Positions 1-64,000 of a DNA stretch of 64,000 nt are shown in pieces (position 1 is the first letter of the stretch; each line of letters starts with the position of its first letter). Source of the stretch: Candidatus Limnocylindria bacterium. Its GTDB lineage: Bacteria; Chloroflexota; Limnocylindria; QHBO01. The notes beneath the pieces are model-generated. The model saw only the letters and a list, made by a program, of their open reading frames with translations. It did no database searches and was not told where the DNA came from. A program made the position numbers and the translations under genes. Location of the stretch: contig DATAJO010000013.1 of the NCBI GenBank assembly GCA_036262075.1, positions 1,553 through 65,552 on the forward strand, written 5' to 3'.

Positions 1-1
1 C

Positions 2-433
2 CGGACCGAGGGGCCGTACGACTTCAGCTTCTCCGGCCTGAAGACCGCCGTCCTGCGCGAGGTGGCGGGCTACCGCGAGCGCGGCGAGCCGATCCCGGTC
101 GACGGCATCGCGGCCGCGTTCGAGGAGGCCGTCGTCGACGCGCTGGCCACGAAGACGGTCGCCGCGGCCGTCGACCACGGCGTGGCGTCGGTCGCCCTCG
201 GCGGTGGCGTGGCCGCCAACCGGGCGCTGCGAACGACGCTCGCCGAGCGGCTCCATGCCGAGGGCCTCGAGCTCCTCGTGCCGCGGCCGGCGTGGTGCAC
301 CGACAACGGCGCGATGATCGGCGCCGCGGCCGGCTTCCGCTACCTCGCCGGCGACCGCGCCGACACGTCGCTCGAGGCGATCCCGAACCTCGCGCTGCCG
401 TGGGTCGACCGCTCGTGGGTGGACCGCTCGTGA
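2..433 (+). CDS. tsaD: tRNA N6-adenosine threonylcarbamoyltransferase TsaD, C-terminal part (5' end outside the window)
   Basis: The frame is open from position 2. Translation GPYDFSFSGLKTAVLR...GGGVAANRALR...CTDNGAMIG matches the Kae1/TsaD C-terminal motifs. The stop TGA at 431-433 overlaps the next start. Confidence 0.85.
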   Translation, partial: RTEGPYDFSFSGLKTAVLREVAGYRERGEPIPVDGIAAAFEEAVVDALATKTVAAAVDHGVASVALGGGVAANRALRTTLAERLHAEGLELLVPRPAWCTDNGAMIGAAAGFRYLAGDRADTSLEAIPNLALPWVDRSWVDRS

Positions 434-1299
434 CCGATCCGCTCGCCCCCGAGCGCCTCGTCCCGCCGACGCCGGGCCAGCTCCGCCGGCTCATGGGCGC
501 CGAGCGCCTCCGGCCACGGAAGAGCCTGAGCCAGAACTTCCTCACCGACCCCGACGCGCTCGACGCGATCGTCGAGGCCGCCGAGCTGCGGCCCGGCGAC
601 CGGGTCGTCGAGGTCGGCCCGGGCCTCGGCGTCCTGACCCGGCGGCTCCTCGCCGCCGGCGCATCGGTCGTGGCGGTCGAGCTCGACCCGCGCCTCGCCG
701 ACTACCTGCGTCGCGAGCTCGGCGGGATCGAGACGTTCGAGCTCATCGAGGCCGATGCGCTGTCGCTCCATCCCCGCGACCTCGTCGCCGACGGACCGTT
801 CAAGCTCGTGGCGAACATCCCGTACCACATCACCAGCCCGCTGCTCCACGCCTTCCTCGAGGGCGATCGGCCGCCGGAGATCACCGTGCTCCTCGTCCAG
901 CTCGAGGTCGCGGAGCGCGTCGCCTCGCCGCCGGGCGGCATGAGCTACCTGTCGGCCTTCGTCCAGAACGTCGCCTCACCCGAGATCGTGGCCAGCGTGC
1001 CCGCGGCCGCGTTCGAGCCGGCGCCCGAGGTCGACTCGGCCGTCCTCCGGCTCCGGCGTCGTGCCGATCCCGCCGTCCCGCCCGGACCGGAGCGCGAGCC
1101 CTTCTACCGCGTGGTGCAGGCCGGCTTCCGGCAGCGGCGCAAGCAGGTCCACAACGGGCTCGTGCGGGAGCTGCCCGTCGACCGCGAGGCCGTCGAGGCG
1201 GCGCTGGCGGCGTGCGGTGTGACGCCGGACCGCCGGCCGCAGACGCTGAGCGTGGACGAATGGGCCTGCCTGACCCGCGAGCTGGCCCCGCGCCTGTGA
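430..1299 (+). CDS. rsmA: 16S rRNA (adenine1518/1519-N6)-dimethyltransferase RsmA/KsgA
   Basis: Contains LSQNFLTD, VVEVGPGLG and NIPYHITSP motifs. The GTG at 430 overlaps the tsaD stop; an alternative ATG at 490 gives a more typical N-terminus. Confidence 0.85.
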   Translation: MTDPLAPERLVPPTPGQLRRLMGAERLRPRKSLSQNFLTDPDALDAIVEAAELRPGDRVVEVGPGLGVLTRRLLAAGASVVAVELDPRLADYLRRELGGIETFELIEADALSLHPRDLVADGPFKLVANIPYHITSPLLHAFLEGDRPPEITVLLVQLEVAERVASPPGGMSYLSAFVQNVASPEIVASVPAAAFEPAPEVDSAVLRLRRRADPAVPPGPEREPFYRVVQAGFRQRRKQVHNGLVRELPVDREAVEAALAACGVTPDRRPQTLSVDEWACLTRELAPRL

Positions 1300-2138
1300 T
1301 CCGCGCCCTGCGAGTCGAGGCGCCCGCCAAGCTCAACCTCGACCTCCGCGTCGTCGGCCGCCGCGACGACGGCTACCACGAGCTCGAGAGCACGCTCGTC
1401 CTGCTCGAGCTCGCCGATCGGCTCCTCCTCCTGCCGGGCGCCAGTGGCCTGCGCCTCGAGGGCGCCGATGCGCACGACGTGCCCCTCGACGAGGCGAACC
1501 TCGCCTGGCGCGGCCTGGTCGCCGGGTACGAGGGCGCGCCCGAGCTCGCCTGCCTGGCGCTCGAGAAGCGCATCCCCGTCGCCGCCGGCCTCGGCGGGGG
1601 ATCGTCCGATGCCGCCGCCGCCTGGCGCCTCGGTCGCGCCGCCCGCGGGCGTGAGGGGGCGCCCGGACCCGCCGAGCTCGCCGCCCTGGCGCAGATCGGC
1701 GCCGACGTGCCGTTCTTCGCCGTCGGCGTGGCCGCCGCGCGCGCGTCCGGCATCGGCGACGTCGTCGAGGCGGTGGCGCCGATCAGCGCGGAGGTGGTGC
1801 TCGTCCATCCGCCGTTCGGCCTGCGCACCGCCGACGTCTTCGCCGCGCTGCGGCCCGACGAGTGGGGGAGCGCGCTCAACGATCTCGAGGGCCCCGCGCG
1901 ACGCCTGCGTCCCGAGCTGGACGAGCTCGTCGCGCGCGTGCGGGCGGCCGGCGTCGAGCCCCGCCTCACCGGCTCCGGGCCGACGATCTTCATCCTCGAC
2001 GACGATCCCGAACGTGCCGACGCCCTGGCCGCAACCCTGGCGAGCGACGGCCTGCGCGTCACGCGCACGCGAACCCGCAGCGCGCCGGCGCCAATCGAGC
2101 CCATCGACGAAGCCACCGATGACGAGGAGGACCGATGA
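1296..2138 (+). CDS. ispE: 4-diphosphocytidyl-2-C-methyl-D-erythritol kinase IspE
   Basis: GHMP kinase fold with APAKLNLDL and PVAAGLGGGSSDAAAA motifs. The GTG at 1296 overlaps the rsmA stop. Confidence 0.85.
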   Translation: MIRALRVEAPAKLNLDLRVVGRRDDGYHELESTLVLLELADRLLLLPGASGLRLEGADAHDVPLDEANLAWRGLVAGYEGAPELACLALEKRIPVAAGLGGGSSDAAAAWRLGRAARGREGAPGPAELAALAQIGADVPFFAVGVAAARASGIGDVVEAVAPISAEVVLVHPPFGLRTADVFAALRPDEWGSALNDLEGPARRLRPELDELVARVRAAGVEPRLTGSGPTIFILDDDPERADALAATLASDGLRVTRTRTRSAPAPIEPIDEATDDEEDR

Positions 2139-2524
2139 CCACCCGCGAACCGATCCATACCGATGGCGCGCCCGCCGCGGCCGGCCCGTACAGCCAGGCG
2201 ATCCGCGTCGGCGAGCTCGTGTTCACCGCCGGCCAGCTGGGGATCGACCCGGCCACCGGACAGCTCGCCGACGGGGTGACCGCCCAGGCCGAGCAGGCGC
2301 TGCAGAACCTCGGCGCCATCCTCGAGGCGGCGGGCAGCGGCCTCGACCGGCTCGTGAAGGTGACCGTGTTCCTCGCCGATATCGGCGACTGGCCGGCCCT
2401 GAACGAGGTCTACGGCCGCCACGTCGGACAGCCCTTCCCGGCGCGCAGCGCCTTCGCCGTCGGCGCCCTGCCGCTCGGCGCCCGGGTCGAGATCGAGGCG
2501 GTCGGCGCGGTGAGCGTCGGTTGA
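2135..2524 (+). CDS. ridA: RidA/YjgF family reactive enamine/imine deaminase
   Basis: 129 aa with APAAAGPYSQAI...ARSAFAVGALPLGARVEIE, typical of RidA. The ATG overlaps the ispE stop. Confidence 0.8.
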   Translation: MTTREPIHTDGAPAAAGPYSQAIRVGELVFTAGQLGIDPATGQLADGVTAQAEQALQNLGAILEAAGSGLDRLVKVTVFLADIGDWPALNEVYGRHVGQPFPARSAFAVGALPLGARVEIEAVGAVSVG

Positions 2525-2558
2525 CGCCGCGATTCGGCCACCCCTACCATCGGCCAAC

Positions 2559-3995
2559 GTGTCTTCACCGCTGACCGCGCCCGCGGCCGTCGTCCTGGCC
2601 GCCGGCCAGGGGACCCGCATGCGCTCGCGCATTCCCAAGGTCCTCCACCCACTCGCTGGCCGGCCGATGATCGACCACGTCCTCGACGCGCTCGTGGAGT
2701 CCGGCGTGGAGCGGCCGATCGTGGTCACCGGCCACGACGCCGATGCCGTCGAGGCCGCGATCTCGGGCCGCGTGACCTGCGTCCGCCAGGAGCCGCAGCG
2801 CGGGACCGCCGACGCCCTGCGCGTGGCGCTGCCGGCCGTGCCGGCTGACGCCGTCGAGCTGCTCGTGACCATGGGCGACGTCCCGCTCCAGTCGGCGACG
2901 GTCTACCGCGAGCTCATCGACGCGCTGCGGCGCAGCGAGGCCGCCATCGCGCTCGTCTCGGCCCGGCCGGACGACGCGACCGGCTACGGCCGCATCGTGC
3001 GTGACGATCGGGGCGGTGCCGCGGCGATCGTCGAGGAGCGCGACGCCGACGAGGCGACGCGGGCCATCGACGAGGTCAACGTGGGGACGTACGCCTTCGA
3101 CGTCGCCTGGCTGCGGACGGCGCTGCCGCGCGTCACCCCATCGGCCTCGGGCGAGCTGTACCTCACCGATCTCGTGGCCCTCGCCGCCGGGGAGGGCCGT
3201 GCCGTGTCCGTCGTCGCGGCCGCCGATGCCGCCGACGCGATCGGCATCAACGACCGGGTCGCGCTGGCCGCGGCGGAGGAGCGGATGCGGCGCCGGATCG
3301 CGGAGCGGCACATGCGCGAGGGCGTGACGATCGTCGACCCCTCGACCACGCGCATCGACGCCACGGTCGAGATCGGACAGGACGCGCGCATCGAGCCGTG
3401 GACGATCCTCGAGGGCGCGACCGCCGTGGCGCAGGACGCGGTCGTCGGCCCGCACGCCCACGTGCGCGACAGCCGCATCGGCCCGCGAACGGTCGTGTGG
3501 GCCAGCGTGCTCGAGGAGGCCACCGTGGCCGAGGACTGCCAGGTCGGCCCGTTCGCGCACCTGCGGCCGGGCGCCGACATCGGTCCGCGCTGCCGCATCG
3601 GCAATTTCGCCGAGGTCAAGAAGAGCCGGATCGGGGCCGGGACGCAGCAGCATCATTTCAGCTACATCGGCGACGCCGTGGTCGGCGAGAACGTGAACAT
3701 CGGCGCCGGCTCGGTGACCGCTAATTTCGACGGGACGACGAAGCATCCGACGACGATCGAGGGCAACGTGAAGCTCGGGGTCGATACGATGATGGTCGCC
3801 CCGGTCACGATCGGCGAGGGCGCCATCACCGGCGCCGGGGCCGTGGTCACCCACGACGTCCCGCCGGGCAAGACCGTGGTCGGCATGCCGGCCCGGCCGA
3901 TCGACGCCCGGCATCGCCGCACCTCGCCCGCCATGGCGGGCGACGAACGCGCCACTCAGGCGCCCGTCCCGTCAGGGACGGATCGGAACCCGTAG
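2559..3995 (+). CDS. glmU: bifunctional UDP-GlcNAc pyrophosphorylase / GlcN-1-P N-acetyltransferase GlmU
   Basis: N-terminal LAAGQGTRM nucleotidyltransferase motif followed by a C-terminal left-handed beta-helix hexapeptide repeat region; 478 aa. Confidence 0.9.
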   Translation: MSSPLTAPAAVVLAAGQGTRMRSRIPKVLHPLAGRPMIDHVLDALVESGVERPIVVTGHDADAVEAAISGRVTCVRQEPQRGTADALRVALPAVPADAVELLVTMGDVPLQSATVYRELIDALRRSEAAIALVSARPDDATGYGRIVRDDRGGAAAIVEERDADEATRAIDEVNVGTYAFDVAWLRTALPRVTPSASGELYLTDLVALAAGEGRAVSVVAAADAADAIGINDRVALAAAEERMRRRIAERHMREGVTIVDPSTTRIDATVEIGQDARIEPWTILEGATAVAQDAVVGPHAHVRDSRIGPRTVVWASVLEEATVAEDCQVGPFAHLRPGADIGPRCRIGNFAEVKKSRIGAGTQQHHFSYIGDAVVGENVNIGAGSVTANFDGTTKHPTTIEGNVKLGVDTMMVAPVTIGEGAITGAGAVVTHDVPPGKTVVGMPARPIDARHRRTSPAMAGDERATQAPVPSGTDRNP

Positions 3996-4053
3996 GGAGG
4001 CGGACAGAACACCGCCCGATGGACGGTAGCAGTACCACCGGCAACCCGGTCCG

Positions 4054-5436
4054 ATGAGCGACCTCGCGGTTGTCGTCCTTCTCATCCTCGTCGGCGGCTT
4101 CTTCGCCGCCAGCGAGATCGCGCTCATCACCGTCAAGCGGCATCGGCTCCAGCAGCTGGCCGAAGAGGGTCACGGCGCGGCCCGCGTGGCCCAGCGCCTG
4201 ACCGAGGATCCCGGCCGTTTCCTGGCCACGATCCAGATCGCGATCACGTTCCTCGGCTTCCTCGCCGGTGCGACCGGTGCCGCGGCGTTCTCCGATCCGT
4301 TCGGCGACGTGCTGGCGGGGCTGCCGCTCGGCCTGAGCAAGGAGACGGCGGACACGATCGCGTTCGTCGTCGTCACGCTCGTCATCGCGCTCGCCTCGAT
4401 CGTGATCGGCGAGCTCGTGCCGAAGACGCTGGCGCTGAACTTCCCCGAGCGGCTCGCGCTCTTCGTCGCGCGGCCGATCGGCTTCCTCGAGACCATCCTC
4501 TTCCCGATCGTCTGGTTCGTCACCCGGGTGAGCGCGATCCTCGTCCGCATGCTCGGCGGCAAGGAGAAGCCGCAGGGCGGCTACCTGTCGACCGAGGAGC
4601 TGAAGATGCTCGTCGAGACCGGCTCGGAGCAGGGCGGGATCGAGGAGGAGGAGAAGGAGATGATCCACGGGGTCATCGAGCTCGGGGACAAGCGCGTCCA
4701 CGAGGTCATGGTCCCGCGCATCGGCATCCGCGCCATCAACGTCGACGATTCGCTCGACGAGGTGCTCGACATGATCGTGCGGGCCGGGCACTCGCGCCTG
4801 CCGGTCTTCGAGGAGAGCCTCGACAACATCATCGGCATCCTCTACGCCAAGGACCTCCTGCCGTACCTGAAGCAGAACGGCCGCGGCAACGGGGAGATCG
4901 ACGTGCGCAAGATCGTCCGCCCGGCGGTCTACGTGCCCGAGTCGAAGCCGGTCGACGACCTGCTCCACGAGATGCAGGCCCAGAAGCGGCATATCGCCAT
5001 CGTCGTCGACGAGTACGGCGGCACCGCCGGCCTGGTGACGATGGAGGACGTCGTCGAGGAGATCGTCGGCGAGATCCAGGACGAGTACGACTCCGAGGAT
5101 CCGATGGTCGAGGACATCTCGACCGATACCGAGATCGCCTACCGGCTCGACGGGCGGGTGAGCATGGACGACCTGCGCGACCTGTTCGACCTGTCCGATG
5201 ACGACGAGCCCGACGAGGACGCCTACGACACGATCGGCGGCTTCGTCGTCCACCGCGTGGGCCGCATCCCGCTCCCCGGCGCCGAGATCCCGTTCCGCGA
5301 CGGGGTCGTCATCCGGGTCGAGGCCGCCGAGCCGCGTCGCGTCGCCCGGGTCGTCGCGTCACGCCCGCGTCGCGAGGACGAGCGCGAGACCGAGGAGCCG
5401 CAGCCCGAAGGCGAGGGCGAGACCTCCGCGAGCTGA
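4054..5436 (+). CDS. CNNM/CorC-HlyC family membrane protein (DUF21 TM domain + CBS pair + CorC_HlyC domain)
   Basis: Four TM helices at the N-terminus, then a CBS-pair region (HEVMVPR...[28 protein letters not shown]) and a C-terminal transporter-associated domain. Confidence 0.8.
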
Positions 5437-5483
5437 GCCCCGTCGCGGTCGCGCCCCTCGTGCCCGCCCCCTGTGCCCGCCGA

Positions 5484-6584
5484 CTACGCGGCGATCACCT
5501 GGCTGACGAGGGCCGCGAGCTCCCGCTTCCCGGTCTCGGGGCAGGGGAGCCTGGCCAGCCGATCGAGCGCGCTGTCGCGGTAGCGGCGCGCCTCGGCGAG
5601 GGTGTGCTCGCGGGCTCCGCAGCGCTCGAGGATGGCGAGCACCTCGTTGACGGCCTCGTCGCCCAGGGGCGCCTCGCCGACGATGTCGAGGTGGCTGGCC
5701 TCGTCGCGGCCGGCGCGCTCGACGGCGTAGAGCTCGATGAGCCGGGTCCGATCGGCCTCCGAGGCGTGCTCGAGGGCCCAGACGAGCGGCAGCGTCTTCT
5801 TCCGCTTGCGCACGTCGCCGGCCTCCGGCTTGCCGGTCGCGGCCGAGGTCCAGAACGTGCCCTTCACGTCATCGGCCATCTGGAAGGCCATGCCGAGGTC
5901 GTAGCCGAAGCGCCGATAGGCCTCGACCACGTCGGCGTCATCGGTGGCGAGGATGGCGCCCGCCTCGACCGAAGCGCCCACCAGGGCCGCCGTCTTCTTG
6001 CCGATCATCTCGAGGTAGGCCTCGACGCTCACCTCGCTGCGGCGCTCGAAGGCGATATCGAGGTACTGGCCCTCGCACAGCGCCAGGCAGGTCTCGTCGT
6101 AGACGCGCATGAGCGCCAGCACGCGGCGCTCGCTGAAGCCGTCCTCCAGCAGCCGATACAGCGCGAGGCGGCTCAGCGCGAACAGCGCGTCGCCGGCGTT
6201 GATGGCGAGCGGCACGCCCCACAGCGCCCACAGGGTGGGCCGATGCCGGCGCTCGACATCGGCGTCCTCGATGTCGTCGTGGACCAGGCTGAAATTGTGA
6301 CCAAGCTCCACCGCGGCGGCGCCCGGGAGCGCCGGGCGGTAGTCGCCGGTCAGCGACTGGTAGGCGAGGAGCCCGAGGAGCGGGCGCATCCGCTTGCCTC
6401 CGGGACCGCTCGCCCCGTCGAGCCCGAGGTGGTAGGTGAGCATCTCGTACAGCGGTCGCGCATGGCCGCCGCGATCGTCGATGACCGCCGACATCTCGGC
6501 CTCGATATCCGCCAGCAGGCGCGTAAACTCGGTCCGGATGTCCATGGCGGAAGCGTACCCGACCTCCTCGACGAGTCGTGCCAT
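5484..6584 (-). CDS. trans-polyprenyl diphosphate synthase (geranylgeranyl/longer-chain type)
   Basis: Two Asp-rich motifs, LVHDDIEDAD and FQMADDVKG, plus GKRMRPLL, characteristic of trans-isoprenyl diphosphate synthases. Confidence 0.8.
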   Translation of the reverse strand: MARLVEEVGYASAMDIRTEFTRLLADIEAEMSAVIDDRGGHARPLYEMLTYHLGLDGASGPGGKRMRPLLGLLAYQSLTGDYRPALPGAAAVELGHNFSLVHDDIEDADVERRHRPTLWALWGVPLAINAGDALFALSRLALYRLLEDGFSERRVLALMRVYDETCLALCEGQYLDIAFERRSEVSVEAYLEMIGKKTAALVGASVEAGAILATDDADVVEAYRRFGYDLGMAFQMADDVKGTFWTSAATGKPEAGDVRKRKKTLPLVWALEHASEADRTRLIELYAVERAGRDEASHLDIVGEAPLGDEAVNEVLAILERCGAREHTLAEARRYRDSALDRLARLPCPETGKRELAALVSQVIAA

Positions 6585-6668
6585 GTCGCTCGCTCCCGCC
6601 TCCTGCTGCTCCGGATTGACCGGTTACATGATACACCGATGTAGCACGTTCGTGATCCCGGCCGCCCG

Positions 6669-7460
6669 ATGAGCCCGCGGCCGCGCGTCTACAAGACCGA
6701 GGCGATCGTGCTGCGCACGATGGATCTCGGCGAGGCCGACCGGGTCCTCACCGTCCTCACCCCGCGCCTCGGCAAGCTGCGGGTCGTGGCGAAGGGCGTG
6801 CGCAGGCCGCGCTCGCGCATCGGGGGCGGGCTCCAGCCGTTCAGCGACGTCCAGCTCGTGCTGGCGGTCGGGCGCACGTTCGACGTCGTCACCTCGTCCT
6901 CGCTCGAGGACCCGCATCTCGGCCTGCGCAATGACCTGCATTCCACGGCCGCCGCCTGGTACCTCGTCGAGCTCGTCGACCGCTTCGTCGAGGGCGCGGC
7001 GGACTCGCACGACGCGTTCCGGCTCCTCGCCCAGGGCCTCTCGGCCCTCGATGCCGGCGGCGAGGTGTCGCGCGAGGTCGTCGCGCGCTGGTTCGAGCTC
7101 GCCCTGCTCGATGCGACCGGCTTCCGGCCCGAGCTGATCCGCTGCCTCGAATGCGGCGCCGATCTCGAGCCGGAGGGCAACGCCTTCGCCCCGGCCGCCG
7201 GCGGCGTCCTCTGCCCGCAGTGTCGCCACGCGGCCCACGGCGCGCGCCCGATCTCGCCCGACGCCCTGAAGATCCTGCGCCACCTCCAGCGCTCGCCGCT
7301 CGTCGGCGTCCTCCGCCTGCGGCTCGCGGCCGCCCTCCATCGCGAGGTTGAGCGGCTTCTCCACGCGACCGTGTCGGCCGTGCTCGAGCGGGAGCTCCGC
7401 TCGCGCGACTTCCTCGAGGAGGTCGCCGCCCGCGAGGCGGCCATCGCTGCCGGGTCGTAG
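6669..7460 (+). CDS. recO: DNA repair protein RecO
   Basis: N-terminal OB fold ([22 protein letters not shown]) and a C-terminal CxxC...CxxC zinc motif (CLECG...CPQC). Confidence 0.8.
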
Positions 7461-7567
7461 GTCGCGTGGCTCGCGTGGGTCGCTAGCCGCCGGCGCCGCA
7501 TCGGCTAGACTCGACGGCCCACCCATCGGTCCAACATCGGTCGCATCCGAGGAGTCGCCGTCCAGCC

Positions 7568-8935
7568 GTGCCAGCCCCGAATTTCGACGTCGTCGCCAGC
7601 CTCGCCAAGCGCCGCGGGTTCATCTTCCCGTCGAGCGAGATCTACGGCGGCATGGCCGGCTTCTGGGACTACGGCCCGCTCGGCGTCGAGCTGAAGAACA
7701 ACGTCAAGGCGGCGTGGTGGCGGCACATGGTCCACCTCCGCGACGACGTCGTCGGCCTCGACGCGGCGATCATCATGAACCCGCGCGTGTGGGAGGCGAG
7801 CGGCCACGTCGCCGGCTTCAGCGACCCGATGGTCGACTGCCGCAACTGCAAGCTCCGCTTCCGCGAGGACGACCTCAAGGGCAAGCCATCGGAGATCGCG
7901 TGCCCGAACTGCGGCCAGCGCGGCACCCTGACCAAGGCGCGCCAGTTCAACCTCATGTTCGCCACGCACGTCGGGCCGGTGGCGGACTCGGCGTCGGTGG
8001 CGTACCTGCGCCCCGAGACGGCCCAGGCCATGTTCGTCCAGTTCGAGAACGTGGCGACCACGACGCGCAAGAAGCTGCCGTTCGGCATCGCGCAGATCGG
8101 CCGCTCGTTCCGCAACGAGATCACGCCCGGAAACTTCATCTTCCGGCTGCGCGAGTTCGAGCAGATGGAGATGGAGTTCTTCGTCCATCCGCGCGAGGAG
8201 GACACCTGGTTCGCCCACTGGGTCGACGCCCGCCACCGCTGGTGGACCGATGTCCTGGGCATCGACGCCGGACGCCTCCGGCTCCGCCCCCACGACGCCG
8301 ATGAGCTGAGCCACTACTCGAAGCAGACCACCGACATCGAGTACGAGTTCCCGATCGGCTGGTCGGAGCTCGAGGGCATCGCCGATCGGACCGATTTCGA
8401 CCTCAAGGCGCACTCGGCCGCATCCGGCAAGAAGCTCGAGATCTTCGACGAGAAGGCGGGCGAGCACATCGTGCCGTACGTCATCGAGCCGGCGATGGGC
8501 GTGGATCGTGCGGTCCTCACCGTCCTCGTGGACGGCTACACCGAGGAGCAGATCGGGTCCGAGAAGCGCGTCGTCCTGCGCATCCGCCCCGAGCTCGCGC
8601 CGGTGAAGGCGGCGGTCCTGCCGCTGCTCCGCAACCGGCCCGAGCTCGTCGAGCGCGCCCGCGCCCTCACCGCCGACCTGAAGCAGGTCGTGACGGCGAC
8701 GTACGACGACACCGCCTCCATCGGCAAGCTCTACCGCCGCCAGGACGAGGTCGGCACGCCGTTCTGCGTGACCGTGGACGTCGAGTCGCTCGAGGACGGC
8801 GCCGCGACCATCCGCGAGCGCGACTCGATGACCCAGGAGCGCGTGTCGCTCGAGCTCGTGCCGCAGCGCATCGCCGAGCTCGTGGCCGGCACGACGCCCT
8901 GGCGGGGGACGCCGCGCGAGGCGCCGGGCGGATGA
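7568..8935 (+). CDS. glyQS: glycine--tRNA ligase (dimeric alpha2 type, GlyQS)
   Basis: 455 aa single-chain class II aaRS. Motifs IYGGMAGFWDYGPLG, FRNEI and the MEMEFF region match actinobacterial/archaeal-type GlyRS. Confidence 0.9.
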   Translation: MPAPNFDVVASLAKRRGFIFPSSEIYGGMAGFWDYGPLGVELKNNVKAAWWRHMVHLRDDVVGLDAAIIMNPRVWEASGHVAGFSDPMVDCRNCKLRFREDDLKGKPSEIACPNCGQRGTLTKARQFNLMFATHVGPVADSASVAYLRPETAQAMFVQFENVATTTRKKLPFGIAQIGRSFRNEITPGNFIFRLREFEQMEMEFFVHPREEDTWFAHWVDARHRWWTDVLGIDAGRLRLRPHDADELSHYSKQTTDIEYEFPIGWSELEGIADRTDFDLKAHSAASGKKLEIFDEKAGEHIVPYVIEPAMGVDRAVLTVLVDGYTEEQIGSEKRVVLRIRPELAPVKAAVLPLLRNRPELVERARALTADLKQVVTATYDDTASIGKLYRRQDEVGTPFCVTVDVESLEDGAATIRERDSMTQERVSLELVPQRIAELVAGTTPWRGTPREAPGG

Positions 8936-9678
8936 CGGCCTCGCTCGACGAGATCCGCGCGGCCTTCGACGCCGGTGATCACGAGCGCGTCCTCCAGCTG
9001 ACGGCCGCCCTCCTGGCCGAGCGCCCCGGCGACGATGCGGCGCACGAGTACCGTGCCCGGGCCCTGCTGGCCCTCGGCCGTCCGGAGGAGGCCGAGAAGC
9101 ACGCCGCCGATGCGGTTCGGCTCGACCCCGAGGAGGTCCGCTACCGCGAGCTCCTGGCCCAGATCCTGTCCGCGTCCGGCGCGCACCGCGACGCCGCGGC
9201 CGAGTACTCGCGCCTGGCCCGCAACGATCCGCGCCAGACGACCTGGGACGTGGCCGAGGCCGAGGAGCGGCTCGGCGCCGCGCAGCCCGGTTTGAGCGTG
9301 GAGGCGGCGCGCCGGGCCGTTCGTCTCGCGCCGGATGACGGCCGCGCCCAGCTGGCCCTGGCGCACGCCCTGGCGCGGACCGGCGACGCGCGCGGCGCGT
9401 ACCAGGCGGCCACGCTCGCCACGCAGCTGTTGCCCGGCGATCCCGCTGCCCGCGAGGCGCTGGCCGACGCCCAGTGGCTGGTCGACGAGGACGCGGCCGC
9501 GTTCCGGGAGTTCCGGGCGCTGGCGGACGAGCTCGACCCGGAGGGTCGCCGGCGCGTGCTGGCCAAGGCGCGAACCCTGTACCGGCAGCGGGCCGGGTGG
9601 CTCGGCCGGCTCATCGCCGGGATCCCGCCGCTGTTCGACTTCGCCTTCCGGCGCGGCTGGCTCTCGGTCGGCCGATGA
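8932..9678 (+). CDS. TPR-repeat protein
   Basis: Repeated Ala/Leu-rich helical pairs (ALLALGRPEEAEKHAADAVRLDP...) consistent with several tetratricopeptide repeats. The start overlaps the glyQS stop. Confidence 0.6.
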   Translation: MTASLDEIRAAFDAGDHERVLQLTAALLAERPGDDAAHEYRARALLALGRPEEAEKHAADAVRLDPEEVRYRELLAQILSASGAHRDAAAEYSRLARNDPRQTTWDVAEAEERLGAAQPGLSVEAARRAVRLAPDDGRAQLALAHALARTGDARGAYQAATLATQLLPGDPAAREALADAQWLVDEDAAAFREFRALADELDPEGRRRVLAKARTLYRQRAGWLGRLIAGIPPLFDFAFRRGWLSVGR

Positions 9679-9696
9679 ACCGCCGATGAGTCTCGG

Positions 9697-10095
9697 ATGA
9701 AGGCGGGCGCACTGCGCGACCGGGTCAATGCGGATCTCGCGGCCGCCATGCGAGCGCGCGACCCGGTGGCCATCGCTCGCGCGGCCGACCGCGCGAAGGC
9801 GGTCGGCGTGTCGCTCGCCGGCCTCGCGGACGACGCGAGCGTGCGCAAGTCCGAGCTGTGGCTGACCACGCGCTCGGTCGCCGCCGTCCTGGGGTACCAC
9901 CCGGAGCACGTTCGCCGGCTCATCCGCACCGGCCGCCTGCGTGCCGAGCGAGCGTCCGGCGACTACCGCGTGAAGGTCGACGACCTCTCCGCGCTCGTCG
10001 ACGAGCGGAGACGGTCGCCCCGCGCGCAGCGCGCGGCCGGGCGGACCGCGACCCGGGACGAACGAGCCATGCCGCAGCAGGGGACGCCGAAGTAG
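9697..10095 (+). CDS. excisionase-family helix-turn-helix DNA-binding protein
   Basis: LWLTTRSVAAVLGYHPEHVRRLIRTGRLRAERASGDYRV resembles the excisionase/MerR-like HTH_17 domain. Confidence 0.5.
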   Translation: MKAGALRDRVNADLAAAMRARDPVAIARAADRAKAVGVSLAGLADDASVRKSELWLTTRSVAAVLGYHPEHVRRLIRTGRLRAERASGDYRVKVDDLSALVDERRRSPRAQRAAGRTATRDERAMPQQGTPK

Positions 10096-10140
10096 GCTGC
10101 CGGGCGTGAATCGACCACCGACACCAGCGACGAGTCGCCG

Positions 10141-11073
10141 ATGAGCCGCGCCTGCCAGCGCTGCGGCGCGACTCGCGAGGGCTCGCGCTTCTGCCCGAGC
10201 TGCGGGCTCGACTTCTGGCAGGCGGCGGCCGGCCAGGGTGAATCCGCCCCAGGCGAGCCGGTCGCCACGACCGCGACGGCGCCGACCAGCGGTGGAGGCG
10301 TGAGCATCGGCCTCATGGCCGTCGCCGCGGGCGTCGTCCTCCTGCTGGTCGCGGCCGGCGCGTGGGTCCTCCTGGGCCGGACCCCGGTGCCGCGCACCGC
10401 GGCCGAGACGCCGTTTGGCCGCCCCGCGACGCACCCGCTCATCCTCTCGTTCTTCGCCGAGGCCCGCGATCCCGATGCGGCCTTCGCCCTCCACCAGTCC
10501 GGCGAGGTGCGGGTGACCGGCTTCGACGAGGAGCTCATCAGCCGGGTCGAGGCCGAGGGGCGCCTCGACGCCGACGACTGGATCGCGACGCTGCGGCTCG
10601 CCGACTCGGGGATGCCGCCGTTCACGGGCGAGATGGCCGTCATCAGCAGCCACGTCTACGCCAACGTCGACGGAGAGGGCTGGACCGAGGGCGAGCGCGT
10701 GCCGAGCGCCTACCTCGGGCCGATGAACCCGTTCGCGCGCATCGCGACCGTCGCGGAGCTCGACTACGTCGGCCCGGAGACCCGGGACGGCGTCGCCGGG
10801 CACGTCCTGACCACCGACAGCTGGATCAGCGACCCGGAGCTCGACGACCCGCTGCGCCGCATCGCCCACGTCACCCTGCGCGAGTCGCTCATGGAGATCT
10901 TCGTCGACGACGCGGGCGTGCCGCTGTCCGCGTTCCACACGTTCCGCCTCGAGGCACGGACCCCCGACGGTGAGGACGTGGTGATGACCGGCCGCACGCG
11001 CTACACGTTCACCGACTGGGGCGACATCGAGCCGATCGTGCCGCCCACCCCGAACCCGTCGCCCACGAGCTGA
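10141..11073 (+). CDS. zinc-ribbon-anchored membrane protein (hypothetical)
   Basis: N-terminal CQRCG...CPSCG zinc ribbon, one TM helix (LMAVAAGVVLLLVAAGAWVLL) and an acidic extracytoplasmic domain. No recognisable family. Confidence 0.45.
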   Translation: MSRACQRCGATREGSRFCPSCGLDFWQAAAGQGESAPGEPVATTATAPTSGGGVSIGLMAVAAGVVLLLVAAGAWVLLGRTPVPRTAAETPFGRPATHPLILSFFAEARDPDAAFALHQSGEVRVTGFDEELISRVEAEGRLDADDWIATLRLADSGMPPFTGEMAVISSHVYANVDGEGWTEGERVPSAYLGPMNPFARIATVAELDYVGPETRDGVAGHVLTTDSWISDPELDDPLRRIAHVTLRESLMEIFVDDAGVPLSAFHTFRLEARTPDGEDVVMTGRTRYTFTDWGDIEPIVPPTPNPSPTS

Positions 11074-11125
11074 CGAAGTGCCGGCCCGACCGAGGGCCAG
11101 CACGCCCGCGGCGTATGCTGCGCCG

Positions 11126-12082
11126 ATGAGCGTCGCCGCGATCCTCTCGCACGCCGATGGCAGCGACGAGGCGATCGACATCGCGACGTGGCAGCCGAGG
11201 CCGATCCGGCCCGAGGAGCTGCTCTGGATCGACGCCACCGCGCCCAGCGCGGACGACGTGGCGGCCATCGCCCGGGCGCTCGGCCTCGGCGACGAGCTGG
11301 GCCGGCGGCTGGACGACGAGACGACGCGACCCAGCCTCACCGTTCACAGCGGGGCGGTCGAGGTCGTCGTCCGCGCGCCGGGCGAGTCGCTCGAGGATCG
11401 GCCGCGCGGCCTGCGCATCCTCGTCGGCGAGGAGTGGATCGTCACCGCGCACGCCGAGCCGCTCCCGTTCCTCGACGAGCGTCGCGAGCGTATCCAGGAC
11501 CAGCGCGAGGTCGGCCGGCTGACGCCCGTCCAGTTCCTGGTCACGCTCCTCACCTGGCACGTCGACGCCTACCTGCAGGCCGCCGAGCAGCTCGAGAACG
11601 ACGTGGATCGGCTCGACGACGCTGCCCTGCGGACCGAGGACGACCTGCTCCAGCGGCTCGTCGACATGCGGCGGCGCATCGCGCGCGTGCGCCGGATGCT
11701 GGTTCCGCATCGAGAGGTCGTCGCCGAGCTCGCGCTGCCCGTCGTGTTCGGCGACCTCGAGCCGGCGGAGCGAGAGGCGCTCGGCGCGATGGTGGCCCGG
11801 GTCGAGCGCGCCGTGGATGCCGTGCTCAACGCGCGCGAGATGCTCATCGGGACGTTTGACATCCACATGACGCGCACGGCGCAGCGCACGAACGACATCG
11901 TCCGGGTCCTCACCTGGGCGTCCGTGGTCCTGCTGCCGGCGAGCGTCCTCGCGGGCGTCATGGGCATGAATTTCCACGTCGGATTCTTCGACGACCCGAC
12001 GATGTTCTGGGTCGTCCTCGGCGCGATGATCCTCATCGCGGTCGTGACGCTGGCGCTCGCCCGCTGGCGACGCTGGCTCTAG
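11126..12082 (+). CDS. corA: magnesium/cobalt transporter CorA
   Basis: GMNF signature in the penultimate TM helix and an acidic N-terminal cytoplasmic funnel domain; the ATG at 11126 gives a 318 aa product. Confidence 0.85.
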   Translation: MSVAAILSHADGSDEAIDIATWQPRPIRPEELLWIDATAPSADDVAAIARALGLGDELGRRLDDETTRPSLTVHSGAVEVVVRAPGESLEDRPRGLRILVGEEWIVTAHAEPLPFLDERRERIQDQREVGRLTPVQFLVTLLTWHVDAYLQAAEQLENDVDRLDDAALRTEDDLLQRLVDMRRRIARVRRMLVPHREVVAELALPVVFGDLEPAEREALGAMVARVERAVDAVLNAREMLIGTFDIHMTRTAQRTNDIVRVLTWASVVLLPASVLAGVMGMNFHVGFFDDPTMFWVVLGAMILIAVVTLALARWRRWL

Positions 12083-12163
12083 GCCGGCTGCCCGGCAGGA
12101 GCGGGGAGCGGGGTACAATTCGGGCTCCCCACGACGCGCACACACGAGGAGCCGATTCGCCGC

Positions 12164-15109
12164 ATGGCCACGAGCACCCGAAAGGCCCGCCGCAACGACG
12201 CCGATGCGCGGGCAGGCACTCCCGAGAAGCTGATCTACACGTTCGCCGAGGGCAACGCGAGCATGCGCTCGATCCTCGGCGGCAAGGGTGCCGGCCTGGC
12301 GGAGATGACGAACGCCGGGCTGCCGGTCCCGCCCGGGTTCACGATCACGACCCAGGCCTGCAACGCCTACTACGAGGCCGGACGCCAGCTTCCGCCGGGC
12401 CTGTGGGACGACATTGTGGCCCATATGCACGAGCTCGAGCAGCAGACCGGCAAGGGCTTCGGCGACCCCGAGAACCCGCTCCTCGTCTCGGTCCGCTCGG
12501 GCGCCGCGTTCAGCATGCCGGGCATGATGGACACGGTCCTCAACCTCGGGCTCAACCCGGACACGGTCCAGGGGCTCATCCGCCTCACCGGCAACGAGCG
12601 CTTCGCGTGGGACGCCTGGCGCCGCTTCGTGGCGATGTTCGGGCGCATCGTGCTCGGCCTCAAGGCCGAGGACTTCGACGAGCCGTTCGAGGAGCTGAAG
12701 CACGAGGTCGGGGCCAAGCTCGACACCGACCTCACCGCCGAGCAGCTGCGCGACATCGGCAACCGCTTCACCGAGATCGTGGAGGAGAAGACGGGGGAGC
12801 CGTTCCCGACCGATCCGTATCGGCAGCTCGAGCTCGCCGTGCGTGCCGTGTTCGACTCCTGGTTCGGGAAGCGGGCGCACGACTACCGCGAGTTCAACAG
12901 GATCCCGCACGACCTCGGCACGGCGGTGAACGTCGTGACCATGGTGTTCGGCAACATGGGCGAGGACTCGGGCACCGGGGTCGCCTTCACCCGCGACCCG
13001 AATACCGGCGAGCCGGTCCTCTACGGCGAGTACCTCACCAACGCCCAGGGCGAGGACGTCGTGGCCGGCATCCGCACGCCGCAGAAGATCAGCCAGATGC
13101 GCGAGCAGATGCCCGAGGTCTACGCGCAGTTCGAGGAGATCGCGAAGAAGCTCGAGGCCCACTACCGCGACATGCAGGACCTCGAGTTCACGATCGAGCG
13201 CGGCACGCTCTACATGCTCCAGACGCGCTCCGGCAAGCGCACCGCGCCGGCCGCGGTGCGGATCGCGGTCGACATGGTCAACGAGGGCCTGATCACCAAG
13301 GAGGAGGCCCTCCAGCGCGTCGACCCGGGGCAGATCGTCCAGCTCCTGCTGCCGCGCTTCGACGAGGCGGCCAAGGAGAAGCTCGCCGATCGGCTGCTGG
13401 GCAAGGGCCTGAACGCCTCGCCCGGCGCGGCCGTCGGCCAGGCGATCTTCGATCCCGATCGGGCGGTGGCGGCCAAGGAGGCCGGCAACCCGGTCATCCT
13501 CGTCCGCATCGAGACGTCGCCCGACGACGTCCACGGCATGCTCGCCGCGAAGGGCGTGCTCACCGCGCGCGGCGGCGCGACCTCGCACGCGGCGGTCGTG
13601 GCCCGCTCGATGGGCCTGCCCTGCGTCGCCGGCGCCGAGTCCCTGAAGATCGACTACGCCAAGCGCGAGATGCGCGCCGGGTCGGTGACCGTCAAGGAAG
13701 GCGAGATGATCTCGATCGACGGCACGACCGGCGAGATCTACGCCGGCGAGCTGCCGACGATCGAGGCGAAGTTCGAGGACGAGCACCACCTCGCCACGCT
13801 CCTGTCGTGGGCCGATGAGGTCCGCCGCCTCCAGGTCTGGGCCAACGCCGACTATCCGCGCGACGCGGAGCGCGCGCGGGCGTTCGGCGCCCAGGGCATC
13901 GGCCTGTGCCGGACGGAGCATATGTTCTTCGAGGAGGATCGGCTGCCCACCGTGCGCCGCATGATCCTCAACGCGCATGCCGCCACGGCCGCCAAGGCCA
14001 AGGACGAAGAAGCGCGAACCGAGGAGGAGCGCACGTCCATCCGGGTCTTCGACGAGGCGCTGGCCGAGCTCGAGAAGCTCCAGACCGATGACTTCGCCGG
14101 CCTGTTTCGGGCCATGGACGGGCTGCCGGTGGTCATCCGGCTCATCGATCCGCCGCTGCACGAGTTCCTGCCCTCGTACGAGGAGCTGGTGGCCGAGACG
14201 ACCCGCCTCCAGACGTCGCTCGAGCTGATGAACGGGCCCCTGGGCGTCGATGCCGGCCTGGTGCAGCAGGGCCTGGTGAAGCTGTTCGGCACGAAGGACG
14301 CCACGCGCGCGATGCGCAAGCTCGGCATGTCCGAGCCGGAGCCGGCGCTCCAGAAGTCACCCGCCACGGATCGGCCCGCACTCGAGAAGCAGCTGGCCGA
14401 GAAGACCGAGCTGCTCCACGCCGTCGAGGCGATGCGCGAGCAGAACCCGATGCTCGGCCTGCGCGGCGTGCGGCTGGGGCTCATGGTGCCCGACATCGTG
14501 AAGATGCAGACCCGCGCCATCCTCGCCGGGGCGGCCCGCGTCGCCGCCGAGGGCCGGACGCCGCTGCCCGAGATCATGATCCCGCTCGTCGGCCATGTGA
14601 ACGAGCTGCGCGAGACGCGCGACATCCTCGAGGCCGAGGTGGCGCGCATCGTCGAGGCCTCGGGCCAGCAGGTGAGCTACAAGTTCGGGACGATGATCGA
14701 GGTCCCGCGCGGCGCGCTGACCGCCGACGAGATCGCCGAGCACGCCGAGTTCTTCAGCTTCGGCACGAACGACCTGACCCAGATGGGCTTCGGCTACTCG
14801 CGCGACGATGCGGAGGGCAAGTTCCTCATGCAGTACGTCGACCGCAAGATCCTGCCGGAGAACCCGTTCCAGGTCCTCGACGCGGCCGGCATCGGCCAGC
14901 TCGTGCGCATCGGCGTCGAGAAGGGCCGTGCCACGAAGCAGGACCTGAAGATCGGCATCTGCGGCGAGCACGGCGGCGACCCGCAGTCGATCGCCTTCTG
15001 CCACGAGGTCGGGCTGAACTACGTGTCCTGCTCGCCGTTCCGCGTCCCGGTGGCGCGTCTCGCCGCGGCGCAGGCCGCGATCGCGAAGACCGAGGCGAAG
15101 GACAAGTAG
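12164..15109 (+). CDS. ppdK: pyruvate, phosphate dikinase
   Basis: 981 aa with the ATP-grasp N-domain, the phosphohistidine motif GGATSHAAVVARSMGLPCV, and a PEP-utilising C-domain (ICGEHGGDP). Confidence 0.95.
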   Translation: MATSTRKARRNDADARAGTPEKLIYTFAEGNASMRSILGGKGAGLAEMTNAGLPVPPGFTITTQACNAYYEAGRQLPPGLWDDIVAHMHELEQQTGKGFGDPENPLLVSVRSGAAFSMPGMMDTVLNLGLNPDTVQGLIRLTGNERFAWDAWRRFVAMFGRIVLGLKAEDFDEPFEELKHEVGAKLDTDLTAEQLRDIGNRFTEIVEEKTGEPFPTDPYRQLELAVRAVFDSWFGKRAHDYREFNRIPHDLGTAVNVVTMVFGNMGEDSGTGVAFTRDPNTGEPVLYGEYLTNAQGEDVVAGIRTPQKISQMREQMPEVYAQFEEIAKKLEAHYRDMQDLEFTIERGTLYMLQTRSGKRTAPAAVRIAVDMVNEGLITKEEALQRVDPGQIVQLLLPRFDEAAKEKLADRLLGKGLNASPGAAVGQAIFDPDRAVAAKEAGNPVILVRIETSPDDVHGMLAAKGVLTARGGATSHAAVVARSMGLPCVAGAESLKIDYAKREMRAGSVTVKEGEMISIDGTTGEIYAGELPTIEAKFEDEHHLATLLSWADEVRRLQVWANADYPRDAERARAFGAQGIGLCRTEHMFFEEDRLPTVRRMILNAHAATAAKAKDEEARTEEERTSIRVFDEALAELEKLQTDDFAGLFRAMDGLPVVIRLIDPPLHEFLPSYEELVAETTRLQTSLELMNGPLGVDAGLVQQGLVKLFGTKDATRAMRKLGMSEPEPALQKSPATDRPALEKQLAEKTELLHAVEAMREQNPMLGLRGVRLGLMVPDIVKMQTRAILAGAARVAAEGRTPLPEIMIPLVGHVNELRETRDILEAEVARIVEASGQQVSYKFGTMIEVPRGALTADEIAEHAEFFSFGTNDLTQMGFGYSRDDAEGKFLMQYVDRKILPENPFQVLDAAGIGQLVRIGVEKGRATKQDLKIGICGEHGGDPQSIAFCHEVGLNYVSCSPFRVPVARLAAAQAAIAKTEAKDK

Positions 15110-15116
15110 CGGGACG

Positions 15117-15791
15117 CTAGGGAGCGGCCTCGGACGGCGGGGGAGCGGTCGGCACCGGCGTCGGCGTCGGGATTCGGCTCGGAAGGATCGGCGTGGCCGT
15201 TGCCGCCGGCGTCGGCACCGCGGTCGCTGCGGCGGTCGGAGCGGTCGTGGCCGTCGGTGACGGAGCCACCGGTGTCCCGGTCGGGGTCGCGCGGGGCGTC
15301 GTCACCGGGGTGAGGACCGGGGCCGTGGTCGGGACCGGCTGCGGCTCGGCTGACGTCGCCGCGCTCGCCGTCGCGCTCGGGTCCGCCGTCTCGTCCGCCG
15401 ACGAGGGCGTGGCGGTCGGCGTGGGCGGGGTGCCGCCGAGGACGCCCTGGGCGAAGGCCGTCGGCGTCGGGGTCGCGATGGCGGCGAGGTTCGTGCCCTG
15501 CCCGAACCGCAGGACGCCCGTGCCGATCACGATGGCGGCCCCGATGAGCGCCACCGAGGCGATGCCGGCGAACGCCCGTCCGGCGCGGAGCGCGACGGAA
15601 GCACCGTCGCGCGCCGCCACGATCGGAGGCTCGGGCGCCATGCCCACGTCGATGGCGCGCAGCGCGTCGTACCCGGCCGCCACGGCCAGGCAGCGCGGGC
15701 AGCCCGACGCGTGGAGCACGATGTCGCGCGGTGGCTCGCTCTCGGCGCCCGCCGCCACCCACTCGGCGAACGTGGCGTGCAGGTCGATCAC
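15117..15791 (-). CDS. ZAS-type anti-sigma factor with TM helix and Pro/Thr/Ala-rich extracytoplasmic tail
   Basis: HASGCPRC (Hx3Cx2C) zinc-binding anti-sigma motif, one TM helix, and a long PT-rich low-complexity C-terminus. Translationally coupled to the upstream sigma gene by an ATGA overlap. Confidence 0.55.
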   Translation of the reverse strand: MIDLHATFAEWVAAGAESEPPRDIVLHASGCPRCLAVAAGYDALRAIDVGMAPEPPIVAARDGASVALRAGRAFAGIASVALIGAAIVIGTGVLRFGQGTNLAAIATPTPTAFAQGVLGGTPPTPTATPSSADETADPSATASAATSAEPQPVPTTAPVLTPVTTPRATPTGTPVAPSPTATTAPTAAATAVPTPAATATPILPSRIPTPTPVPTAPPPSEAAP

Positions 15792-16327
15792 GTGATCGCG
15801 CGCCTCGCCGCCGCGTGGAGCCGGTCGATGGTCGGGCCCTCGGGCGGCACCAGGCCGAGCGCCATGGCGCGGGCCGCCAGGAAGCGCTCGGTGCCGCGCT
15901 CGACGAGCCGGGCAAGGCGACGGCCCTCGACCCCGACGATGGTCGCGACGTCGCGCGGGTCGAAGCCCTCGGTGATCGTGGCGATCACGGCCGCGCGGCT
16001 GGCGACGTCGAGCGACGCGAGCGCGGCCGCCGTGGCGTGGTCGACGCCGAGGAGCTCGAGCGTGCCCGAGGCGCGCGGCGCAGGACGGCCGGCCCGCCGG
16101 GCGGCGCCAACCACCCGCGCCCGAAGCCAGGCCGCGCCACGCTCCGGGTGGCGCAGCGCATCGGCCCGAGCCGCACCGGCGGCCAGCGCCTCGGCGGCAA
16201 GGAGGGCGGCACGGTCGGGATCCAGGGTGAGGAGCATCGCGAAGCCGTGCAGCCGGCGGCCGTGGAGGTCGCGGAAGGCAGCGGCGAGGGCAGCCTGATC
16301 GGGCACGACGCCGGTGCGGTTGGGCAC
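15788..16327 (-). CDS. ECF (sigma-70 family group IV) RNA polymerase sigma factor
   Basis: Region 2-like FAMLLTLDPDRAALLAAEAL and region 4 HTH (LASLDVASRAAVIATITEGFDPRDVATIVGVEGRRLARL). Only the 3' ~540 nt of the 15788..16894 ORF is credible; the start is tentatively the GTG at 16327. Confidence 0.6.
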   Translation of the reverse strand: MPNRTGVVPDQAALAAAFRDLHGRRLHGFAMLLTLDPDRAALLAAEALAAGAARADALRHPERGAAWLRARVVGAARRAGRPAPRASGTLELLGVDHATAAALASLDVASRAAVIATITEGFDPRDVATIVGVEGRRLARLVERGTERFLAARAMALGLVPPEGPTIDRLHAAARRAIT

Positions 16328-16403
16328 GCGGTCCTCCGACGGAAACGAGGGGTCCGGGTCACCTGGGTGGTGTGAGATGGAGTCTAGCGCGAGCGCATCG
16401 GCC

Positions 16404-16463
16404 TTGCCCACGACTTGACAACGGCGTAGAATTAGCGTCGAGGACTTGACAAACCCCTTGACA
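16404..16463 (+). promoter_or_regulatory. candidate dnaG-rpoD promoter region with three direct CTTGACA boxes
   Basis: TTGCCC-17bp-TAGAAT at 16404-16432, followed by TTGACA copies at 16415, 16446 and 16458 in an unusually AT-rich stretch upstream of dnaG. Confidence 0.3.
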
Positions 16464-16486
16464 TGCAGGTGCCGTCCTGAGGGGAA

Positions 16487-18334
16487 ATGCGGCGCTCCGA
16501 GGTCCACGCCATCTCCACCCCTTCCGGCATCATCGCCGAGATCAAGTCGAAGATTCCCGTCGTCGAGCTCGTGGGCGAGACCGTCGCGCTGAAGCGGGCG
16601 GGCTCGGTCCACAAGGGCCTGTGCCCGTTCCACGGCGAGAAGACGCCCTCGTTCGTCGTCACGCCGGAGCGCGAGACGTGGCACTGCTTCGGCTGCGGGG
16701 AGCACGGCGACATCTTCACGTTCCTCATGCGCCGCGACGGCCTCGACTTCCGGGAGGCGCTGGCCCGGCTCGCCGAGCGCGCCGGGGTCGAGCTGTCGGA
16801 GCGGACCGCGCGCGAGGATCGCCGGCGGGCACGGCTGCGCGAGGCGCTCGAGGCGGCCATCGCCTGGTATCGGGAGGTCCTGCTGCAGGCGCACCAGGCC
16901 CAGCGGGCGCGCGAGTACCTCGCCGAGCGCGGCTTCAGCGACGAGACGCTCGAGCGCTTCGGCATCGGCTATGCGCCGAACACGTGGGAGGCGCTCTCGA
17001 AGCGGCTGCGCAGCAAGGGCTTCGGCGACACCGAGCTGATGGAGGCCGGCCTCGCATCACAGTCGAATCGTGGCGGCGTGTACGACCGCTTCCGGGGCCG
17101 GATCATCATCCCGATCCGCGACCTGTCGGGCCGGGCGATCGGCCTCGGCGGCCGGATCCTGCCGGATGCCGAGGGGCCGAAGTACCTGAACTCGCCGGCC
17201 ACGGCGCTGTTCGACAAGAGCCGGACGCTGTACGGCATCGACCTCGCCAAAGCCTCGATCCGGCGGGAGAAGCTGGCGGTCATCGTCGAGGGCTACACGG
17301 ACGTCATGGCCGCGCACCAGGCGGGGTTCACGAATGTCGTGGCCAGCCTCGGGACGGCGCTCACCGCCGGGCAGGTCGAGCTCGCCAACCGATTCGCCGA
17401 TGCGGTCGCGCTCGCCTACGACGTCGACCTCGCCGGCGAGGCGGCCACGCAGCGCGGGCTGCTCGAGGAGCTCGGGCCGGTGGTGAGCAAGGTGCGCGTC
17501 ATCCGCATCCCGGCCGGCAAGGACCCCGACGAGTTCATTCGCTCCGATCCGGACGGGTGGCGCCGGGCCATCGCCGCGGCCGAGGAGCTGCTGCCGTACT
17601 TCATGCAGCGCGCCGCGTCCGAGGTGGACCTGCGCCAGCCGCACGGCCGGAGCGTGTACACGCGACGGATGCTCGACCTGCTGCGGCGGATCCCGGACCG
17701 GGTCGAGCGGGACTCGTACGTGCCGCAGCTCGCGCAGCTGGCGAGCATCGACGAGCGGATCCTGCGCGACGAGCTGGCACGGGCGCCGCAGACCATGGCC
17801 ATCCGGCCGGTCGACGCGACCGATGGCCGGACCGACGACGGGCCACGGGTCGGACCGCTCGAGCGGGAGGCGCTGACGCTGCTCCTGCTCAACCCGAGCC
17901 TGGCCCGCGAGCTGCCGGACGGGCCGCTTCCGCTGCGGGACGCGGTCGCGCAGGCGCTGGCGCGCGCGTGGATCGATGCCGTCGCCGGGACCGACGGCAG
18001 CGTCGACCTCGAGGCGTTCGTGGCCGCGCTCGACCCGGCTTCGGCCGACCTGGCGCGCAGCCTGCTCGCATCGGCGCGACAGCGTGGCGTCCGCCCGAAC
18101 GCCGAGACCGACCGTGAGGCGCTGCGGGTGACGCTGCTCCGGCTCCGCGTGCGCGCGGCGGAGGAGCGGATGAGCGACCTGCAGGCATTGATCAGGGCAA
18201 GCACCGATGAGGGGGAGACCGATGACATCCGAAGCCTGGAGGGACAGTTCCAGGCGCTCACGCAGGAGCGTGAGCAGCTGGTGAGGGCGATACGGGGTCC
18301 GGCGGCCGTGGCCGCCGGCGAGAGGAGGAGCTGA
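16487..18334 (+). CDS. dnaG: DNA primase DnaG
   Basis: N-terminal zinc-binding domain ([13 protein letters not shown]...[11 protein letters not shown]), TOPRIM core ([11 protein letters not shown]) and a C-terminal helicase-interaction region. Confidence 0.9.
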
Positions 18335-18336
18335 GC

Positions 18337-20583
18337 GTGGCGACGGGCACGACCACCCGACCGAAGGCGACGGACAAGAAGCCGACGAAGGCGCCGGCCA
18401 AGGCGGAGACCACGGCGACGAAGACGACGACCGCGACCAAGGCGACGAAGGCGACGAAGGCGGCTCCGGCGGCGAAGGCCGGCGCCACGGCAACGAAGGC
18501 AGCGAACGCCACAAAGTCGACGACGAAGACGACGGCCGCGAAGGCGACCGACACCATGACGAGCACGAAGAAGAAGGAACCGACGATCACGAAGGCGAAG
18601 ACGACGACCACGAAGAAGACGAGCGCGAACGGCACCGCGGCCGAGACGAAGGCCACGAAGGCCGATACGAAGGCCGCGTCGAAGGCCGCGACCACGGCCG
18701 ATACGAAGGCCGAGAAGAAGGCCGATACGAAGGCCAAGGCACCCGGGAAGGACGCTAAGGCGACGAAGCGCTCGACGAAGGCGCCCGCCAGGGCGGGAGC
18801 GAACGGAAACGGCGCATCGGCGGTGGATGCCGAGGCCCAGGCCGCTGTGGTCAGCGGCCTGATCGAGCGTGGGCGCGAGGAGGGCTTCCTCACCCACGAC
18901 CAGATCCTCGAGGCGCTGCCGACCCCGGAGGCCCAGATGGGCCAGATCGAGGAGCTGTACGCCGCGGCCGAGGAGGCCGGCATCGAGGTCCTCGACGAGA
19001 CGAACCAGCCGACCCTCATCGGCGAGCGCGACGACGAGGAGGAGACCGAGGCGACCGCGACCGTCGAGGGTCCCGCGAAGCCGAAGGCGGGCGAGGAGGA
19101 CCTCGAGGCCCTCGCCGCCGACCTCATCGGCATCGACGACCCGGTCCGGATGTACCTCAAGGAGATCGGCAAGGTCGCCCTCCTCACCGCCGAGGAGGAG
19201 GTCGTGCTGGCCAAGGCGATCGAGCTCGGCGAGCTCATCGTCGCCGAGCCGGAGCGGGCGCTCGTCAACCTGTACGCCTGGGTCACGCTGGGGACCGAGC
19301 CGAAGGCCCGCTCGATGGCCGCGATGCGCGCCTTCGACCTGCCGCAGGAAGCGCCGCGCGTGACGCGCGACGCGATCGACTGGTGGTTCGGCCGGCGCCG
19401 CAAGACGATCGAGGTGCCGCCGATCAAGCTCTCCAAGGCTCGCAAGGCGCCGAACCTCGACGACGAGGCCCGGACGCGGCTCATGGAGGCCGAGTCGATC
19501 CTCAAGGTCCTCGCCGACGATCCGGCGCAGGGCCTGAAGGACGCGGTCCTGTTCGGGGCCACGTACCGCTTCAAGGCGATCAGCCACGCCGGCGCCGCCG
19601 AGCTCATGGAGCTCGAGCGCTGGGCGCGCGAGACGACCCAGAACATCGTCAAGGAGTACATCGAGTCCGGGCACGACGCCGAGTACCTGCTCAGCCTCGG
19701 CTACGACCCGACGATCCCGCCGGACGTCCCGCTCGAGAAGCGGAGCGGCCGGCTGGTCGAGCAGTCGACCGATGCGCGCAAGCGGCTGACCGAGGCGAAC
19801 CTGCGCCTCGTGGTCAGCATCGCCAAGAAGTACATCGGGCGCGGCATGAGCTTCCTCGACCTCATCCAGGAGGGCAACATCGGCCTCATCCGGGCGGTCG
19901 AGAAGTTCGACTACGAGAAGGGCTTCAAGTTCTCCACCTACGCGACGTGGTGGATCCGGCAGGCGATCACGCGGGCCATCGCGGACCAGGCGCGGACGAT
20001 CCGCATCCCGGTCCACATGGTCGAGACGATCAACCGTCTCATCCGCGTCAGCCGCACCCTGCTCCAGGAGCTCGGTCGCGAGCCGACCGTCGAGGAGATC
20101 GCGCGGCGCATGAGCCGCGACGAGATCATCCGCGAGCTGCGTGACAAGCTCCAGCGCGAGCCGACGGAGGAGGAGACCGATGCCCGCGTGGCGGAAGGCC
20201 CGCAGACGGTCTCGCCCGAGAAGGTCCGCGAGATCATGAAGGTCAGCCAGGAGCCGGTCAGCCTCGAGACGCCGATCGGCGAGGAGGAGGACAGCCACCT
20301 CGGCGACTTCATCCCGGACCTCGCCTCGGTAGCTCCGGCCGACGCGGCCAGCCACCAGCTGCTGAAGGAGCAGGTGGAGGGCGTGCTCGACTCGCTCACC
20401 CCGCGTGAGCGGCGGGTGCTCCAGCTCCGCTTCGGTCTCGAGGACGGTCGGTCGCGGACGCTCGAGGAGGTCGGGCGCGACTTCAACGTCACCCGCGAGC
20501 GGATTCGGCAGATCGAGGCCAAGGCCCTGCGCAAGCTCCGCCACCCGTCGCGGTCGCGGAAGCTCAAGGACTACCTCGAGTAG
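18337..20583 (+). CDS. rpoD: primary RNA polymerase sigma factor RpoD/SigA with Lys/Thr/Ala-rich N-terminal extension
   Basis: Region 1.2 ([17 protein letters not shown]), 2.x (LVVSIAKKY...[18 protein letters not shown]), 3 and 4.2 ([30 protein letters not shown]) all present; 748 aa in total. Confidence 0.9.
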
Positions 20584-20609
20584 CGCTCAGCGCGCTCGGA
20601 AGCCGATGC

Positions 20610-20635
20610 GATGGGCGGCCTTCGGGCCGCCCATC
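20610..20635 (+). terminator. stem-loop downstream of rpoD (GATGGGCGGCC-TTCG-GGCCGCCCATC)
   Basis: Perfect 11 bp GC-rich stem with a TTCG tetraloop 27 nt after the rpoD stop. There is no U-tract, as is usual for high-GC intrinsic terminators. Confidence 0.4.
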
Positions 20636-20761
20636 GTCGTACCCGGCGCGAGCGGACGGGCTGGCTCATCTAGCTGCCGCGATCCCGGCAGCGATCCGCA
20701 TCGGTCCGTCAGCCCTCCCGGCCGTACGAACGGCCTCCGATCCGCTCCGAGACGCCTTCGG

Positions 20762-20767
20762 TATAAT
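20762..20767 (+). promoter_or_regulatory. consensus -10 hexamer TATAAT upstream of tRNA-Asn
   Basis: A perfect TATAAT lies 43 nt before the mature tRNA 5' end; the -35 is weak (GATCCG/ATCCGC). Confidence 0.3.
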
Positions 20768-20809
20768 CGGCGGGCCGCATGGAACCGTCTGCATTGCGGT
20801 TGCACGCGT

Positions 20810-20884
20810 TCCGGCGTAGCTCAGTGGTAGAGCGGGCGGCTGTTAACCGCTTGGTCGTAGGTTCGAATCCTACCGCCGGAGCCA
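20810..20884 (+). tRNA. tRNA-Asn (anticodon GTT)
   Basis: Cloverleaf TCCGGCG...CGCCGGA acceptor stem, anticodon loop CTGTTAA, T-loop GGTTCGAATCC, and an encoded CCA. Confidence 0.9.
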
Positions 20885-20948
20885 CACCCCACCCGATCCC
20901 CGAATCCCGGCGCCAATCGGCGCCCGGCGATTCCACCGAGGGTCGATC

Positions 20949-20977
20949 GAGCATCGTGACGCACCATCACGATGCTC
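20949..20977 (+). other. perfect 11-bp inverted repeat hairpin (GAGCATCGTGA-cgcacca-TCACGATGCTC)
   Basis: Seen directly in the sequence, 65 nt downstream of tRNA-Asn. It could be a terminator for the tRNA transcript or an operator. Confidence 0.4.
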
Positions 20978-21164
20978 CTGCGCGCTGGTCCGCCACGTCT
21001 CGGCTCGGAAAGTTCCGTCTAACGCCGAGGTCCGGTTGTGCGGCCCGTTTTGTGCGTTTGTGTTGACGCCGCTAAGATGGACCCCGCCGTCGGCGCGCGA
21101 TATGGTGTCACGCACAACGCCCATGGTCGCGATGTATCGCCCGCGGCCGGGAAAGGAGGATCTG

Positions 21165-21752
21165 ATGGCCCAGCGGCCCGGCGTCGTCAACGCGCGCCAA
21201 GGACGTGACGATCTCGCCATCTCGCTGACCAGCCAGGAGCGCAGGCAGCTCGCGGAGCTAGCGGGCCACCGCGGCATGGAATCGAGCGCGCTGGCCACGT
21301 CGCTGGTGCGGACCGGGATCATGCTGCTCCGGTTGGCGACCGTCGAACGCCGTCAGGATCAAGGTCTCGTCATCGATCGGCTGGAGGCCGTGCAGGGCCG
21401 CCTCGACGAGCATGGCGCGCGCCTCGAGGCGATCGAGCGTGCCGTGGAAGCGACGGCCGACATCCGCAGGCGTGGCGACGCGAGCGGCGATCAGGCGCTC
21501 GGCCACCCGCGGCACGAGCCGTCGCGTGCGGCCACCCCGAGCCTGCACGACGAGATCATCGAGGTGCTTCGCGCCAGCAATGGACCGATGAGTGCCAGTG
21601 ACATCGCGGAAGAGATCCACCGCAGGGGGCGGTACCAGGCGCGGCGTGCCGCGAAGCCCCTGAGCGGCGCCACGATCAGCAGCCGGGTCTCGAACCCGTA
21701 CTATCGCGACCTGTTCCGGCGAAAGAACCGAAAGATCACTCTGGCCGACTGA
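21165..21752 (+). CDS. hypothetical protein with C-terminal winged-helix (HARE-HTH/Mrr_N-like) domain
   Basis: GGAGG RBS 8 nt before the ATG at 21165. N-terminal coiled-coil and a C-terminal EIIEVLRASNGPMSASDIAEEIHRRGRY...ISSRVS pattern. Confidence 0.5.
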   Translation: MAQRPGVVNARQGRDDLAISLTSQERRQLAELAGHRGMESSALATSLVRTGIMLLRLATVERRQDQGLVIDRLEAVQGRLDEHGARLEAIERAVEATADIRRRGDASGDQALGHPRHEPSRAATPSLHDEIIEVLRASNGPMSASDIAEEIHRRGRYQARRAAKPLSGATISSRVSNPYYRDLFRRKNRKITLAD

Positions 21753-22158
21753 CGCCGCCCGTCAGGCCGGGGGCGTTCTCGACGCAGATGAGAACGGCGT
21801 CGACCGGAAAGACGGTGGCCGAGACGGTCGCGGGTCCGAATCGACGCGCCGCCGACCAGTTCTCCTCGAGGCCTCGCGCCCGTATCTGAGACGCCAGCCA
21901 CGACGAGAAGTCGACCCCCAGCCAGGACGCCAGCGTCGCGACGCAGGCGGCGGCCCAGGACATGGCCGCCCCATCGCTGCTCCCGCTCACCAGGAGCGAT
22001 ACCTTGGCCGTCCCGTCGCGCTCGAGGAGCTCCACGACGCCGACCCGGCCCCGCGGCGCGAAGCCGACGAGGCGCCGTTCACCCAGCCGCGTGTTCGTGT
22101 CCTCGAATGAGAAGTCGAGGCGGCCGAAGCTCGAACGACAGCTGTCCAGCCCGATCAT
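21736..22158 (-). CDS. hypothetical protein
   Basis: 140 aa ORF whose ATG overlaps the rpiR-family gene stop. It has a non-repetitive composition, with LDFSFEDTNTRLGERRLVGFAPRGRVGVVELLERDGTAKVSLLV. Confidence 0.3.
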   Translation of the reverse strand: MIGLDSCRSSFGRLDFSFEDTNTRLGERRLVGFAPRGRVGVVELLERDGTAKVSLLVSGSSDGAAMSWAAACVATLASWLGVDFSSWLASQIRARGLEENWSAARRFGPATVSATVFPVDAVLICVENAPGLTGGVSRPE

Positions 22159-23081
22159 CGCGACCCGGCCCCGCGTCCGTTGCCATTCGCCCTCGACGTG
22201 CTCGATGCCCTGCCGCTGGACTCCCGCCCGACAAGGAAGCGGCCGGACGACTCGTCGAGGGACTCGATCGCGCGCAGCCGCTGTTCCGCGTCGGCGGCTG
22301 ACCGGTGCGCGACCTCCGCGGCCAGGGCATTCGCGACCGAGATCGAAGCCACCTGCGATTGGAAGAACGACGCGCTCGCCGAGTCGACGGTGATCGCCGT
22401 GCTCTTGAGCTGGGCGATCGGTGCCGTCAGAGAGTCGGTGACGGCAATGAGATGCGCCCCCGCGCGCACGGCGTGCTCCGCGACCTGGTACGTCGCCCGC
22501 GCGTAGCGGGGAACGCTGAACACGACCAGCGCCGAGGTGGGCCCGAGCTCCAACAGCTGACGCGCGACGTCGGTCTCGCCCGACCCGAAGAGCTGGACGT
22601 TGCGTCGCACCCGCGCCAGCAGGTAGGCCAGCGCGTAGGCGGGGGCGAAGGAGCTCTCGGAACCGGCGACGAAGACCGACTCGGCTGTCGCGATCACGCC
22701 GGCGGCGGAGGTGACGGCCCGGTGCGTGGCCTGCGCCTCGAGACGAGCGATGTTGTTGGCATCCGCCTTGAGCGACGCGTGGGCCGCGGATCCCGCGTCG
22801 TGGTGGAGGGACCGCCGGAAGTACTCGGACGGCGCGACGTGGGTGAACAGCGAGTTGTGGATGGCCGCCCGCAGCTCGGGATAGCCCGAGTAGCCGAGCG
22901 CCGAGGCGAGGCGGATGACGGTCGAGTCACTGACTCCGGCGCGCTCGCCGAGTGCGGCCGTCGACAGCAGGGCGACGCGAGCCGGCTCGTCGAGCAGCAT
23001 CCTGGCCACCCGACGCTGGCCCTCGGACAGGTCCGCGAAGCGCCGTTTGAGGATCTCGAACGGGTCGCGCTGATTCGTCAC
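22155..23081 (-). CDS. RpiR/MurR-family transcriptional regulator (HTH_6 + SIS domain)
   Basis: N-terminal ILKRRFADLSEGQRRVARMLLDE...GVSDSTVIRLASALGYSGY HTH, followed by a SIS sugar-phosphate-binding domain. The GTG start is at 23081. Confidence 0.75.
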   Translation of the reverse strand: MTNQRDPFEILKRRFADLSEGQRRVARMLLDEPARVALLSTAALGERAGVSDSTVIRLASALGYSGYPELRAAIHNSLFTHVAPSEYFRRSLHHDAGSAAHASLKADANNIARLEAQATHRAVTSAAGVIATAESVFVAGSESSFAPAYALAYLLARVRRNVQLFGSGETDVARQLLELGPTSALVVFSVPRYARATYQVAEHAVRAGAHLIAVTDSLTAPIAQLKSTAITVDSASASFFQSQVASISVANALAAEVAHRSAADAEQRLRAIESLDESSGRFLVGRESSGRASSTSRANGNGRGAGSR

Positions 23082-23356
23082 GTCCGCCCTGCAGCTACGG
23101 TATGGCGATGCAGTGTAGGTACTCACGAAGTGCTCGTCAATGCAGCAAACACTGCACGCCGACGGCGCCGGAGCTGGCACGGGTACCGCGAGTCGGCGAC
23201 GGGTTGGGCAGCCGCGCGACCGTGCCGGCGGACGGCAGCGCCTCGCTCGAAACGGTCGGCTAACGCGGCGTCGCGATGGGGGAGCGGGCTGGCTCCGGAC
23301 GGGCCACGACGCCCTTCACGAGGCACACGGCGCCGCTGGGCGGGTGGGGCGGCGAC

Positions 23357-24337
23357 TCAGGCCCGGAGGCCGGGCAGCACCGCGTCGGCGAGACTCCGCA
23401 TCTGGGCCAGCCGGTCGTCACCGTGCAGGACGACGATGAGACCGTCGGCCCCCGCTGCTCGCAGGTCCCGGCAGCGCTGGAGGACGGTGGCCGGAGTGCC
23501 GGCCAGCGCGAAGCGGTCGATCCATCGATCGAGGACGAGATGGCTGTGCTCCGGCTCCATGTGCTTTCGGAAGTCGTAGGCCTCCGCCAGCCGACGAAGC
23601 GGTTCGACGTCCTCCGGCGCGATCGTGTTGGCGCGCGCGGCCACGCGCAGGGTGAACAGGGCCTTGCGGGCCACCACCGGCCGCACCGCGTCTCGGGCGA
23701 CGGCGGCGTCCTCGGACACGCTCCCGGTGGTCCAGACGATCCGCGACACGGATCCGGGCGGTCGGCCGGCGGCCGCGGCCGCCTCGTCCACCACGGCCAT
23801 CGACTCGTTCACCTCGTCGAGCGGCCCGGCCATCAGGGCTCCGTCGCCCACCTCGCCGGCGATCCGCAGGGCCGCGTCCGAGGCCCCGGCGATGAGGATC
23901 GGGACGGCCTCCGAGGAGCCGCCGATCCCCATGCTGTGATCCGCGTAGCTGGCGGTCTCACCGGCCAGGAGGTGACGGATGAAGATCGTCGCCGCCCGCA
24001 GCTCCTCGAGCGTCGCGCGGCGCAGCCCCATGTTCACGGGGCCGCTGTCGCCGATGCCGAAGCCGAGGCGCACGCGGCCGGGCGCCAGCTGCGTCAACGT
24101 CGCCAGGGCGCTCGCCGTGAGGCTCGGATGCCGGACCAATGGATGGGTGACCCCGGGCCCGATCCCGATCCGCGTCGTTCGTACGGCGATGGCGCCGAGC
24201 AGCGTGTAGAGCTCACGCCAAATCAGGTGCGAATCGCCGAGGGCGAGCTCGTCGAAGCCGAGACGCTCGGCCTCGACGGCGGTCGCCAGGACCTCGGTGG
24301 CAGAGCCCGTCGGGTAGAGCCCGATGCCGACTTTCAC
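23357..24337 (-). CDS. LLM-class (luciferase-like) F420/flavin-dependent oxidoreductase
   Basis: TIM-barrel LLM signature (GIGLYPTG...ELALGDSHLIW...RVRLGFGIGDSGP); 326 aa. Confidence 0.75.
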   Translation of the reverse strand: MKVGIGLYPTGSATEVLATAVEAERLGFDELALGDSHLIWRELYTLLGAIAVRTTRIGIGPGVTHPLVRHPSLTASALATLTQLAPGRVRLGFGIGDSGPVNMGLRRATLEELRAATIFIRHLLAGETASYADHSMGIGGSSEAVPILIAGASDAALRIAGEVGDGALMAGPLDEVNESMAVVDEAAAAAGRPPGSVSRIVWTTGSVSEDAAVARDAVRPVVARKALFTLRVAARANTIAPEDVEPLRRLAEAYDFRKHMEPEHSHLVLDRWIDRFALAGTPATVLQRCRDLRAAGADGLIVVLHGDDRLAQMRSLADAVLPGLRA

Positions 24338-24347
24338 GTCGGGTGGG

Positions 24348-24953
24348 TCAGTACCCGCGGGGGCCGAAGATCGTCCTGCCGGTCCTCCGCTCGACGTGAC
24401 GGGCGAAGACGTACTTCGCCTCCGGGCCCTCGTACGGGAAGGGCGGCGGCGGCTCGAACCGCCAGTCCCGCCGGTGCGGTTCCACTTCCGACACCACGAA
24501 CGCGTGCTCGGGACCGAGGGAGGTGAGCGCCTCGTTCAGCTCCTCGGCGGAGTCGGCACGGTGGACGTTGCGCATTCCCGTCCCGCGGGCGATGGTTGCG
24601 TAGTCGGTGTGCTCGCTGTTCACGAGGGGAGCGCCGAGCAGGCACTGGTAGCAGCGATTCGAAAGGAGGAAGTGCTTCAGGTTCGGCGGCTGCTGCTGTG
24701 CCTCGGTCAGGAGACCGCCGAGGTTCATGCAGACCCCGCCGTCGCTGTTGAGGAGCCAGATCTCTTCGTCCGGGAGGCTGTACGCCAGGCCCATCGCGAA
24801 CGAGGAAGCGAAGCCCATGCCGCCGTGGAGATGGAAGGAACCAAGGTCACGGGTCAGCCGCCACCACTCGTTGGAGTTTTCGCCAAGCGCGCACACCACG
24901 AGCTGTCCGGTCCAGTGGCTCTTGAGTGTCTCGAAGTACTCGGTGCTCTTCAC
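24348..24953 (-). CDS. TPP-dependent decarboxylase beta subunit (ComE-like; sulfopyruvate/phosphonopyruvate decarboxylase family)
   Basis: TPP-binding C-terminal domain (GGMGFASSFAMGLAY...LNSDGGVCMNLGGL); 201 aa, directly downstream of the alpha subunit. Confidence 0.7.
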   Translation of the reverse strand: MKSTEYFETLKSHWTGQLVVCALGENSNEWWRLTRDLGSFHLHGGMGFASSFAMGLAYSLPDEEIWLLNSDGGVCMNLGGLLTEAQQQPPNLKHFLLSNRCYQCLLGAPLVNSEHTDYATIARGTGMRNVHRADSAEELNEALTSLGPEHAFVVSEVEPHRRDWRFEPPPPFPYEGPEAKYVFARHVERRTGRTIFGPRGY

Positions 24954-24962
24954 TGGTCGCCC

Positions 24963-25471
24963 CTATGCGTTCTCGATCAAGAGGGCCTTCGACAGCCCGA
25001 CGATGAAGGGACGCTTCTGCACGCGGCTGTGGACATACGCGTCCGGGAGGAGTCGCACCTTCTCGAGCTCGTCGAGGACGAGATACGGAAGCCCGAGGGC
25101 CTCGAATTGCCGGGTGAGGAATCGGCCCTGGATCTCCTGGAACGCCTGATGGTCCTGGATGCTTCCTCTCAGGCTGACGAACATGAAGAGGGGGATCTCA
25201 TACTTGAGATTGATCGTCGTCAGCTCACTGATGGTCGTCAGGAAGCCCGTGGCGCCCATGATCGCGGCGGTCTTCACACCGCCGAAGAAGCCTCCCGTGC
25301 AGATGGCGACCGCTTCCGGCTCGCGTGCGACCCGGATATTGGTCACGTCAGGGTCGGCGTCGAAGAGGTCGAGGAGCGGCGCAACCCAGTCATCCGGTAG
25401 CCCGGCGGTGAGGCTGATGCCGATCTCCTTGGAAGTGTCGACGAGAGCGCGGTAGACGGGAGGGACCGTTG
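24963..25471 (-). CDS. TPP-dependent decarboxylase alpha subunit (ComD-like)
   Basis: TPP_enzyme_N pyrimidine-binding domain (IRVAREPEAVAICTGGFFGGVKTAAIMGATG); ATG at 25471 with an upstream GGAG. Confidence 0.7.
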
Positions 25472-25652
25472 GTGTCGTCATGTGGCTCCGGCTTTCGAGG
25501 ATGTGGTCCATTCGCCTGAGGTTCCGCCCGAGCCTACCACGGCAACCGGCTATTCGCACAAACTCAGCGCAAAGGACGGACGCGGTCGCCATGGACTATC
25601 CTACGGACATTGTGTTGTTCTTTGTGCTCGCGCTAGTCGGGCATCGCGCCGA

Positions 25653-26858
25653 ATGACCACCGCCCCGGACCGCTCCACGGCAGGCAGCGGTGCGATCATC
25701 AACATCGGACGGCTGTACACCGGCGACTGGCACGCTCCCGACGTTCCCGCCGAAGCCCTCCACCTGTCCGACGGGCGGATCGACCACATCGGAGCCAACG
25801 CCGATGCGCTGGCGATGGGCGGCGACTACGTGCTCGACGTCGCGGGCATGACGGTGACCCCCGGCTTCATCGACACCCACGTCCACCCGCAGATCGGCGA
25901 CTGGACCTCCCGTCATCGGATCATCGACTGGATCGAGGGATACGGGCGTGCCGGCGTGACGACCGTCGTCTCGCAGGGCAGCCCGCATCTCCAGGGACGG
26001 CCGCGCGATGCGATCGGCACGAAAGCGCTGGCGATGCTGTCGGCGCGCGTCTTCGCCGACTACCGCCCCGGCGGCGTGCGGGTGGTGGCCGGAACGGTGC
26101 TGCTTGAGCCCGGTCTGGCCGACGCCGACTGGCCCGAGATGTACGCAGCCGGTGTGCGCTACATCGGAGAGATCGGCATCAGCGGCGTCAGCGACCCGGC
26201 CGAAGCCGAGCCGATGGTGCAAGCCGGTCGGTCGGCGGGGATGCGGGTCAGCATGCACTTCGGCGCGCCCAGCGTCGCCGGCTCCCGAGGCATGGGGCTG
26301 CCCGAGGCGCTCGCCCTGCGGCCGGATGTGCTCGCGCACGTCAACGGCGGCTCGACGGGGCGCTCCGACGACGAGCTGATCGCCGCGATCGACGGGACAT
26401 CGTGGTTCCTCGAGGGCAACTTCCACGGCGGCACCCGGCAATTCATCCTCATGGCTCGCACGCTGGCCGAACGTGGCGAGGGACACCGGCTCATCCTCGG
26501 CTCCGATACCCCCAGCGCGGTGGGCATCGTGCCGCAGGCGATCCTCCGGCTCGTCTGCGTCCTGTGTGGACTGGCAGACTGGAGCCCGGGGGAGGCGATC
26601 GCCGCAGCGACCGGAAACGCCCGGCACGCGTTCGGCCTCGAGGCCGGAACGCTGGAGCTCGGCGCGCCCGCCGATCTCCTCTGCGTCGATGCGCCCATCG
26701 GCTCGAGTGCCGCCGATGCCACCGAGGCGCTCATCTTCGGTGACGTACCGGGCGTCGCCGCCGTGATCCAGGACGGCGTCGTCATGAGCGGACGGGCCGT
26801 CAACACGCCATTTCCGCGGCGTGCCGTCACCCTGCGTGAGCTCAGCCCAACCGAGTAG
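25653..26858 (+). CDS. metal-dependent amidohydrolase (amidohydrolase_1 superfamily)
   Basis: PGFIDTHVH metal-binding motif and a C-terminal ...GSD/aspartate region; ATG at 25653, about 401 aa. Confidence 0.7.
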   Translation: MTTAPDRSTAGSGAIINIGRLYTGDWHAPDVPAEALHLSDGRIDHIGANADALAMGGDYVLDVAGMTVTPGFIDTHVHPQIGDWTSRHRIIDWIEGYGRAGVTTVVSQGSPHLQGRPRDAIGTKALAMLSARVFADYRPGGVRVVAGTVLLEPGLADADWPEMYAAGVRYIGEIGISGVSDPAEAEPMVQAGRSAGMRVSMHFGAPSVAGSRGMGLPEALALRPDVLAHVNGGSTGRSDDELIAAIDGTSWFLEGNFHGGTRQFILMARTLAERGEGHRLILGSDTPSAVGIVPQAILRLVCVLCGLADWSPGEAIAAATGNARHAFGLEAGTLELGAPADLLCVDAPIGSSAADATEALIFGDVPGVAAVIQDGVVMSGRAVNTPFPRRAVTLRELSPTE

Positions 26859-26871
26859 GAGTCCTCGCCCG

Positions 26872-27879
26872 ATGAATCAGATGCACCGATTGCCGCCCGG
26901 CTACGAACCAGGACGGGTCGTGCGCAGCGAAGAAGTCCACGACATCGATTTCCTCGACGAGGTCGAGGCGGTTTGGGGCGGGCCATGGGGTGCCCAGTCC
27001 AAGATCGGCAAGCTGCGCCGCGCGCTGGTGTGCCGCCCGACCGAGAACGATGCGCCGCCGGAGGCGCGCGCCGACCCGATCTCGTATGGGTTCCTCGACG
27101 GCATGCCCGACCTGGCGCAGATGCAGGCGGAGCACGACGCGTTCACCCGCGTCCTCCAGGAGGAGGGGGTGACCGTCGAGTTCGTCGAGGTCGAGGAACA
27201 CCAGGTCGGCGCATACATGCGGCTGCGGTCGCTGTGGGCGACGGCGTCCGCGTTCGTCATCAACGGCGGCGCGATCATCCCCCGGTACGGTCGCGGACCG
27301 TGGCGACGCGGGCAGGAAGTGCTCCTCGCGCGCAAGTTGATGGAGCTCGGCTGCCCGATCCTCCTCACGGTGCACGGCAAGGGCGTCGCCGAGCTCGGCG
27401 GCAATGCCCTGTGGCTTGATCCCGAGCACATCATCGTCGGCCTCGGGTCGAGCGGGAACATTGAAGGGCTGCGCCAGGTCGAACCGCTGCTGCGGACCGC
27501 CGGCGCCAGGGAGATCCATGTCGCCTACTTCACGGGGATCGCGCACCTCGACCTCGTCCTGGGCATCGCTGGCCCGAAGCTGGCCGTCATGCATCGGCCG
27601 CATCTCGACCACGAGACGATTCGCTACCTGAGACACAAGGGCTTCACGCTGATCGAGACCGATCAGGCCGAATTCCGCCGCGGCGCCTGCAACCTGCTCG
27701 CGCTCGACGAGCGAACCGTCGTCCTCCCGTCCGGGTGCGACCGAACGGCCGAGGCGCTCGATCGCCACGGGGTTCGGGTGATCGAGCTCGATTTCACGGC
27801 GATCAACCTGGCGGGCGGTGGGCCGCACTGCGCCGTCGGCGCCCTCCTCCGCGACCCCGGGCCGTCGCTGACGGCCTAG
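26872..27879 (+). CDS. amidinotransferase-superfamily hydrolase (DDAH / arginine-deiminase-like)
   Basis: Pentein-fold pattern with a C-terminal catalytic GGGPHC motif; TAGGAG RBS before the ATG at 26872. Confidence 0.7.
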   Translation: MNQMHRLPPGYEPGRVVRSEEVHDIDFLDEVEAVWGGPWGAQSKIGKLRRALVCRPTENDAPPEARADPISYGFLDGMPDLAQMQAEHDAFTRVLQEEGVTVEFVEVEEHQVGAYMRLRSLWATASAFVINGGAIIPRYGRGPWRRGQEVLLARKLMELGCPILLTVHGKGVAELGGNALWLDPEHIIVGLGSSGNIEGLRQVEPLLRTAGAREIHVAYFTGIAHLDLVLGIAGPKLAVMHRPHLDHETIRYLRHKGFTLIETDQAEFRRGACNLLALDERTVVLPSGCDRTAEALDRHGVRVIELDFTAINLAGGGPHCAVGALLRDPGPSLTA

Positions 27880-28874
27880 GCTTCGCCTCCGCCGACCCGA
27901 GCCGCCGCGAGGGCGAACGCCTCGCGGTGGTGCTCGGACGGCCCGGCGAGGGACAGCACCACCTCGTCCAACCCGGCTCCGGCATATTCGTCGAGCCGCT
28001 CGGCGCAGGTACGGGGCGAGCCGGCGATGGCGAGGGCCTCGACCGCCTCGTCGGGCACCAATCGGGTCGCGGCATCCAGGTCGCGGCCCGCGATGGCCGC
28101 GACGATTGCCTCCTGGTCGATGCTGATGCCCGCCGCGTGCACGGACTCGGCCAGGTGGGCGTTGCGGAGCACGAAGGCAAGCTTCCTACGGCACGCCTCG
28201 AACGCCACCCGGCCGTCGCGGCTGACCGCGGTGATCACGTAGGCGGCCCGATACACGGCGTCCACCGGCCGCTCGTTCGCCCGGGCCTCCTCGTCGACGG
28301 CCCGCAGCGCCTCGTGGATGGAGCTCACCGACAGGCCCGAGGACAGGACGACACCGTCGGCGTCGCGACCGGCCAGACGGAGCATGTGGGGACCCATCGC
28401 CGCCACGTAGATGGGCGTCGTCACCGGTTCCTGGAGCGCGAGCCGCGCCCCGGACAGGGTGAAGTGTTGGCCGGCATGATGCGCGGGCGCACCCGAGAAG
28501 AGGAGGCGCAGGCAGGCCACGTACTCGCGCATCGTGGCGACCGGTCGGTGCGCCTCGACGCCCGACTCCGCGAGGAACAGCGGATTGCCCACGCCGAGCG
28601 CGATCGCGGCTCGGTTCGGGCGGCCCTCCGAGAGGGACGCCATCGCCATGGCCATCAGCATCGGATGGCGCAGGTACGGACTCACGCCGGTCGGCACCGC
28701 GCGCAGCGTGCGCGTTGCGCTCACCACCGCGAGCGCGGTGAGCGTCGACTCCTGGTAGCCCAGGTGCTCGGCGAGCCACATCGACGCGATTCCGCTGCGC
28801 TCGGCCCGCCGCCCGATCGCAACCGCCGCGCTGACCGGTGCCATCCCGTCGAACGCAACGCCGATCGCCGTCAT
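27876..28874 (-). CDS. LLM-class flavin/F420-dependent oxidoreductase
   Basis: Luciferase-like monooxygenase fold (ASMWLAEHLGYQES...ALGVGNP); 332 aa; start and stop overlap the neighbouring genes. Confidence 0.7.
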   Translation of the reverse strand: MTAIGVAFDGMAPVSAAVAIGRRAERSGIASMWLAEHLGYQESTLTALAVVSATRTLRAVPTGVSPYLRHPMLMAMAMASLSEGRPNRAAIALGVGNPLFLAESGVEAHRPVATMREYVACLRLLFSGAPAHHAGQHFTLSGARLALQEPVTTPIYVAAMGPHMLRLAGRDADGVVLSSGLSVSSIHEALRAVDEEARANERPVDAVYRAAYVITAVSRDGRVAFEACRRKLAFVLRNAHLAESVHAAGISIDQEAIVAAIAGRDLDAATRLVPDEAVEALAIAGSPRTCAERLDEYAGAGLDEVVLSLAGPSEHHREAFALAAARVGGGEA

Positions 28875-29977
28875 GGCGCCGCGTCGAATCCGTGCCGCAC
28901 CGTGGCGATGACTCGGTCGGCGGTCATATCCGCGAAGCCCATGCGGTCGAGCGTCAGGCCCTCGGACCGGTAGTCGACGTCCTTGATGGTCGACACCAGC
29001 TCGATGATCGCGTCCATGGTCGGCGTCGGCACTCCCGCCAGGCGCCCGAGCTCGGCGAAGGGGACGAGGCCGAAGGGAACGTCCTCCTCGAAGTAGCGGT
29101 GGTCCACGGACGTGGGAGCCCGGATGTGGCGGTTCGGGGCGCTCTGGTGGAACACCTCGTAGGCCGACCCGGTGTCCGCCGCCTCGGGCGTCGTGTACCC
29201 GATCTCGCGGAAGTACTCGACGAACGACTGGGTCGGGATGCCGAGCGAGGCGGCGACGGCCACGCGCTCTCCGTCGATCCGGTCGATGAGGCGACCGACC
29301 GACGGGGTGATGCCCTCGAAGTAGTGGAGGAAGTCACCGCCGGTCCACTCGATGCGGCCGACGTTGCAGAGCGTCGCCGCTGGATGATGGATCGCGTTCA
29401 TGTAGCGGAACATCGTCTCCATGACGTCGCCGGCCGGCGTGGCCGCCGGGTACAGCGTGGCGACGCGCGGGAACCACTCGGCGGTTCGGTCTCCGGGAAA
29501 CGCGGCGACGTACAGGCGCCGAACCTCGAGGCTGACGCGGACGGTGGCGGGAGCGATGAGGCGCGCCGCGTAGGGCAGGGTGGAGGAGCCGCACACCACC
29601 GGATCGGCGAACCCGTGCGCCGTCAGCGCTCGCGCGATCGTCACCGCCGTGTGGCCCGGCGTCGCCAGGACCAGCTGTCCCGGCTGGAGGTGGGGCGCGA
29701 TCGCGGAGACCATCGCGGCGTGGGCCAGCAACGGCGCGACGAGCATGACCGCATCGGCGCCACGCACGGCGGTGGCGGGGTCGTTGGTCACGACGGGGAT
29801 CGGCGCGAAGCCTTCGCCCATGACGCCCACGTAGTCGAGCCCCCCACGCTCGCGGATGGGGTCGATCGTGGCGGGGGATCGGCTGTAGAGCCGCACCGCG
29901 AAGCCGCGGCGCGTGAGGTCCGCGGCCGCCGCGCAGCCGCCGTTCCCGGCTCCGATGATGGCGACGTTCATGGTCAT
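28871..29977 (-). CDS. NAD(P)H-dependent opine dehydrogenase family protein (octopine/nopaline/tauropine DH-like)
   Basis: Rossmann MNVAIIGAGNGGCAAAADL N-terminus and an octopine-DH-type C-terminal domain; GGAGG RBS before the ATG at 29977. Confidence 0.7.
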   Translation of the reverse strand: MTMNVAIIGAGNGGCAAAADLTRRGFAVRLYSRSPATIDPIRERGGLDYVGVMGEGFAPIPVVTNDPATAVRGADAVMLVAPLLAHAAMVSAIAPHLQPGQLVLATPGHTAVTIARALTAHGFADPVVCGSSTLPYAARLIAPATVRVSLEVRRLYVAAFPGDRTAEWFPRVATLYPAATPAGDVMETMFRYMNAIHHPAATLCNVGRIEWTGGDFLHYFEGITPSVGRLIDRIDGERVAVAASLGIPTQSFVEYFREIGYTTPEAADTGSAYEVFHQSAPNRHIRAPTSVDHRYFEEDVPFGLVPFAELGRLAGVPTPTMDAIIELVSTIKDVDYRSEGLTLDRMGFADMTADRVIATVRHGFDAAP

Positions 29978-31158
29978 TCCTCCGTCTCGCCAACTCGATC
30001 GGTGCGGTAACGCTCGAGTTTGACCGGGTCGAGCGTGACGCCGAGGCCCGGCTCCTCGGGGAGCGCCACGGATCCTTCGGAGTACGCCATTGGCTTGGTG
30101 ACGAGGTCGTCGACGTACTGGCGGCCGGCGACCGTGGTGGGGGCCTGCTCGGCAGGCGCGGAAATCGGGAAGACGCACGGCAGGCTGACGATCTCCCGGC
30201 TGGCCGCGAGCTGAACGTTGGCGGCGTTGCCGATGCCGAGCTCCCCGGAGCCGTTCACGTTGCAGGGCAGGCCGGCTGCCTGGGCAACCGCGATCATCTC
30301 CCGAGCTCGGAACAAGCCTCCCGGCTTCGTCACGTAGATCGAGATCGCGTCGGCCGCACGGGTGGTCGCGATCTCGAGCACGTCGCGGGCGGTCCAGGCG
30401 CTCTCGTCGGCCATCACCGGCGTGTTGACCGACGCGGTGACGATGGCCATCTCGCGCAGCCCCTGCACCGGCTGCTCGATCAGGTCGATGCCGTAGGCCT
30501 CGAGGCGCTCGATCTGACGGATCGCGACCTTGGGCGAGGGATACGCCTGGTTGGCGTCGAGCGTGATCGACACGTGTGGGCCGACGGCGGCCCGGACTTC
30601 CCGCACCGTCTCGATGTCGCGCGGGAAGTCGACGCCGACCTTGATCTTGATGGCCCGCAGTCCCTCGCCGACGGCAGCGACCGCTTCATCGACCGCCTGC
30701 GCCGTCGGCATGAAGCCGAGGCTCTGCGCCAGCGGAACGCTCTGCCGGAACGCTCCGCCCAGCAGCTGCGCGACGCTGAGGCCCGTGGCCTTGCCGATGA
30801 CGTCGTGGACGGCCATGTCGATGGCCGCCTTGGCATACGGGTAGCCGCGGATCGTGCGATCCATGATCTCGAGCAGGCGCTCGACGTCATAGACGTCGGA
30901 CCCGTCGATGGCGGGGAACAGCACATCGGTGAGCAGGTGTCGGGTCGCGCCCGCCTCCTCGCCGTAGTAGCGGCCGTGGTCGCCGCCCCAGCGCGGGTTG
31001 ATGGGAGCTTCCCCCAGGCCGACGTGCTCCGAGTCGGTGAGGAGCCGGACGACGACGTGACGCGCGGAGGACATCGCCATCGACGCCATCGCATGGTGTC
31101 GCCGCCGCGGCACCTCGACCGGGATGGCCTCGATGCCGACGATGTGGATGCTGCTCAT
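29974..31158 (-). CDS. enolase-superfamily enzyme, mandelate racemase / muconate lactonizing (MR/MLE) subgroup
   Basis: Catalytic KIKVG, DANQ and DES metal-ligand motifs; 394 aa. Dipeptide-epimerase or N-acyl-amino-acid-racemase-like. Confidence 0.75.
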   Translation of the reverse strand: MSSIHIVGIEAIPVEVPRRRHHAMASMAMSSARHVVVRLLTDSEHVGLGEAPINPRWGGDHGRYYGEEAGATRHLLTDVLFPAIDGSDVYDVERLLEIMDRTIRGYPYAKAAIDMAVHDVIGKATGLSVAQLLGGAFRQSVPLAQSLGFMPTAQAVDEAVAAVGEGLRAIKIKVGVDFPRDIETVREVRAAVGPHVSITLDANQAYPSPKVAIRQIERLEAYGIDLIEQPVQGLREMAIVTASVNTPVMADESAWTARDVLEIATTRAADAISIYVTKPGGLFRAREMIAVAQAAGLPCNVNGSGELGIGNAANVQLAASREIVSLPCVFPISAPAEQAPTTVAGRQYVDDLVTKPMAYSEGSVALPEEPGLGVTLDPVKLERYRTDRVGETEE

Positions 31159-31162
31159 CGGC

Positions 31163-32326
31163 TCATGCGAGACGAATGAGCGATTCGTTCGTGGTCACGT
31201 CGCTCATGAGCTCGTACCCTCCATCGGTGACGAGGAACATGTCCTCGATATGGAAGCCCATTTCGCCAGGCACCATGAAGAAGGGCTCATACGTCAGCAC
31301 CGTGCCGGGCTGAAGAATGATCTCCGTGTCGGCCGTCAGGTAGGGCTCTTCGTGGCCCGTCAGCCCGATGCCGTGGCCGAGGAACGAGAGCGTCGGCTCG
31401 AGCCCCTTCGATCGGCAGTGCGAAGCATAGGCCTGCCACAGGAGCTTGGCCGGAGTGCCGGGCGCGAGCAGCTTGAGCGCCTCCTCGCGCGCCTCCATGA
31501 GCACGTTCCAGATGCGCGCCTGCTCGGAGGTGGGCTCACCCACGACGGCCGTGCGCGTGACGTTGGACTGGTGGTTCTCGAGCGTCGCCAGGATCTCGAT
31601 GCGAACGACGTCGCCCTGGACGATCGCTCGGTCGGCCGGCTTCGGGTTCACGATGCCGCTGCGCGGTCCGCTGCCGATGTTCGACCGAACGGCGTCGCCG
31701 CCGTTGCTGAGCACGGCATCGGTGATGACGGCAGCGAGCTGCTTCTCGGTCATACCAACCTGGAAGCGCTCGACCGCAGCCGCCTCGGCCGCGTCGGTGA
31801 TGCGAGCGATCCGGCGCAGCCGGTCGATCTCGACCTCGTTCTTGATCATGCGCGCCGCCAGGAAGAGCTCGCGGCTCGGGACGAACTCCGCGCCGGTCAG
31901 GGTGCTCGACAGCTGGAGGTAGTCCCCGGCCGGCATGTAGTCCAGCTCGAGGCCGAGGCGACCTCGCTCGAGGCCGAGCTCAGCAATGCAGTCGGCGAGC
32001 ACGCGCATCGGCGCGTCCTTGAACTGGTCGTAGGCGCGGACATCGCGAATGGCGGATCGCTCGCGCGCCAGCGGGGCCTCGACCGAGACCACGATGAGCA
32101 CGCTGCGTCCGTCGGCGGTCACGACGCTGATCGTTCGCCGATGGCGGTTGACGGGGTGTGAGGGCACCAGGAAGCCAATCGTGTACGCAACATTCTCGGG
32201 AGACATCCCGATCAGCGCGTCCAACCCCTGGGCTGCCATACGCGCTCGCAACCCATCTATCGTCGTCAACGTCGCCTCCACGCAGTTGGCTGGATCCCGG
32301 ATGTCGCGGCCCGGCGCCGCTGTCAA
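31163..32326 (-). CDS. M24-family metallohydrolase (creatinase / Xaa-Pro dipeptidase / ectoine-hydrolase-like)
   Basis: Creatinase_N-like N-domain plus a pita-bread catalytic domain with HGIGLTGHEEP and the downstream E...E metal ligands. Confidence 0.75.
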   Translation of the reverse strand: MTAAPGRDIRDPANCVEATLTTIDGLRARMAAQGLDALIGMSPENVAYTIGFLVPSHPVNRHRRTISVVTADGRSVLIVVSVEAPLARERSAIRDVRAYDQFKDAPMRVLADCIAELGLERGRLGLELDYMPAGDYLQLSSTLTGAEFVPSRELFLAARMIKNEVEIDRLRRIARITDAAEAAAVERFQVGMTEKQLAAVITDAVLSNGGDAVRSNIGSGPRSGIVNPKPADRAIVQGDVVRIEILATLENHQSNVTRTAVVGEPTSEQARIWNVLMEAREEALKLLAPGTPAKLLWQAYASHCRSKGLEPTLSFLGHGIGLTGHEEPYLTADTEIILQPGTVLTYEPFFMVPGEMGFHIEDMFLVTDGGYELMSDVTTNESLIRLA

Positions 32327-32336
32327 ATCCAGCTCG

Positions 32337-32399
32337 TTGTACGAATATACAAGAAGCCCCTAGCCCGGCGCCGGAGAAGTGTCACAAACACTTGTGCGA
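32337..32399. promoter_or_regulatory. AT-rich divergent control region with inverted repeats TTGTA-cgaata-TACAA and CACAA-acac-TTGTG
   Basis: Two short palindromic elements in an AT-rich patch between the divergently transcribed M24 hydrolase operon and tctC. Likely operator/promoter sites, possibly for the RpiR regulator. Confidence 0.35.
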
Positions 32400-32477
32400 T
32401 TACTCCGGCACGCGGTAGACTCCGGCGTCGGCGGTGCGACCGCCGTGTATGGCCGGCTGGATTAGGAGGCTCCCTGT

Positions 32478-33560
32478 ATGCCCTCGCGCTTTCCGATCTT
32501 GGCAACACTCCTGCTGCTCTTGGCGGCGTGCTCCACGCCTGGATCCCCGACCCCCGAAGCCTCTGCGCGCAGTGATGCGAGCGCCGATGAGGCGACCAGT
32601 GCGGAGGCCGTAGCGTCTCCGGAGCTGGCCGGCTACCAGGATGGTGACGTTGTGAGCATCATTGTGCCGACCGACCCGGGTGGCGGCATCGATGCCCAGG
32701 CTCGGCTCATCGAACCGCTGCTCGAAGAGAAGCTGCGTGAGATCTCGGGCTCCGACGTCGAGGTCGTCGTTCAGAACATGCCCGGCGGCGCGCAGCTCAT
32801 CGGGCTCGAGCACGTTTGGCGCGCGGATCCCGATGGGATGACGGTCCTGTACCACATCACCAACGTCATGATCTCGCACCAGGTGCTGGGTGGGGCCGAC
32901 GTCGAAATGCGTGAGATGACGCCCATCGGCAGGCTCACGCTGGCGCCGACCGGCCTCATCGTCCGCAAGGATCTCGAGCTGCCCGAGCGCAGCCTGACCG
33001 GCCTGATCGAGCGATCGGCCACCCAGCCGATCCTCATCGGCAACGTCGGCGATCCGGTCGAGATCGAGATGGTCAGGAAGCTGCTGTCGGACGGCGGACT
33101 CGAGTTCGCGACGGACGTCGTCCAGCTCGATGGCACGTCGGACCTCATCGCGTCGCTGTTGCGCTCCGAGATCGAGGTGGCCAAGACCACGTCGGCCGGC
33201 GCCATTCAGCTGGTCGCCGAGAACCCGGAGCTCGAGTTCCTCGTCACCCTCGGGTGCGAGCGCGAAGAGGCGCTGCCGGAGGTGCCCTCGATCACCGAAG
33301 AGGACATCCCGACGGTGGCGGACATCTGCCAGAGTGTCGGGCAGTCCCACCGGCTCATCCTGGGCCCGCCCGGCATGTCCGAGGGTCACGCCGCGCAGCT
33401 TTCGCAGGCGATGGAGCAGGCGGTGAATGACCCGGCCTTCGCCGAGGCGCTGTCGGCGACGAACTTCTCGGCGAGCTGGGAAGCTCCCGAGGCGATCACC
33501 TCCCTGCTGGAGGACCTGATCGCCACCTGGGAGGAGAACGCCGCAGCGATCACCGACTAG
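32478..33560 (+). CDS. tctC: tripartite tricarboxylate transporter (TTT) substrate-binding lipoprotein TctC/Bug family
   Basis: Signal peptide plus a lipobox (LLAACS); the mature domain matches the Bug/TctC periplasmic-binding fold. AGGAGG RBS before the start. Confidence 0.75.
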   Translation: MPSRFPILATLLLLLAACSTPGSPTPEASARSDASADEATSAEAVASPELAGYQDGDVVSIIVPTDPGGGIDAQARLIEPLLEEKLREISGSDVEVVVQNMPGGAQLIGLEHVWRADPDGMTVLYHITNVMISHQVLGGADVEMREMTPIGRLTLAPTGLIVRKDLELPERSLTGLIERSATQPILIGNVGDPVEIEMVRKLLSDGGLEFATDVVQLDGTSDLIASLLRSEIEVAKTTSAGAIQLVAENPELEFLVTLGCEREEALPEVPSITEEDIPTVADICQSVGQSHRLILGPPGMSEGHAAQLSQAMEQAVNDPAFAEALSATNFSASWEAPEAITSLLEDLIATWEENAAAITD

Positions 33561-33687
33561 GGGTAACCGCGCAACGGATCGGGCTGGTTCGTCGAGACGA
33601 AGCGGCCCGATCCGTCCACGCTAGAAGGACTCCGGACCGTGGGTCCCAGGCAGTTCGTGGAGACGTGGCATTGAAGGAACTGGGTGA

Positions 33688-35673
33688 ATGCTAGACGGCC
33701 TCGGTGAAGGCCTAGCCATCCTCCTCACGTGGGAAGGCATCGCCATCCTCGTCGGCGCAACGATCGTGGGGACGCTGATCGCCATCCTGCCGGGCATCGG
33801 CGCGGTCAACGTCATGGCACTGCTCATTCCGGTCACGTTCGGAATGGACCGTGATCATGCCCTGATGATGCTGGTCGTCCTCATGGGATCGGCCGGCTTC
33901 GCGGGGTCGATCACCGCCATCCTGGTCAACGTCCCCGGCGACTCGACGAACGCCTCCACCCTGGTGGACGGATATCCGATGAGTCGGCAGGGGAGGGCCG
34001 GCGAGGCGATCGGGGCTTCAGCGGCGGCATCGGCGCTGGGCGCCCTGTTCGGCGTCCTCGTCCTCATCGTGAGCCTGCCGTTCGTTCGCGGCGTGATCCT
34101 GGCCTTCGGTCCGGCGGAGTTCTTCGCCCTCTCGGTCGCGGGTGTCGCCCTGCTGGCGACGGTGAGCACGCGGTCCGTTCGCAAGGGGCTGATCGCCGGC
34201 CTGCTGGGGATGGCCTTCGGGCTCATCGGCATCAACTACAACCTCGGCGGCCTGCGCTACACGTTCGACATCCCGGCGCTCTACGACGGGATCCCGCTCA
34301 CCGCAGCCGTCATCGGCCTCTTCGCCATTCCCGAGATGGTGGCGCTGCTCTCGCAGGGCGAGTCGATCAGCCGCGGCGAGACGGTGATGCGCGGCGGCGC
34401 GTGGCGGGGCGTCATGGAGGTCCTGCGGCGCCCGGGGACCCTCATCCGAAGTGCGAGCATCGGCACGGCGCTGGGAGTGATACCGGGCGTCGGCGCGTCG
34501 GTCGCGTCATGGGTGAGCTACTTCACCGCGGTCCGCCTGTCGCGCAATCCCGAGACCTTCGGGACGGGGAACATCGAGGGCGTCATCGCGCCCGAGGCGG
34601 CCATGGACGCCAAGGAGGGCGGCTCGATGATGCCGTTGCTCGCCCTCGGCATCCCGAGCGGCCTGAGCACGGCGATCCTGCTCTCGGCGTTCACGCTGCA
34701 CGGCGTCAATCCCGGCCAGCGGCTGTTCGAGTCGGAGATGCCGCTCGTCTGGGTCATGCTGCTCGGCCTGGTCTTTGCGAACGTCGCGACCTCGTTCTTC
34801 GGCGTGCTCTTCGCGAACAGCCTCGTCCGGCTCACGGTCCTGCCGACGATCATCCTCGGGCCGATCATCCTCGTGCTGGCCTTCATCGGCGGGTACACGA
34901 GCCTCTTCAGCTTCGTCGGCATCGCGTACGTTCTCTTCTTCGGCGCGATCGGGATCGCGATGGAGGCCTATGGCTACTCGCGTCCCGCCCTGCTGCTCGG
35001 CCTGGTCCTGCTTCCGCTGGCCGAGAAGAACTTCCACCTTGCGCTCCAGATCAACCGCGGGTCCTTCAGCTTCCTGACGCGGCCCATCACGCTCGCCGTG
35101 CTCGCGGCTGTCGTCCTCGCGCTGCTCGCGCCGGTCATCTGGCGGTTCGTCCGCCGCCGCTGGCGCCCGGGCGCGGTGCGTGCGGTCTCCACGGCCCTCG
35201 CGGCGCCACCCGGGGAGCTTCCCGCTGGCCGGTACCCGATCGCGTTCGCCATCGTCGCGACCGCCATCGGCGCCGTGATGCTCGTCGAGACCTTCCGGTA
35301 CCAGCCCCAGGCGCAGGTGTTCCCGATCCTCATCCTCGTGCCACTCATCGTCCTGGGCACGGCCCAGCTCTGGATGGAGGTGCTGGCCCTGCGCCGACAC
35401 GAGCGCGGCCCGGCCAGCGAGTGGGTGCGTCCCGCGTGGTGGATCGGCGCCTGGATTGCCGCCATGCCCGTGCTCATGTGGTTGATCGGGACGATCCCGG
35501 CGACCTTCGTGTACGTGCTCGCCTTCCAGCTCCTGTTCGACCGCCGGCGACCAGCCCGGTCCGAGGTCCTGCGGGCGGTCGTCGTCAGCGGCGCCACGGC
35601 ACTGCTGATCTGGGCGACCTTCGTCGAGGCACTCGCACTCCAGTTCCCCCCAGGGGTTCTCCGGTTGCCCTGA
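33688..35673 (+). CDS. tctA: TTT permease, TctA fused to a C-terminal TctB-like 4-TM domain
   Basis: Residues 1 to about 500 match the TctA large permease (GSAGFAGSITAILVNVPGD..., duplicated halves). The C-terminal ~150 aa adds four TM helices resembling TctB/DUF1468. No separate tctB lies between tctC and tctA. Confidence 0.75.
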   Translation: MLDGLGEGLAILLTWEGIAILVGATIVGTLIAILPGIGAVNVMALLIPVTFGMDRDHALMMLVVLMGSAGFAGSITAILVNVPGDSTNASTLVDGYPMSRQGRAGEAIGASAAASALGALFGVLVLIVSLPFVRGVILAFGPAEFFALSVAGVALLATVSTRSVRKGLIAGLLGMAFGLIGINYNLGGLRYTFDIPALYDGIPLTAAVIGLFAIPEMVALLSQGESISRGETVMRGGAWRGVMEVLRRPGTLIRSASIGTALGVIPGVGASVASWVSYFTAVRLSRNPETFGTGNIEGVIAPEAAMDAKEGGSMMPLLALGIPSGLSTAILLSAFTLHGVNPGQRLFESEMPLVWVMLLGLVFANVATSFFGVLFANSLVRLTVLPTIILGPIILVLAFIGGYTSLFSFVGIAYVLFFGAIGIAMEAYGYSRPALLLGLVLLPLAEKNFHLALQINRGSFSFLTRPITLAVLAAVVLALLAPVIWRFVRRRWRPGAVRAVSTALAAPPGELPAGRYPIAFAIVATAIGAVMLVETFRYQPQAQVFPILILVPLIVLGTAQLWMEVLALRRHERGPASEWVRPAWWIGAWIAAMPVLMWLIGTIPATFVYVLAFQLLFDRRRPARSEVLRAVVVSGATALLIWATFVEALALQFPPGVLRLP

Positions 35674-35687
35674 TCGGTCTCTCGCTA

Positions 35688-35707
35688 CCTCCCCCTTCGG
35701 GGGGAGG
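35688..35707 (+). terminator. GC stem-loop CCTCCCCC-TTCG-GGGGGAGG after the tctA stop
   Basis: Perfect 8 bp stem with a TTCG tetraloop 15 nt downstream of the tctA stop, at the end of the island operon. Confidence 0.4.
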
Positions 35708-35864
35708 GGAGCGTTGAGCACTCGGTGTCGATCGCGTAGCGTTGACCCGTGAGCCGCGACGCCGAACATCTCCGTCGACGCCTGCTCCGCGCCCGCGACC
35801 ATGGACCGGGCCTACGCCGGGCCGCTCGACGTCCCGTCCGTGGTCACGCGCAGAGAGGAGCATC

Positions 35865-36113
35865 GTGATCACCGAGCTCAACGTCGCGTCGATCTACGTC
35901 CTCGACAAGGACGAGGCGCCCGAGTTCTTTGTCGACGAGCTCGGCCTCGAGAAGGGCAACGACGTCCGCCAGGGCGGCTACCGCTGGCTGACCGTCCGGG
36001 TGCCGGGCGCCGAGACCGGGATCTCCCTCGAGCAGCCGGGTCCGCCGCTCGACGACGAGGCCACCGCCGAGCAGCTTCACCAGCTCAACCGCGCACAGGA
36101 GAAGACCGCCTGA
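35865..36113 (+). CDS. small VOC (glyoxalase/bleomycin-resistance) family protein, possibly truncated
   Basis: ITELNVASIYVLDKDEAPEFFVDELGLEKGNDVRQGGYRWLTVRV matches the VOC beta-alpha-beta-beta-beta module; at 82 aa it is shorter than a full VOC domain pair. Confidence 0.4.
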   Translation: MITELNVASIYVLDKDEAPEFFVDELGLEKGNDVRQGGYRWLTVRVPGAETGISLEQPGPPLDDEATAEQLHQLNRAQEKTA

Positions 36114-36583
36114 TGGCAACCACCGGCGACACCACGAAGAAGACGACCACCGGCAAGGGCAGGGCCTCGACGACCTGGACCGACGAGGAACGGGCGGCGA
36201 TGCAGGAGCACGCCCGAGAGATGAAGGCTGCGCGGTCGAAGAAGGCCGATGGCGAGGCCGACGTCCGCGCCAAGATCGACGAGCTGCCCGAGCCGGACCG
36301 CTCGATGGCCGATCGGATCCACGCGATCATCAGGGAGGCCGCCCCCGAGCTCAAGCCGCGGACGTGGTACGGCATGCCCGCCTATGCCAACGCGGCGGGC
36401 AAGGTCATCTGCTTCTTCACCCCGGCGTCGAAGTTCAAGGAGCGCTACGCGAGCTTCGGCTTCAACGCCGATGCCCAGCTCGACGAGGGCACGATGTGGC
36501 CGACGTCATGGGCCATCACCAAGCTCACGCCCGACGCGGAGGCCCGGATCCGCGACCTCGTGAGGCGATCCGTCGGCCAATGA
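36114..36583 (+). CDS. DUF1801 (YdhG-like) domain protein
   Basis: PDRSMADRIHAIIREAAPELKPRTWYGMPAYANAAGKVICFF is the YdhG/DUF1801 signature; the ATG immediately follows the upstream stop. Confidence 0.55.
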
Positions 36584-36816
36584 CGGCCAGGCCCCCCTAA
36601 CGCGGTGGGGCCTCGTGCGTTGGTACTCGTAGAACCGGACACTGCGTTGGCGGCTCGGCCGCCAGGGCAGCCGCAGTGTCCGGTTTCTTCATGTCCGGAG
36701 GATCGCGAGCGCGCAGCCCGCGACCGGGCGGCGCCAGCCGGCCGATGCCGGGCGGGAGGGGGGATTCGGTGGCGCCGGCCGGCCGCCCACGGACGGGCGA
36801 AGCTGCCGGCGGGCGG

Positions 36817-37071
36817 TCAGTGGCCGGCGGGCTGGGTGTTTGCCGGACCGGTCTCGGACTCGTCCGAGCGCTCGTGCCAGGCGGGGTCGACCGGTGCGGT
36901 CGGCCCGACGTCGTCGACCGTCGGGGCGAGGATCCAGATGACGAAGGCCATCGCGATCCCGAATCCGAGGAGCATCGTCGTGCCCGCGGCGTCATCGCTG
37001 AGGACGAAATAGATGACGACGAGCAGGATGTGCCCGACGGCGGCAAGGAGGTAGGCGAGCGGGCGCTTCAT
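36817..37071 (-). CDS. small two-TM membrane protein (hypothetical)
   Basis: 84 aa with two hydrophobic helices (LAYLLAAVGHILLVVIYFVL; MLLGFGIAMAFVIWILAP). Confidence 0.4.
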   Translation of the reverse strand: MKRPLAYLLAAVGHILLVVIYFVLSDDAAGTTMLLGFGIAMAFVIWILAPTVDDVGPTAPVDPAWHERSDESETGPANTQPAGH

Positions 37072-37150
37072 GGACGCATGATACCGGCGTGACCGGGCTC
37101 TCGGCCGGCGCCGCAGGTACGGATGGCGGAAATCTTGGTAAATCTATGCA

Positions 37151-37726
37151 TCAGACCAGCCAGCCGCAGTCGGTCCGGCTCACGGGGCCCGTCGCCGGGA
37201 CGGTGAGGGCGGTGGCCGGGCGGATGCCGATCTCGGGGCTGTGGGGTCGTGGCACGAGCGGTGCGGCGCCCGCGATCCGATCGGCGACCTGGAGCGTGGC
37301 ACGGCGGACGGAGGGATCGGTGACCGGCGGTGCGGCCTCGGCCGGCTCGATCGGCGTGAGGGCCGTCGTCGGCTGGAGGTCGACCTCGCGGGCGGTCACG
37401 ACGCTGCCGTCCGGGTAGGGGAGCCACAGGCCGCGGAGGCGGGCGATGAAGTGCTCGGGCATGCCCGGGACGAGCATGTCGACGCCCGGCTGACCGCTGC
37501 GCCGATAGCCGCGCGGCCGCTCGTCGGGCTGGACGCGATCGACGAAGGCGCGCTCGAGGAGCTCCTCGACGGCGACCTTGATCCCCTCGGGGGCGTCGAC
37601 CGTCGATCGGCCGTTCTGGTACTCGGCCCGCCCGACGACCTCCGGCTCGGTTGCGCCCCGCGTGGTGCGGAGCAGCTCGAACACGATCCGGTCCTCGGTG
37701 CGCGGGTCGGCCCGCCGTTCGATCAT
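37151..37726 (-). CDS. hypothetical protein
   Basis: 191 aa ORF with a non-repetitive N-terminal domain (IVFELLRTTRGATEPEVVGRAEYQNGRSTVDAPEGIKVAVEELLERAF). No family recognised. Confidence 0.35.
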   Translation of the reverse strand: MIERRADPRTEDRIVFELLRTTRGATEPEVVGRAEYQNGRSTVDAPEGIKVAVEELLERAFVDRVQPDERPRGYRRSGQPGVDMLVPGMPEHFIARLRGLWLPYPDGSVVTAREVDLQPTTALTPIEPAEAAPPVTDPSVRRATLQVADRIAGAAPLVPRPHSPEIGIRPATALTVPATGPVSRTDCGWLV

Positions 37727-37833
37727 GGGCCGAGGATAGCGCAGCGCCGTCCCCGCGCGCCGGCCTGTCGCGCGGCCCCCTCGCGACCGGGTGGGGCTGG
37801 GTAGAATCGGGGCGAGCCACTCAGAGGACAGCC

Positions 37834-38190
37834 GTGAGCGAGACCGACGCCAGGGAATACCGCGAGATGATCGAGGGCCAGGACGACGCCCAGATCGACG
37901 CCTGGGCAGCGGACCTGATCGTGGACTTCGCGAAGCGGATGGGCGTCGGGCGGGCCATCGCGGCGTTCATGGAGGCGACCGGCCTCGACGAGCGCGGCTT
38001 CCAGCGCGCCTTCCTCGTCGGCGGCGGGCCCGATCACGTCATCGGCGTGGACACCGCCGGGTCGCTGGCGGCGCCGATCTTCGAGCTGCCGAAGGCGATC
38101 CGCGGGCTCCGGCGCATCGACCCGGACGCCCGCGCCAAGCTCATCGACTTCCTCGTCGCCCACCGCGAGGTGATGACCTACGTCGCCTGA
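37834..38190 (+). CDS. hypothetical protein
   Basis: GTG at 37834 preceded by AGAGGA; 118 aa acidic protein (AREYREMIEGQDDAQIDAWAADLIVDFAKRMG...). Confidence 0.35.
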   Translation: MSETDAREYREMIEGQDDAQIDAWAADLIVDFAKRMGVGRAIAAFMEATGLDERGFQRAFLVGGGPDHVIGVDTAGSLAAPIFELPKAIRGLRRIDPDARAKLIDFLVAHREVMTYVA

Positions 38191-38240
38191 CCCAGGCTGC
38201 GCGGCCCGGCGCCGGACGCGCGGAACGGGGGAGCGGAGGC

Positions 38241-39230
38241 TCAGGCCTCCTCGTCGCGGCCCTCGGTCCCCGAGCGGATGATCGCGATCGCGTTCTCGAT
38301 CTTCAGCTTCGTGATCGTCAGGTGCTTCGCGAAGTTCGCCCGGTTGACCTCGGGGATCTGGTCGAGCAGCTCGGGCTGGCGGAGGACGGCGACGAGGTCG
38401 TCGACCCCATCGGCGATCTTCGCCCGCGCGCCCATGAGCGCGTCGTCGGCCTCCTTCGCCGCCGCGACCTGGCCGGCGACCGTCTTGCGTCGCCGCCGCG
38501 GTGCCTTGTCCGCGTCGGCCGCCGGAGCCTCCTCGCCGCCGATGATCGCCCGCAGCTTGGCGAGTGACAGCTCGCCGGCCGCGATCCGCTTCGCCAGCCG
38601 TCGACGGGTGCGCTCGTCGCCGATGCGCATCAGCTCGTAGGCGTGGCTGATCGTGTCCTTGCGCAACGACACGAGCTCGCGGATGTCGGCGGGCGCATCG
38701 GCCAGGCGCAGCCGGTTCTCGACGTAGCCCTTGTCCTTGCCGACCTTCTGCGCCAGCTGTCGGACCGAATAGCCGAAGGCATCGGTCATCTTCTTGAACA
38801 TCGTCGCTTCCTCGAGCGGCGAGACGTCCTCGCGCTGGAGGTTCTCGATGATGCTCACCTCGAGCGCGGTGCTCTCGTCGAACTCGACGACGATGGCGGG
38901 GATCGACTCGCGTCCGGCCATGCCCGACGCGCGCCAGCGCCGCTCGCCGGCGATGAGCTCGAACTTCGAGCCCGACGGGCGCACGAGGATCGGCTGCAGG
39001 ACGCCGTGCTCGCGAATCGAATCGGCGAGCTCGGTCAGCGACTCCTCGTCGTAGGAGAGGCGTGGCTGCGCCGGATTGGGGAGGATCTTCGAGACCGGGA
39101 TCTCGCGAATCTGCGCGTGCGTCGCGCGTGACTCGATGAGGGACACGATGCCGGGAGCGAGGTCGGTGGACTGGGCCTCGTCGAACAGGCGGTGGATGTT
39201 CTGGCGGAATGCCGCACGCTTCTCAGCCAA
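38241..39230 (-). CDS. parB: chromosome partitioning protein ParB/Spo0J
   Basis: ParB N-domain (VLQPILVRP...LIAGERRWRA), an HTH, and a C-terminal dimerisation region; 329 aa. Confidence 0.9.
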   Translation of the reverse strand: MAEKRAAFRQNIHRLFDEAQSTDLAPGIVSLIESRATHAQIREIPVSKILPNPAQPRLSYDEESLTELADSIREHGVLQPILVRPSGSKFELIAGERRWRASGMAGRESIPAIVVEFDESTALEVSIIENLQREDVSPLEEATMFKKMTDAFGYSVRQLAQKVGKDKGYVENRLRLADAPADIRELVSLRKDTISHAYELMRIGDERTRRRLAKRIAAGELSLAKLRAIIGGEEAPAADADKAPRRRRKTVAGQVAAAKEADDALMGARAKIADGVDDLVAVLRQPELLDQIPEVNRANFAKHLTITKLKIENAIAIIRSGTEGRDEEA

Positions 39231-39990
39231 GCTCGATCACCTCCCTGGCGAGATCGCGGAACGCCTGCGCCGCCGATGAGTTCGTTGCGTACTCGGTGAC
39301 GGGCCGTCCGGTGAGCGGTGCCTCGCCAAGCTTCACCGTGTTCTTGATCATCGTGTTGAAGACCCGATGGTCGCCGAGCTCCCTGAGGTTCTCGAGCATC
39401 TCCCGCGCGAGAACGGTGCGACCGTCGTAGAACGTCGGCAGCAGGCCGAGCACCTCGAGGTCGTGGTTGAGCTTCAGCTTGATGGTGTTGATGACCTTGA
39501 TGAGCGCCGTCAGGCCCTTGATGGCGTAGTACTGCGTCTGGACCGGGATGATCACCCGGCTCGACGCGACGAGGGAGTTGATCGTCAGCAGGCCGAGGGT
39601 CGGCGGGCAGTCGATGATCGCGACGTCGAACTGGCGCTCCGCCCAGCCGTCCAGCGCGTCGCGCAGGACCATCTCGCGGCCGATGGCGGTGAACAGCTCC
39701 ACTTCGGTCGACGCGAGCTCGAGCGTCGCGGGCGCGACCCACAGCCCCGGCGTCTCGGTCTCGCGGACGACCTCGTCGATGGCGACCCGTTCGTCGGACA
39801 GGACATCGGCCATCGATTGGCGAACGTCGGAGAGTGCGACGCCGAGCCCGACGGTGAGGTTCGCCTGCGGATCCATGTCGATGCACAGGACCCGGTAGCC
39901 GCGCTCCGCGAGCGCCCCGCCGAGGTTGATCGAGCAGGTCGTCTTGCCGACTCCGCCCTTCTGGTTCGCGATCGAGATTACCTTGGTCAA
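39223..39990 (-). CDS. parA: chromosome partitioning ATPase ParA/Soj
   Basis: Deviant Walker A NQKGGVGKTT plus CIDMDPQANLT; proposed TTG start at 39990 with an AGGTGA RBS. The stop overlaps the parB start. Confidence 0.85.
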   Translation of the reverse strand: MTKVISIANQKGGVGKTTCSINLGGALAERGYRVLCIDMDPQANLTVGLGVALSDVRQSMADVLSDERVAIDEVVRETETPGLWVAPATLELASTEVELFTAIGREMVLRDALDGWAERQFDVAIIDCPPTLGLLTINSLVASSRVIIPVQTQYYAIKGLTALIKVINTIKLKLNHDLEVLGLLPTFYDGRTVLAREMLENLRELGDHRVFNTMIKNTVKLGEAPLTGRPVTEYATNSSAAQAFRDLAREVIELG

Positions 39991-40162
39991 TGCTTCACCT
40001 GTGGTGCGGATCGGGCGGGAGAGGCCGAGAACACTACCGTCCCGATGATAGGCCGATGCGTTCGCGCGGCGCACCGGGGTTTTCCACAACGTGGAGAAAT
40101 GTCGATGTCGTTGTGCAAAGACATCTGGCTATACTCGAAGTTGTCCACCGTCGACGGGTGAA

Positions 40163-40238
40163 GGGCCCGTAGCTCAATGGTCAGAGCAACCGGCTCATAA
40201 CCGGACGGTCGCAGGTTCGATTCCTGCCGGGCCCACCA
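40163..40238 (+). tRNA. tRNA with CAU anticodon (elongator Met or lysidine-modified Ile2)
   Basis: 76 nt cloverleaf GGGCCCG...CGGGCCC-A-CCA with anticodon loop CTCATAA and T-loop GGTTCGATTCC. The G1-C72 pair argues against an initiator. Confidence 0.85.
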
Positions 40239-40269
40239 CCACCAGCCCCACATACGGAGGAAGTGCTGC

Positions 40270-41820
<1,551 letters not shown>

Positions 41821-41823
41821 CGC

Positions 41824-43341
41824 GTGGTGTCCTTGCGCAACGACACTCCGGCGCCTCCCTTCGAGCGGCTCCTCGTCGCCAACCGCGGCGAGATCGCCAT
41901 CCGGGTCATCCGGGCCTGTCGCGAGCTCGGGATCTCGCCGATCGCCGTCCATTCCGACGTCGACGCCGATGCGCTCCACGTCCGCCTGGCGGACCGGGGC
42001 GAGCAGATCGGGCCGGCGTCGGCGGCCGAGTCGTACCTGCGCATCGAGGCCGTCGTCGACGCGGCGCTGCGGTCCGGCGCCGAGGCCGTCCATCCCGGCT
42101 ACGGCTTCCTGTCGGAGAACGCCGCCTTCGCCGAGGCGGTCGAGTCCGCGGGGCTGACGTTCGTCGGGCCGCCGGCATCGGCGCTCCAGGCGCTCGGGAA
42201 CAAGCTCGCCGCCCGGCGGTCGGCGGAGGCCGCGGGCGTTCCGATCGTGCCGGGCACGACGGTGGCGCTCGGCGACGACCCGGCATCGGTCGAGGCGGTC
42301 GGCCTGCCGGTGATGCTCAAGGCGGCCGCCGGTGGGGGAGGGCGCGGGATGCGCCGGGTCGACCGGATCGAGGATCTGAAGGATGCCATGGCGGCCGCCC
42401 AGCGGGAGGCGACGGCAGCGTTCGGCGACGGCACGATCTACGTCGAGCGCGTCGTCAGCCCGGCCCGCCACGTCGAGGTGCAGCTGCTCGGCGACCGCCA
42501 CGGCGGCCTGGCCGTCCTCGGCGAGCGCGACTGCTCGGTCCAGCGCCGCCACCAGAAGCTCGTCGAGGAGTCGCCGTCGCCGGCGGTCGATCCTGCCACC
42601 CGCGAGGCGCTGTTCGAGAGCGCGCGGCGCGTGGCCCGGACGGTGGACTTCCACAACGCGGCGACGGTCGAGTTCCTCCTCGACGCCGGCGGCAGCCACT
42701 ACTTCCTCGAGATGAACACCCGGCTCCAGGTCGAGCACGGCGTGACCGAGCTCGTCACCGGGCTCGACCTCGTCGGCTGGCAGATCCGCGTCGCGGCGGG
42801 AGAGCGGCTGCCCCCGGAGGTCCTCGACGCGCCGCTCCACGGCCACGCCATCGAGGTCCGCGTCTACGCCGAGGACCCGTACGCCGGCTTTCGCCCGACC
42901 TCCGGCCGGGTCGGCGCCTGGGTCATGCCCTCCGGTCCCGGCGTCCGTGTCGACGCCGGCATCGAGGCCGATACCGACCTGCGGCCGGAGTACGACCCGC
43001 TGCTCGCCAAGCTCATGGTCCACGCGGACGACCGCGAGGCGGCGATCGCCCGGCTCCGCCGCGCCCTCGACGAGACCCACGTCGGCGGCCTGCAGACCGA
43101 CCTCGGCTTCCTCCGCTGGCTGCTCGAGGACGACGCCTTCGCCAGCGGCCGATACGACACCGGCCTGATCGCGGAGCGCTGGGGCGCCGGGCCGGCGCTG
43201 ATCGATGACGACGCGGCGCTCGCCGCCGCCGCGGCGGTCGCGGCCCGGGAGCTCGGGCCAGCGCGCACGGCCGCGCCGGGGACTGTCGACCGGGGCTCGG
43301 CGTGGGGCCGCCAGGCCAGGATCGAGGCGCTGCGCCGATGA
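41824..43341 (+). CDS. accC: biotin carboxylase subunit (acetyl/propionyl-CoA carboxylase alpha, without BCCP domain)
   Basis: ATP-grasp biotin carboxylase (VANRGEIAIRVIRA...; MLKAAAGGGGRGMR; EMNTRLQVEH); 505 aa. Confidence 0.9.
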   Translation: MVSLRNDTPAPPFERLLVANRGEIAIRVIRACRELGISPIAVHSDVDADALHVRLADRGEQIGPASAAESYLRIEAVVDAALRSGAEAVHPGYGFLSENAAFAEAVESAGLTFVGPPASALQALGNKLAARRSAEAAGVPIVPGTTVALGDDPASVEAVGLPVMLKAAAGGGGRGMRRVDRIEDLKDAMAAAQREATAAFGDGTIYVERVVSPARHVEVQLLGDRHGGLAVLGERDCSVQRRHQKLVEESPSPAVDPATREALFESARRVARTVDFHNAATVEFLLDAGGSHYFLEMNTRLQVEHGVTELVTGLDLVGWQIRVAAGERLPPEVLDAPLHGHAIEVRVYAEDPYAGFRPTSGRVGAWVMPSGPGVRVDAGIEADTDLRPEYDPLLAKLMVHADDREAAIARLRRALDETHVGGLQTDLGFLRWLLEDDAFASGRYDTGLIAERWGAGPALIDDDAALAAAAAVAARELGPARTAAPGTVDRGSAWGRQARIEALRR

Positions 43342-43802
43342 GGGACTACGAGGTCGAGGTCGACGGCGGCCGGCGGCGCCCGGCCGACGGCTGGCAGCTC
43401 GTCCTCGACGACCCGGACCACGGCGTCGGACGGCTCGTCAACGGCGAGCGGTCCATCCCGGTCGTCGTCGAGGGGTCGGGGAGCGAGTGGACGGTCACGC
43501 TCCGTGGCCGGCGCATCCCGGTCGCCGTGCGGACGTGGCGCGAGCGGCTCCTGGCCGAGGCCGCGACCGCCGCGCGGGTCCACAGTGGCCCGACCGTGGT
43601 GAAGGCCACGCTGCCCGGGCTCATCGTCGCCGTGGCGGTCGAGCCGGGCACGGCCGTCGAGGAGGGCGAGACGCTCCTCACCATCGAGGCGATGAAGATG
43701 CAGAACGAGGTCCGCGCACCCCGCGCCGGGACCGTCGTCGAGGTCGCCGTGGCCTCAGGCCAGACCGTCGCGACCGGGGCGGCGCTGGTCCAGATCGAGT
43801 AG
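43338..43802 (+). CDS. biotin carboxyl carrier protein (biotinyl/lipoyl domain)
   Basis: C-terminal biotinylation motif LTIEAMKMQNEV; the ATG overlaps the accC stop. Confidence 0.8.
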   Translation: MRDYEVEVDGGRRRPADGWQLVLDDPDHGVGRLVNGERSIPVVVEGSGSEWTVTLRGRRIPVAVRTWRERLLAEAATAARVHSGPTVVKATLPGLIVAVAVEPGTAVEEGETLLTIEAMKMQNEVRAPRAGTVVEVAVASGQTVATGAALVQIE

Positions 43803-44081
43803 CGCCAGCAGGCCGCGCTGGAGGATGGCGCCGGCCAGCGCCGCGAGGACGGCCACCGCGACGTCCAGGACGATCGCTACCCGGAAGCCGAAGAGGGACA
43901 CCTCGGGGCCGAGGGAGATCCCCAGCCGATGGCCGACGAGCCACAGCGCCCCGAAGGCGCTCAGGCTGGGGAGGAGCGGCGCCCACGGACGCCACGGACC
44001 GACGAGCCGCGCCGCCCCGACGCCGCAGGCGACGGAGAGGCTGGCGAACAGGCCGAGGAGGGCGTACGCGGCGGCTGGCAT
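43755..44081 (-). CDS. small membrane protein (hypothetical)
   Basis: 108 aa with three hydrophobic helices. Its 3' end overlaps the BCCP gene, so the call is weak. Confidence 0.25.
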   Translation of the reverse strand: MPAAAYALLGLFASLSVACGVGAARLVGPWRPWAPLLPSLSAFGALWLVGHRLGISLGPEVSLFGFRVAIVLDVAVAVLAALAGAILQRGLLALLDLDQRRPGRDGLA

Positions 44082-44118
44082 CGGTTCGAGTCTGCCACAC
44101 CGGTAGAATCGATGACCG

Positions 44119-45713
<1,595 letters not shown>

Positions 45714-45717
<4 letters not shown>

Positions 45718-46148
45718 GCGGCCCGCGCATCGGCCCGATCCACCACGTCGCCATCGTCGTCCGCTCGATCGACGAGTCGCTGCCGCGCTATCGGTCCCTG
45801 TTCGGGCTCGAGCCAGAGCGGCCGCCGTTCACCTTCGAGACCCAGCGGGTGCGGCTCTGCTTCCTGCCCACCGGCCCGGAGCCGGCGGCACGCCTCGAGC
45901 TGGTCGAGCCGATCGACGACGAGTCGGGGGTCGCGCGCTTCCTCGACGCCCGTGGCGAGGGCGTCCACCACGTCTGCCTCCTGACCGATGACCTGCCGTC
46001 GTCGCTCGAGGCGCTCGCGAGCCGCGAGGCCGAGCTCATCGACCGCGAGCCCCGGCCCGGGGCCCACGGGAGCGTCGCCTTCATCCATCCCCGCACGCTG
46101 AACGGCGTGCTGTGGGAGCTGCTCGCGACCGACGGCGAAGGCAGCTGA
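45714..46148 (+). CDS. mce: methylmalonyl-CoA epimerase (VOC family)
   Basis: [18 protein letters not shown]...[14 protein letters not shown] matches methylmalonyl-CoA epimerase / glyoxalase-I-like enzymes. The GTG overlaps the mutase stop. Confidence 0.75.
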
Positions 46149-46152
46149 CCCG

Positions 46153-46719
46153 ATGCGCGTCGGGGCGCTCATCGTCCTGGCCGGCCTCGTTGCATGTGCC
46201 GGCCCGCCGCCCACGCCGACGACGACGCCCGAGCCCGAGCTGCCGCTCCGCCCGGCCGTTCCGCCGCTGTGGCGGAACGTGCGGAGCGATGCTGGCGAGC
46301 TCCAGCTCGTCGTTCCGCCCGACCTCATCGTGTTCCACACGTCGGGGTCGATCCACGCGATGCGTGACGGTGATGCCGAGGTCCTGACGGTCGCCGCCGT
46401 ATCCCCGGGACAGCTCGTGCAGCCGCGCGGCGATCAGACTGCCGCGGAGTGGGCCGATGACGGCGGCTGGCTGACGGCCGGGCAGGGGAGCGTCGGCGAC
46501 GCGCCCGTCCGCAGCCGCGAGGTGCTGCTGCCGGCCGGCCCCGCGATCGAGCTCACGACGGCGTACGAGCTGGGCGAGGCGGGCACCCGGTGGACGATGC
46601 TCTACCTCATCCGGACCGCCAATGGCTACGGGCTGCTCCAGGTGGGCGGTCCCGGTCAGCCGCCCGACGAGCCGCCGGACGAGGTCCGCCTCATGCGCGA
46701 GCTGATCGCGTTCGACTAG
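46153..46719 (+). CDS. lipoprotein (hypothetical)
   Basis: Signal peptide with a lipobox (LAGLVACAG), a Pro/Thr linker, and a ~150 aa domain of unknown function. Confidence 0.45.
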   Translation: MRVGALIVLAGLVACAGPPPTPTTTPEPELPLRPAVPPLWRNVRSDAGELQLVVPPDLIVFHTSGSIHAMRDGDAEVLTVAAVSPGQLVQPRGDQTAAEWADDGGWLTAGQGSVGDAPVRSREVLLPAGPAIELTTAYELGEAGTRWTMLYLIRTANGYGLLQVGGPGQPPDEPPDEVRLMRELIAFD

Positions 46720-46766
46720 GGTCAGACCGCGGGCGCGGGAAGCGCGTCCCTCGTCGAGCCCGAGGC

Positions 46767-47644
46767 TCAGCGGACGCCGGCGTCGCGCAGCAGCTGCGGG
46801 ATGTGCGACGGGGAGTCGGCCACGCGCACGCCCGCCTTCTCGAGCGCCACGCGCTTCGACTCGGCGGTGCCGCCGCCGGTGGTCGAGATGATCGCGCCGG
46901 CGTGGCCCATCCGGCGTCCGGGCGGGGCCGTGCGGCCGGCGATGAAGGCCGCCATCGGCTTGCGCACCTCGCGCGCGATGAACGCCGCCGCCTTCTCCTC
47001 CTCCTCGCCGCCGATCTCGCCGATCATCACGATCGCCTCGGTCTCGGGGTCCTGGTTGAAGAGGTCGAGGACGTCGATGAACGTCGTGCCGACGATCGGG
47101 TCGCCGCCGATGCCGACGCAGGTCGACTGGCCCATGCCGGCATCGGTCATGGCCTGCACCACCTCGTAGGTCAGCGTGCCCGAGCGCGAGACGAGGCCGA
47201 CCGAGCCCGGCCGATGGATGTCGCCGGGAATGATCCCGACCTTGGCCTCGCCGACGGTCGTCAGGCCCGGGCAGTTCGGCCCGATGAGCCGCGTGCCCTT
47301 CTGCTTGAGGACGTGGTAGACGCGGAGCATGTCGAGGGCCGGTACGCCCTCGGTGATGCACACGACGAGCGGGACGTTCGCCGCCGATGCTTCGAGCATC
47401 GCGTCGGGCGCGAAGGCGGCCGGGACGAAGATGACCGATGCGTTCGCGCCGGTCTGCTCCACGGCGTCGGCGACGGTGTCGAACACCGGGACGCGGCCGT
47501 CGAGCGCGGCCTGGCCGCCCTTGCCGGGCGTGACGCCGGCGACGATGTTCGTGCCGTACGCGAGCATCGCCTCGGAGTGGAAGGCGCCCTCGCGGCCGGT
47601 GATGCCCTGGACGAGGAGCCGCGTGTCGCGGTTGACGAGGATGC

Positions 47645-47648
<4 letters not shown>
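46767..47648 (-). CDS. sucD: succinate--CoA ligase [ADP/GDP-forming] alpha subunit
   Basis: CoA-binding motif [10 protein letters not shown] and phosphohistidine loop GHAGAII; the GTG start at 47648 overlaps the sucC stop. Confidence 0.9.
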
Positions 47649-48786
<1,138 letters not shown>

Positions 48787-49006
48787 AAGACGGCTCTCCC
48801 TCGCAGCGACGGCAGGCACGGGGCGACCGGTGGCACGTTCGCGGTCCGGCGATTGTACCGATGCGGCCGCCGCCGCAGCGGCGCATCGGCTCGTCGACGA
48901 GCGGCTGGGCAGCTCCGCCGGCTGAGCGCGGCCGACCGCCGCGCCCGTACACTGTCGGGCGCACCGGCCGACGCTGTGAGCGGCCGCACGTGGAGACACA
49001 CGCACC

Positions 49007-50020
49007 GTGACCTACACCGTGACCCTGATCCCCGGCGACGGCATCGGCCCGGAGCTGGCGGACGCCGCCCGCACTGTCCTGGAGGCGACGGGCATCGAAT
49101 TCGAGTGGGACGTCCAGGACGCCGGCGAGGCGACGATCGCGACCGAGGGGACGCCGCTCCCTGACCGCGTGATCGAGTCGATCCGGCGCAACGGCGTCGG
49201 CCTCAAGGGGCCGATCACCACGCCGGTGGGGTCGGGCTTCCGATCGGTCAACGTGTCGCTGCGCAAGGAGCTCGAGCTCTACGCCAACGTCCGGCCGGCG
49301 CGGTCGATGGCCGGCGTCGAGAGCCGCTACGAGAACGTCGACCTCATCGTCGTGCGCGAGAACACCGAGGACCTGTACGCCGGCGTCGAGCACATGGTCG
49401 GGCCGGATGCGGCCGAGTCGATCAAGATCATCACCCGCGCCGCGTCGCAGCGCATCGCGCGCTACGCGTTCGAGTACGCGGTGAAGAACGGCCGCCGCAA
49501 GGTCACCGCCGTCCACAAGGCGAACATCATGAAGCTGTCCGACGGCCTGTTCCTCGAGAGCTGCCAGCAGGTCGCCGCCGACTACGCCGGCCGGGTCGAG
49601 TTCGAGGACCGCATCGTCGACAACATGTGCATGCAGCTCGTCCAGAAGCCCGAGCTGTACGACGTCCTCGTCCTGCCGAACCTGTACGGCGACATCGTGT
49701 CCGACCTCGCCGCCGGCCTCGTCGGCGGCCTGGGCGTGGCCCCGGGCGCGAACATCGGCGAGAAGGCGGCGGTGTTCGAGCCGGTCCACGGCTCCGCGCC
49801 GAAGTACGCGGGCCAGAACAAGGCCAACCCGACGGCGCTCATCCTGTCCGGCGCGCTCATGCTCCGCCACCTCGGCGAGCTCGACGCGGCCGACGCGGTC
49901 GAGACCGCGGTCCGCGACGTCATCGCCGAGGGCAAGACGGTGACGTACGACCTCGGTGGATCGACCGGCACCCGCGAGTTCGGAGAGGCCGTCGCGGATC
50001 GAGTCCGGCGAGCAGCCTGA
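49007..50020 (+). CDS. icd: isocitrate dehydrogenase, NAD-type (isocitrate/isopropylmalate DH family)
   Basis: 337 aa; family motifs [18 protein letters not shown] and [19 protein letters not shown]. Confidence 0.85.
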
Positions 50021-50096
50021 CGGCGAATTAGAATCGGGGGGCCGCTAGTTCCGTGCCGCCCGCAGGGCGGCGCCCCGAGGGAGGTGAAGCACGCCC

Positions 50097-50471
50097 GTGA
50101 ACCGGCTGTTCGGATACCAGGTCTCCTGGGCGGAGCTGGCCTGGTTCGGCCACCGCGTCAGCGGCCTCGGCGTGCTCCTCTACCTGTTCATGCACATCGT
50201 CGAGACCTCGACCGTGCTGCTCGGCCCGGACGTCTACGACGCGGCCGTCGGGATCTTCAAGAACCTGCCGGCGCGGTTGCTCGAGGTGCTGCTCATGGCG
50301 GCCGTCGTGTACCACGCCCTCAACGGCCTGCGCGTCATCGCCATGGACTTCTTCCCGGGCCTGACGATCTGGTACCGGCCGCTGACGTACGGCGTCATCG
50401 CCGCGACCGTCATCGCCATGGTCCCGCTCGGCCTGATCATGATCACCCCGTTCATGCCGTGGGGCGCCTGA
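50097..50471 (+). CDS. sdhC: succinate dehydrogenase cytochrome b subunit
   Basis: Three-TM protein with conserved His residues in helices (HRVSGLG...; HALNGLR), first gene of the sdh operon. Confidence 0.8.
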   Translation: MNRLFGYQVSWAELAWFGHRVSGLGVLLYLFMHIVETSTVLLGPDVYDAAVGIFKNLPARLLEVLLMAAVVYHALNGLRVIAMDFFPGLTIWYRPLTYGVIAATVIAMVPLGLIMITPFMPWGA

Positions 50472-50475
50472 GCCG

Positions 50476-50925
50476 ATGACGACCAGTGTCGGACGCCGTC
50501 GCGTCATCTACTCCAACCCGTCGCGGGCCGCGCGCCCGCTCCCGGAGGCCTCCGGCCGCGAGCGGTTCTGGTGGTACTTCATGCGCCTGTCGGGGCTGGC
50601 GCTCGTCCTCCTCGTCCTCGGGCACATGTTCATCATGCACGTGCTCGTCGTGTTCGCCGGCCAGGAGATCGACTTCGCGTTCGTCCAGAGCCGATGGGGG
50701 ACGCCGTTCTGGCGCATCTACGACGGCCTCCTCCTCGTCCTCGCCTTCGTCCACGGCGCACGGGGCGCCCGTACCGTCATCACCGACTACGTGACCAACC
50801 GGACGGCCCGCAGCCTCGTCATCGGCGTCCTGCTGGCACTCGCCGGCATCTGGCTCATCCTCGGCGTGCTCGTCCTGATCTTCTTCGACCCGGGCGTGCA
50901 CAGCGTGTCGGGGCCGGTGTCGTGA
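50476..50925 (+). CDS. sdhD: succinate dehydrogenase hydrophobic membrane anchor subunit
   Basis: Three-TM small subunit with a heme-ligand His (LGHMFIMH), located between sdhC and sdhA. Confidence 0.75.
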   Translation: MTTSVGRRRVIYSNPSRAARPLPEASGRERFWWYFMRLSGLALVLLVLGHMFIMHVLVVFAGQEIDFAFVQSRWGTPFWRIYDGLLLVLAFVHGARGARTVITDYVTNRTARSLVIGVLLALAGIWLILGVLVLIFFDPGVHSVSGPVS

Positions 50926-52715
50926 CGCTGGCCCGGGTCGGGCGGCCGCGCATTCCGCCCACGCACGTCCACGAGCTCGACGCCGTCGTCGTCGGCGCCG
51001 GCGGGGCCGGCCTGTACGCCGCGCTCGAGCTGAAGCAGGAGCTCGGGCCGGAGGCCCGCATCGGCGTCATCAGCAAGCTCTACCCCAGCCGCTCCCATAC
51101 CGGCGCCGCCCAGGGCGGGGTGTGCGCCGCGCTCGGCAACTCCGAGGAGGACCACTGGGAGTGGCACTGGTTCGACACGGTCAAGGGCGGCGACTACCTG
51201 GTCGACCAGGACGCGGCCGAGGTCATGTGCCGCGACGCGATCGACACGATCATCAACCTCGAGCACCTCGGCCTGCCGTTCGACCGCACCGAGGACGGGC
51301 TCATCGCCCAGCGGCGCTTCGGCGGCCATACCCGCAACTACGGCGAGGGCCCGGTGCGGCGCTCCTGCTTCGCCGCCGACCGGACCGGCCACGCCATCCT
51401 CCAGACCCTGTTCCAGCAGTGCATCCGGCACGACGTCACGTTCTTCGACGAGTACCAGGTTCTCGACCTCGCCATGCCGGCGGGGCCCGATGGGCCGGTC
51501 ACCGGGGTCATCGGCCTCCAGCTGGCGACGACCGAGCTCCACGCCTTCCGGGCCAGGGTCGTCCTGTTCGCGACCGGCGGCTACGGCAAGATCTTCAAGG
51601 TCACCTCGAACGCCCACACCCTGACCGGTGACGGGATGGCGATCCCGTACCGCCGTGGCCTGCCGCTCGAGGACATGGAGTTCTTCCAGTTCCACCCGAC
51701 CGGCATGTACAAGCTCGGCTTCCTCCTGTCCGAGGCGATGCGCGGCGAGGGCGGCTTCCTCGTCAACAACGAGGGCGAGCGCTTCATGGAGCGCTACGCG
51801 CCGACGATGAAGGACCTGGCCTCGCGCGACGTCGTGTCGCGCTCGATCTACCTCGAGATCGCCGAGGGGCGGGGCATCAACGGCGAGGACTACGTGTACC
51901 TCGACGTGCGGCACCTCGGCGCCGAGGTCCTGAACAAGAAGCTGCCCGACATGAGCGGCTTCATCCGCACCTACTTCGGCCTCGAGCCATTGACCGACCT
52001 CGTGCCGATCCAGCCGACCGCGCACTACGCCATGGGCGGCATCCCGACCGACATCGACGGCCGCGCCCTCCGCAACGCGGCGAACGAGCCCGTGCCCGGG
52101 TTCTACGCGGCAGGGGAGTGCGCCTGCGTCAGCGTCCACGGCGCGAACCGGCTCGGCACGAACTCGCTGCTCGACATCCTCGTCTTCGGCCGCCGGGCCG
52201 GGAAGCGGATGGCGACCGACCTTCGCGACCTGCCCGATCCGGAGCCCGACGTCGAGGCCGAGGCCAACGCCCAGGAGCGGGTCGACGCGCTCCTCGCCGG
52301 CGGGGACGGCGAGCGGCCGGCGGTCATCCGCAGCGAGCTCCAGGAGGTGATGTTCAGCAAGTGCGGCGTGTACCGCACCCAGGAGCTCCTGACCGAGGCG
52401 CGCGACACGATCGCCGGCCTTCGCGAGCGCGCCGAGCGGCTCCACCTCGACGACCGCGGCTGTCGCTACAACACCGACCTCGGCGAGGCGCTCGAGCTCG
52501 GTCACCTCCTTGACTGCGCCGAGGCGACCGTCGCGTCGGCCCTGGCACGCAAGGAGAGCCGCGGCGGCCACGCGCGGGAGGACTACCCCGAGCGCGACGA
52601 CGCGAACTGGCTCAAGCACACGCTCGCGCGGCGTGATCTCGAGAGCGGCATGGTCGAGCTCGACTACAAGCCGGTCACGATCACGAAGTTCGAGCCGAAG
52701 CCGCGGGTGTACTGA
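50922..52715 (+). CDS. sdhA: succinate dehydrogenase flavoprotein subunit
   Basis: FAD Rossmann fold (DAVVVGAGGAGL), covalent-FAD histidine region (RSHTGAAQGG), and catalytic H/R residues; the GTG at 50922 overlaps the sdhD stop. Confidence 0.95.
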   Translation: MTLARVGRPRIPPTHVHELDAVVVGAGGAGLYAALELKQELGPEARIGVISKLYPSRSHTGAAQGGVCAALGNSEEDHWEWHWFDTVKGGDYLVDQDAAEVMCRDAIDTIINLEHLGLPFDRTEDGLIAQRRFGGHTRNYGEGPVRRSCFAADRTGHAILQTLFQQCIRHDVTFFDEYQVLDLAMPAGPDGPVTGVIGLQLATTELHAFRARVVLFATGGYGKIFKVTSNAHTLTGDGMAIPYRRGLPLEDMEFFQFHPTGMYKLGFLLSEAMRGEGGFLVNNEGERFMERYAPTMKDLASRDVVSRSIYLEIAEGRGINGEDYVYLDVRHLGAEVLNKKLPDMSGFIRTYFGLEPLTDLVPIQPTAHYAMGGIPTDIDGRALRNAANEPVPGFYAAGECACVSVHGANRLGTNSLLDILVFGRRAGKRMATDLRDLPDPEPDVEAEANAQERVDALLAGGDGERPAVIRSELQEVMFSKCGVYRTQELLTEARDTIAGLRERAERLHLDDRGCRYNTDLGEALELGHLLDCAEATVASALARKESRGGHAREDYPERDDANWLKHTLARRDLESGMVELDYKPVTITKFEPKPRVY

Positions 52716-52718
52716 CCG

Positions 52719-53429
52719 ATGACCATGGACGTTCGGCTCCGCATCCGCCGATTCAACCCCGAGATCGACCGCGAGCCCCACTGGGAGGAGTACGCGGTCA
52801 CGGCCGAGCCCACCGACCGGGTGCTCGACCTCCTCCACCAGGTGAAGTGGTACGAGGACGGCACGCTCACCTTCCGCCGATCCTGCGCCCACGGCGTGTG
52901 CGGTTCGGACGCGATGCTCATCAACGGCCGCAACCGCCTCGCGTGCGAGTACCTCGTCAAGGACGCCGGCACCGATATCACCGTCGAGGCCATCCGCGGC
53001 CTGCCGATCGTCAAGGACCTCCTCGTCGACATGGAGCCGTTCTGGGAGTCGTATCGGTCCGTGAAGCCGTTCCTCGTCAACGACGAGATCCCCGAGGACG
53101 GCCGGGAGCGCCGCCAGTCGCCGGCCGACCGGGAGCGCTACGAGGACACGAGCCGCTGCATCCTGTGCGCGGCCTGCACGACGGCCTGCCCGATCTTCTG
53201 GAACGACCAGGCCTACGTCGGTCCGGCGGCGATCGTGAACGCGCATCGGTTCATATTCGACACGCGCGACACGGCCCACGAGGAGCGGCTCCAGATCATG
53301 GCCGACCCCGACGGCGTGTGGCGCTGCCGCACGACGTTCAACTGCGTCGAGGCCTGCCCACGGGACATCAAGGTCACGAAGGCCATCCTCGAGGTCACGA
53401 ACGAGATCGGCCGGGCCGGCATTCGGTGA
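52719..53429 (+). CDS. sdhB: succinate dehydrogenase iron-sulfur subunit
   Basis: 2Fe-2S ferredoxin motif CAHGVCGSDAM...C, 4Fe-4S motif CILCAACTTAC...P, and 3Fe-4S motif CVEACP. Confidence 0.9.
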   Translation: MTMDVRLRIRRFNPEIDREPHWEEYAVTAEPTDRVLDLLHQVKWYEDGTLTFRRSCAHGVCGSDAMLINGRNRLACEYLVKDAGTDITVEAIRGLPIVKDLLVDMEPFWESYRSVKPFLVNDEIPEDGRERRQSPADRERYEDTSRCILCAACTTACPIFWNDQAYVGPAAIVNAHRFIFDTRDTAHEERLQIMADPDGVWRCRTTFNCVEACPRDIKVTKAILEVTNEIGRAGIR

Positions 53430-53863
53430 GGCTCCTCATCCACACCGATGGCGCGGCGCGCGGCAACCCCGGTCCCGCCGGCGCCGGCGCCGTACTGCGC
53501 GACGTGGCGACCGGTGAGGTCGTCGCCGAGATCGCCGAGCCGCTGGGCTGGGCCACGAACAACGTCGCCGAGTGGACAGCCGTCCGCCTCGCGCTCGAGG
53601 AGGCGCGCCGGCTCGGCGCCACGCACGTCGACCTGCGCATGGACTCCGAGCTCGTCGCGCGCCAGATCAACGGCATCTACCGCGTGAAGCATCCCGACCT
53701 CAAGCCGATCCACGCCGCGGTGATGGACATGCTGCGCAGCTTCGACGGCTACACCGTCGGCCACGTCCCGCGCGAGCTGAACAAGGACGCCGATCGGCTG
53801 AGCAACGTCGCCATCGATGGCCCGCCGGAGCGCCGGCGGCTGGGCGGCGCTCGCCTGGAGTAG
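53426..53863 (+). CDS. rnhA: ribonuclease HI
   Basis: HTDGAARGNPGPAG...NNVAEWTA...DSELV contains the DEDD catalytic residues of RNase H1. The GTG overlaps the sdhB stop. Confidence 0.8.
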   Translation: MRLLIHTDGAARGNPGPAGAGAVLRDVATGEVVAEIAEPLGWATNNVAEWTAVRLALEEARRLGATHVDLRMDSELVARQINGIYRVKHPDLKPIHAAVMDMLRSFDGYTVGHVPRELNKDADRLSNVAIDGPPERRRLGGARLE

Positions 53864-53900
53864 GCGGGGCACCGCAGACCTCGCGCGTCCCCGGGCATGA

Positions 53901-53948
53901 GCGCCCTTCGCACTGAGCGCCCTTCGCACTGAGCGCCCTTCGCATTGA
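53901..53948. repeat. 16-bp tandem repeat x3 (GAGCGCCCTTCGCACT)
   Basis: Three head-to-tail copies (the third has one mismatch) immediately after rnhA and leading into the larger array. Confidence 0.8.
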
Positions 53949-53956
53949 GCGCCTGC

Positions 53957-54540
53957 GATATATCGGTCGTTTGACGCCTGAGGGTGGGCTTTGGGCGACA
54001 CCTGTTCGATTTATCGGCGTGGGGAGCGCCTGAACAGGTCCGATGCCGCCTCTCTGGCCACGCACCAGCCGATATATCGCATGGGCGTAGCCCAGCAGGT
54101 CCCGTCCGGCGACAAACCCGCGATTTATCGGCGGCGGGCGGACAGATCGCTCGTGGGCCGATATATCGGTCGTTTGACGCCCGAGGGTGGTCCCTGGGCT
54201 ACACCTGTTCGATATTTCGGCGTGGGGAGCGCCTGAACACGTCCGATGCCCCCTCTCGGGCCACGCACCAGCCGATATATCGCATGGGCGTAGCCCTGCA
54301 GATCGCGTCCGGCGACAAACCCGCGATTTATCGGCGGCGGGCGGACAGATCGCTCGTGGGCCGATATATCGGTCGTTTGACGCCTGAGGGTGGGCTTTGG
54401 GCGACACCTGTTCGATATGTCGGCGTAGGGAGCGCCTGAACACGTCCGATGCCGCCTCTCGGGCCACGCACCGGCCGATATATCGCCTGGGCGTAGCCCA
54501 GCAGATCCCGTCCGGCGACAAACCCGCGATTTATCGGCGG
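53957..54540. repeat. ~202-bp tandem repeat, about 3 copies, each carrying four AT-rich palindromic boxes (CGATATATCG / CGATTTATCG)
   Basis: Unit starts are at 53957, 54159 and 54363. The units are about 95% identical, and each is composed of two ~100 bp half-units of the form box-41nt-box. The array decays into a (CGG)n tract at 54535-54597. Confidence 0.9.
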
Positions 54541-54623
54541 CGGCGGCGGCCCCGGCGGCGGCGGGCGGGCGGCGGGCGGCGGCGGCGCCGGTGGGGCTAG
54601 GGTCGGCGAAACGGGGAGGGGGA

Positions 54624-54652
54624 TTCCGAACGGGTGTTCGAATCGGTATACT
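54624..54652 (+). promoter_or_regulatory. candidate rnpB promoter (TTCCGA-17bp-TATACT)
   Basis: -10 TATACT at 54647-54652 with a -35-like TTCCGA 17 bp upstream; the predicted transcription start falls at the start of RNase P RNA helix P1. Confidence 0.45.
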
Positions 54653-54663
54653 GTTGGAGACCC

Positions 54664-55003
54664 TGGAGGCGGCCGGACGGCCGCGGGCGCATCGGCCGAA
54701 AGGCCGCGTCCGAGGAAAGTCCGAGCTCCACACAGCAGGCTAGCGGGTAACACCCGTCCACCGTGAGGTGAGGACCAGCGCCACAGTGACGATGCCGGCT
54801 CCCCGGCCGATGAGGTCGGGCCGAGCCGGAGTGAAACGCGGCAAGCTCTAGCCGGAGCAAGACCGAATAGGGGAGCGCAAGGCGGCTTCGGCCGCAGCAG
54901 GCTGCTTGCTCAGCTCCCGGGTAGGTCGCAGAGATGGATGGCCGTCCGTGAGCCCGATGCGTGCATCGGCTCACGACAGAACTCGGCTTACAGGCCGCCT
55001 CTG
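54664..55003 (+). ncRNA. rnpB: RNase P RNA, bacterial type A
   Basis: Conserved GGAAAGUCCGAGCUCCACACAGCAGG (P4 region), AGUGAAACGCGGCAAG, CCGAAUAGGGG, GGGUAGGUCGC...AGAUGGAUGGCCGUCC and ACGACAGAACUCGGCUUACAG. The P1 helix closes GGAGGCGGCC with GGCCGCCUC. Confidence 0.9.
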
Positions 55004-55078
55004 GGGACACCGCCCGCGCCGACGTACCGAGTCGCGCGATCGGGGCGGTGATCGCACATCACGCGGATGAGCTGACCG

Positions 55079-55315
55079 CTAATCCTCGTCCTCGCGCCAC
55101 ACCGAGCGCGCGGTGCACGCGTTGCAGATGAGGCGTGCCTCGTCCATCGAGCCGAGGGGGAGCGGGTGGTCGAGCCCACCGAGCAGGCAGGTCACCTCGA
55201 CGCTGGGCGGTGTGCCCGGGACGATGCTCACGTGGCGCACCGAGCAGCGGCGGATGCGACCGGTCCGTCCTGCCGGTCGGCCGTCCTCGACCGTGTCAAT
55301 CGGGTTGAGCGCCAT
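55079..55315 (-). CDS. small Cys-containing hypothetical protein
   Basis: 78 aa ORF antisense to nothing else; four Cys residues (C..., CLLG, CNAC) suggest a zinc ribbon. Weak call. Confidence 0.25.
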   Translation of the reverse strand: MALNPIDTVEDGRPAGRTGRIRRCSVRHVSIVPGTPPSVEVTCLLGGLDHPLPLGSMDEARLICNACTARSVWREDED

Positions 55316-55509
55316 GCCTGAGCCTGCCTTGGTACGCGATGCCGCTCGTCAGCGGCCGACCCAGACTACGGTCCTGCGCATCGGCGCAACAATGGCGCGT
55401 TCGTACCACGCTCCACGGCTGACGGGCGCATCGCCGTGCGGCGGGCGAGCACGTTAGACTCACGCCGTCGCGGGGCCCCGCGACTGCTCCGCGCTGCACA
55501 GGAGAGGTT

Positions 55510-56481
55510 GTGTTCGGACGCCGGAAACGGGAGGAGGAGGCCGCCGCGGAGGCGGCGCGTGAGGCAGAACGCCGCGCCCTCTTCGCGAAGCTCGCCGAGC
55601 GACCCGAGCACATCTGCCCGTTCCTCGGCCTCGAGGGTGACCGGACCGGCTACGTCGACGGGGTCAGCGAGGACCATCGCTGCTTCGCCTTCGGCGACCC
55701 GGCGCCGCTGTCCGCCGAGCAGCAGACCCGGGTCTGCCAGGAGCGCGGCTACGGCAACTGCCCGCGCTACCTGCGCGGTGTACTCGTCATCCCGACCGAG
55801 GAGCTCGAGGCGCTCCGCCGTCCGCGGCCGATGGCCGAGGAGGCCCCGCCACCGCCACCGCCGGCTCCCGCGCAGCGACGTCGGCGTGGCGCCCCGATCC
55901 TCGTCGCCCTGCTCCTCCTGCTCCTCGTCGCCGGCGGCGTCGGAGCCTGGGCGCTCATGGGCGGTCTCGCGCCGGTCGCCAACGCGTCCCCCACGCCGGA
56001 GCCGAGCCTGGCGCCGTCCGTGGCCGCTTCCGAGAGCCCATCGGTCGTTCCGAGCGCCCCCGCCAGCGCCGAGCCGTCGCTCGAGCCGAGCCCATCGGCC
56101 GCCACCAGCGGACCGGCCTCGCCGACCCCCGAGCCGACCCCCACCCTCGGCGACAGGTTCGCCTTCTACGAGGTGTCGGTCGCGCCCGGCCAGTACGTCG
56201 TCTTCAGCTTCGACGGGTCCGGCAACGTCGACGACACCCGGGAGCCGTCGTTCGAGGGGTTCTCGTTCGCCCGGGTCGAGCCCATCGAGGGCGCCGACGG
56301 CGAGGTGTACTGGGTGACCCAGGAGGGCGGCCTGAGCGGCTGGGCGTATCGCTATCCCGACTCGGGCGACTTCCGGATCCGCGCCGTCTTCCGCTCGACG
56401 TCGGGCGAGCGGCGCTCGCAGTACCTCGAGCAGGACGAGCTGACGGTCCTTCCCACCGCCACGCCGGCGCCCGCGCCCTAA
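55510..56481 (+). CDS. membrane protein with N-terminal cytoplasmic Cys-rich domain and Pro/Ser-rich extracytoplasmic linker (hypothetical)
   Basis: Six conserved-looking Cys residues (HICPFLG...HRCFAFG...CQERGYGNCPRYL), one TM helix (ILVALLLLLLVAGGVGAWALM), a PSEP-rich linker, and a ~120 aa C-terminal domain. Confidence 0.5.
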   Translation: MFGRRKREEEAAAEAAREAERRALFAKLAERPEHICPFLGLEGDRTGYVDGVSEDHRCFAFGDPAPLSAEQQTRVCQERGYGNCPRYLRGVLVIPTEELEALRRPRPMAEEAPPPPPPAPAQRRRRGAPILVALLLLLLVAGGVGAWALMGGLAPVANASPTPEPSLAPSVAASESPSVVPSAPASAEPSLEPSPSAATSGPASPTPEPTPTLGDRFAFYEVSVAPGQYVVFSFDGSGNVDDTREPSFEGFSFARVEPIEGADGEVYWVTQEGGLSGWAYRYPDSGDFRIRAVFRSTSGERRSQYLEQDELTVLPTATPAPAP

Positions 56482-56565
56482 CCCCCCCCTCCGCCGGCGC
56501 CCGCACCCCAACCGCCCCCTCCGCCGGCGGCCGCGCCCCAACCGCCCCCTCCGCCGCCCCCCAAA
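56480..56565. repeat. ~30-bp GC-rich direct repeat x3 (CCAACCGCCCCCTCCGCCGGCG...)
   Basis: Three imperfect copies that start at the 3' end of the preceding CDS and extend into the intergenic region. Confidence 0.6.
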
Positions 56566-56708
56566 GGCCGCCCGCTCGGGTGGCGGCCCACGACCCCGTC
56601 TTCATCGGCCCCGCTGCGCCTGCGCGTGGGGATGAGCCGATGCGTCCGCCCGCCGCGTACCAGGACCATCGGATGCGCGCCCGCCCATCCCGACCTGCGG
56701 AAAAAGCC

Positions 56709-56736
56709 TTGACGGGTGACGCCTGCCCTGTATAGT
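56709..56736 (+). promoter_or_regulatory. Pmra-like promoter TTGACG-16bp-TATAGT upstream of mraZ
   Basis: Near-consensus -35 and -10 hexamers seen directly in the sequence, 58 nt upstream of the mraZ start. Confidence 0.55.
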
Positions 56737-56743
56737 GGCGCCC

Positions 56744-56780
56744 TGTGGTTCCAAATGGGGCCATGTGGGGAGAAGTGGTG
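56744..56780 (+). promoter_or_regulatory. candidate MraZ operator: four GTGG(G) direct repeats with 10-nt periodicity
   Basis: TGTGG at 56744, TGGGG at 56756, TGTGGGG at 56764 and GTGGTG at 56775, between the promoter and the mraZ ATG. This is the known arrangement of MraZ-binding repeats. Confidence 0.45.
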
Positions 56781-56793
56781 AACGACAGGGACA

Positions 56794-57243
56794 ATGGAGC
56801 GGGCGTCCTTCCTCACCGGGGAGTTCCGGCACGCGCTGGACGACCGAGGCCGCGTGGCGGTCCCGGTCCGCTTCCGCGCACGGCTGGCCCAGGGAGCGAC
56901 GCTGGCTCGCTGGCTCGACGGGTGCGTGGCGATCTTTCCCGCCGACACCTGGGACGAGCTGGCGGCGCGGATCCAGTCCCTGCCGACGACGAACGCGGCC
57001 GCGCGACAGTTCGGCCGCTTCATGAGCTCGGGGGCGGTCGAGGTGGAGCTCGACCGGCAGGGGCGCGTCCTCGTCCCGAGCTACCTGCGCGAGTACGCCG
57101 ACCTGACTGCTGGCGAGGCGGTCGTGGTCGGCGCGCTGAACCGGCTCGAGATCTGGTCGCCGGCACGGTGGCAACCGTACCGGTCGCAGATCGAGGAGCA
57201 GCCGGAGGCGCTCGCCGAGCACCTCGCCGACCTGGGCATCTGA
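56794..57243 (+). CDS. mraZ: division/cell-wall cluster transcriptional regulator MraZ
   Basis: Duplicated SpoVT/AbrB-like halves: TGEFRHALDDRGRVAVP and VEVELDRQGRVLVPSYLRE. Confidence 0.85.
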   Translation: MERASFLTGEFRHALDDRGRVAVPVRFRARLAQGATLARWLDGCVAIFPADTWDELAARIQSLPTTNAAARQFGRFMSSGAVEVELDRQGRVLVPSYLREYADLTAGEAVVVGALNRLEIWSPARWQPYRSQIEEQPEALAEHLADLGI

Positions 57244-57301
57244 CGGTGCCCGGGCCATTCATGCGCTTCCGGGCCGATCGGCCCGCCGCCGACAACGAAA
57301 G

Positions 57302-58294
57302 GTGCAGCGTCACATGGGAGAAGGGCACCTGCCGGTCCTGGTCGACGAGGTCATTGCCTTGCTGGCCATCGGTCCTGGCAGCTCCGTGGCGGATTGCACG
57401 GTCGGCGGCGGTGGGCACGCCGAGCGGATCCTGGAAGCCACGTCTCCGGATGGTCGCCTGCTCGGCATCGACGCCGATCAGGCGGCCATCTCGGAGGCAG
57501 CACGCCGGCTCGCGCGCTTCGGCGACCGGGTCGTCCTGCGCCAGGCGAACTTCGAGTCGATCTACGACGTGGCGATCGAGTCCGGCCTGGCGCCCCTCGA
57601 CGCAGCCCTCTTCGACCTCGGCCTCAGCAGCTACCAGCTGGCCGATCCATCCCGTGGCTTCAGCTTCGCGGCCGATGCGCCGCCGGACATGAGATTCGAT
57701 GAAACGAGTGGTATTTCGGCCGTCGAGCTCATCGAGCGCTCATCGGAGCGAGAGCTCGCCGGAATCCTCGCGACGTTTGGTGAAGAACGCCGTGCTGGCC
57801 GCATCGCGAAGGCGATCGTGGCGGCGCGTGAGGAGGGTCGGCGCATGACGTCGGCCGAGCTCGCCGCGCTCGTCGCATCGGTCGCGCCGTCGCGCCCGGG
57901 CGGCGCCGATGCCGGCCGCATCCATCCGGCCACGCGCACGTTCCAGGCGCTTCGCATCGCCGTCAACCGCGAGGTCGAGGTGCTCTCGGCCGGGCTGGCC
58001 GGCGCGCTCGCCGCGCTGCGCCCCGGCGGCCGCCTCGCCGTCATCAGCTACCACAGCCTCGAGGACCGGATCGTCAAGCGGTTCATCGCCCGCGAGAGCC
58101 GGGACTGCATCGAGGATCCCATGCCGCCGGTGTGCACCTGCGGCCACCGCGCTCAGCTGCGCGCGGTCACGAAGGGCGTCATCACCCCGGGCCCCGACGA
58201 GGTCCGGCGGAACCGCCGGGCGCGCAGCGCGAAGCTGCGCGTCGCCCAGAAGCTCGCCCAGGTTCGGACACCCACGGAGGAGGGTCAGGCATGA
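57302..58294 (+). CDS. rsmH: 16S rRNA (cytosine1402-N4)-methyltransferase RsmH (MraW)
   Basis: HLPVLVDEV...DCTVGGGGHAERIL...SYHSLEDRIVKRF motifs; the start could instead be the ATG at 57314. Confidence 0.9.
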   Translation: MQRHMGEGHLPVLVDEVIALLAIGPGSSVADCTVGGGGHAERILEATSPDGRLLGIDADQAAISEAARRLARFGDRVVLRQANFESIYDVAIESGLAPLDAALFDLGLSSYQLADPSRGFSFAADAPPDMRFDETSGISAVELIERSSERELAGILATFGEERRAGRIAKAIVAAREEGRRMTSAELAALVASVAPSRPGGADAGRIHPATRTFQALRIAVNREVEVLSAGLAGALAALRPGGRLAVISYHSLEDRIVKRFIARESRDCIEDPMPPVCTCGHRAQLRAVTKGVITPGPDEVRRNRRARSAKLRVAQKLAQVRTPTEEGQA

Positions 58295-58503
58295 GCAAGG
58301 GTCGATCCCGCCACCAGGCCAGCCGGCGCCGGATGTACTCCGCGCGCCAGCGTGAGCTGCGCGAGCGCCGCACGCGCGCCGTGCGCGACGACGCGTACTG
58401 GCAGAGCGATCAGGTGGCCGCGTTCGAGATCGAGGAGAGCCTCGACTTCGAGTCGCCGGCAAGCCTCGGCGCGTCGCTGCGCCGCCGGGCGACGGCGGCC
58501 TAG
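58291..58503 (+). CDS. small Arg-rich hypothetical protein between rsmH and ftsL
   Basis: 70 aa ORF; the ATG overlaps the rsmH stop and a GGAGG lies upstream. Basic N-terminus and acidic C-terminus. Weak call. Confidence 0.3.
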   Translation: MSKGRSRHQASRRRMYSARQRELRERRTRAVRDDAYWQSDQVAAFEIEESLDFESPASLGASLRRRATAA

Positions 58504-58539
58504 GCGCCCGGGACTCGAGCGAGCGAGGCGCAGGACACG

Positions 58540-58959
58540 ATGGCCATCATCGGCGCGAGACCGGCGACCGGGCCGTGGTTCCTGCCCGGCCGCGCCCGCC
58601 CGCGCCCGCGTCCGCGGCGACGGCCGCAGACCGCGTCCGGCGCGCGCCGCGGCGGTGTGCGCCGCATCGCGCGGCGGATCGAGGTGCGTCCGTACCTCGT
58701 GGCCATCGTCATGGCGGCCGCGCTCGCGTTCTTCTACCTCTCGCAGTCGACGGGGGTGGCCGCCCGAGGCTACGAGATCGACGCGCTCGAGGCGCGGCTC
58801 GCCGAGGCGCGCGCCGAGCAGCAGCAGCTCATGTGGTCCATCGGCGAGGCGCGCTCGCCGGCGGAGATCACGAAGCGCGCCCGGAACGACCTCGACCTGG
58901 TGCCCTTGCCGGCCGAGGCGATCACGTACGCGCCACGCCAGGACGAACCAGCCGATTGA
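58540..58959 (+). CDS. ftsL: cell division protein FtsL-like (septum formation initiator family)
   Basis: Arg-rich cytoplasmic tail, one TM helix (YLVAIVMAAALAFFYL), a coiled-coil (EIDALEARLAEARAEQQQL), and the correct position in the dcw cluster. Confidence 0.6.
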   Translation: MAIIGARPATGPWFLPGRARPRPRPRRRPQTASGARRGGVRRIARRIEVRPYLVAIVMAAALAFFYLSQSTGVAARGYEIDALEARLAEARAEQQQLMWSIGEARSPAEITKRARNDLDLVPLPAEAITYAPRQDEPAD

Positions 58960-59007
58960 CCCAGCACCCCGCGGCCTGAGGAGGCCGTCCGTAGGAGTCG
59001 AAACCAC

Positions 59008-60798
59008 ATGCTCGCAAGGACCGACAGCCGTGCCCGCGCCCTGGTCCTCCTGATCCTCGTCGCATTCGCGGCGACGGCGATCGGTGCCCGGTTGGTGTGG
59101 TGGCAGGTCGTCCAGCAGCCGTGGCTCGCCGAGATGGCCCTCCACCAGCTCGCGCAGAACGAGGAGCTGCCCGCCGAGCGTGGCGAGATCCACGACGTGA
59201 ACGGCGAGCTGCTCGCAACGTCGGTCGAGCTGCAGTCGGTGTTCGCGACGCCGCCCCTCATCGAGGAACCCGCCGAGACCGCGCGCCTCCTGGCGCCGGT
59301 CCTCGACATGCCGGTCGCCGAGCTGCGCGATCGGCTCGACAGCGACGTGGCCTGGGCCTGGATCAAGCGGCGCGTCTCGAACGACGCGGCCGAGCGCATC
59401 CGCGCCCTCGACCTGCGCGGCATCGGCATGCTGCCCGAGACGAAGCGGGTGTACCCGATCACCGGCGTGGCCGACGGCACGACCATGGCCGCCCAGCTCA
59501 TCGGCTTCGTCGATCTCACCGGGACCGGCCGGTACGGCGTCGAGCAGCGCGAGGACGCGCTGCTGGCGGGCCGGCCGGGCGCCGTGTCGGCGCAGGAGGA
59601 CGTCATCGGCCGGCAGATCGCCGACTCGGCGTCGGTCATCCGCGAGCCGGTCGACGGCGCCGACCTGCGGCTGACGATCGACGCCGGCATCCAGCATCTC
59701 CTCGAGCAGGAGATGTGGCAGACGTTCCGCAAGAACAACGCGGTCGGCGTGACCGGCCTCATCCTCAACGCCGAGACCGGGGCGGTCCTGGCCATGGCGA
59801 GCTACCCGTCGTACGACGCGAACCAGTTCGCGACGACCGATGGCGAGCTGTTCGCCAACCCGGCCGTCGCCCGCCAGTACGAGCCCGGATCGGTGATGAA
59901 GGCGTTCACCATCGCCGCGGCGCTCGACGCGGGCGCGTTCACGACCACCGACACCGTGGTCGACGACAACAACCTCCAGCTCCGCGGCGCGCGGATCCAG
60001 AACGCCGACCGCTACACCTGGCCGTCCGGCCACGGCGAGATCACCGCCGCCGACGTCCTTGCGCTGTCGAACAACGTCGGCGCCGCGAAGATCGGCCTCG
60101 AGCTCGGCTCGACCGAGCTGCACCAGGCCTTCCTGCGCTACGGGTTCGGCAGCCCGACCGGCATCGAGCTCGCCGCCGAGGCCTCGGGCGTCGTCTGGGA
60201 CCCGAACGGGCCGAACGCCTCGGGCGAGCTGACCGCCGCGCAGAACGCGTTCGGGCAGGGCCTGAGCGTCACCGCCGTCCAGCTCGCCGCGGGCTACGCC
60301 GCGTTCGCGAACGGCGGCCTCCTCGTCCAGCCGCACGTCATCGCCGGCTGGACCGATCCGGACGGCACCGAGCACGCCGCCGAGCATCCGCCCGCGGAGC
60401 GGATCATGCAGCCCGAGACCGCCGAGACGATGATCGACCTCCTGACCAACGCGATCGACGACGGCATCGCCAGCGGCGCGTCGATCCCGGGCTACACCGT
60501 GGCGGGCAAGACGGGCACGGCGCAGATCGCCGGGCCGGTGCAGGTCACGAACGCCGACGGCGAGACGGTCGAGCAGTGGCGCTATATCGACGGCTGGGTC
60601 GACTCGAGCTTCATCGGCATCCAGCCCGAGGGCGACACGAAGCTCGTGACCCTCATCCTCCTCCACCGGCCGGCGGTGTGGGGCCGCTACCAGATGGCCG
60701 AGCGACCGGAGACGGTCTACGCGCGTCTCATGCCGCAGGTGCTGTCCTACCTCGCCATCCCGCCGGATCGGCCAGGGGAGCCGGTCGCCCGACCATGA
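59008..60798 (+). CDS. ftsI: peptidoglycan D,D-transpeptidase FtsI / class B penicillin-binding protein
   Basis: PBP dimerisation domain plus a transpeptidase domain with SVMK (SxxK), SNN (SxN) and KTGT (KTG) motifs. Confidence 0.9.
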   Translation: MLARTDSRARALVLLILVAFAATAIGARLVWWQVVQQPWLAEMALHQLAQNEELPAERGEIHDVNGELLATSVELQSVFATPPLIEEPAETARLLAPVLDMPVAELRDRLDSDVAWAWIKRRVSNDAAERIRALDLRGIGMLPETKRVYPITGVADGTTMAAQLIGFVDLTGTGRYGVEQREDALLAGRPGAVSAQEDVIGRQIADSASVIREPVDGADLRLTIDAGIQHLLEQEMWQTFRKNNAVGVTGLILNAETGAVLAMASYPSYDANQFATTDGELFANPAVARQYEPGSVMKAFTIAAALDAGAFTTTDTVVDDNNLQLRGARIQNADRYTWPSGHGEITAADVLALSNNVGAAKIGLELGSTELHQAFLRYGFGSPTGIELAAEASGVVWDPNGPNASGELTAAQNAFGQGLSVTAVQLAAGYAAFANGGLLVQPHVIAGWTDPDGTEHAAEHPPAERIMQPETAETMIDLLTNAIDDGIASGASIPGYTVAGKTGTAQIAGPVQVTNADGETVEQWRYIDGWVDSSFIGIQPEGDTKLVTLILLHRPAVWGRYQMAERPETVYARLMPQVLSYLAIPPDRPGEPVARP

Positions 60799-62255
60799 GG
60801 CTGCTAGACTCCGCCGGACCCCGCAGCCTGGTCAGCGTGCCACCGACCATTCGCATCGACGACCTCCTGGCCGTGACCGGAGGACGTCTGCAGGCCACCA
60901 CGAGCGTGACGACGTTCGCCGGGGCATCGGTCGACTCCCGCCGGGTGACTCCCGGCTCCCTCTTCGTCGCCCTCCCCGGTGAGCGGACGGACGGCCATGC
61001 CTTCCTCGCCGATGCCGTCGCGGCCGGCGCCGTCGCCGCCCTCGTCTCGCGGCCCGTCGAGCGGCCGGTCGAGCGGCCCGTCGAGCGGCCCGCCGGCAGC
61101 GACGTGGCCGTCGTCGAGGTGCCCGACACGCTCGTCGCGCTCCAGGAGCTCGCCGCGTGGTGGCGCCGCCGGCACGCCGTCCGGGTCGTCGGCATCACCG
61201 GCTCGACCGGCAAGACGGTGGCGAAGGAGATCGTCGCCGACGTCGTGGCCCGCGCGTTCACCACGCTCCGCAACGAGGGCAACCTGAACTCCGAGACCGG
61301 CCTGCCGATGACCCTGCTGCGCCTCGAGCCCGCGCACGAGGTGGCCGTCCTCGAGATGAGCATGTACACCATCGGGGAGATCGCCCGCCTGGCGGAGATC
61401 GCCGAGCCGGAGATCGGCGTCGTGCTCGCCGTGCACCCGACCCACCTCGAGCGGGCGGGGAGCATCGAGCGCATCGCCCGGGCCAAGGCGGAGCTGCCGA
61501 TGGCGCTGCCGCCGGACGGGCTGGCGGTGCTCAACGCCGACGACCCGCGCGTGGCCGCGATGCGCGACGTCACCGCCGCCGAGGTTCGCACCTTCGGCCT
61601 CTCGCCGGTCGCCGACGTCCGTGCCTCCGACATCGCCTCGCGCGGCCTCGCCGGCACCGAGTTCACGCTCCACGCGCCGTGGGGCGAGCGACGGCTGCGC
61701 AGCGGCACGCCGGGCCGGCATCTCGTCCCGCACGCGCTGGCCGCGACGATCGTCGCGGACCGCCTCGGCGTGCCGTCCGACGAGGTCGCCGCGGCGCTCG
61801 AGCGGGGGAGCCGGGCCCCGCATCGCATGGAGGTCCGCGCCGGCAGCTCGGGCGCGACCGTCGTGGACGACACGTACAACGCCTCGCCGGTCAGCGTGGC
61901 CGCCGCCCTCGCGTTCCTCGGTGAGACGCCGGTCGCGGCCGGCGGGCGCCGGATCGCCGTCCTCGGCGACATGCTCGAGCTCGGCCCGGAGGAGGAAGCA
62001 CTGCACCGCGAGATCGGCGCCACGGCCGCGGGCATGGTCGACGCCCTCGTGGCGGTCGGTCCCCGCGGCCGCTGGATCGCCGACGCGGCGCGCACGGCGG
62101 GGCTCGGGACGGTGCTCGAGGCCGACGACGCCGAGGCGGCGGCCGACGTCCTCGAGCGCGACCTCGCGCCGGGCCGGTCCGACCTCGTGCTCGTCAAGGG
62201 CTCGCGCGGCGTCGAGCTCGATCGCACCGTCGACCGCATCGTGGAGCCGCGCTGA
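60795..62255 (+). CDS. murF: UDP-N-acetylmuramoyl-tripeptide--D-alanyl-D-alanine ligase MurF
   Basis: GITGSTGKTVAKE P-loop, NLNSETGLPMTLL, and the Mur ligase C-domain. Contains a VERP x3 tandem (12-bp repeat at 61057-61092). Confidence 0.85.
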   Translation: MRLLDSAGPRSLVSVPPTIRIDDLLAVTGGRLQATTSVTTFAGASVDSRRVTPGSLFVALPGERTDGHAFLADAVAAGAVAALVSRPVERPVERPVERPAGSDVAVVEVPDTLVALQELAAWWRRRHAVRVVGITGSTGKTVAKEIVADVVARAFTTLRNEGNLNSETGLPMTLLRLEPAHEVAVLEMSMYTIGEIARLAEIAEPEIGVVLAVHPTHLERAGSIERIARAKAELPMALPPDGLAVLNADDPRVAAMRDVTAAEVRTFGLSPVADVRASDIASRGLAGTEFTLHAPWGERRLRSGTPGRHLVPHALAATIVADRLGVPSDEVAAALERGSRAPHRMEVRAGSSGATVVDDTYNASPVSVAAALAFLGETPVAAGGRRIAVLGDMLELGPEEEALHREIGATAAGMVDALVAVGPRGRWIADAARTAGLGTVLEADDAEAAADVLERDLAPGRSDLVLVKGSRGVELDRTVDRIVEPR

Positions 62256-63253
62256 TGGCCCTGATCCAGATCGTCGTGGCGCTGCTCCTCGCCTTCATCG
62301 GCATGGTGCTCCTGGCGCCGATCTACATCAGCCTCCTCCAGCGCCTCGGCTACGGGAAGCAGATCCGGGTCGAGGGGCCGGAGGGCCACTACGGCAAGGC
62401 GGGCACGCCGACGATGGGCGGCATGCTCATGGTCGGGGTCGTCCTGTTCCTGGCCATGGCGCTGCGCATCGAGGACGCGGCCACCCTGACGCCGATGCTC
62501 ACGCTCCTCGGCGTCGGCATCCTCGGGGCGATCGACGACTTCGTCAACGTGCGCAGCGGCATCGGCATGCGGGGCCGCTGGAAGCTCGTGTGGCAGACCG
62601 CGGTCGCCATCCTCGCCGCGTTCTACATCTGGCGGCACTTCGACCTGACCGGCCTGAACGTGCCGTACGTCGGCCAGTTCGAGGTCGCGGCGCCGGTCCT
62701 CATCGGCTTCATCGCCTTCGTCATCGTCGGCACGAGCAACGCGGTCAACCTGACCGATGGCCTCGACGGGCTCGCCGGCGGGGTGCTCATCTTCGGCTTC
62801 GTCGCCTACCTGCTCATCAGCCTCGTGGCCGTGCCGGACGTCAAGGACCCGCATCCGGAGCTTGCCGTGTTCTGCGCCCTCGTCATCGGCGCGCTCATGG
62901 GCTTCCTGTGGTTCAACGTCCACCCGGCGCAGATCTTCATGGGCGACTCGGGGGCGCTCAGCCTCGGCGCCACGCTTGCCGTGGTGGCCACGGTGAACGG
63001 CCAGCTGCCGCTGCTGGCGATCGTCGGCATCGTGCCGTTCGCGGTGATCATGAGCGTCGTCCTCCAGGTGCTCTCGTACCGGCTGTGGGGCCGGCGGATC
63101 TTCCGCATCGCGCCGCTCCACCACCACTTCGAGCTCCTCGGCTGGGCCGAGGAGAAGATCACGCTGCGCTTCTGGATCGTCGCCGCCCTGGCCGGGCTGC
63201 TCGGCGTCAGCGTCTTCCTCACCGGCCTCGAAGCCCTCCAGAACGTCCCATGA
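62255..63253 (+). CDS. mraY: phospho-N-acetylmuramoyl-pentapeptide transferase MraY
   Basis: Ten-TM protein with the NAVNLTDGLDGLA and HHHFE motifs. Confidence 0.95.
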   Translation: MALIQIVVALLLAFIGMVLLAPIYISLLQRLGYGKQIRVEGPEGHYGKAGTPTMGGMLMVGVVLFLAMALRIEDAATLTPMLTLLGVGILGAIDDFVNVRSGIGMRGRWKLVWQTAVAILAAFYIWRHFDLTGLNVPYVGQFEVAAPVLIGFIAFVIVGTSNAVNLTDGLDGLAGGVLIFGFVAYLLISLVAVPDVKDPHPELAVFCALVIGALMGFLWFNVHPAQIFMGDSGALSLGATLAVVATVNGQLPLLAIVGIVPFAVIMSVVLQVLSYRLWGRRIFRIAPLHHHFELLGWAEEKITLRFWIVAALAGLLGVSVFLTGLEALQNVP

Positions 63254-64000
63254 TGGCCACGCCGATGCGGCCCGTCCGCTCCGCCGACGACCTCCGCGGC
63301 CGCACCGCGGTCGTGCTCGGGCTCGCCCGGTCCGGCGTCGCCGCCAGCCGCTTCCTGGCCGATGCCGGCGCCTCGGTGACCGCGTACGACAGACGCTCTG
63401 CCGACGAACTGGCCGATGCGGTCGCCGCCCTCGGCGGACGACCGGTCGAGCTGGCGCTCGGCGTGTCGGAGGCCGACGCGCTGGCGCGGATCGCCGCGGC
63501 CGACCTGCTCGTCACCTCGCCGTCGGTCTCGCCCCGCGTCCCGACGACCGACCCGTGGCTGCGCGAGGCGCTCGCCGCCGCCGAGGATCGCGGTGCCGAG
63601 ATCGTTAGCGAGGTCGGGCTGTTCCTGCGCCTCACCGCCGCCCGCGTGCTGGCCGTGACCGGCACGAAGGGCAAGACGACGACCGCCTCGCTGCTTGCCG
63701 CGATGCTCGAGGCCGGCGGCGTGCCGCACGTGCTGGGCGGGAACATCGGGACGCCGCTCATCGAGCGATCGCTGGCGCTCAGCCCCGACGACTGGGCGGT
63801 CCTCGAGCTGTCCGAGCTCCAGCTGCCGACGATCGACCGCGGGGCCGACGTCGCCGTCTACACCAACGTCGGCGCCGACCACCTCGACCGGCACGGGACG
63901 GTCGAGGCGTACCGGGCCGTGAAGGCGCGCCTCGCCGCGCTCACCGTCGCGGGCGGCGGGCGGGTCGTCCTCAACGCCGACGACCCCGGCTGCGTCGAGC
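63250..64000 (+). CDS. murD: UDP-N-acetylmuramoylalanine--D-glutamate ligase MurD (3' end outside the window)
   Basis: N-terminal Rossmann fold (VVLGLARSG) and the Mur ligase P-loop VTGTKGKTTTASL; the frame stays open to the window end. Confidence 0.85.
   Translation, partial: MMATPMRPVRSADDLRGRTAVVLGLARSGVAASRFLADAGASVTAYDRRSADELADAVAALGGRPVELALGVSEADALARIAAADLLVTSPSVSPRVPTTDPWLREALAAAEDRGAEIVSEVGLFLRLTAARVLAVTGTKGKTTTASLLAAMLEAGGVPHVLGGNIGTPLIERSLALSPDDWAVLELSELQLPTIDRGADVAVYTNVGADHLDRHGTVEAYRAVKARLAALTVAGGGRVVLNADDPGCVE

Follow-up and report, generated by a model that had tools for sequence, protein, structure and literature searches.

A dispersed palindromic element with four rigidly spaced boxes, amplified in tandem between rnhA and rnpB in a Limnocylindria bacterium, and a candidate HTH/PD-(D/E)xK partner protein

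The window, as the whole analyzed stretch of 64,000 nucleotides (64 kb) is called here, contains a tandem repeat array between a gene of the RNase H family (rnhA; positions 53426–53863, plus strand, 145 amino acids, assigned by its translation and the Pfam families RNase_H/RVT_3) and the gene of the bacterial class A RNase P RNA (rnpB; 54665–55006, plus strand; Rfam 156.8 bits, E = 1.3e-48). An NCBI protein from a MAG named 'Candidatus Limnocylindria bacterium' matches the RNase H protein at 100% identity. Tandem Repeats Finder assigned the array a period of 203 bp with 2.9 copies and 93% matches at 53956–54543, in agreement with a reading made from the letters alone (the sequence-only reading), which had placed a tandem array of ~202 bp between these two genes. 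The 16-bp microrepeat and the terminal (CGG)n tract described in that reading are likewise present: the microrepeat, TGAGCGCCCTTCGCAC, occurs 3.5 times at 53898–53953 and abuts the first box of the array, and the (CGG)n-like tract of ~18 copies covers 54535–54591 (both Tandem Repeats Finder). Within the array, three units on the plus strand each carry four boxes: unit 1 (53954–54132; nhmmer 127.5 bits) with boxes at 53956–53965, 54007–54016, 54070–54079, and 54121–54130, unit 2 (54157–54335) with boxes starting at 54159, 54210 (CGATATTTCG), 54273, and 54324, and unit 3 (54360–54538) with boxes starting at 54362, 54413 (CGATATGTCG), 54476, and 54527. A 24-nt linker joins units 1 and 2 (54133–54156) and recurs at 54336–54359; it is included in the 203-bp period and lies outside the dispersed element described below, copies of which stop at box 1 and box 4. 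Between the array and rnpB, and outside the repeat, lies the promoter-like region TTCCGA-N17-TATACT (54624–54652, plus strand), the putative promoter role of which is based on comparison with the related contigs L036, L038, L039, L040, and L041. Promoter and terminator scans over 53300–55400 returned no sites, and no canonical sigma-70 site was found there by consensus.

Twelve boxes, in line with the earlier count of about 12 palindromic sites, were detected at ≤1 mismatch to CGATWTATCG, and ten of them match it exactly; these ten are the only exact matches in the 64-kb window, for which the chance expectation is 0.09. The boxes are indeed palindromic, but they are longer than the 10 bp first given to them: the true box is a 12–14-bp palindrome, (G)CCGAT-NN-ATCGG(C), and the orientation alternates along the array. 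They are also not evenly phased, as had been supposed, with start-to-start distances of 51/63/51 bp inside a unit and 38 bp from unit to unit. The proposed internal duplication of a box-41nt-box module holds in so far as two such modules are paired in the unit, but an inverted alignment of the two (score 24–28) fits better than a direct one (12–14), so that each array unit forms a long imperfect hairpin or palindrome. The contrast between AT-rich boxes and high-GC surroundings is milder than described, since the local GC content over the array drops only to 0.63–0.65. The array is non-coding, in accordance with the sequence-only reading: its period of 203 bp is not divisible by 3, Pfam recognizes nothing in the ORFs that span it, and homologous units elsewhere are found between gene ends.

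The gene order sdhCDAB-rnhA-rnpB-(78-aa ORF)-...-mraZ-rsmH-dcw is common to many related contigs, with rnhA as the last gene of the conserved sdhCDAB-rnhA block. While the window contains three units in the rnhA-rnpB spacer, its closest relatives (L036/L037; RNase H 96% identical) contain exactly one, with the 16-bp microrepeat at ~1.5 copies and a short run of CGG (in L036 much shorter than the tract of the window), and the four-box unit is absent from this spacer in L038, L039, L040, and L041–L044. In these element-free relatives rnpB starts 80–210 bp after rnhA; the spacer measures only ~80–110 bp in L039 and L041–L044, contains a different small repeat in L040 and an inserted GDSL-lipase ORF in L038. 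The rnpB promoter-like sequence (…GAACGGGTGTTCGAATCGG-TATACT…) is situated downstream of the array and is conserved in all compared relatives, with or without the element. The presence of one unit in the closest and of none in the more distant relatives identifies the element as a lineage-specific insertion that was followed by tandem amplification in the window. As the 203-bp period includes the 24-nt linker, which is not part of the element, this amplification probably proceeded by unequal recombination or replication slippage rather than by repeated insertion, and the flanking 16-bp and CGG microrepeats would have expanded along with the array. That a dispersed four-box element has been amplified in tandem at rnhA-rnpB is in our judgment very likely. 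Because most relatives lack the element and keep the rnpB promoter, rnpB can do without it, and a special connection between the array and this promoter is not supported.

The element has a size of 178–186 bp and consists of four boxes GCCGAT-NN-ATCGGC that are separated by spacers of 40–41, 52–54, and 40–41 nt, the box starts being 50–51, 62–64, and 50–51 bp apart. A search of species-representative genomes with a two-box pattern identified three loci in MAGs labelled Chloroflexia (L002, L003, and L005) with four-box spacing in intergenic regions, the surroundings of which are unrelated to rnhA or rnpB; one MAG gave two exact-pattern matches. A metagenome scan returned 28 loci, and 13 of these 28, at 63–72% GC, all share the four-box architecture; the two-box pattern had no match in viral contigs. 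Matches in L004, L006, L007, and L012/L015 turned out to be simple unrelated hairpins, and the low-GC contigs L009–L014, L018, L023–L028, and L035 carry a different repeat. A unit profile HMM built from 17 units added copies near known ones in L008 (two, 3.3 kb apart) and L030 (two, 0.9 kb apart) and adjacent copies in L031 and L034; it detected no further unit in the 64-kb window beyond the array and none in ~80 kb of L038, L039, L040, and L041. In high-GC MAGs and metagenome contigs of Chloroflexota, four-box units thus occupy at least 13 intergenic regions that are unrelated to one another, as single copies or in clusters; away from the window locus most copies are single. Between loci the units are 55–67% identical, much of this identity being contributed by the boxes, with one subfamily at 64–81%; the L005 unit is without box 4. 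This intergenic scattering with variable copy number, which the sequence-only reading had listed as part of a refuting outcome, speaks against a device specific to the rnhA-rnpB locus. It also qualifies the opinion that the array is not a simple MIRU-like VNTR: a dispersed element with 0, 1, or 3 copies at one locus does behave like a VNTR, but its boxes are well conserved.

The genes next to the units are unrelated housekeeping genes, such as those for GlgB, PdxS, AtpC, a MurA-like protein, asparaginase, MscS, and an MFS protein, and further neighbors encode a TetR regulator and an F420H2-dependent reductase. Convergent, divergent, and co-directional gene pairs all serve as settings: the units of L003, L008, and L034 lie between convergent gene ends, the unit of L021 is antisense to both neighbors, and the orientation relative to the flanking genes is inconsistent among units. 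Among 20 ORFs neighboring units there was no transposase and no Y1_Tnp domain. The flanks of 17 copies showed no target-site duplication, and neither an empty/filled site pair with clean junctions nor an IS with inverted ends matching the element was found. An HNH endonuclease adjoins the unit of L016.

In an alignment of the 17 units, the CGAT/ATCG columns are invariant, compared with a mean column identity of 63% overall. The same pattern is seen among closely related copies, the three window units and the unit of L036, in which variable columns make up 1 of 32 in the outer box, 3 of 8 in the box center, and 27 of 139 elsewhere. Conservation extends to boxes outside the search pattern, and the spacing is kept within 1 nt across very diverged copies, so that the spacers are fixed in length and free to vary in sequence. 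A loss of the boxes in related genomes, named in advance as a sign of a neutral repeat, is therefore not what the diverged copies display, and the alignments support the notion of constraint on the boxes, which are set at fixed distances. Conserved outer half-sites, a free center, and rigid spacing would together be the signature of a dimeric DNA-binding protein.

A candidate for such a protein is encoded in L030, where an ORF of 231 codons that includes an in-frame TAG lies between the two units; its product contains an XRE-type HTH domain (Pfam HTH_31, 1.4e-8). The L030 protein has 440 homologues, several of them named from Limnocylindria MAGs, an exhaustive profile search gave 473 clusters at E ≤ 1e-10, and the protein is Limnocylindria-restricted. 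Homologues at 64–85% identity are encoded in L045, L046, and L047 (with duplicates of L047), and there the unit profile matches directly upstream and downstream of the gene (E 2e-17 to 2e-5) with the box geometry visible in the sequence. In each of the four loci examined, units adjoin the HTH gene at its start as well as at its stop. The paired flanking units are direct repeats and are 83, 74, 70, and 63% identical within a locus, compared with 54–71% between loci. In L030, L045, and L046 the gene is followed by genes for a small membrane protein that ends in an acidic repeat tail and then for an MFS protein. Owing to this shared downstream synteny the HTH gene appears to be resident and vertically inherited, and these three of the four loci are probably orthologous rather than independent associations. 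The protein combines an N-terminal HTH_31/HTH_3 domain with a predicted C-terminal PD-(D/E)xK fold (AlphaFold model, pLDDT 90.5), and E115, D126, E139, K157, H165, R167, R170, and D177 are invariant. The PD-(D/E)xK superfamily is characterized by an alpha-beta-beta-beta-alpha-beta core that bears a lysine and, on beta2/beta3, conserved acidic residues. In the beta-3 motif of the predicted nuclease domain, E-x-D-R is found in place of the canonical (D/E)-x-K, and judged by this motif the domain could be inactive. No Pfam, NCBIfam, or PADLOC model covers the C-terminal domain, and PADLOC, PHROGs, and NCBIfam recognized the HTH domain alone. The 64-kb window itself encodes no homologue of the protein.

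The explanation that we favor overall, with a probability of roughly 0.55, takes each of the three array units, arranged head to tail, as a copy of a non-coding palindromic element of ~186 bp that is interspersed in Limnocylindria-type Chloroflexota and the boxes of which would be bound by the XRE-HTH/PD-(D/E)xK protein. Phage 434-type repressors bind their operators as a dimer through the outer halves and leave the center uncontacted, and XRE/Cro-type HTH dimers of this type recognize a 14-bp palindrome with conserved outer 4–5 bp and a tolerant AT-rich center. The element likewise presents a dyad of ~14 bp with conserved outer half-sites, and it adjoins the regulator gene in four of four loci. 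Each 14-bp palindrome would accommodate one dimer, with contacts to the outer CCGAT/ATCGG halves but none to the variable NN in the center; the box duplex GCCGATATATCGGC is the predicted target. The link between protein and boxes is drawn from the genomic association at four loci, and on this basis we give somewhat better than even odds to the boxes being operator-like binding sites of this protein. From the original idea of a dense operator or nucleoid-protein array, protein binding is thereby retained as the most plausible reading, with the XRE-HTH protein as candidate at all four loci, while the locus-specific device is given up. In a more speculative step, the nuclease domain would cut at or near bound boxes and thereby produce breaks that cause the element to duplicate, undergo gene conversion, and disperse, as with REPINs and their single-copy RAYT. 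By this analogy the HTH-nuclease protein may mobilize the element, a proposal that we regard as tentative and rather doubtful.

The same protein could alternatively be purely regulatory, its nuclease fold serving only for oligomerization, with the four-box units as host-beneficial platforms for autoregulation, insulation, looping, or supercoil barriers and the triple array modulating rnhA read-through or rnpB transcription. The conserved outer box halves, rigid spacing, and diverging spacers suit this account as well, as do the units that directly adjoin the regulator's own gene on both sides in four of four loci, the position of the array ~100 bp upstream of the rnpB promoter, and the downstream synteny of three loci, which would be expected for a resident host gene. 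However, the units of L003, L008, and L034, placed between convergent ends, have no promoter to control, the element is dispensable for rnpB as judged from the spacers of most relatives, and the invariant acidic and basic residues on the strands of the predicted nuclease fold suggest catalysis; we therefore judge a purely regulatory role rather unlikely. A partner would be missing altogether if the units were neutral, decaying relics without present function and the array a plain VNTR. Such relics could be solo remnants of recombination between the direct repeats that flank the HTH-nuclease cassette, or descend from an extinct MITE. The varying copy number at rnhA-rnpB, the highly diverged interiors, the direct repeats around a gene as a substrate for solo repeats, and the lost box 4 of L005 are all in keeping with this. 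Decay would erase boxes and spacers alike, though, whereas boxes not used in the search are still conserved, diverged copies keep their spacing within 1 nt, and even recent copies differ less at outer box positions than elsewhere, which makes neutral decay improbable.

Still a little less credible is the reading of the unit as a structured RNA, in which a transcribed long hairpin or three-hairpin structure, with the boxes acting as RNA motifs, would function as sRNA, as 3'-UTR stabilizer or terminator, or as RNase III substrate. The array unit folds at -99 kcal/mol (z -3.7, plus strand), RNAalifold returned a consensus hairpin spanning the unit with double changes at 13 of its 30 pairs, the cognate halves A/B complement each other better than halves from non-cognate pairs (mean z -1.0, inner helix -1.2), and many copies lie just downstream of genes. 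The covariation of the unit-level hairpin exceeds that of controls (0.236 compared with 0.112 shuffled and 0.05–0.10 slid), but it is equally expected of a DNA palindrome. Searched against Rfam 15, both at the gathering threshold and with E ≤ 10, the array produced nothing but spurious matches below threshold, and across 22 related loci Rfam recognized only tRNAs and rnpB. Folding of the plus and minus strands of 16 units showed neither to be favored (mean difference +1.8 kcal/mol, Wilcoxon p = 0.84), and local hairpins reached a mean z of only -0.3 to -0.9 relative to dinucleotide shuffles. A column-wise helix scan yielded only trivial box-box pairings, the central NN showed no covariation among boxes, the module pairs of some units are direct rather than inverted, and the inconsistent orientation relative to genes, with the L021 unit antisense to both neighbors, tells against a transcribed unit. 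The missing Rfam match and the equal folding of both strands point to a palindrome at the DNA level; a strand-specific RNA, and with it the structured repetitive RNA of the sequence-only reading, is not supported.

Among known bacterial repeats, the element resembles REP/BIME sequences, REPINs, and palindromic MITEs and yet lacks features by which these are recognized: neither a GTAG or CGTC tag nor a Y1 transposase, a target duplication, or an IS with matching inverted ends was found. With the BIME-2/REP clusters of E. coli it shares a mosaic of palindromic motifs in alternating orientation with linkers of fixed length, an extragenic position, single or in tandem and often between convergent genes, and the capacity to form hairpins or cruciforms. 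In contrast, REPs are defined as stem-loops of 20–40 bp ending in a GTAG or CGTC tetranucleotide (PMC3733652), while the boxes of the element measure 12–14 bp and have no such tag. Moreover, its linkers are not sequence-conserved types, and it occurs in a different phylum. REP/BIME sequences number tens to hundreds per genome; in the sequence seen (one locus in the 64-kb window, none in ~80 kb of related contigs) the element would appear to have hundreds-fold fewer copies. In REPIN-RAYT systems a resident, vertically inherited enzyme gene is flanked by the repeats (10.1101/2022.05.22.493013; 10.1101/2021.07.10.451892; PMC5581495). Similarly, short non-coding palindromes, intergenic and often clustered, are dispersed here over at least 13 unrelated loci, and a gene for a nucleic-acid enzyme, apparently resident rather than multi-copy, is bracketed by the same repeats in four of four loci. 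It differs in that the flanked gene encodes an XRE-HTH domain with a predicted PD-(D/E)xK fold and not a HUH/Y1 transposase, that the palindromes lack the GTAG tag and are arranged four per unit at rigid spacing, that the flanking copies are direct repeats, and that the copy number of the element is apparently low.

The element further recalls MITE-like repeats such as Correia/NEMIS, ERIC, RUP, and BOX, which are also non-coding, 100–200 bp long, and located near gene ends, with terminal inverted symmetry, the potential to form a hairpin over the whole element, and insertion polymorphism between relatives. It is small and non-coding with terminal inverted repeats (boxes 1 and 4 share one palindrome and the halves A/B are complementary), but neither a duplicated target site nor a parent IS sharing its inverted ends was detected, conservation resides in four internal and terminal boxes and not in the termini alone, and the associated gene, which falls outside the known transposase families, has whole elements on either side, both in direct orientation. 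As for MIRU-like VNTRs, the copy number at one locus differs between relatives; unlike the 40–100-bp direct repeats of mycobacterial type within operons, the element is a 186-bp palindromic mosaic from a different phylum. Plasmid centromere and operator arrays (sopC of F, 43 bp ×12 with SopB sites; parC of R1) are likewise composed of tandem repeats that each hold a palindromic binding site, whereas the element is chromosomal, dispersed, and usually single, has no partition ATPase nearby, and is associated with a protein of predicted nuclease fold; sequence features and context led to rejection of the centromere and CRISPR readings. Integron attC sites, imperfect palindromes between R''/R' core sites (RYYYAAC/GTTRRRY), were dismissed because the module ends GCCGAT.../...ATCGGC contain no AAC/GTT cores. 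A literature search on the box sequence, on Limnocylindria repeats, and on Chloroflexi MITEs found no description of the element.

The original observation is thereby reduced to a dispersed repeat with VNTR behavior, and its added interest comes from the bracketed HTH-nuclease gene. Limnocylindria (Ellin6529) are abundant Chloroflexota of soil and freshwater; we know of no cultured model and of no knowledge on their repeats. By analogy to REPIN-RAYT, the elements and the bracketed HTH/PD-(D/E)xK gene might represent a previously undescribed class of intragenomic replicators, a possibility that we hold with reservation and consider less probable than not. It would operate with an enzyme of restriction-endonuclease fold on double-stranded 14-bp dyads and not with a HUH transposase on single-stranded hairpins, and the tandem triplet next to rnpB would be a product of the break-and-repair activity of this enzyme. 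To our knowledge, the combination of a resident enzyme and a dependent repeat population is so far known only for REP/RAYT; if the HTH-nuclease protein binds or cuts the boxes, this idea would be extended to a second, unrelated fold. Four spaced dyads that are kept amid drift and one bracketed HTH-nuclease gene provide a concrete and testable protein-DNA pair. For the handling of such genomes, it may be added that the element gives rise to spurious ORF calls and that Logan contigs end at it, indicating that short-read assemblies are broken by the element.

The gene encoding a protein with an XRE-type HTH and a PD-(D/E)xK fold is bracketed by two of the four-box palindromic units in direct orientation, and this arrangement is found at L030 (gene at 255-947), L045 (1450-2139), L046 (6001-6750) and L047 (2950-3579). 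The L030 copy, possibly a pseudogene, contains an in-frame TAG at approximately codon 40. Convergent with this HTH-nuclease gene lies a gene for a conserved small membrane protein, which is encoded on the minus strand in L030 (1128-1475), L045 (2289-2606) and L046 (6768-7205) and which terminates at the downstream unit. The protein shares the sequence MTSQTPR..EPGYRGAL.TREDRLAR... and carries a tail composed of an acidic Ser/Ala/Glu repeat. Beyond its gene, an 85-aa membrane ORF and then an MFS gene follow.

The repeat is also an end point of short-read contigs (L001; L047-L054). The 1107-bp Logan contig L001 breaks off within the 16-bp microrepeat, 64 bp past rnhA, and eight Logan contigs all end 224 bp past the HTH-nuclease gene, about 14 bp beyond the end of the downstream unit. 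Moreover, gene callers place spurious ORFs over the units, e.g., at 7372-8136 in the relative L036.

A stable RNA gene lies within less than 1 kb of three unit loci, namely a tRNA at L002 (4750-4822), another at L017 (174-246) and rnpB in the window (54665-55006); this proximity may be due to chance. An HNH endonuclease ORF (L016 2997-3923, minus strand; HNH_5, 1.5e-14) immediately adjoins one unit, which is a single occurrence.

The rnhA-rnpB spacer of the relative L040 (10412-10580) contains three copies of GACCCGTGGGGCGG, a short motif distinct from the unit, and in L038 a GDSL-lipase ORF is inserted there; this spacer thus appears to be a hot spot where insertions and repeats accumulate. 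Directly downstream of rnpB, a 78-aa Cys-containing ORF (window 55079-55315, minus strand) has a counterpart of 75-80 aa in all syntenic relatives, and it has no match in Pfam.

Low-GC (33-41%) metagenome contigs (L009-L014, L018, L023-L028, L035) carry a separate repeat with CGATATATCG-type palindromes spaced by 19, 33, 47 and 52 bp, and profile search shows no relationship between this repeat and the Limnocylindria unit. Luteibacter and a Ktedonobacteraceae MAG contain REP-like hairpins with a GCCGATAAATCGGC core (L006 7177-7235; L007 697-760), the Luteibacter hairpin adjoining a GTGGGAGC...-type repeat. The CGATWWATCG dyad is found repeatedly across unrelated repeat families.
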